The notes under the pieces: generated by a model
Database searches by the model: none
What the model saw: the letters and a program-made list of their open reading frames with translations, nothing else
Told to the model about the DNA's origin: nothing
Source: an uncultured Candidatus Saccharibacteria bacterium
Lineage (GTDB): Bacteria; Patescibacteriota; Kazan-3B-28
Reading direction: 5' to 3'
Assembly (NCBI GenBank): GCA_964461775.1
Contig: CAYWVE010000029.1
Coordinates: 1-24,054, forward strand
Length of the DNA: 24,054 bases
Made by a program: the position numbers and the translations under genes
Shown: positions 1 to 24,054 of the stretch, piece by piece
Layout: every line of letters begins with the position of its first letter
How positions within the stretch are numbered: the first letter of the stretch is position 1

Positions 1-526
1 GCGCTTGCTCAGGGCTGGTAATATCCGGCTCGGTCACAATCTCGGCCAACGGCGTCCCGCACCGATTCAAATCCACCAAGCTTCCATTAGCAGTGTGCAT
101 CAGCTTACCGGCATCTTCTTCTAGGTGTAGTCGCGTGATCCCCACTACAAATTCTCGCTTGCTCTTGTCTGTCTGATCCAAATAATCTACCATCACTCGA
201 CCGTGCTCACCCATAGGGAAGAAAAACTGCGACACCTGATACCCTTTAGGCAAATCCGGATAAAAATAATTTTTCCGATCAAAGCGTTGAAATTCATTTA
301 TTGCGCACCCCAGCACCGTCGCCAATCGCGCCCCAAACTCCACCGCCGTTGCATTCATTGCCGGCAGTGTGCCGGGGTAGCCCATACAGATCGGGCAAAC
401 ATTACTGTTTGGTGACGCATCGGAATCATTTTTGCATCGACAAAACATTTTGGTCGCTGTGGCCAACTGGACATGGATCTCCAACCCAATCACCGGTTCG
501 TATTGTGCCAATAATTCTTTATCCAT
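1..526 (-). CDS. gatB: Aspartyl/glutamyl-tRNA amidotransferase subunit B, N-terminal part (runs off the window start)
   Basis: My translation from ATG at 526 gives [29 protein letters not shown]...[14 protein letters not shown]...[19 protein letters not shown]...[13 protein letters not shown]...[17 protein letters not shown], which are hallmark GatB motifs. Not in the ORF track because it is truncated. Confidence 0.97.
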
Positions 527-528
527 AA

Positions 529-936
529 TTATCCTGCCAGTTTACCAATCGCCCTACCCAAACTCTCTACCGCCCTGCGGATCTGACCAGCATTCGGCCG
601 GGCATCCACCTCATGTGCCAGCCGATTGCGCAGTTTGTGAGCTTGCCATACTTCTTGTTCCAAGCTCCCCAGCCAACCACGGCCGTTTTTCAACCGGTCA
701 CCCATAGTCTGCCCGGCTACCCCCCGCCATTTCAATACTTGATCCAGCAATTTGTCTGCTTCCATCACTGCCCTTACCTGTGCATGCTCATCTGCACTAT
801 TTAACATAATCTTAATCTCGCCCCACCGCTTACCAATCTCACTGCGCTGGCTCTCAGCCAAACCCCCTCGTCGCCGACTCATCAGCCACCACGCCGCTAC
901 TGCTACTAGCAAAACTACAATCAATCCGTAAATCAT
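529..936 (-). CDS. Membrane-anchored hypothetical protein with HEPN-like RxxxxH motif (135 aa)
   Basis: N-terminal hydrophobic helix ([15 protein letters not shown]) followed by RRR. Contains [10 protein letters not shown] and [11 protein letters not shown] (R103-H108). The start ATG overlaps the gatA stop (ATGA) and the stop lies 2 nt before the gatB ATG, so the ORF is real and operonic. The HEPN assignment is inference. Confidence 0.8.
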
Positions 937-2402
937 TGCATGCCTCCCAACTTAGCATTTAGTTCCTGCCGCCAATCTGCTGTGGCCGTGGCTTCTTCAA
1001 ACGCTCGCGCCACCCGCAATACCACCTCTTCTTCAAATGGTCGGCCAATAATCTGCAGCCCCACCGGCATCCCACCAACCATCCCGCACGGGATCGAAAT
1101 TGCTGGCAACCCCGCCATACTCGCTGGAGTCGTCAGCAGATCCGCCTTGTACATCTCCAGCGGGTCGCTCACTCGCGCCCCCAGCTCAAAAGCAACCGTC
1201 GGGGTGGTCAGGCTGACGATCACATCTACTTTTTCAAATGCTTTATCAAAATCTTGTTTTATCAGAGCTCGCACCTTTTGCGCTTTGTCATAATACGCAT
1301 CGCGAAAACCAGCCGACAAAGTATATGTCCCTAGCATAATTCTGCGCTTCACCTCCGAGCCAAACCCTTCAGCCCGAGTTTTTTTATACACATCAGCCAA
1401 GCTATCAGTGTCTGGATCGGTAGCTTTAGAAAATCCATAACGGATCCCATCGTACCGTGCCAAGTTAGCCGACACCTCGGCAGGCTGAATAATGTAATAA
1501 GTCGCTAGCGCATATTCTTCATGAGGCAAATCAACCCCTACAACATCAACCCCCCTGTTTCGAAACTCATCCCGCACATTATTCAAAAAGCTGTCCTTCT
1601 CATCCAGCCCACCTGCGGCAATAGTGTCTCTGGAAGACAATATACCTCTCATAAAACCAATTCGGATACCGTCAATGGGCTTTTTGCATTCGGCCACATA
1701 ATCCGGCACCGGTACGCCGACAGTAGTCGAGTCCTTATCATCCTGCCCAGCTATCACCTGCAACACCCTTGCTGCATCCTCTACCGTTCGGGTGATCGGG
1801 CCGATCCGATCCAACGAGCTAGCCATTGCTAGCAATCCATAGCGGCTTACCCGCCCATAAGTTGGCATCATCCCCACTACACCGCAAAAAGCCGCTGGTT
1901 GGCGGATCGATCCGCCCGTATCACTCCCCAAAGCAAAAGGCACCAAGCCGGCCGCCACGGCTGCGGCTGCACCGCCCGAGCTCCCACCCGGCACCCGCTT
2001 GGGGTCCAGAGGGTTCAGCGTTGGTCCATATACAGAATTTTCGGTACTTGAGCCCATCGCAAACTCGTCCATATTAGTCTTGCCTATCATCACCGCTCCC
2101 GCCTCACGCAGCTTACGAATCACAGTCGCCTCATACGGGGATACAAATCCTTTTAGCATCTTAGAGCCAGCCGTAGTTGGTAATTCTAGCGTAGCCATAT
2201 TGTCTTTGGCCAGATACGGCACCGCCAACTCAGATTTGCCACTGGCAATCGTACCCAACATCTCTCGGGTAGCTACGCCGTCCGGCACCACCGCATTGAG
2301 CACTTTTTTTTCCTCGATCAAACTCAGCGATCTATCTATCGCCTGCTCCAAGCCTAATTTTGCCCACACATCGATTGTACTCATCAGTCCGTAATCACCC
2401 AC
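933..2402 (-). CDS. gatA: Glutamyl-tRNA(Gln) amidotransferase subunit A
   Basis: Amidase signature GKTNMDEFAMGSSTENS, PGGSSGGAAA, GSDTGGSIRQPAAFCG, plus SANLARYDGIRYG and EVKRRIMLGTY. The true start may be GTG 2402 or ATG 2384. Confidence 0.97.
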   Translation of the reverse strand: MGDYGLMSTIDVWAKLGLEQAIDRSLSLIEEKKVLNAVVPDGVATREMLGTIASGKSELAVPYLAKDNMATLELPTTAGSKMLKGFVSPYEATVIRKLREAGAVMIGKTNMDEFAMGSSTENSVYGPTLNPLDPKRVPGGSSGGAAAAVAAGLVPFALGSDTGGSIRQPAAFCGVVGMMPTYGRVSRYGLLAMASSLDRIGPITRTVEDAARVLQVIAGQDDKDSTTVGVPVPDYVAECKKPIDGIRIGFMRGILSSRDTIAAGGLDEKDSFLNNVRDEFRNRGVDVVGVDLPHEEYALATYYIIQPAEVSANLARYDGIRYGFSKATDPDTDSLADVYKKTRAEGFGSEVKRRIMLGTYTLSAGFRDAYYDKAQKVRALIKQDFDKAFEKVDVIVSLTTPTVAFELGARVSDPLEMYKADLLTTPASMAGLPAISIPCGMVGGMPVGLQIIGRPFEEEVVLRVARAFEEATATADWRQELNAKLGGMQ

Positions 2403-2409
2403 TAGCTGC

Positions 2410-2706
2410 TTATGCCTTATCTATAATCTTTTTTACCTTGATAAATTCACCCTCCCGTTGAGGGGCTCGTATCAAAAACGCTTCCCGCTCTATCACTGAT
2501 TCAGCTATCTCGTCCGCCTGCATTACATTAGCCAAGCCCGTAATCTGCCCCATCTCCCCCGTATTTGCAGTATCGATCTGCCCCAACTGGTCGATGTACC
2601 CCACTACTGTCGATAAACTATCGACCAGGCTCGCCCGCTCTTCGCTCGAAAGCTCAATTTGAGCTAGCTCCGCCAGCTTGATCAGATCGGCATCGGATAA
2701 TTTCAT
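2410..2706 (-). CDS. gatC: Aspartyl/glutamyl-tRNA amidotransferase subunit C
   Basis: 98 aa directly upstream of gatA, with the GatC pattern (KLAELAQIEL...YIDQLGQIDT...D...APQREGEFIKVKKI). Confidence 0.93.
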   Translation of the reverse strand: MKLSDADLIKLAELAQIELSSEERASLVDSLSTVVGYIDQLGQIDTANTGEMGQITGLANVMQADEIAESVIEREAFLIRAPQREGEFIKVKKIIDKA

Positions 2707-2714
2707 ATATGGGT

Positions 2715-2720
2715 ATTATA
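2715..2720 (-). promoter_or_regulatory. -10 element (TATAAT) 8 nt upstream of gatC ATG; probable leaderless start
   Basis: Minus strand reads TATAAT-ACCCATAT-ATG, with no SD sequence. Confidence 0.65.
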
Positions 2721-2794
2721 CAGCCAACCGCATTGACAACAAAGCCCCATTTTGCAATCCTATAGCTACCTTTTGTACATTATGGAGGCTGATT

Positions 2795-3037
2795 ATGGCT
2801 CGCGGATCACATCGCCACGGCAGGTCACCAAGTTCTAAGAAAAAGAGCCCTGACTACACCCCTCTCTCTGACGACAAGCGCCAGCGCTACGCCAAATATA
2901 TCGAAAACAGCCGGAGGCGACCCACCCGTTCGGCAAGAGTGGACACCTCAGAGACCGACTCCAGACCTCTCATCATCCTATGCTTCATCCTGGCTGGTAT
3001 CGCCTTGTGCACCTTCTATGTCGTTACCCGGATCTAG
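2795..3037 (+). CDS. Small basic tail-anchored hypothetical protein (80 aa)
   Basis: GGAGG at 2784-2788, 6 nt before ATG 2795. R/K/S-rich N-terminus and C-terminal hydrophobic helix (LIILCFILAGIALCTFYVV). A terminator follows. The ORF-track start at 2678 overlaps gatC and is unlikely. Confidence 0.75.
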   Translation: MARGSHRHGRSPSSKKKSPDYTPLSDDKRQRYAKYIENSRRRPTRSARVDTSETDSRPLIILCFILAGIALCTFYVVTRI

Positions 3038-3050
3038 CCCGCCTCTCCCT

Positions 3051-3072
3051 GCCGGAATTATCCGGCTTTTTT
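3051..3072 (+). terminator. Rho-independent terminator
   Basis: GCCGGA-ATTA-TCCGGC followed by TTTTTT. Confidence 0.85.
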
Positions 3073-3085
3073 ATTATCCATCAGA

Positions 3086-3114
3086 TTGACAGATCTATAG
3101 TCTTTAGTTACTCT
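3086..3114 (+). promoter_or_regulatory. Sigma70-type promoter for the 503-aa ORF
   Basis: TTGACA (3086-3091), 17 nt spacer, TACTCT (3109-3114). SD GGAGG at 3149-3153 precedes ATG 3159. Confidence 0.7.
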
Positions 3115-3158
3115 GGAAGCAGATTTTTCTGTAGTTTAACAACCCAACGGAGGCCTAT

Positions 3159-4670
3159 ATGCATCTCATCATTACCGTCTGCCTGGGCGTACTCGCCTAT
3201 GCAGCTATCGGGTACCTCCTGCTTGTGGCCTACATGTGGCGCTACAAGCGAACAGGGATCCTCGGCATCCAGCCCAGAAGCGTCATCTGGCGCATCCTGG
3301 ACTATCACTTCAATCTCGGGCTGTGTCGCTGGATGACACATAACACCAGGTGGGAAAGGAGGATAGCCGCGGACCCCAAGTATGGCAGCCTTTGCTACAC
3401 CTCGCTCGCCATCTGGTGGTTTACCCACCTCATCCCCCTCGTCACACTTGCATCCATCATCATTTACCTGTTTTTCTTCATCTTTATGCTATGTTGCGCA
3501 ATTGGAAATGCATTCGAGTACATGACCATTAAGGTACTCGGCAATCGGGCCAATCCAATCAACCAGTGGTGGTATCACCTGGGCTTGTGGATCAAGACCT
3601 CTTCAGCCGTCCACGCCCTGCGCACCCATACTGATCGCACAGCACAGGGATGCATCGCGGTACTGAAGTACCTCTGGCAGTGGCGACAGTTTATCCTGGT
3701 GGGCATCGTCCTCGCCTTAGCACTGGTAAACATTCTCTACGCTCACCTCAGCCCTGGTACCAGCTTTGGAATAGCAGCATTTGTTCTATTCCTCCTTGCT
3801 GGCCCAGCCAAGTTCATCTGCGCCGTAGCGTTCACCAACAAAGTAACTCTCGAACGCCGTCACCTGACAAACTTCATCGTCAGCGCTGGGGTTGTCTGCT
3901 TTGGGTGGGTCTTGAGCCAGCTCGGTCAACCTACCACACCCATCGACATCCAGGTACTCAACCCGACCATCCAAGGGCTTAGCTTTCTGGCTATCTCATT
4001 GATTTGGCTGAGCCTAGCGGACAAAACCTTTGGCGCTATTGGCCAATGGCACTACCACAACTACTATCTGATTCGCAGCCACACTCGCGATCACCCATTG
4101 CTCGGCGAAGATCTCCCAACCGATGCCCTGCGTCAAGCCTGGTATCAGCAGGAAGGCAACCCCAACGGCAAAAAGTTCACCAAGAACCAGAGAAAACAGA
4201 GGCTGGATACGCATCCACCCCTGACGCTCACAGACTTCTCGCTGGCTTGGTATCGATTCCGTTTGCAGCTCTGTGCCTCACTCCTCTTTACCGTAGTCAT
4301 GCTCATCCAGGTTCAGACACTCGGCTGGACTATTCTCTGGGTTATGGTCATCACCATCACTACCCTTGGCTTGTGGGTGGAGATGCATACCAGATGGTAC
4401 CAGCTCAACGATCCAGCCTCTCGGGACAATCTGATCGAGCGCTTCAAGCAAGAAGCTCTGAAAGATCTTGAAAAGGAGCTGCGTCCGTCCGCTGTCACGC
4501 CTCACCGCTGGCCAAGCGCGCAACCCAAAACTCCACGCCCCTACAAGCGCAATCGGCTCTATGAACTTCTCGATGGCATTGGATCCTGGGCCACCGATAC
4601 TCTAGACGGAGTCTGCCCCAAGGTAACCGTCACGATCATCCGACCCGACCCACCCGCGCCCAGCACCTAA
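3159..4670 (+). CDS. Polytopic membrane protein of unknown function (503 aa)
   Basis: Long ORF with its own promoter, SD and terminator. Roughly 8-10 hydrophobic segments. No family that I recognise. Confidence 0.85.
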   Translation: MHLIITVCLGVLAYAAIGYLLLVAYMWRYKRTGILGIQPRSVIWRILDYHFNLGLCRWMTHNTRWERRIAADPKYGSLCYTSLAIWWFTHLIPLVTLASIIIYLFFFIFMLCCAIGNAFEYMTIKVLGNRANPINQWWYHLGLWIKTSSAVHALRTHTDRTAQGCIAVLKYLWQWRQFILVGIVLALALVNILYAHLSPGTSFGIAAFVLFLLAGPAKFICAVAFTNKVTLERRHLTNFIVSAGVVCFGWVLSQLGQPTTPIDIQVLNPTIQGLSFLAISLIWLSLADKTFGAIGQWHYHNYYLIRSHTRDHPLLGEDLPTDALRQAWYQQEGNPNGKKFTKNQRKQRLDTHPPLTLTDFSLAWYRFRLQLCASLLFTVVMLIQVQTLGWTILWVMVITITTLGLWVEMHTRWYQLNDPASRDNLIERFKQEALKDLEKELRPSAVTPHRWPSAQPKTPRPYKRNRLYELLDGIGSWATDTLDGVCPKVTVTIIRPDPPAPST

Positions 4671-4684
4671 ACTGCACCCAATCT

Positions 4685-4711
4685 GCCCCGCTCAATGCGG
4701 GGCTTTTTATT
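4685..4711 (+). terminator. Rho-independent terminator
   Basis: GCCCCGC-TCAAT-GCGGGGC-TTTTTATT, between the convergent 503-aa ORF and dgkA. Confidence 0.87.
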
Positions 4712-5078
4712 AGCCAAATATATAAAACCTCACATACGGCCAAAAAATTATCGCCGCTACCGCTACCGCCCCCAGCGCCATCAACAAGGTTAGCCCCGCC
4801 ATAATATCTTTGGCTGCTTTGAATTTGGGATTGTATTCGGTACTGATCCCATCCAAAATATTTTCCAATACACTATTGATCACCTCGCTTGCAAACACCA
4901 GCAGGATCATCAGTACGATCAAACCCCGCTCTACCGATCGCACATGCAAGATATATGTCAGCACTATCACCGCTACCGCTACCAAAAATTCAATCCGAAA
5001 ATTCTGCTGGCCTTGCCACAATTCCACTATCCCCCGCCAAGCATACCGAAAACTCCGATTAAACCGATGCCAATTCAT
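4710..5078 (-). CDS. dgkA: Diacylglycerol/undecaprenol kinase (DgkA family)
   Basis: SFRYAWRGI...QQNFRIE, SEVINSVLENILD, AAKDIMAG: the prokaryotic DAGK signature with 3 TM helices. Confidence 0.9.
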   Translation of the reverse strand: MNWHRFNRSFRYAWRGIVELWQGQQNFRIEFLVAVAVIVLTYILHVRSVERGLIVLMILLVFASEVINSVLENILDGISTEYNPKFKAAKDIMAGLTLLMALGAVAVAAIIFWPYVRFYIFG

Positions 5079-5110
5079 GAAACACTGCTAAACCGTTATA
5101 AAAAGCCTGA

Positions 5111-5854
5111 CTATTCAAAAAATTTCCTAATCCGCCGCCACACCCGTGGTTCTACCACTTTAGATAACCCCATGTGTCCACCCGATCGCAACATTACCGA
5201 GTCTGCTCCTGTTCGCTCCACTAGCTCATCAAGTGGATCCATAATGATAATCTCGTCATCTGCTGCATTTATAATCATCGTTCTGGCTCCCTCTATTTTG
5301 TCCAAAGATTGCATCGGATTATAAAATCCGCCTTTGGCAAGCTTGTCCCAGTCCTTTTTCTTCATCCGGTACCCATTACCAAACGCCATCTCCACAAACC
5401 GACCCAGCTGGCTCAATGGTTCGGCCGACTTTTCCTCTAGGCGCCAATCCAAAACCGGCGATAGCGCCACAACCTTGTGTACTCGCTTGTCACTCGATGC
5501 CTCTAGCACCGCCGGCCCCCCAAAGCTAGCCCCAATCAGATAAATCTGTGGCTTTGCAACTCTGTATTGCTTGTTGGTCCACAAATCCACAAAGCCCTTC
5601 TCCACACCAACAATTACATCCAATAGATCGCGAGTAGGCGACTTATCCAAAAACCAACCGTCACTTTCCCAGCTTCCTCGATACCGCCAATTGATCACCC
5701 AAAATCCCTGAGCTGCTAATTTTTCCAACACATCATCGCGCCTACCTGGGTAAGACGGCATACCCGCGCACAAAACAATTACCTTGCTAGTCTTGCGCGC
5801 GGGTACCACCACCTCCGCCACGATGTCTTTTGCAAATCGCGTCCGGATGATCAT
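5111..5854 (-). CDS. Alpha/beta-fold hydrolase (esterase/peptidase-like)
   Basis: Nucleophile elbow GASFGG, YRGSWES, candidate Asp in AADDEII and His in GGHMG. Confidence 0.88.
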   Translation of the reverse strand: MIIRTRFAKDIVAEVVVPARKTSKVIVLCAGMPSYPGRRDDVLEKLAAQGFWVINWRYRGSWESDGWFLDKSPTRDLLDVIVGVEKGFVDLWTNKQYRVAKPQIYLIGASFGGPAVLEASSDKRVHKVVALSPVLDWRLEEKSAEPLSQLGRFVEMAFGNGYRMKKKDWDKLAKGGFYNPMQSLDKIEGARTMIINAADDEIIIMDPLDELVERTGADSVMLRSGGHMGLSKVVEPRVWRRIRKFFE

Positions 5855-5863
5855 GCTTGTATC

Positions 5864-6400
5864 TTACAAACCAAAGTTAGCCGAAGCTCCAGCCCCACCT
5901 TGCAAACCCTGCAGCAATTCACTGAAGTCAGTAAATGTTACATTGCGTGGCTCCTGAAACTTGCTCTGGTCTACCTGCCACGGCTGGCACTCGTAGTTCA
6001 CATCCTCATCCAGATCAAACTGGTCGTTCACCGCAGAATCATCGGCCTGTCCTTCGGTACTCATCTTGAAACCCTGAGTTTCGCCATCTACCCACACGAA
6101 AGCAGTGTCATCTTTTACAATCACATGCCCAGACTCCCGGCCATCGCCCACCACTACCTCAAAGTCGCCACGCATCCGCTGCTGAGCTACAAAAGCCACA
6201 CCAGAAGATTCCTCACTCTCAAAAGTACACTGCTGGGCGGTACCCATACTCAGCAGCGACCGCAGACTACCCTGCGACTCTTCGGTTTGAGTATTGTTAT
6301 TAGCATTGTTGCTCTCTGCACCACCCCGACTCTGCAGCCCCGCCCACGCTACTCCACCTATCACTAACGCTCCAATTACATACAACCAGACATTGTTCAT
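5864..6400 (-). CDS. Membrane-anchored/exported hypothetical protein (178 aa)
   Basis: N-terminal hydrophobic anchor, N/T/E-rich linker, and a beta-rich domain with two Cys (QQCTF, YECQPW) and a DxSxFxxP motif. Resembles a family I associate with CPR genomes. ATG 6400 is preferred over TTG 6412. Confidence 0.78.
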   Translation of the reverse strand: MNNVWLYVIGALVIGGVAWAGLQSRGGAESNNANNNTQTEESQGSLRSLLSMGTAQQCTFESEESSGVAFVAQQRMRGDFEVVVGDGRESGHVIVKDDTAFVWVDGETQGFKMSTEGQADDSAVNDQFDLDEDVNYECQPWQVDQSKFQEPRNVTFTDFSELLQGLQGGAGASANFGL

Positions 6401-6437
6401 AAGAAATATCAAAAAGTTATTACCCTTAGTCTAACAC

Positions 6438-11359
<4,922 letters not shown>

Positions 11360-11404
11360 TTGTGCCTATATTATAGCGCATCCACCTACCCTCTGGCTTT
11401 ATTT

Positions 11405-11417
11405 TTCTCCCCAATTG
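11405..11417 (-). promoter_or_regulatory. 13-bp motif CAATTGGGGAGAA upstream of the ATPase -10 (TATAAT at 11370-11375)
   Basis: 12/13 identical to the motif at 12665-12677, at a similar distance from a -10 element (30 vs 28 nt). Confidence 0.4.
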
Positions 11418-11436
11418 TTATCTTCCTACCTTCAGT

Positions 11437-12558
11437 TTAGGCCAACTCGTACAGACCCTTGGTCGACTTCTTAAACAAATCACGGTTCTGCAGGTTGGCC
11501 ACAACTGTATTGCGCTTCACCTGACGCCGGGCCAATACCTTTTGGACAATGTCATCAGAGCTAGCTGCTCCACCCGATTCTTCGATCACCTCTCGAATCA
11601 CATCCGAAACCACACCAGGAGTAAATCCTTGATCTTTCAAAGCATAAATTCCTCGCCCAACCAAGACAAACCGTGTATCACCAATTAGCTCGTTGTGCAC
11701 TGTGCGCGACAACACTCGTCTTCCAGGAAACTCAATGTTGATCGACTCAGCAATCTCACGAAAATGCATGGGGCGAGCCCATTTTTGTAATATCAAAAAC
11801 ACCTTATCGCGAATTCGCTTAGGTGCTACCACCGGCCAATTCTTCAAACCCCAACGCGCATCCAGCGTCATCCCCAAATTTGCCGCAACCCGCAACGCAC
11901 CGGCCAGCACCGATCGGTTCAGCTGGGCTCCGTATTCACTATAAGCATCTCCAGTTAGAAGCTTCTCCCAAATCTCTATCTCGGTCATGGGTTGACCACT
12001 TTTTTGCAATATCTTTTCAATCTCCCCAATCAATTTAGGCAACATCGCCATCGGGAAGCCTTTTACCACCCAACCTGGCTCAAACATGTTGCCCTTACCC
12101 AGCTCGGCTACCTCTGGGTTCATCGCCATCACCAACCGCAAAGCATTTAGCTCAGCCTCTACCCGTGGATCTGACTCTACCCGAAAGTACCGCGTCAATT
12201 CGCGAAGCGACACCATCCCACCCAGCTCGATTGTGTGACCGTTAATCATTTTGGTCAAAGCCTGCAGATCTTTAGTTGGTCGAGCCGCCAATCGCTTGAT
12301 TGCAGCCGCCTCAATCTGGCGCACCCGCTCTCGCGTGATGCTAAACTTTTTACCTACTGCATCCAAAGTCGTCTTCTGACCATCTTCCAGACCATAGCGC
12401 AGAGTCAACACCTCCCGCTCTCGTTCTCGTAGGCTATTTACCGCTCCAGACACCACAACCAAAGGATTCAGCGCCTCACGGCTCCGTTCTTCTTGCTCAA
12501 CCATAATCGAGCGAATAATCGAGTTTTCACCACCTTGGTCGTTGTGTAATTCTTCCAT
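11437..12558 (-). CDS. Sigma70 region-4 HTH fused to HARE-HTH/RNAP-delta-like winged-helix domain(s) (373 aa)
   Basis: N-terminal [41 protein letters not shown] is sigma region 4. C-terminal [26 protein letters not shown]...[20 protein letters not shown] is wHTH, followed by another wHTH-like segment. No sigma regions 2 or 3 are recognisable. Confidence 0.82.
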
Positions 12559-12631
12559 CAAATCTTCTTAGATATCGATAAATCTCCTCCAAAACAGCGC
12601 CCTCTACGACGCCCACCCCTATTACCCCTTC

Positions 12632-12660
12632 ATTATATCACTTTAGTCATTTTTTGTCAA
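12632..12660 (-). promoter_or_regulatory. Perfect-consensus sigma70 promoter with extended -10
   Basis: TTGACA (12660-12655), 17 nt spacer, TG-A-TATAAT (12640-12632). Confidence 0.9.
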
Positions 12661-12664
12661 ATAC

Positions 12665-12695
12665 TTCTCTCCAATTGCTCTCACTATTCTCCAAT
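12665..12695 (-). promoter_or_regulatory. Direct repeats ATTGGAGA (20-nt period) immediately upstream of the -35
   Basis: Plus strand TCTCCAAT at 12668-12675 and 12688-12695. The first copy is part of the 13-bp motif shared with 11405-11417. Confidence 0.4.
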
Positions 12696-12696
12696 C

Positions 12697-12719
12697 AAAA
12701 AACCGCTCTTACAGCGGTT
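12697..12719 (-). terminator. Rho-independent terminator
   Basis: AACCGCT-GTAAG-AGCGGTT followed by TTTT on the minus strand, downstream of the 92-aa ORF. Confidence 0.8.
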
Positions 12720-12738
12720 AAAGCTCGAAGCCAAGTAC

Positions 12739-13017
12739 TTAGTTAGCCCAAGAAAACAGCTCTTCCCGAAACTCTTGAATTATTTGATTCTTGGTGGCCA
12801 AATCATTTTTTGCCTGATATTGGTCCAGATAATCCAATGCCGCCTTGTACTGCTCGTCCGTAATCGTAATTTGGGGCGGGAGGTTGTCGTAATTCACTAC
12901 ATCGGCGCTCGCCCCGCCTGCCAAATCACCTAGATACTGGCTACTAATCAACAAAATACCGGCTACTACTATAAAAGCCGCCACACCCCCGATCAATCTC
13001 AATCGCTTCTGATCCAT
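12739..13017 (-). CDS. Small membrane-anchored hypothetical protein (92 aa)
   Basis: N-terminal TM helix and short helical ectodomain. TATGAT lies 7 nt upstream of the ATG, and it has its own terminator. Confidence 0.8.
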   Translation of the reverse strand: MDQKRLRLIGGVAAFIVVAGILLISSQYLGDLAGGASADVVNYDNLPPQITITDEQYKAALDYLDQYQAKNDLATKNQIIQEFREELFSWAN

Positions 13018-13034
13018 TGCCTATATCATAAACC

Positions 13035-13065
13035 AAATAAAAGAGGGTGGCTACATAGCCACCCT
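13035..13065 (-). terminator. Rho-independent terminator overlapping pgk stop
   Basis: AGGGTGGCT-ATGT-AGCCACCCT (9 bp) followed by CTTTTATTT. Confidence 0.82.
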
Positions 13066-14235
13066 ACTCTCCAGTTTCAAAGGTTCGATTCCCGGCATCG
13101 GCAACCCTGCCAGATATGCCAGCATTGCCCCGCCCCCAGTGCTCACATGTGTCAGTAGCTCCGCCACCCGCGCTTCCTTAGCCGCCAAGAGCGTAGAGGC
13201 TCCACCGATCACTACTACACCACGGCTCTGCACCGATCGCATTTCTTGCATCAGTAGCCGAGTTCCCCGGCTACCCTCTTCATTCTGCATCGTACCCAGC
13301 GTTCCGTTCCAGATCACCGAACACGACTGACGAACAATGCCTAGGTACCCCTCCAGGGTACGCGGCCCAATATCTATCACCGCCCCTTGCTGGAATTTTG
13401 CATCCACCGGACACTTCATCTCGACCCCACAATCACACGCCACTCGGTACAGCTCATCCACCACCACCAGGTCGGAATAAGCCGCGCTCCCTAGCAGCAA
13501 GTAGTTAACCATGCCGCTCTGCATCATGGCGATTGCAGCCGCCTTTTTGCTCTCGAGCTTGTTGCCACCCATAATCAGCGCTACTCGCCGAGGCAGCTGC
13601 TCAGACATTATGCGATTCAACGCGCGCACTTCACGCACCATCAGCATCCCAGCGATTGGCCGCTCAAATAATCTCGGCAGCACACTGACCGATGTATGGT
13701 CCCGATGCGCAACCCCGAAAGCATCATTCACATACACCTTGGCTCCGGTGAGCTCCTTAAGCCCCCCTGCAAACGACCGGCCACTCCCCGCCTTCTCCTC
13801 ACGCCAATCAAACCGCAAATTCTCCATCAAAATAACCCCGCGACCCCCCTTCTCTCTCAAGTACGCCAAACGATTCATCAGGGCCTCTGGGTCCCAGCCT
13901 GGGCTTTGAGGTAAACCTCCTCTGTCGACCCAGTATGTTGCGCCCAAGCCAGCATTTGCCACTAAGTGCTTGAGTCTCCCCCGAAGCAACTGAAGCGAGA
14001 GCCGCTGATCCGGCACACCTTGCGGCCGGCCCAGGTGACTGATAACCACACTAATACCACCTTGCTGACCGATATTCCTCAAGGTAGCCATCGACCCCTG
14101 CAGCTTGGTATCATCCAGCACCAGCCGCTTGCCCCTGCTTGCTCCCGCCATTAGCGGTACATTCAGATCCAAGCGCACCAGCACTACCTGCCCCGGATCA
14201 ATACTTCGATCCAGCAGTGTTCGCAAACCATCCAT
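13051..14235 (-). CDS. pgk: Phosphoglycerate kinase homolog, divergent in the nucleotide-binding domain
   Basis: RLDLNVP, SHLGRP, MENLRF, YVNDAFGVAHR, DIGP, WNG and HVSTGGGA. SD GGAGG lies 7 nt before the ATG. Confidence 0.9.
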   Translation of the reverse strand: MDGLRTLLDRSIDPGQVVLVRLDLNVPLMAGASRGKRLVLDDTKLQGSMATLRNIGQQGGISVVISHLGRPQGVPDQRLSLQLLRGRLKHLVANAGLGATYWVDRGGLPQSPGWDPEALMNRLAYLREKGGRGVILMENLRFDWREEKAGSGRSFAGGLKELTGAKVYVNDAFGVAHRDHTSVSVLPRLFERPIAGMLMVREVRALNRIMSEQLPRRVALIMGGNKLESKKAAAIAMMQSGMVNYLLLGSAAYSDLVVVDELYRVACDCGVEMKCPVDAKFQQGAVIDIGPRTLEGYLGIVRQSCSVIWNGTLGTMQNEEGSRGTRLLMQEMRSVQSRGVVVIGGASTLLAAKEARVAELLTHVSTGGGAMLAYLAGLPMPGIEPLKLESRVAM

Positions 14236-14280
14236 TCGTTTGCCTCCAAGTTAAATTTTTCAAGACTCCAAGATGCCAAC

Positions 14281-14309
14281 ACTATAGACTCGACTCCTGC
14301 ATTCGTCAA
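14281..14309 (-). promoter_or_regulatory. Sigma70 promoter for pgk
   Basis: TTGACG (14309-14304), 17 nt spacer, TATAGT (14286-14281). Confidence 0.8.
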
Positions 14310-14321
14310 TCCTCGGCTCGT

Positions 14322-16142
14322 CTACAGATCCTTGATCTGCCCAGCTACCTTCTCCCCTACCACCTCGGCCAAGGCAGGCAGGCTTGCCTCCTTGACCGCT
14401 CGCATCGATCCAAAAGCCTTGATTAGCTTCTTGCGCGTCGCTGGACCCACTCCGGCAATTTTTTCCAGCTCTGATTCGCGTACCTTCTTGCGGGCTAGAT
14501 GTGTATGCAAACCCAAAGCAAACCGATGTGCCTCATCCCGGATCGTTTGCAACAGATACTTGGCTGGGGCATTGTTGGGCAATACGATCACTCCTCCATT
14601 GCCTGGCAAGACAATGTCATCTTTGGCTTTTGGCGCGCTATGATCACCTTTGGCTATCCCGATAATTGGTATCCCAATCGGCCCCAACGCCTGCACCACC
14701 GCATTTACCTGCCCCTTGCCCCCATCGATCACTATCAGGTCAGGACGCCGCGCAAACCCACTATCACTATCCAGCTTGGCAAACCGTCGCTGCAACACCT
14801 CCGCCAACGAGGCGAAGTCATCGGGACCAACCACACTCCGGATTTTAAATCGCCGGTACTGCTCCTTGTTCATCTTGCCCCCTTCAAATACCACCATCGA
14901 TCCCACCGAGTCTGTCCCTTGAGTATTCGAAATATCATAGGCCTCGATCCGATCCAACTTATTTAGCTTCAATAACTTCTCCAGATCCTTCACCCCTTGT
15001 TCATGTCCGCGCTTTTCCAAATTTAAATTCATCGCCAAACTCATCAACCGCAACCGAGCATTCTGATTGGCGATCGTCACCAAATCCCGCCTAGCACCCC
15101 TACTTGGATTTACTAGCTCTACCTGTCGCCCAGCTCGCTGAGCCAACCATTGCTCTAGCACCCCTTCATCGGCAATCTCTACCGGCAACAAAATCACCGG
15201 CGGGATCTCCTCGGTCTGCAGATAAAAATCCCGCATAAAAGCCGAGATCACTTCAGCATCGGTCATCTCGTACTGGCTATCCAGAGCAAATGTCTGACTA
15301 TTGAGCAGCTTTCCTTTCCGGACTCGCAAATACGCCACTACCGCCTTGTTGAGCTGTCGCTCAACCCCCAATACATCCGCCTGCAACCGCAAATTAGTCG
15401 AGACCACCGACTGCCGCTGCCCGATCTTTTCAATCGCCTCCAAGCTATCACGCAGCTTGGCAGCTCGTTCAAATCGCTTTTCGCCAGCCGCTTGCTGCAT
15501 CGCTTTTTTCAGATCTCGCGCTATTGCATCGTATTGTCCGCCAATAAATCGGATCACCTCCTGCATCACCGCTCGATATTCTTCGACCGACACTTTGCCA
15601 ATACACACCCCGCCGCAAATCCCCAAATGATAATTCAAGCACGCTCTCCCCACCCCCTTAGCCAATTTATCGTTACTAATTGCCTGCGGACTCGAACAAA
15701 TCGGGAAAATCTTTTTGATCAGCTTCAGCAAATCATATACCGGTCGACTCTCGATATATGGTCCAAAATACCGCGCCCCATCATTGGCCACCCGTCGAGC
15801 CAGTAAAATTCGCGGAAACTCTTCTTGCATCGTAATCCGGATATACAAATAGCTTTTATCATCCCGCATCAACACATTGAAGGGCGGCCGATGCTTCTTG
15901 ATAAACTCATTTTCCAAAATCAACGCCTCTACCTCACTCCGCACTGCCACCGTCTCTACTGCCGCGATCTTGGCTACTAGCACCTGCGTCTTGATCGACT
16001 GACCAGCAGGCTTAGCCCAATACGAAGTGACTCTTTTGCGCAAGTTCTTAGCTTTACCCACATACAAAATATCCCCGGCCTTATCCTTCATCAGGTATAT
16101 TCCCGGATCGATCGGAATCTCTTTGAAATTCGGCTTATACAT
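14322..16142 (-). CDS. uvrC: Excinuclease ABC subunit C (606 aa)
   Basis: GIY-YIG domain (PGIYLMKD...LYVGKAKNLRKRV), UVR domain, RNaseH-like domain (IEAYDISN, PDLIVIDGGKGQ) and HhH. I place the start at ATG 16142, because homology begins there and a terminator and extended -10 lie just upstream. The track's 58-aa extension to 16316 is rejected. Confidence 0.96.
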   Translation of the reverse strand: MYKPNFKEIPIDPGIYLMKDKAGDILYVGKAKNLRKRVTSYWAKPAGQSIKTQVLVAKIAAVETVAVRSEVEALILENEFIKKHRPPFNVLMRDDKSYLYIRITMQEEFPRILLARRVANDGARYFGPYIESRPVYDLLKLIKKIFPICSSPQAISNDKLAKGVGRACLNYHLGICGGVCIGKVSVEEYRAVMQEVIRFIGGQYDAIARDLKKAMQQAAGEKRFERAAKLRDSLEAIEKIGQRQSVVSTNLRLQADVLGVERQLNKAVVAYLRVRKGKLLNSQTFALDSQYEMTDAEVISAFMRDFYLQTEEIPPVILLPVEIADEGVLEQWLAQRAGRQVELVNPSRGARRDLVTIANQNARLRLMSLAMNLNLEKRGHEQGVKDLEKLLKLNKLDRIEAYDISNTQGTDSVGSMVVFEGGKMNKEQYRRFKIRSVVGPDDFASLAEVLQRRFAKLDSDSGFARRPDLIVIDGGKGQVNAVVQALGPIGIPIIGIAKGDHSAPKAKDDIVLPGNGGVIVLPNNAPAKYLLQTIRDEAHRFALGLHTHLARKKVRESELEKIAGVGPATRKKLIKAFGSMRAVKEASLPALAEVVGEKVAGQIKDL

Positions 16143-16150
16143 ACACACCC

Positions 16151-16159
16151 ATTCTACCA
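16151..16159 (-). promoter_or_regulatory. Extended -10 (TGGTAGAAT) 8 nt upstream of uvrC ATG; probable leaderless start
   Basis: Minus strand reads TG-G-TAGAAT-GGGTGTGT-ATG. Confidence 0.72.
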
Positions 16160-16161
16160 AT

Positions 16162-16186
16162 AAAAAAGGGAGGGCAGCGCCCTCCC
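16162..16186 (-). terminator. Rho-independent terminator ending the uvrA-uvrC intergenic unit
   Basis: GGGAGGGC-GCT-GCCCTCCC followed by TTTTTT. Confidence 0.88.
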
Positions 16187-16537
16187 CATCAACCTGACTC
16201 TCTGCGATAAACGCGTTGTAATCCGGAGGCACCAGTCCTCCCTTGATCTTCTTGGCTGGTAGCTGGATCTTCCAGTAAACTGGCAGCTTGTTTTGCCGAC
16301 CGGGATCGAGAACCACCAGGCGCTAGGCACTAAGTGCCACCGGGGTCTCAAATCAACCATAGTCATCCCACAAGCCAGCTCCTTCCGACCAGTTTGCCCA
16401 GATGCCGAAGATAGATCACAACAAGAGGAGACGACCATCACCGTCCACTTCGAGCTTATAGCTCATACTCAACGCTTACACCGAGAGGTATGAAGGTGCT
16501 CCTCCGACAAGAGTTGATTCTCTCGCCGGATTTACAA
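16162..16537 (-). ncRNA. Candidate ~375-nt structured non-coding RNA of unknown class
   Basis: Has its own promoter and terminator, and no convincing ORF. Nested helices include an 11-bp 5'/3' closing stem (16537-16526 with 16226-16216). G-U pairs favour the minus strand. No tmRNA, RNase P, SRP or intron signature recognised. Confidence 0.62.
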
Positions 16538-16542
16538 GACTC

Positions 16543-16571
16543 AATTTAGCAGACCTCTCCCACCAGCGCAA
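16543..16571 (-). promoter_or_regulatory. Sigma70 promoter for the intergenic unit
   Basis: TTGCGC (16571-16566), 17 nt spacer, TG-C-TAAATT (16551-16543). The predicted start (~16537-16535) coincides with the first base of the closing stem. Confidence 0.68.
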
Positions 16572-16577
16572 GCCCAA

Positions 16578-19409
16578 CTACCGCTTGAGCAGATCTACCA
16601 GATACTTACCGGTGTAGGAACCCTTCACCTTGGCAACCATCTCCGGGGTGCCCTCTGCAATGATCCGACCCCCCAAATCTCCCCCTTCTGGGCCCATGTC
16701 GATCAGCCAGTCAGCCGTTTTGATCACATCCAGACTATGCTCGATCACGACCATCGAGTTGCCTTTTTCGACCAACCGATGCAATACATGCAACAGCTTA
16801 TTTACATCCTCAAAGTGCAATCCTGTGGTTGGCTCATCCAATACATACAAAGTTCGGCCGGTTGCTCTCCGCGACAGCTCACTGGCTAGCTTGATCCGCT
16901 GCGCTTCACCTCCAGACAACTGCGTCGCTGGTTGACCCAGTTTTACATAGCCCAACCCCACTTCCAGCAAAGTTTCTAGCTTTGTCTTGATCGAAGGAAT
17001 ATGTTGGAAAAATTCGATACTATCCTCTACGGTCAGATCCAGCACATCTGCAATGTTTTTGCCTTTGTAGTAAATCGACAAAGTCTCCAGGTTGTACCGG
17101 CGCCCCTTACACACATCACACGGCACATAAACATCGGGCAAGAAGTGCATTTCAATCTTGATTACACCATCACCACGGCAATTCTCGCACCGACCACCTT
17201 TGACATTGAACGAAAAGCGTCCTTGCTTAAAACCGCGTGCTTTTGCCTCGGGCAGAGCCGCAAACATATCGCGAATAAAAGTAAACAACCCAGTATAAGT
17301 AGCCGGATTACTCCGCGGACTCCGACCGATCGGGGACTGGTCGATGTTGATGATCTTATCTATATGCTCAATCCCTTTGATCTCTTTATGCTTGCCCGGC
17401 AAATCATGTGCGCCATGCAATATCCGCGATAGCGATTTGGCCATAATGTCATTGATCAGGATCGATTTGCCCGATCCAGATAATCCGGTGATACAAACAA
17501 AAGTCTGCAACGGAATCTTAGCCGTAACTTTCTGCAGATTAAACTCCTCGGCCTCTACAATCTCCAACCATTTGTCATTTGGCTCTCTGCGCTTCTTGGG
17601 CACCTCGATCTTTCGCTTGCCCGACAGGTACTGGCCGGTTAGCGACCGGGGATTCTTCGCCACCTGAGCTGGCGTACCCTCCGCTACGATTTCTCCACCA
17701 TGCTTACCTGCCAATGGGCCCACATCGATCACCCAATCCGATGTCGTGATCGTCTCCTCGTCGTGCTCCACCACCAATACGGTATTGCCCAGGTCCCGAA
17801 GATTAGACAAAGTTTTGATCAAGCGCTGGTTGTCATGCTGGTGCAAGCCAATCGATGGTTCGTCCAATATATAAATTACGCCAGACAAGCCGGAGCCAAT
17901 TTGAGTCGCCAACCGAATCCGCTGCGCCTCTCCACCAGACAAAGTATTGGCCGAGCGATCTAGGGTCAGGTACTCCAATCCCACATTGCGCAAGAAGCCC
18001 AATCGTTCGTTGATTTCTTTTAAGATTTGTTTCGCAATCAGCTGCTGCTGATCCACCAGCTTGAGCCCTGCAAAAAAACCCACCGATAGTCGCACCGGCA
18101 TCTGTGCCGCTTCAATGATAGATTTGTCCCCCACCGTTACCGCCAATACTTCCGGCTTCAATCGCTTACCTGCACACTCGGGGCAAACCTTGGCAGTCAT
18201 AAATTGTTCTATCTCCGCGCGGATAAAGTCCGAGTCTGTCTCGCGGTAGCGCCGCATCAGGTTTGGAATCACTCCTTCGAACTGCACATCATATTCGTTG
18301 GTCTTGCCCGCGGGAGTCCGGTATTTGACCGTCACCTCATCCTTACCCGTACCATGCAAGACAATCCCCAGCGCCTTCTCCGAAAGTTTAGCTACTGGAA
18401 TATTCAAATCGATCTTGTATTGCTTAGCCACCGCCTCCAGTATTCGGCTCGACCATCCACCTCCAGCCGTCATGTGATTTCCCCATGGTCGCACCGCGCC
18501 TTCGAGCAAGCTCAAGTTTTTGTTCGGAATCAACAAATCCGGATCCAGCTCCATCGTGATCCCCAACCCTGTGCATCGAGGACAAGCACCGTGTGGACTG
18601 TTGAAGGAAAAGTGTCGTGGCTCCAACTCAGGGATGCTAATGTCGCACTTAGGACAAGACAAACTCTCGGAAAAAAACCAATCTTTGGTACCATCACTCA
18701 CCTTTAGCTTGCCATTGGCCAGCCGCAAAGCTGTTTCTACCGAATCCGACAACCGCGTGCGGTCGTCTTGGCTAGCATTAGCCAGATTCAACCGGTCCAC
18801 TACAATCTCGATACTGTGCTTTTTGTTCTTATCTAGCTCTGGCAGCTCATCCATCTCGTACAGGCTACCGTCGATCCGCACCCGAACAAATCCTGACTTT
18901 TTGGCCTCGGCCAACTCTGCCTTAAATTCGCCCTTACGGTCTACAATTACCGGGGCCAAGATTAGCCCCTGTTCAAATTTCAAATTAGTAATCTGCGACA
19001 AGATCTGGTCGATGCTCTGACGCACAACTGCGGCTCCACAGCTAGGACAATGTGGTATTCCTACCCGTGCATACAACAGTCGCAAGTAATCGTATATTTC
19101 GGTAATCGTCCCCACCGTCGAACGCGGGTTGGAGGACGAGGATTTCTGATCGATCGAAATCGCTGGCGAAAGCCCTTCGATACTATCCAAATCTGGCTTA
19201 TTGGTCAGACCCAAAAACTGCCGCGCATACGCCGACAACGACTCTACATACCTCCGGTGCCCTTCGGCGTAGATCGTATCAAACGCCAACGAGCTCTTAC
19301 CCGAACCCGATAAACCGGTAATGGTAACCAGTTTATTTTTGGGTATCCGGACATTAACATTCTTCAAATTATGTTCGCGCGCTCCCCGAACTTCAATAAA
19401 ATCGTTCAT
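16578..19409 (-). CDS. uvrA: Excinuclease ABC subunit A
   Basis: Two ABC ATPase modules (GLSGSGKSS and GLSGSGKSI; LSGGEAQRI twice; LDEP twice), zinc fingers, and N-terminal VRGAREHNLKNV. Confidence 0.98.
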   Translation of the reverse strand: MNDFIEVRGAREHNLKNVNVRIPKNKLVTITGLSGSGKSSLAFDTIYAEGHRRYVESLSAYARQFLGLTNKPDLDSIEGLSPAISIDQKSSSSNPRSTVGTITEIYDYLRLLYARVGIPHCPSCGAAVVRQSIDQILSQITNLKFEQGLILAPVIVDRKGEFKAELAEAKKSGFVRVRIDGSLYEMDELPELDKNKKHSIEIVVDRLNLANASQDDRTRLSDSVETALRLANGKLKVSDGTKDWFFSESLSCPKCDISIPELEPRHFSFNSPHGACPRCTGLGITMELDPDLLIPNKNLSLLEGAVRPWGNHMTAGGGWSSRILEAVAKQYKIDLNIPVAKLSEKALGIVLHGTGKDEVTVKYRTPAGKTNEYDVQFEGVIPNLMRRYRETDSDFIRAEIEQFMTAKVCPECAGKRLKPEVLAVTVGDKSIIEAAQMPVRLSVGFFAGLKLVDQQQLIAKQILKEINERLGFLRNVGLEYLTLDRSANTLSGGEAQRIRLATQIGSGLSGVIYILDEPSIGLHQHDNQRLIKTLSNLRDLGNTVLVVEHDEETITTSDWVIDVGPLAGKHGGEIVAEGTPAQVAKNPRSLTGQYLSGKRKIEVPKKRREPNDKWLEIVEAEEFNLQKVTAKIPLQTFVCITGLSGSGKSILINDIMAKSLSRILHGAHDLPGKHKEIKGIEHIDKIINIDQSPIGRSPRSNPATYTGLFTFIRDMFAALPEAKARGFKQGRFSFNVKGGRCENCRGDGVIKIEMHFLPDVYVPCDVCKGRRYNLETLSIYYKGKNIADVLDLTVEDSIEFFQHIPSIKTKLETLLEVGLGYVKLGQPATQLSGGEAQRIKLASELSRRATGRTLYVLDEPTTGLHFEDVNKLLHVLHRLVEKGNSMVVIEHSLDVIKTADWLIDMGPEGGDLGGRIIAEGTPEMVAKVKGSYTGKYLVDLLKR

Positions 19410-19440
19410 GGTTTTGATTTTTCACCCAAATATCTTGCCC

Positions 19441-19905
19441 TTAGGCCTGCCTATCAATCACTAGCTCCCAGCTGGTTGGTGCCGGTGCCGGATTGATCCA
19501 CTGCCGCAACAATCCACCAGAATATTCTCCACACTTACCAAGCAGCAACGAGCCCATCAAGTACAAAATCACGCCCGTAATTGCCGAAGTGATCATCCCT
19601 TTAGCAGCACCAATCGAAAGATCACCCTTACCTTCACCGCCCGACAATGCATACATGATCCCCGCCGACATTACCATTAGCAGTGCTAGCCCGCCCACAA
19701 TTCTTCCCGCCGTTGTTACCATGGCGCAAATCTGACTATTAAAGGAGCCAAACTCAGTCTGCCCGGGCAATGCTGCCGACACGGTGGTCAGCGTGCTACC
19801 GGCATAAGCCAGCACCAGGAAAACAAAAACAATCAGCATGTACCGATACACCACCACAGCGTGAGTAGTCCACCAGCCCAGCTTGTCGTTCTTTGCTTTT
19901 TTCAT
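19441..19905 (-). CDS. VirB2/TrbC-like (T4SS-type) pilin precursor (154 aa)
   Basis: Signal-like N-terminus, then the two-helix pattern IVGGLALLMVMSAGIMYALSGG...AKGMITSAITGVILYLMGSLLL typical of CPR VirB2-like pilins. Start at ATG 19905, because the track start (19941) sits inside the promoter. Confidence 0.72.
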   Translation of the reverse strand: MKKAKNDKLGWWTTHAVVVYRYMLIVFVFLVLAYAGSTLTTVSAALPGQTEFGSFNSQICAMVTTAGRIVGGLALLMVMSAGIMYALSGGEGKGDLSIGAAKGMITSAITGVILYLMGSLLLGKCGEYSGGLLRQWINPAPAPTSWELVIDRQA

Positions 19906-19932
19906 ATCGGCCCATTGCCAAATACGCTGCTT

Positions 19933-19961
19933 ATAATACACAAAAAGAGCCCAATTATCAA
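19933..19961 (-). promoter_or_regulatory. Sigma70 promoter for the pilin gene (and probably uvrA)
   Basis: TTGATA (19961-19956), 17 nt spacer, TATTAT (19938-19933). Confidence 0.72.
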
Positions 19962-19991
19962 CCCCAGGGCTAATCTGACTGACAGATATTT

Positions 19992-20015
19992 AAAAGGCAG
20001 CTCCTTCGAGCCGCC
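19992..20015 (-). terminator. Rho-independent terminator after the DUF6915-like gene
   Basis: GGCGGCTC-GAAG-GAGCTGCC (8 bp, one G-U) followed by TTTT. Confidence 0.8.
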
Positions 20016-20032
20016 ATGCGTGTACAAAAGTA

Positions 20033-20572
20033 CTAGTTGATAATCCCGGTATCCAAGCCCCCTGTAAAGACAGGTGGAAGAAGCCGAGGAAGGTCGGGAG
20101 GAGGCTTCATCTCGCTCAGAGCCTTCTCCACCTCCGCTTCAAGGTCGGAATTGCCAGTCTCATCACTCGTCTCCTGCGCTTCCGCCACCACCGCTGCCAC
20201 CTGCTCCGCAATCCTTCGTCGACTCGATGGAACCGCTTGCCCTTTGGCGTTGTCCATCCAGTCAGCGAATGCGATGTTGGCCAACCAGTCCTGAACGGTG
20301 GGGATGAACAGCCCGCCATAATCTTCCAGTACATGCTGCTGACCGATCTCTGTCACCGAAATCTCCGTACCATCGGAGTTGGTGATGGAATCACCAAAGA
20401 TCTGCGGCAATATCGTGGTGATAAACCACGAATTGTGCGTCAGTGCCCGATGCCTGGTGTCACCCATCGCAGCCTGACTCGAATCGATCAAGCTATGAAT
20501 AGGCAGATAATCCTGAATGGAACCACCATGTCTGGCAACACTATTCTGAGAATGAAAAACTGGGTTACCCAT
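20033..20572 (-). CDS. DUF6915-like protein (His/Asp-rich, putative metal-binding) with acidic/Pro-rich C-terminal extension (179 aa)
   Basis: MGNPVFHS...HGGSIQDYLPIH..ID.S....D.RHRALTH...QHVLEDYG..FIPTVQDWL matches my recollection of DUF6915. SD AAGGGAG lies 7 nt before ATG 20572 but only 1 nt before ATG 20578. Confidence 0.75.
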   Translation of the reverse strand: MGNPVFHSQNSVARHGGSIQDYLPIHSLIDSSQAAMGDTRHRALTHNSWFITTILPQIFGDSITNSDGTEISVTEIGQQHVLEDYGGLFIPTVQDWLANIAFADWMDNAKGQAVPSSRRRIAEQVAAVVAEAQETSDETGNSDLEAEVEKALSEMKPPPDLPRLLPPVFTGGLDTGIIN

Positions 20573-20611
20573 GGGCATTCTCCCTTAGATGATCAAAGTA
20601 CAACTAGCCAC

Positions 20612-20640
20612 AGACTACAAGATCTCTACCGGGATAGCAA
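20612..20640 (-). promoter_or_regulatory. Sigma70 promoter for the DUF6915-like gene
   Basis: TTGCTA (20640-20635), 17 nt spacer, TAGTCT (20617-20612). The -35 is enclosed by an inverted repeat (20617-20626 and 20651-20660). Confidence 0.6.
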
Positions 20641-20702
20641 TACATCATCAGAAATCTTGTGCCCGTACCTTCTCCCCGTCGAGCCAATTGTGTCCGGCAA
20701 TG

Positions 20703-20971
20703 CTAAAAGTCCTGTCTGGCGTGGCCACTGCTTGAACCCGACCACCTTCCTGTTCCTGGAGGGGGTGCAGTGGACTTGTCCTGACTTTTAGTCAGGATTG
20801 GCTTTGCCAATCCACGGATGAGGGGGAACCGCTGGTTCCCCCTCAAGTTGTTTTTGGCCACTATGAGCCAAGTAAGAGGGTTTAGGATATTGCCTAACAA
20901 TTGGTGAGCGGGGTGGCCCAAGTGTTAGGTATTGGCCACACAATACCTAACTGGCGGGAGCGCTGCGCCAG
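20703..20971. repeat. Array of perfect and interlocking inverted repeats (hairpin array)
   Basis: Perfect stems at 20779-20797 (8 bp), 20795-20813 (8 bp), 20819-20845 (12 bp), 20924-20951 (11 bp), 20951-20971 (6 bp) and 20882-20897 (5 bp). Long-range pairs 20725-20731/20767-20773 and 20703-20711/20783-20791. Confidence 0.9.
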
Positions 20972-20981
20972 AACAACGCAT

Positions 20982-21006
20982 AGAAGAAAAGCGGCCTCTC
21001 GGCCGC
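20982..21006 (-). terminator. Rho-independent terminator of topA
   Basis: GCGGCC-GAGA-GGCCGC followed by TTTTCTTCT. Confidence 0.82.
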
Positions 21007-21013
21007 CTCCCTT

Positions 21014-21042
21014 CACTAGGTCACTAGTTTACTAAAATACTA
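21014..21042. repeat. Four copies of YACTA (minus strand TAGTR) at exact 8-nt period
   Basis: CACTA at 21014, CACTA at 21022, TACTA at 21030 and TACTA at 21038. Confidence 0.75.
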
Positions 21043-21048
21043 TTCCCC

Positions 21049-23250
21049 CTATTCCTTCACCTCGTACCCGCACTTAGTACACACCGGGTATCCTTTTTTG
21101 GCTGGCTTAGTCATAAAGCTACTACAGCTTGGACACTTTTCCTTCACGGGTTCATCCCAGGAGGCAAAATCACACGCCGGATATTTGTTGCAACCCCAAA
21201 ACACCTTGCCTCGCTTGGTTCGCTTCGTCACCAGCTTGCCCTCGGCACATTTTTGGCATGCGATATCCAGCTCTGCTGCTTTATTGGGCTCGATAAACTT
21301 ACATTTAGGATAATTACTGCACCCAAAGAATTCTCCAAACCGCCCGCGCTTTTTGACGATAGGCGAATCACACTCAGGACACTTGCGATCCGTGGTTTGA
21401 TCTTCGATCTTACCGTCGCTCCCCAACTGCCCCGTATACCGACACTCTGGGAAGTTCGAACAAGCCAAAAACTTACCAAACCGACCGGTCTTAATCATCA
21501 GCTTACCTCCGCACAACGGACAAACCTCATCGGTCTCTTCGTCATCCGGCCGCTGCTTTGCTACCTCCTGCTCCTTACTTTCCAAATGTTTAATAAATGG
21601 TCGATAAAAATCCTCGACCACTGGCACCCACTCGGCCTTGCCATCTGCAATGTCATCCAAATTATCTTCCATTTTAGCGGTAAAGTTATAATCAACAATT
21701 TCCGAGAAATGCTCCACCAAAAAATCATTTACCTGCAATCCCAGTGGCTGGGGAAATAGGGTGCGCCGTGTCCGCTCGACATAATTGCGAGTGATCAGAG
21801 TGGTAATAGTAGGAGCATAGGTACTCGGACGCCCGATTCCCATCTGCTCCATCTTTTTTACCAAACCAGCTTCAGTAAAGCGTGCCGGTGGCTCGGTATG
21901 ATGCTGGCTAGGTACTACCTCCAACAAATTCAGCACATCTTCCGGCTGCATCTCGGGCAATTCCGATTCCTGGAACGGCCATTTGGTTAGAATCTTGGCA
22001 AACCCAGCAAAAATTACCTGAGCACCACTAGCTCTACTCAATACCCCATCCGAATCGATTTTGATTTCTTGGGTTGCAATCCGAGCTGGCAACATTTGCG
22101 AAGCCATCAAGCGCTGCCAAATCAACCGATACAACTTGTAATGATCTTCGCTCACCTTACCGCGAATATCTTCCGGATGCAATTCAGGATATGTGGGGCG
22201 AATCGCTTCGTGGGCTTCCTGCGCACCGCGACTTTTGGTTCTATAAAAAATTGGTGCATCGGGCAGATACTCCGCTCCTACATTTTTCTGGATCCAGCCC
22301 CGCGCAGCTGCCACCGCCGAGCCCGCCAGATTAGTAGAGTCGGTTCTCATGTAAGTAATCAACCCCTTGGGTCCTGTACCATCCACCGCCAATCCTTCGT
22401 AGAGCTGCTGAGCCACCATCATGGTCTTTTTGACACTAAAGCCCATCTGAGTACTGGCCGCCTGTTGCAAGGTAGATGTTGTAAATGGGGGAGACGGCCG
22501 TCGCGTCTTTTCCTCCCGAGTCACTTCTACTACTCGATGATCCTTAGCTGCCTCAATCCGCCCCACCAACCCTTCGGCAGTGGCCTGATCGGCAATTTTA
22601 TCCAAACTATTCCATTCCGGCATTACCTCGGCGTGCAGTTCACCGCCACTCTGAGTGCTCAGCTTCACATCGATCCGCCAATACTCCTCTGGCACAAACG
22701 CCAACACCTCTCGCTCCCGCTCGGCCAATAAGCGCAATGCTACAGATTGCACCCGACCAGCCGACAAACCACGCATAATCTTTTTCCACAAAAAAGGGCT
22801 CAGCTTGTACCCCACCAACCGGTCCAACACTCGCCTGGTCTGCTGGGCATCTACCAAATTCATATCCAGCTGGCGCGGGGTTTCAAAAGCCTTAGCAATC
22901 GCCTCTTCGGTAATCTCATGAAAAGCCACCCGATGCAGCTTGGCTGGATCGGGTTTGATCACGCTCACAATATGCCAACCAATCGCCTCGCCTTCGCGAT
23001 CCTCATCAGTTGCTATGTATAGTTGATCACTCTTGGCCGCCAGCTCCTTGAGCTTGGTCACCTGCTTGCGGCTTTTGGTTGGGATCACATACTGAGGCTC
23101 AAATTTATTGTCTACATCTACCCCTAGCTTAGACTTGGGCAGATCTCGTACATGCCCATAAGAGGCTTCTACTACAAAATCTCGACCGAGGATCTTCCCG
23201 ATCGTCCTGGCCTTGGCAGGGGACTCAACAATAACTAAGTTTTTAGCCAT
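21049..23250 (-). CDS. topA: DNA topoisomerase I (type IA) with C-terminal zinc ribbons
   Basis: IVESPAKA, ATDEDREGE (TOPRIM), SAGRVQS, LITYMRTDS (catalytic Tyr), QEAHEAIRPT, GIGRPSTYA, and C-terminal Cys4 repeats. Confidence 0.98.
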   Translation of the reverse strand: MAKNLVIVESPAKARTIGKILGRDFVVEASYGHVRDLPKSKLGVDVDNKFEPQYVIPTKSRKQVTKLKELAAKSDQLYIATDEDREGEAIGWHIVSVIKPDPAKLHRVAFHEITEEAIAKAFETPRQLDMNLVDAQQTRRVLDRLVGYKLSPFLWKKIMRGLSAGRVQSVALRLLAEREREVLAFVPEEYWRIDVKLSTQSGGELHAEVMPEWNSLDKIADQATAEGLVGRIEAAKDHRVVEVTREEKTRRPSPPFTTSTLQQAASTQMGFSVKKTMMVAQQLYEGLAVDGTGPKGLITYMRTDSTNLAGSAVAAARGWIQKNVGAEYLPDAPIFYRTKSRGAQEAHEAIRPTYPELHPEDIRGKVSEDHYKLYRLIWQRLMASQMLPARIATQEIKIDSDGVLSRASGAQVIFAGFAKILTKWPFQESELPEMQPEDVLNLLEVVPSQHHTEPPARFTEAGLVKKMEQMGIGRPSTYAPTITTLITRNYVERTRRTLFPQPLGLQVNDFLVEHFSEIVDYNFTAKMEDNLDDIADGKAEWVPVVEDFYRPFIKHLESKEQEVAKQRPDDEETDEVCPLCGGKLMIKTGRFGKFLACSNFPECRYTGQLGSDGKIEDQTTDRKCPECDSPIVKKRGRFGEFFGCSNYPKCKFIEPNKAAELDIACQKCAEGKLVTKRTKRGKVFWGCNKYPACDFASWDEPVKEKCPSCSSFMTKPAKKGYPVCTKCGYEVKE

Positions 23251-23256
23251 AAAAGC

Positions 23257-24054
23257 TTATTTGAGCGCGAAGACTCCAGGCGCTACGCTTACGATCACGC
23301 CCTTCAGCTCCAACATAGTCAAAATACCCGAAGTCTTTGCAATGTCAAATTTTGCCTTCTGAGATAGGGGACTCACCTCCCCTATCCCCTCACCTAAAAT
23401 TCCACAAATTACTCGCTCGTCTTCAGTCAGCTCCACTCGATCCAACGGCAGGCCGGGAACTGGCTCTACCAGGTCATCCAAGCCGAGTACCGGACGAGCC
23501 CCTTCGGCAATCAGCCTATTTGGCCCCGCCGACATAATATTAAATATCGAACCCGGTACCGCCAAAACCTCACGATTATACTGCAATCCCAAGCTGGCTG
23601 TGATCAAGCTGCCCGACTTCTCCCCCGCCTCTACCACCAATACCTTGGCCGACAATCCCGCAATAATCCGATTGCGCATGGGGAAGGTGTGCCGTTGCGC
23701 TTGAGTACCCGGTGGATACTCCGATACCAACAAACCGCCTTTGGCCAAAATCTGACCCGCCAATCCCCGATTGCCAACCGGGTACACACTGGCCTCATCT
23801 ACCCCAGAGCCCAAGACAGCAATGGTAAGTCCATCTACCTTGATAGCTGCCAAATGGGCAGCCGCATCGATCCCATACGCCAAACCACTGACAATCACAG
23901 CATAGCGAGCCGCCTCACCCACCACCTTGCTTACCACTGCCAAACCATAACTAGTCGGTCGCCGACTCCCCACTACCGCAATCCCCATTGGGGCTGCCAG
24001 CAATTCCAAGTTTCCGCGAACATACAATATTTGAGGCGGATCAGCGATCTCGCG
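23257..24054 (-). CDS. dprA: DNA-processing protein DprA (5' end outside window)
   Basis: The frame stays open to the window end (REIADPPQILYVRGN). Contains AVVGSRRPTSYG, VSGLAYGIDAAAH, FPMRNRIIAGLS, EAGEKSGSLIT, VPGSI and a C-terminal winged helix. Sits in the usual dprA-topA order. Confidence 0.96.
   Translation of the reverse strand, partial: REIADPPQILYVRGNLELLAAPMGIAVVGSRRPTSYGLAVVSKVVGEAARYAVIVSGLAYGIDAAAHLAAIKVDGLTIAVLGSGVDEASVYPVGNRGLAGQILAKGGLLVSEYPPGTQAQRHTFPMRNRIIAGLSAKVLVVEAGEKSGSLITASLGLQYNREVLAVPGSIFNIMSAGPNRLIAEGARPVLGLDDLVEPVPGLPLDRVELTEDERVICGILGEGIGEVSPLSQKAKFDIAKTSGILTMLELKGVIVSVAPGVFALK

Follow-up and report, generated by a model that had tools for sequence, protein, structure and literature searches.

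A candidate fast-evolving, structured RNA gene between uvrA and uvrC in a Kazan-like member of the Patescibacteria

What is kept, in a very small genome, between two core repair genes when no credible gene separates them? Patescibacteria genomes are very small and gene-dense, so that a retained non-coding island of 0.4–1.6 kb is costly and probably functional. Structured non-coding RNAs larger than 350 nt are rare in bacteria and, to our knowledge, nearly all of their classes (ribosomal RNAs, RNase P RNA, tmRNA, group I and group II introns, OLE, GOLLD, ROOL, and HEARO) have proved mechanistically remarkable. The case studied here comes from an uncultured, tiny-genome, Kazan-like member of the Patescibacteria, of which a stretch of 24,054 nt (the whole of it called the window hereafter) was analysed. 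On the minus strand of this window, uvrA (16578–19409, 943 aa according to the list of open reading frames, with its stop codon TAG at 16580–16578) is separated from the downstream uvrC (14322–16142, 606 aa) by 435 bases. A first-pass annotation had proposed that this gap holds a self-contained RNA gene of an undescribed class, and the candidate unit extends over ~375 nt (16537–16162, minus strand); the start of the 636-aa version of uvrC given by the gene caller falls within it. The neighbours in the window are core genes (topA, uvrA, uvrC, pgk, and ligA), and neither repeats, CRISPR-like arrays, insertion scars, nor copies elsewhere in the window were found.

The letters of the promoter that had been read just after the uvrA stop are there (16543–16571, minus strand, read from the sequence), with TTGCGC at 16571–16566, a 17-nt spacer, and the extended -10 TGcTAAATT at 16551–16543, and they predict a transcription start near 16537–16535. 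Its strength did not hold up: this candidate promoter agrees with the consensus at 7 of 12 positions, was not called by the consensus scan, and is the weakest of the promoter set. There is no terminator between the uvrA stop and the unit. At the other end, the strong terminator that had been placed at 16186–16162 was recovered by the terminator scan as GGGGAGGGC-GCU-GCCCUCCCU followed by U6 (16162–16187, minus strand), with a stem at 16187–16167 of nine pairs, seven of them G-C, and a U-run down to 16162. This terminator closes the unit and also any read-through from uvrA. Close to it lies a small hairpin, AAGGGAGGACUGGUGCCUCC (16225–16244, minus strand), a 20-nt inverted repeat (I1) with 75% complementarity, whose 5' half could have the 3' terminator arm as an alternative pairing partner. 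Right after the terminator, as had been claimed, uvrC has its own extended -10, TGGTAGAAT, at 16159–16151, 8 nt upstream of the ATG at 16142 (promoter and start, 16142–16159, minus strand). No Shine-Dalgarno sequence precedes uvrC, and the arrangement implies that its mRNA would be leaderless. The same layout (T-run, TGnTAnAAT, 6–8 nt, ATG) is present in all eight related lineages treated below, and since in nine lineages its own -10 element lies 6–8 nt before the ATG, uvrC appears to be independent of the unit transcript. The interval is non-coding and terminated, and the uvrC promoter is separate. The proposal of a self-contained transcription unit stands as regards the terminator, the separate uvrC promoter, and the bounded units of the relatives, but its own promoter is weak.

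The absence of a convincing open reading frame was confirmed. The longest one (95 aa, 16441–16154, minus strand) crosses both the terminator and the promoter of uvrC, looks like junk in its composition (many Arg, Ser, Cys, and Trp residues), and gives no match to Pfam. Recoding of TGA would open no frame because TAA or TAG stops are found in all six. The open reading frames in the gaps of the relatives are equally junk-like, and tblastx between the gaps (window and relatives) revealed no similarity. A protein-coding gene was rejected for the interval, which has neither protein-like composition in its frames nor codon-level conservation, and a small protein encoded there, in spite of the 95-aa frame that would speak for it, is hardly credible.

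The search for known RNA families agrees with the idea of an undescribed class. In the window interval no Rfam family was found, either at the gathering score or at E ≤ 10, and the gaps of six relatives (E ≤ 1 to 5) gave just tRNAs and sub-threshold noise. ARAGORN found no tRNA and no tmRNA in the window, and no tRNA-like remnant was found in the interval at E ≤ 10. RNase P RNA of types A and B was discarded (no Rfam match, and the P4 strands GAGGAAAGUCC ... ACAGAA..GGCUUA are absent from the unit). A tmRNA is recognised by a tRNA-like domain made of its 5' and 3' ends together with a tag-peptide reading frame, and none of this was found by ARAGORN or Rfam; the signatures of both RNAs had already been reported as missing, rightly so. 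6S RNA is a rod of ~185 nt with a central bubble, and it was also discarded, the window unit being 375 nt long, multibranched, and without Rfam match to it. For GOLLD, ROOL, OLE, HEARO, and raiA there was no covariance-model match (window, E ≤ 10; gaps of relatives, E ≤ 1 to 5), and as for a phage or prophage origin, neither a blastn comparison with phage genomes nor exact-pattern scans of viral contigs yielded more than chance matches. The size would fit RNase P RNA or tmRNA, and tRNA genes do occur in the gap of the relatives, but a very divergent housekeeping RNA (RNase P RNA, tmRNA, 6S, or SRP RNA), which had been considered as another possibility, is extremely improbable: none matches in the window at E ≤ 10 or in six relatives at E ≤ 1 to 5, and the lineages have no k-mer in common beyond chance, whereas housekeeping RNAs keep universal motifs. 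We do not regard the window unit as a diverged RNase P RNA or tmRNA. In the literature, no account was found of large non-coding RNAs of Patescibacteria or of the Kazan group at the uvrA–uvrC locus.

The secondary structure suggested for the unit was a rod with side branches made of nested helices. All the listed arms are complementary, including P1 with 11 bp and one bulge, but three outer helices have predicted mean pairing probabilities of 0.1 or less (P1 0.008, GCACC 0.004, and UCCUC 0.09). The full rod-and-branch fold lies 10.7 kcal/mol above the MFE structure (−135.5 vs −146.2), and the model as a whole is not supported, these outer helices being thermodynamically disfavoured. Judging from the thermodynamic ensemble, the only part of it that is backed is a core irregular rod (16241–16422, minus strand), composed of the helices UGAUCUAUCUU/AAGAAGAUCA, AGCUG/CAGCU, and GCUUG/CAAGC, with mean pairing probabilities of 0.41 (UGAUCU), 0.57 (AGCUG), and 0.78 (GCUUG), plus a long hairpin (16364–16298) that is capped by GGCAC-UUA-GUGCC (16338–16326), reaches −23.6 kcal/mol when folded alone, and appears both in the MFE structure and in the constrained fold. 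Another hairpin, 5'-proximal, CCGGCGAGAG-AAUCAA-CUCUUGUCGG (16503–16530, minus strand), is found in the MFE and centroid structures and competes with P1. The unit does fold better than its shuffles, with a z-score of −2.79 if the terminator is included and of −2.2 to −2.4 if it is left out, but 346-nt tiles from the same window and strand have a z of −0.55 ± 1.39 and 5 out of 60 reach −2.4; being within the tail of the local background, the unit is no outlier by folding energy alone. The predicted folding is stronger in the sense strand (z −2.41 vs −1.64 for the antisense), which would agree with the minus-strand polarity that had been proposed, although as weak evidence.

The evidence from the window sequence alone is modest, and the context of the same gap in relatives is stronger. 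Exact-protein look-ups gave no identical record for the UvrA or UvrC of the window, and provided nine useful loci; in the eight related lineages UvrC is 55–77% identical to that of the window. UvrA homologues in Kazan-like Patescibacteria are 72–81% identical, and the UvrA protein search gave no relative closer than the one reached via UvrC (77%); scanning genome contigs for UvrC retrieved just loci 34–39% identical, and a metagenome scan with universal UvrC motifs, 33–40%. The gaps measure 593 nt in L005, 938 in L006, 1102 in L091/L096, 1011 in L088, ~1590 in L087, ~1180 in L093/L095, 1178 in L102, and 1488 in L104, that of the window being the smallest among the lineages compared, and in none of the eight is there a credible gene (a single doubtful call of 69 aa was made in L104). 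Core genes flank the gap, and their order is conserved. What these gaps of 0.6–1.6 kb contain are variable tRNA genes, the content of which changes by lineage and includes sub-threshold or odd tRNA-like genes, and units of 190–650 nt bounded by promoters and terminators, with up to three separate terminated units per gap. Sense-strand promoters with 10 of the 12 consensus positions were called by the scan in three to four lineages, including L005, L087, and L093, and promoters were read by hand in L006, L091, L088, and L102; the first promoter is located at the uvrA stop or at most ~130 nt after it. Each unit ends in a terminator-like hairpin, which was tool-called in four lineages. The position of the window unit, the first transcription unit past the uvrA stop and on the same strand, is that of Unit-A in the relatives. 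Altogether 14 units (that of the window included) have a sense z of about −3.1, compared with −0.55 for the background tiles of the window; individual values go from −0.8 to −5.2, with 12 of the 14 at or below −2.4 (vs 5 of 60 background tiles), and in 11 of the 14 the sense strand has a lower z than the antisense. The unit of the closest relative, L005A, folds like its shuffles (z −0.81). That relatives also have bounded units in this position, and that these fold strongly and are non-coding, speaks for a stand-alone RNA gene.

The uvrA–uvrC regions of the relatives hold bounded and folded non-coding units, but no sequence common to the different lineages. Comparing the gaps by blastn, Smith-Waterman with shuffles, k-mers, and nhmmer, similarity was detected only among L087A, L093A, and L095A, between L093 and L095, between L091 and L096, and between the tRNA and promoter parts of L006 and L091; except for the terminator T-run, no k-mer is common to the lineages beyond chance. 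No homologue of the window unit sequence was found, and in the closest relative, whose UvrC shows 77% identity, the unit could not be aligned with it. The window unit resembles the Unit-A family (L087:2764–3182, L093:2946–3340, and L095:1–320) in lying directly downstream of uvrA, in its size (~400 nt in the family), in the succession of a 5' hairpin, a multibranch domain, and a GGGGAGGGC-type terminator, and in the 11-mer TTGTTGTGATC, which both have ~110 nt from the predicted transcription start. It differs in the lack of any significant similarity at the level of sequence (Smith-Waterman z-scores of 0.7–1.2), profile (nhmmer matched only the terminator, E = 0.56), or covariance model (model R1, built on the 3' domain of L087A and its family, recovers that family alone and gives no match in the window unit). 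Structure-only alignments were made with a Sankoff-type aligner and reversed-sequence controls, and recovered the positive control. In these, the window unit scored below the reversed-sequence control against L087A or L093A, and reached a normalised 0.61 with L005A, the third of 91 pairs, a value that 3.3% of the reversed controls also attain. This may indicate a weak, marginal structural resemblance (p about 0.03); the sequence identity in that alignment is 29%, equal to random, and gives no independent support. Two motifs of the relatives, GGAGUCUGU (three B-type units) and CCAGCCU..ACCUAUUU (L006B, L091B, and L088B), do not exceed what chance would give.

Inside shallow lineages, both the sequence and the base pairing of the units are conserved. 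L087A and L093A are 67% identical even though the 4-fold sites of uvrC are saturated (37%), and among their 93 predicted pairs 11 are compensatory, against 0–3 in slid controls. For L093B and L095B, none of 174 predicted pairs is broken, with five G-U-type changes and three compensatory ones. The gap of L091 and L096 is mostly 99–100% identical (one 100-nt bin has 94%), with uvrC at ~94% and its 4-fold sites at 75%; this near-identity could correspond to a recombination tract, since the adjoining end of uvrA is also 98–100% identical. In L006 and L091 (93% identity in UvrC) the bodies of the units differ in length and cannot be aligned, and what the two keep is the promoter and ~140 nt that span the unit's 3' end and the beginning of uvrC, not the 5' body.

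The finding of folded units at the same spot in 8 of 8 lineages, with sequences that are unrelated between lineages, points to a probably new, fast-evolving RNA gene. As best explanation we propose, with a probability of around 0.5, a lineage-specific, stand-alone structured RNA gene located in a conserved RNA-gene island upstream of a leaderless uvrC. Its transcription would begin at the weak extended -10 just past the uvrA stop, and transcripts reading through from uvrA, a gene that here lacks its own terminator, might also yield unit RNA; the strong terminator at 16187–16162 would set the 3' end. The window unit would be the local representative of the island RNAs and would act in trans as a stable and folded molecule (e.g., a protein-binding scaffold, a sponge, or an RNA-only assembly) and not as a cis regulator of uvrC. 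The fast turnover of its sequence could be understood if only local structure or lineage-specific partners were under selection. A more ambitious formulation, which we put forward only tentatively, is that the uvrA–uvrC gap of the clade is an island of one to three large (≤650 nt) RNA genes, strongly expressed, kept by selection within species but replaced or remodelled between species, and at times interleaved with tRNA genes. It would represent a chromosomal, fast-diversifying counterpart of the ornate RNAs of phage tRNA islands, and the window unit would be one allele of a new class.

A simpler reading, doubtful in our opinion but one to be taken seriously, is that the interval is a drifting uvrA 3'UTR or spacer with no sequence-specific function, in which selection acts on the terminator and perhaps on bulk spacing while promoter and helices are there by chance. 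It accounts for the missing uvrA terminator before the unit, the uncalled 7/12 promoter, the window z within the background tail, the z of −0.81 in L005A, and the unalignable unit even at 77% UvrC identity, and neutral spacer DNA would likewise have nothing in common between lineages. It is harder to reconcile with compact Patescibacteria genomes in which 8 of 8 lineages nonetheless keep 0.6–1.6 kb with consensus promoters inside, with units that as a class are far more structured than the background tiles of the window, and with the conservation above the synonymous rate and the compensatory pairs seen in relatives; moreover, a terminator alone needs ~40 nt, not 375. Under the spacer reading, the task of the terminator would be to shield the leaderless uvrC promoter from read-through.

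Decay could also be invoked, the interval being then a non-functional remnant, in the window lineage, of a turnover-prone tRNA-gene island or of mobile-element DNA. The shifting tRNA content of the gaps, with its odd or sub-threshold tRNA-like genes, and a window that has the smallest gap, no tRNA, and a single unit would fit, but this origin is unlikely given that no tRNA-like remnant (E ≤ 10), no repeats or insertion scars, and no phage or viral-contig match were found and that the flanks are core genes in conserved order. Less probable still is a cis-acting leader or attenuator of uvrC working by alternative pairing with the terminator, suggested by the ability of 16244–16225 to pair either with the terminator 3' arm or with itself, in the manner of an antiterminator and anti-antiterminator. 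The window unit is probably not a uvrC leader: as the conserved -10 of uvrC lies 6–8 nt before the ATG and a Shine-Dalgarno sequence is missing, transcripts that read through would lack a 5'-terminal AUG, no riboswitch or leader family was matched in Rfam, and the gap of relatives contains up to three separate terminated units.

Among known systems, GOLLD and ROOL are non-coding RNAs that stand alone, are large and multi-branched, and whose function is not known (PMC12286853). The RNA gene proposed here recalls them as a large, branched, stand-alone RNA with tRNA genes in the gap of its relatives, and in the way L006 and L091 keep the promoter and the ~140 nt at the 3' end, not the 5' body. 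However, neither the window unit (E ≤ 10) nor the relatives gave a match to their covariance models, and the window unit is smaller (375 nt) and chromosomal, between core repair genes and with no prophage; their location in phage or prophage tRNA islands is not found here, the window itself having no tRNA gene, and the island units have no nucleotides conserved across lineages, unlike GOLLD and ROOL, whose definition rests on extensive conservation. OLE RNA, of ~600 nt, is structured and forms a ribonucleoprotein, with a highly conserved sequence restricted to Bacillota and linked to oapA, oapB, and oapC. The trans-acting role proposed for the window unit would be of that kind, but the window has no match to OLE and no oapA, oapB, or oapC neighbours. 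With RNase P RNA and tmRNA the common features are a length of 350–400 nt, stability, an own promoter and terminator, and occasional clustering with tRNAs, whereas their defining motifs and folds are absent from the window unit. Finally, lineage-specific sRNAs, including those derived from 3'UTRs, also have a body that turns over fast between a promoter and a terminator that are kept, and like the 3'UTR-derived ones the unit directly follows a coding gene, with no intervening terminator and with a terminator in common with the upstream mRNA. Yet a typical sRNA has 50–250 nt and a short single-stranded seed, in contrast to the 375 nt of the window unit and to relatives' units of up to 650 nt, with dozens of helices and several stacked per gap.

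Even if the units turned out to be no real RNAs, the locus would still show that a leaderless uvrC promoter, joined to a terminator upstream of it, is conserved. If they are, the test is tractable, since in-vitro transcription, chemical probing, and cryo-EM are all within reach for units of this length. RNAs of this type would be missed by design in comparative motif searches (CMfinder, Rfam-style pipelines), and they would imply that large RNAs can persist by position and fold despite complete sequence turnover. They would also be the first large non-coding RNAs specific to the Patescibacteria, a major uncultured radiation.

Between uvrA, whose TAG stop occupies 16580-16578, and uvrC, whose ATG stands at 16142, the minus strand of the window holds a candidate promoter (TTGCGC at 16571-16566, a 17-nt spacer and TGcTAAATT at 16551-16543), a non-coding body (~375 nt, no credible reading frame), a terminator consisting of a 9-bp G+C-rich hairpin and a U-run (16187-16162), and the uvrC -10 element TGGTAGAAT (16159-16151). 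We put the probability that this unit is a functional stand-alone RNA gene at about one half. The promoter elements read in the first-pass annotation exist as written, but they match only 7 of 12 consensus positions and a consensus scan made no call there. Its view that no convincing ORF is present agrees with our analysis, the longest one (95 aa) crossing both terminator and uvrC promoter, with no Pfam match; since each of the six frames of the interval is interrupted by TAA or TAG, a recoded TGA would open none of them. The unit had also been read as an RNA of an undescribed class or a very divergent housekeeping RNA, and Rfam 15 gave no match, either across the whole window at the gathering score or within 16050-16700 at E<=10. 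ARAGORN detected no tRNA or tmRNA in the window, nor were repeats or a second copy of the unit found within it. Nearly all genes of the window lie on the minus strand, and TGA ends only one of its 17 long ORFs, the others closing with TAA or TAG. Among the conserved neighbours downstream are genes for a sigma-70-like protein that carries a HARE-HTH domain and for a DUF8128 ATPase resembling VirD4/TraG.

The helix arms listed in the first-pass annotation are all complementary, and three helices of its inner rod (16422-16241) reach pairing probabilities of 0.41-0.78, with the GGCAC-UUA-GUGCC-capped hairpin formed in the MFE structure too. The outer helices did not hold up (mean pairing probability 0.008 for P1, 0.004 for GCACC/GGUGC and 0.09 for UCCUC/GAGGA), and enforcing the complete model costs 10.7 kcal/mol. 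The sense strand of 16540-16162 has an MFE of -146.2 kcal/mol (z = -2.79; antisense over an equal span, z = -2.51), and without the terminator the z-scores are -2.41 (sense) and -1.64 (antisense). As background we used 346-nt tiles covering the full window on the unit's strand (n = 60, z = -0.55 +/- 1.39), five of which lie at or below -2.4, so the interval sits in the tail of the background and is no outlier; judged on the window's sequence only, the signal is modest. The lowest folding z-score in the entire window (-4.76) belongs to tile 20801-21146. A second non-coding gap of 470 nt is located at 20579-21048 (minus strand), flanked by a DUF6915 gene (20033-20578) and topA (21049-23250), with several strong hairpins after the topA terminator and only sub-threshold noise in Rfam; it could represent a long 5'UTR or a further structured RNA.

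The top UvrC and UvrA matches are metagenomic proteins and proteins labeled 'Patescibacteria group bacterium', with 'candidate division Kazan' somewhat farther off. Among 5.8 billion proteins, the nearest UvrC has 77% identity; the protein collections searched with UvrC and UvrA yielded no closer relative, and UvrC-query DNA scans of genomes and metagenomes recovered distant bacteria only. A UvrA-like JGI protein, P0122 (1548 aa, about 1.6x the normal length, only 59% identity), outscores every single-copy UvrA relative in total bits, which suggests a duplicated or fused UvrA. We compared the uvrC neighbourhoods of nine relatives representing eight lineages (UvrC 55-77% identical to that of the window), and every relative fetched shows the order uvrA, a gap without a credible gene, uvrC. 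These gaps measure 593 nt (L005), 938 nt (L006), 1011 nt (L088), 1102 nt (L091/L096), 1178 nt (L102), about 1180 nt (L093/L095), 1488 nt (L104) and about 1590 nt (L087). They contain tRNA genes in L006 and L091 (Tyr and others), L088 (two) and L087 (Ala, an odd one with a four-base anticodon, and Pro), and none were found in those of L005, L093, L102, and L104 (the last two by Rfam scan). The odd L087 tRNA (3398-3470), called by ARAGORN with anticodon caga between tRNA-Ala(GGC) and tRNA-Pro(CGG), scores 36.9 bits with the Rfam tRNA model, and the second tRNA of L006 (3201-3262) scores 24.7 bits, under the gathering score. After two tRNA genes, L006 (about 3300-3420) and L091 (about 3140-3250) carry a tRNA-like element of ~103 nt, in which a long insert separates an acceptor-like stem from a T-arm-like hairpin; the element lies within a stretch 86% identical in the two and has no match in ARAGORN or Rfam. 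The L006 uvrA (407-3062; NCBI MAG GCA_041389145.1) appears split into two ORFs (407-1126 and 1212-3062) without a gene call, which could reflect an assembly error or frameshift, or mark a pseudogene.

Each gap of the relatives comprises one to three non-coding units, 190-650 nt in length. Every unit starts with a sense-strand sigma-70 promoter (10/12 matches in L005, L087, and L093; read by eye in L006, L088, L091, L102, and L104) and is closed by a terminator-like hairpin, scan-called as intrinsic in L005, L087, L093, and L102 and read by hand elsewhere. No Rfam family match and no protein-like ORF were found in them. Between its 450-nt unit and uvrC, L005 has a mini-unit (3891-3980) with promoter TTGACT-16-TACAAT (10/12) and a terminator-like hairpin plus U-run, predicted to give a ~55-nt transcript. 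With terminators removed, 14 units, that of the window included, have sense z-scores from -0.8 to -5.2, 12 of them at or below -2.4 compared to 5/60 background tiles, and in 11 the sense strand has the lower value. Units L087A, L093A, and L095A form one family, 67% identical across ~530 nt with long invariant blocks, next to uvrC genes whose 4-fold degenerate sites are saturated (37% identity). The consensus fold of this family has 93 pairs, 11 with compensatory double changes, against 0-3 in slid controls (3' partners shifted 1-3 columns), while L093B and L095B differ at ~10% of positions and keep 174/174 predicted pairs, with five G-U-type and three compensatory changes; these counts come from two- or three-sequence alignments and from consensus folds derived from those same sequences. 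As a class, we regard the relatives' units with reasonable confidence as real structured RNAs. The whole gap is 99-100% identical between L091 and L096 except for one 100-nt bin (94%), compared to about 94% for uvrC DNA and 75% at its 4-fold sites; this may be a recombination tract, as the uvrA end is equally conserved.

By sequence comparison, the window's unit is not detectably related to any of these. Blastn and tblastx between gaps aligned only the uvrC promoter and T-run of the window, Smith-Waterman scores against 60 shuffles gave z <= 1.9 for all pairs including the window, and no 8-mers or 9-mers were common to lineages beyond chance. Searched with an nhmmer profile built from the L087A family, the window's unit matches only at its terminator (E = 0.56), besides an alignment of TTGTTGTGAT at E = 7.4, and a covariance model of that family's 3' domain matches its own members only. 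We also wrote a Sankoff-type aligner that scores base-pair matches only, using McCaskill probabilities and ignoring sequence, and takes its statistics from reversed-sequence controls. The positive control L087A-L093A scored 0.81 versus about 0.46 in controls. The phylogenetically closest pair, the window's unit and L005A, scored 0.61 (rank 3/91), a value reached by 3.3% of 182 controls; with random identity in the aligned columns (29%) and equal means across all lineage pairs (real 0.445, control 0.446), homology to the neighbour's unit is no more than hinted at. Divergence is also seen between L006 and L091 (UvrC 93% identical, 4-fold sites 46%), which have an identical promoter, tRNAs 86% identical, a ~140-nt stretch 74% identical spanning the unit 3' end and the uvrC start, and just upstream of it a hairpin with compensatory changes; the intervening 390-560-nt unit bodies are unequal in length and unalignable.

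In kind, the units come closest to GOLLD and ROOL, two large ornate RNAs, but resemble them only in size, complexity, tRNA genes nearby in relatives and, in one pair, a 3'-conserved/5'-variable pattern. Unlike them, the unit here has no covariance-model match, is chromosomal among core genes (topA, uvrA, uvrC, pgk, and ligA) and shows no nucleotides conserved across lineages; membership thus fails on every feature tested. Our literature search found no paper on an RNA at the uvrA-uvrC locus.

The strongest competing explanation, which we still consider unlikely, is a drifting uvrA 3'UTR or spacer where the terminator alone matters. It is consistent with the weak promoter, an unremarkable z-score and the absence of homologues, but leaves unexplained why compact genomes keep 0.4-1.6 kb with consensus promoters, as well as the strong folding and short-range compensatory changes. 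That the interval is what remains of a decayed tRNA or mobile-element island is improbable, as tRNA-like remnants, repeats and phage matches were all not found. Even less plausible is a uvrC attenuator: segment AAGGGAGGACUGGUGCCUCC (16225-16244), set against 16166-16185, has two possible pairings, one within itself and one with the 3' arm of the terminator, an antiterminator-like geometry, but uvrC appears to have its own promoter. In all nine lineages including the window, TGnTA(G/C/A)AAT comes directly after the T-run of the last terminator, with the uvrC ATG 6-8 nt further on (window 16142-16162; L005 3975-4003; just upstream of uvrC in L006, L087, L088, L091, L093, L102, and L104), and none has a Shine-Dalgarno sequence before uvrC. 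With the -10 element so close to the ATG, the uvrC mRNA appears leaderless and self-promoted; gene callers extend the UvrC N-terminus too far, giving 636 aa for the window and 679 and 616-620 aa for relatives, against about 606 aa. A divergent RNase P RNA, tmRNA or 6S is very improbable, having no model match at E<=10 and lacking the universal motifs, and a small protein, with neither a protein-like ORF nor conservation behind it, is the least credible of all.

Under the stand-alone RNA gene reading, the uvrA-uvrC gap of this clade would be an island of RNA genes, containing tRNAs and large folded non-coding RNAs, of which the window holds a single ~375-nt unit. Its transcript would arise both at a weak extended -10 promoter of its own and by read-through from uvrA, which has no terminator here, and would end at 16162. 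The unit would be dispensable in cis for uvrC, and by elimination we infer a trans-acting function as a stable folded RNA. Its fast loss of similarity may reflect selection on local structure or lineage-specific partners and not on sequence, or recombination that replaces whole units.

Follow-up and report, generated by a model that had tools for sequence, protein, structure and literature searches.

Multi-copy palindromic modules downstream of topA form a probable cluster of REPIN/MITE-like repeats in a Kazan-like CPR bacterium

Introduction

Patescibacteria have tiny, tightly packed genomes, and among them are episymbionts of the 1-Mb genome class. What kind of element, in a genome of this sort, occupies a 470-nt spacer filled with perfect hairpins? 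The spacer in question lies in a 24,054-nucleotide stretch of DNA (the window), the minus strand of which carries, in order, dprA, topA, the spacer, a gene encoding a DUF6915 protein, a gene for a small membrane protein, uvrA and uvrC; the remaining genes of the window, ligA, pgk, gatA and dgkA, are closely packed. The spacer is non-coding and extends from the topA stop codon (21049) to the DUF6915 start codon (20578), both genes being on the minus strand. Its small open reading frames have no Pfam match, and a search for tRNA and tmRNA found neither. The window also encodes a lineage-specific sigma-like protein, whose nearest named relatives belong to 'candidate division Kazan' and the Patescibacteria.

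REP sequences and REPINs, as well as the clusters that they form (BIMEs), are thought to be mobilised by RAYT transposases, which are IS200/IS605-like HUH enzymes, and their active form is presumed to be single-stranded. The foldback MITEs of bacteria include the Correia elements of Neisseria, the ERIC/IRU elements of enterobacteria and the Rickettsia palindromic elements. The attC sites of integrons are imperfect hairpins of 57-141 nt that are closed by R'' and R' boxes (RYYYAAC...GTTRRRY), contain extrahelical bases and lie beside an integrase or in arrays. To our knowledge, no dispersed palindromic repeats have yet been reported from the Patescibacteria/CPR, and a literature search found no description of such elements in CPR bacteria.

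A preliminary description of the locus, made from the letters of the window alone, regarded the hairpins as an interlocking array and as the possible cis-acting part of a module with the DUF6915 gene. Here, we describe a computational analysis of the spacer, its copies in metagenomes and its counterparts in related genomes. We present evidence that the array is probably made up of short, non-coding palindromic repeats of a dispersed type, nested in one cluster and similar to REPINs and MITEs, in a CPR (Kazan-like) bacterium.

Materials and Methods

Depths and contigs refer to X1, the source soil metagenome run, which contains 78% of the sampled words of the window. Further copies came from sludge metagenomes of two other studies (X2 and X5-X9). 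The designations L081 and L123 refer to the same contig of a relative with approximately 75% nucleotide identity to the window; the source of this genome is ENA ERZ28493333. Positions without a prefix are those of the window.

Results

Hairpin content of the spacer

The perfect hairpins that the preliminary description had reported are found where it had placed them (Table 1), and their density is far above chance. When 20703-20971 was compared with 2000 dinucleotide-preserving shuffles, none of the shuffles matched the observed summed stem length, longest stem or stem count, and stems of at least 8 bp were counted in seven registers, against a shuffle mean of 0.04. No comparable hairpin cluster was found elsewhere in the 24-kb window. 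Relative to shuffles, the z-score of the RNA fold of the spacer is -6.8 for the minus strand and -5.4 for the plus, and that of the DNA fold of 20674-21034 is -7.7. The word TGGCCA is enriched as well, with three occurrences for 0.31 expected. Hairpin h5 and the adjoining AGTTGTTTTT together score as a predicted plus-strand terminator-like site, and the T-run after h5 is absent from some copies.

Table 1. Coordinates of the genes, modules and hairpins at and around the spacer
Feature	Position	Strand	Description
dprA	24027-23257	minus	part of the gene order around the spacer
topA, core gene	23250-21049	minus	Pfam Toprim, Topoisom_bac, Zn_ribbon_Top1; stop codon adjoins the repeat cluster
Whole cluster of dispersed modules	20674-21034		between topA stop and unique DUF6915 leader; defined by depth and loose ends
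Module D	20984-21034	minus	three-frame stops and terminator; starts 14 nt past topA stop
h9 and h10 pair	20924-20971		homolog at L123 16178-16243
Hairpin h10	20951-20971		6 bp, 9-nt loop GGAGCGCTG; one base in common with h9
Hairpin h9	20924-20951		11 bp, loop of 6
Foldback right arm C	20853-20913	plus	ends GTGAGCGGGG; X1 depth 29-62; pairs with arm A
Weaker hairpins	20854-20871, 20882-20897, 20893-20929		grouped with h10 (20951-20971)
Insertion at foldback tip	20743-20852		110 nt; takes the place of the 25-nt linker of other copies
Triple-hairpin unit (h2, h3, h5)	20753-20849		'chain' of the preliminary description; independent dispersed element
Hairpin h5	20819-20845	plus	12 bp, loop GCT, G+C-rich stem
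Hairpin h3	20795-20813		8 bp, loop TTT; (GGA)TTGGC-TTT-GCCAA(TCC); GGA common to h2 and h3
Hairpin h2	20779-20797		8 bp, loop TTT; TCCTGACT-TTT-AGTCAGGA
Foldback left arm A	20674-20742	plus	begins CCCCGTCGAG; X1 depth up to 89
Unique DUF6915 leader	20579-20673	minus	ribosome-binding site AAGGGAGA, stem-loop 20617-20660; outside the repeats
DUF6915 gene	20578-20033	minus	Pfam PF21866, E 3e-34; single copy, accessory
Small membrane protein	19941-19441	minus	relatives score weakly as T4SS pilin

A chain of this kind could be no more than a set of chance palindromes, or it could have been produced by an assembler threading one contig through several repeats. In keeping with an assembly artefact, the exact letters of 20606-20817 are absent from the Logan contigs of X1, where the h2 region has a depth of only 0-4. 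Overlapping X1 unitigs, on the other hand, confirm 20818-24015 letter for letter, contigs of X6, X8 and X9 repeat the order h2-h3-h5, and, from synteny with three relatives, there is support for placing the two flanks next to each other; with the shuffle comparison added, chance or misassembly is a very improbable source of the array. Because similar chains occur in X6, X8 and X9, the module arrangement of the window is real, despite the unmatched exact letters of 20606-20817.

Multi-copy and mosaic occurrence of the modules

The summed word depth in X1 is 20-119 over 20674-21034, compared with 6-8 for the flanking genes. Approximately 40 short X1 contigs fall on the spacer, of which at least 14 are alike at 99% or better and half run into unlike sequence. 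In X1, the other copies are visible as short unitigs with loose ends of 30 letters; foreign flanks adjoin the loose ends at 20674 and at 21033/21034/21042, and the unique contigs attached to these other copies have depths of 3-14, like the window's own genome. The most abundant module is module D (depth 90-119), which is present on 13 X1 contigs and has at least six different flanks, while the h5 core (20817-20847) has a depth of about 105 and is present on six contigs. From the summed unitig depth we estimate 5-15 copies, a figure to which co-occurring relatives may contribute part.

In a depth control covering approximately 20 kb, the spacer was the only non-coding multi-copy stretch. The only other stretch of elevated depth was uvrA, where the loose ends are of high G+C; this pattern suggests that the uvrA depth derives from conserved coding sequence of other organisms. 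In the sludge metagenomes (X2, X5-X9) the same modules are found in other combinations and without the genes of the window. The modules are multi-copy and mosaic. The preliminary description had itself named a dispersed MITE as a finding that would speak against it, and a dispersed element is what this range of depths and the many flanks reveal.

Scans of viral contigs with five module patterns gave either no match or only unrelated matches in high-GC coding sequence, and blastn searches of phage and plasmid collections gave no match. A metagenome scan with GGGGGAACCGCTGGTTCCCCC returned 40 loci that had only a 21-mer in common, and these were rejected as convergent occurrences of a generic hairpin, not copies of the same repeat; among the matches listed, the loci are G+C-rich, and several lie behind a tRNA or the end of a gene.

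Anatomy of the nested cluster

In the commonest X1 form of the foldback (depth 25), which is also present in X5, position 20742 is joined to 20853 through 25 letters, TACTACAACATAAGAGTCGGGTGAG. When this commonest copy was rebuilt using the letters of the window, arm A, the linker and arm C folded into a single hairpin of approximately 155 nt (DNA z -5.3, with none of 200 shuffles folding as well), in which the 25-nt linker itself pairs with the end of arm A. The two arms pair over about 55 nt and are only about 70% complementary, and a plain alignment of arms A and C of the window is marginal (score 33 versus 21.7 +/- 4.2, z 2.7). At its outer ends (20674 and 21034) the cluster as a whole is not bounded by inverted repeats.

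The triple-hairpin unit that takes the place of the linker in the window occurs as a stand-alone unit in X8, where it has foreign flanks on both sides and where h3 is deleted. The stem of h2 differs among copies and is always palindromic: X6 has TCCCGAC-TTTA-GTCGGGA at this position, and X7, L081 and the major X1 form (depth 35) have GTTTTAGC-TTTA-GCTAAAAC, with the flanks unchanged. The 16-nt grammar that had been read from the chain is present in the window copy but is specific to it, as other copies lack h3 or possess a different h2 stem. A variant of module A, GCTAAAACC, was considered as a partner co-varying with an alternative h2 stem, GGTTTTAGC; the two are complementary at nine of nine positions, but the variant occurs in copies without h2, and the candidate was rejected.

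The minus strand of module D presents TAA, TAG and TGA across the three frames (21034-21015), as established by translation, followed by the terminator GCGGCC-GAGA-GGCCGC and TTTTCTTC (21006-20983), which lies 42 nt past the topA stop. As judged from its sequence, module D is a portable stop-plus-terminator cassette that is now predicted to end the topA transcript.

Filled and empty sites in related genomes

The order dprA-topA-pilin-uvrA-uvrC is kept in three relatives (L081, L082 and L125), in which the slot downstream of topA contains neither the array nor a DUF6915 gene. In L081, similarity to the window ends at 21044 and resumes at 19946, and the topA slot is occupied by a plain, unrelated terminator, AAAATCCCAGCCAATTGGCTGGGATTTT, and by a small Cys-rich open reading frame on the other strand.

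A homolog of the triple-hairpin unit stands alone after uvrB in this relative (L081 3584-3703); it was recovered at 48 bits (E 1e-9) by a covariance model for which the window copy was the only input. All 25 of its stem pairs are Watson-Crick in both genomes, and by hand alignment at least nine of them are changed on both sides; a structure-fitted alignment, which leans towards structure, counts 14 two-sided changes. The h3 homolog, TCGGC-AAA-GCCGA, differs by one two-sided change and the h5 homolog, TGAGAGGGAAAC / GTTTCCCTCTCA, by two, and the L081 copy has AAGATTTATTTT where h5 of the window has AGTTGTTTTT.

A second element lies after ligA of the same contig (L123, approximately 16140-16470). 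It comprises a foldback with different arms, followed by h9 and h10. The foldback ends, CCCC.TCGA...TGAGC.GGGG, are common to the window and L123, and the h9 and h10 homologs keep 16 of 16 pairs, five of them through two-sided changes, together with an identical 9-nt loop in h10. The ligA spacer of the window, in contrast to the L123 ligA spacer with its element, measures only 25 nt. Insertion polymorphism is thus seen at orthologous sites, the topA and ligA slots. Since units are present or absent at orthologous sites, the comparison marks them as mobile or, at the minimum, insertional DNA. When L082, L125 and L126 were searched using covariance models of the h9-h10 pair and the triple hairpin, no further copies were detected.

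Folded elements in variable slots raise the prospect of a cassette-capture system in which attC-like recombination sites insert accessory genes, such as that for DUF6915, between core genes. Two of the three elements do have a core gene on one side and, on the other, a non-conserved gene of the same direction (topA-element-DUF6915, and ligA-element-gene for a 183-aa unknown protein at L123), and both of these slots are variable. Such sites would also be expected to resemble the foldback in its conserved ends, variable stem and tip of 25 nt to 110 nt, and in the better folding of one strand in both genomes; moreover, RYYYAAC and GTTRRRY words flank 20891-20930. These two words (20891-20897 and 20924-20930), however, are confined to 40 nt and have not been retained in L123, and no extrahelical bases were identified. 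The third copy, after uvrB in L081, has no adjoining accessory gene, other DUF6915 loci have no such element, and the modules are scattered singly instead of being arrayed beside an integrase, of which none was seen in the window. We consider it highly unlikely that the elements belong to a system of this type.

Base pairing and strand preference

Across the five hairpins and two genomes, 41 of 41 pairs are Watson-Crick, with at least 14 two-sided changes and none that is one-sided. No G-T pair is found among the 41 pairs or among the changed ones, a pattern that fits strict complementarity at the level of DNA, or the copying of one arm from the other. G-T pairs in the foldback arms favour the plus strand of the window (7 versus 2) and the homologous strand of L123 (5 versus 1); pooled over both genomes the count is 12 versus 3, for which p is roughly 0.035 (an estimate from a two-sided binomial). 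In each genome, the strand favoured in this way is the one antisense to the flanking genes. Both units are also oriented alike relative to their flanking genes, which, with two units in two genomes, is weak evidence. The G-T bias points to a single-stranded form of one defined strand, be it ssDNA or RNA. The leaning of the preliminary description towards a DNA-level single-strand hairpin substrate agrees with the Watson-Crick pairs and two-sided changes of the hairpins, and its suggestion of a plus-strand form for the long-range domain fits the G-T count in the window and the preference for the homologous strand in the relative.

The same single-stranded form could instead be the transcript of a structured-RNA family of fixed strand, functioning as a 3'-UTR stabiliser or terminator or as a plus-strand small RNA that ends at h5 and its U-run. 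Several observations are consistent with such an RNA: the strong fold scores on both strands, a structure kept by two-sided changes, the invariant 9-nt loop of h10, the like orientation of units in the window and in L081/L123, the preference of G-U pairs in the foldback arms for the plus strand in both genomes, and the terminator score of h5 with AGTTGTTTTT, for which L081 has AAGATTTATTTT at the matching place. For an evolving RNA helix, however, it would be unusual to find no G-U pair among 41 stem pairs and none among the at least 14 that have changed. Mosaicism is evident among the copies (X8 lacks h3, and a tip of 25 nt or 110 nt is found), the T-run after h5 is absent from some of them, and the units lie downstream of the topA terminator on the gene strand. 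At the gathering threshold the window matches no Rfam family; at a lenient threshold the best match scores 24 bits where the gathering score is 114, and lies over the module D hairpins and not over the hairpin chain. A search for RNA runs that contain the locus found none. A structured-RNA family is, in our judgement, possible but unlikely.

Relationship of the array to the DUF6915 gene

The DUF6915 gene, with a depth of 7.7 in X1, is single-copy, in contrast to the multi-copy modules of the array. Its family, phrog_8143, is phage-associated and scattered over many phyla, and the gene has a terminator-like hairpin of its own (19987-20014). Structure prediction gave a confident model of the protein, for which no PDB neighbour was found. 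A 95-nt leader, which shows no multi-copy signal, separates the array from the start codon. In an analysis of 80 loci of DUF6915 homologs from many phyla, neither upstream similarity to the array nor hairpin arrays were found; perfect hairpins of at least 8 bp within 400 nt upstream of the gene numbered none at 68 loci, one at 11 and two at a single locus.

Were the array a cis-regulatory leader of DUF6915 (a riboswitch or two-state switch), or a cis partner specific to this gene, it would be expected upstream and on the same strand, which is where it lies, and it does contain a 9-nt alternative pairing, between 20703-20711 and 20783-20791, that had been put forward as a two-state switch. That pairing is nevertheless at the level of chance, as 306 of 1000 shuffles contain one or more long-range 9-mers of this kind. 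Furthermore, none of the 80 loci is similar upstream, where spacers are mostly shorter than 100 nt, homologous units in L081/L123 adjoin unrelated genes, and the difference in copy number and the intervening unique leader both dissociate the modules from the gene. A dedicated DUF6915 leader or partner is scarcely credible on these grounds. The proposed hairpin-array + DUF6915 module founders on the same 80 array-less loci and on the unrelated neighbours of the L081/L123 units.

Discussion

The evidence presented here favours a nested cluster of dispersed palindromic repeats as the probable identity of the array. We envisage that at least three units have accumulated in the variable slot past topA. 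The first would be a foldback of approximately 155 nt, conserved at its ends, together with h9 and h10, which follow it; the second, a triple-hairpin unit of approximately 100 nt, would sit in the tip of this foldback; and the third, which is 50 nt long and combines three-frame stops with a terminator, would end the topA transcript. The units may spread as ssDNA hairpins that are recognised by their shape, and the mover would be a transposase or recombinase, HUH/RAYT-like or other, encoded elsewhere in the genome; a Pfam search of 16 of the larger open reading frames detected no transposase or recombinase in the 24-kb window. The proposed spread through a shape-recognised single strand would explain why the stems stay Watson-Crick while their sequence drifts. 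The units probably gather in slots where accessory genes also land, and the hairpins may incidentally terminate transcription, or insulate, between topA and the DUF6915 gene, a recent acquisition.

REPINs have ends that are conserved and a spacer that varies, compensatory changes are common in them, and they form higher-order clusters (PMC3116915). Like REP sequences and REPINs, the repeats described here are short extragenic palindromes that occur many times per genome, often just past stop codons, and the foldback resembles the doublet long hairpin in its conserved ends, variable spacer and two-sided changes (PMC3116915). One strand folds better here, and a single-stranded active form is presumed there. 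The repeats differ from REPINs in that no RAYT gene is present within 24 kb and no GTAG-like head was seen, there being no common head beside h2, h3, h5, h9 and h10 in a comparison that included few full copies. They differ also in number, with approximately 5-15 copies instead of hundreds, and in the nesting of several unrelated units. The likeness to REPINs would probably be one of the way in which the elements work; we do not claim REPIN membership proper, as neither a RAYT gene nor a head motif was seen.

With bacterial MITEs the repeats share their non-coding nature, a length of 100-170 nt, candidate inverted-repeat arms, an intergenic location and insertion polymorphism between relatives. 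Some MITEs, like some of the units here, carry terminators or promoters, and some copies have internal insertions. In contrast to those families, to which they have no sequence similarity, the window's repeats have arms that are only about 70% complementary, and we know of no partner DDE transposase for them. Integron attC sites are comparable in being recognised by their fold, as is proposed for the repeats, in their conserved closing boxes and variable terminal structure, in having one active strand and in lying beside accessory genes, but here there is no integrase and no array of sites, the small hairpins are perfect, and the modules occur without cassettes. Intrinsic terminators are resembled by module D, with its G+C-rich stem and T-run past the topA stop, and by h5, with its plus-strand T-run. 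Ordinary terminators, however, are single-copy and locus-specific, whereas module D is a dispersed repeat of approximately 50 nt that also carries three-frame stops.

On our best reading, the repeats constitute one or more new families of palindromic elements that are REPIN/MITE-like. This explanation is an ordinary one, and it reveals neither a new mechanism nor a function for DUF6915. It does carry a warning for assemblers and annotators, in that such spacers would be repeat junctions and not unique regulatory RNAs. Watson-Crick covariation in the complete absence of G-T pairs also provides a clean natural data set with which to ask if selection on such hairpins acts at the level of DNA or of RNA. 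For the uncultured group to which this bacterium belongs, the repeats may serve as a handle on mobile DNA and for strain typing, and they suggest that a tiny genome tolerates several families of hairpin repeats and keeps their shape.

Complementarity between module A and the h2 hairpin

The module A variant GCTAAAACC of the left foldback arm (window 20674-20742), found in the sludge metagenomes X5 and X6, is complementary at nine of nine positions to GGTTTTAGC of an alternative stem of the varying hairpin h2 (20779-20797), and this alternative stem occurs in a third sludge metagenome, X7, and in the major form of the source soil run, X1. The window's own module A word, CTAAAAGTC (20702-20710), is likewise complementary to the window's GACTTTTAG. 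Such matched changes may represent co-variation of a long-range helix, but GCTAAAACC is observed in copies that lack h2; alternatively, the complementarity may have arisen by templated inverted copying.

Two segments of the window, 20606-20673 and 20776-20797, are absent from the Logan contigs of X1, and the sequence on both sides of each is present. Perhaps a sister sample or strain was the source of the window contig, or else unitigs of low depth beside hairpins were lost in assembly. Across uvrA (16728-19395) the X1 depth rises to 19-34, and many of the matching contigs are less than 90% alike, with loose ends of high G+C content. This rise looks like cross-mapping of the conserved uvrA of other soil organisms, and raised depth alone is therefore no proof of a repeat.

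Hairpins outside the array

The exact 21-mer GGGGGAACCGCTGGTTCCCCC was found in 40 metagenome contigs that have nothing else in common with the window, which seems far more than expected by chance for a word of this length. Among the matches listed, the surrounding sequence is G+C-rich throughout, and several lie directly behind tRNA-like sequences or gene ends. Apparently GGGGGAACCGCTGGTTCCCCC represents an "ideal" terminator hairpin that has arisen by convergence.

A terminator-like hairpin of 9 bp is conserved at orthologous positions in the window and its closest relative (contig L081), with its outer pair swapped from A-T to T-A. This conservation shows that ordinary, locus-specific hairpins stay in place in this lineage, in contrast to the array.

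Coordinates of genes, intervals and the conserved hairpin.
Feature	Location	Strand	Content or counterpart
503-aa ORF, between dgkA and gatC	window 3159-4670	plus (opposite strand)	
ligA-dgkA interval	window 5111-6437		182-aa unknown protein; alpha/beta hydrolase
ligA-dgkA interval	L123 16111-17063		palindromic element; 183-aa unknown protein
Terminator-like hairpin	window 13044-13065		L081 14939-14960
"Pilin" gene adjoining DUF6915 gene	window 19441-19941	minus	homolog, L125 1984-2358
DUF6915 gene	window 20033-20578	minus	
topA-pilin slot	L081 7956-8400		perfect terminator palindrome; 91-aa Cys-rich ORF

The DUF6915 protein

The AlphaFold model of the DUF6915 protein is confident (mean pLDDT 88) and predominantly helical; Foldseek found no similar fold among solved structures (best E 2), and the protein matched no PDB sequence. 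Because His, Asp and Glu residues are invariant (IH, D, HR, H, QHVLED), a metal site is suggested. Its family is associated with phages (phrog_8143) and has a patchy distribution that takes in Bacteroidota, Patescibacteria, Planctomycetota, Proteobacteria, Deinococcus and one Sphingobium plasmid.

Variable intervals and the topA-pilin slot

The ligA-dgkA interval, like the topA-pilin slot, is variable, and the 183-aa protein of the relative (contig L123) is unrelated to the window's 182-aa protein (BLASTP E 0.19). The 503-aa ORF matches nothing in Pfam or PHROG, the dgkA-gatC interval holds no similar gene in L123 or in the related contig L126, and the ORF is probably a further lineage-specific insertion.

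The neighbour designated a pilin in the preliminary description is not a type IV pilin; it is a membrane protein with two helices, and its homolog in the related contig L125 gives a weak T4SS_pilin (PF18895) score. Upstream of its gene, TTTTTGTGTATTATAAGCAGCGTATTTGG is conserved between the window and L081 and looks like the promoter of this gene. The L081 slot holds a perfect but unrelated terminator palindrome, AAAATCCCAGCCAATTGGCTGGGATTTT, and, on the opposite strand, a Cys-rich ORF with no Pfam match. The topA-pilin slot is a hot spot for differing small accessory genes.
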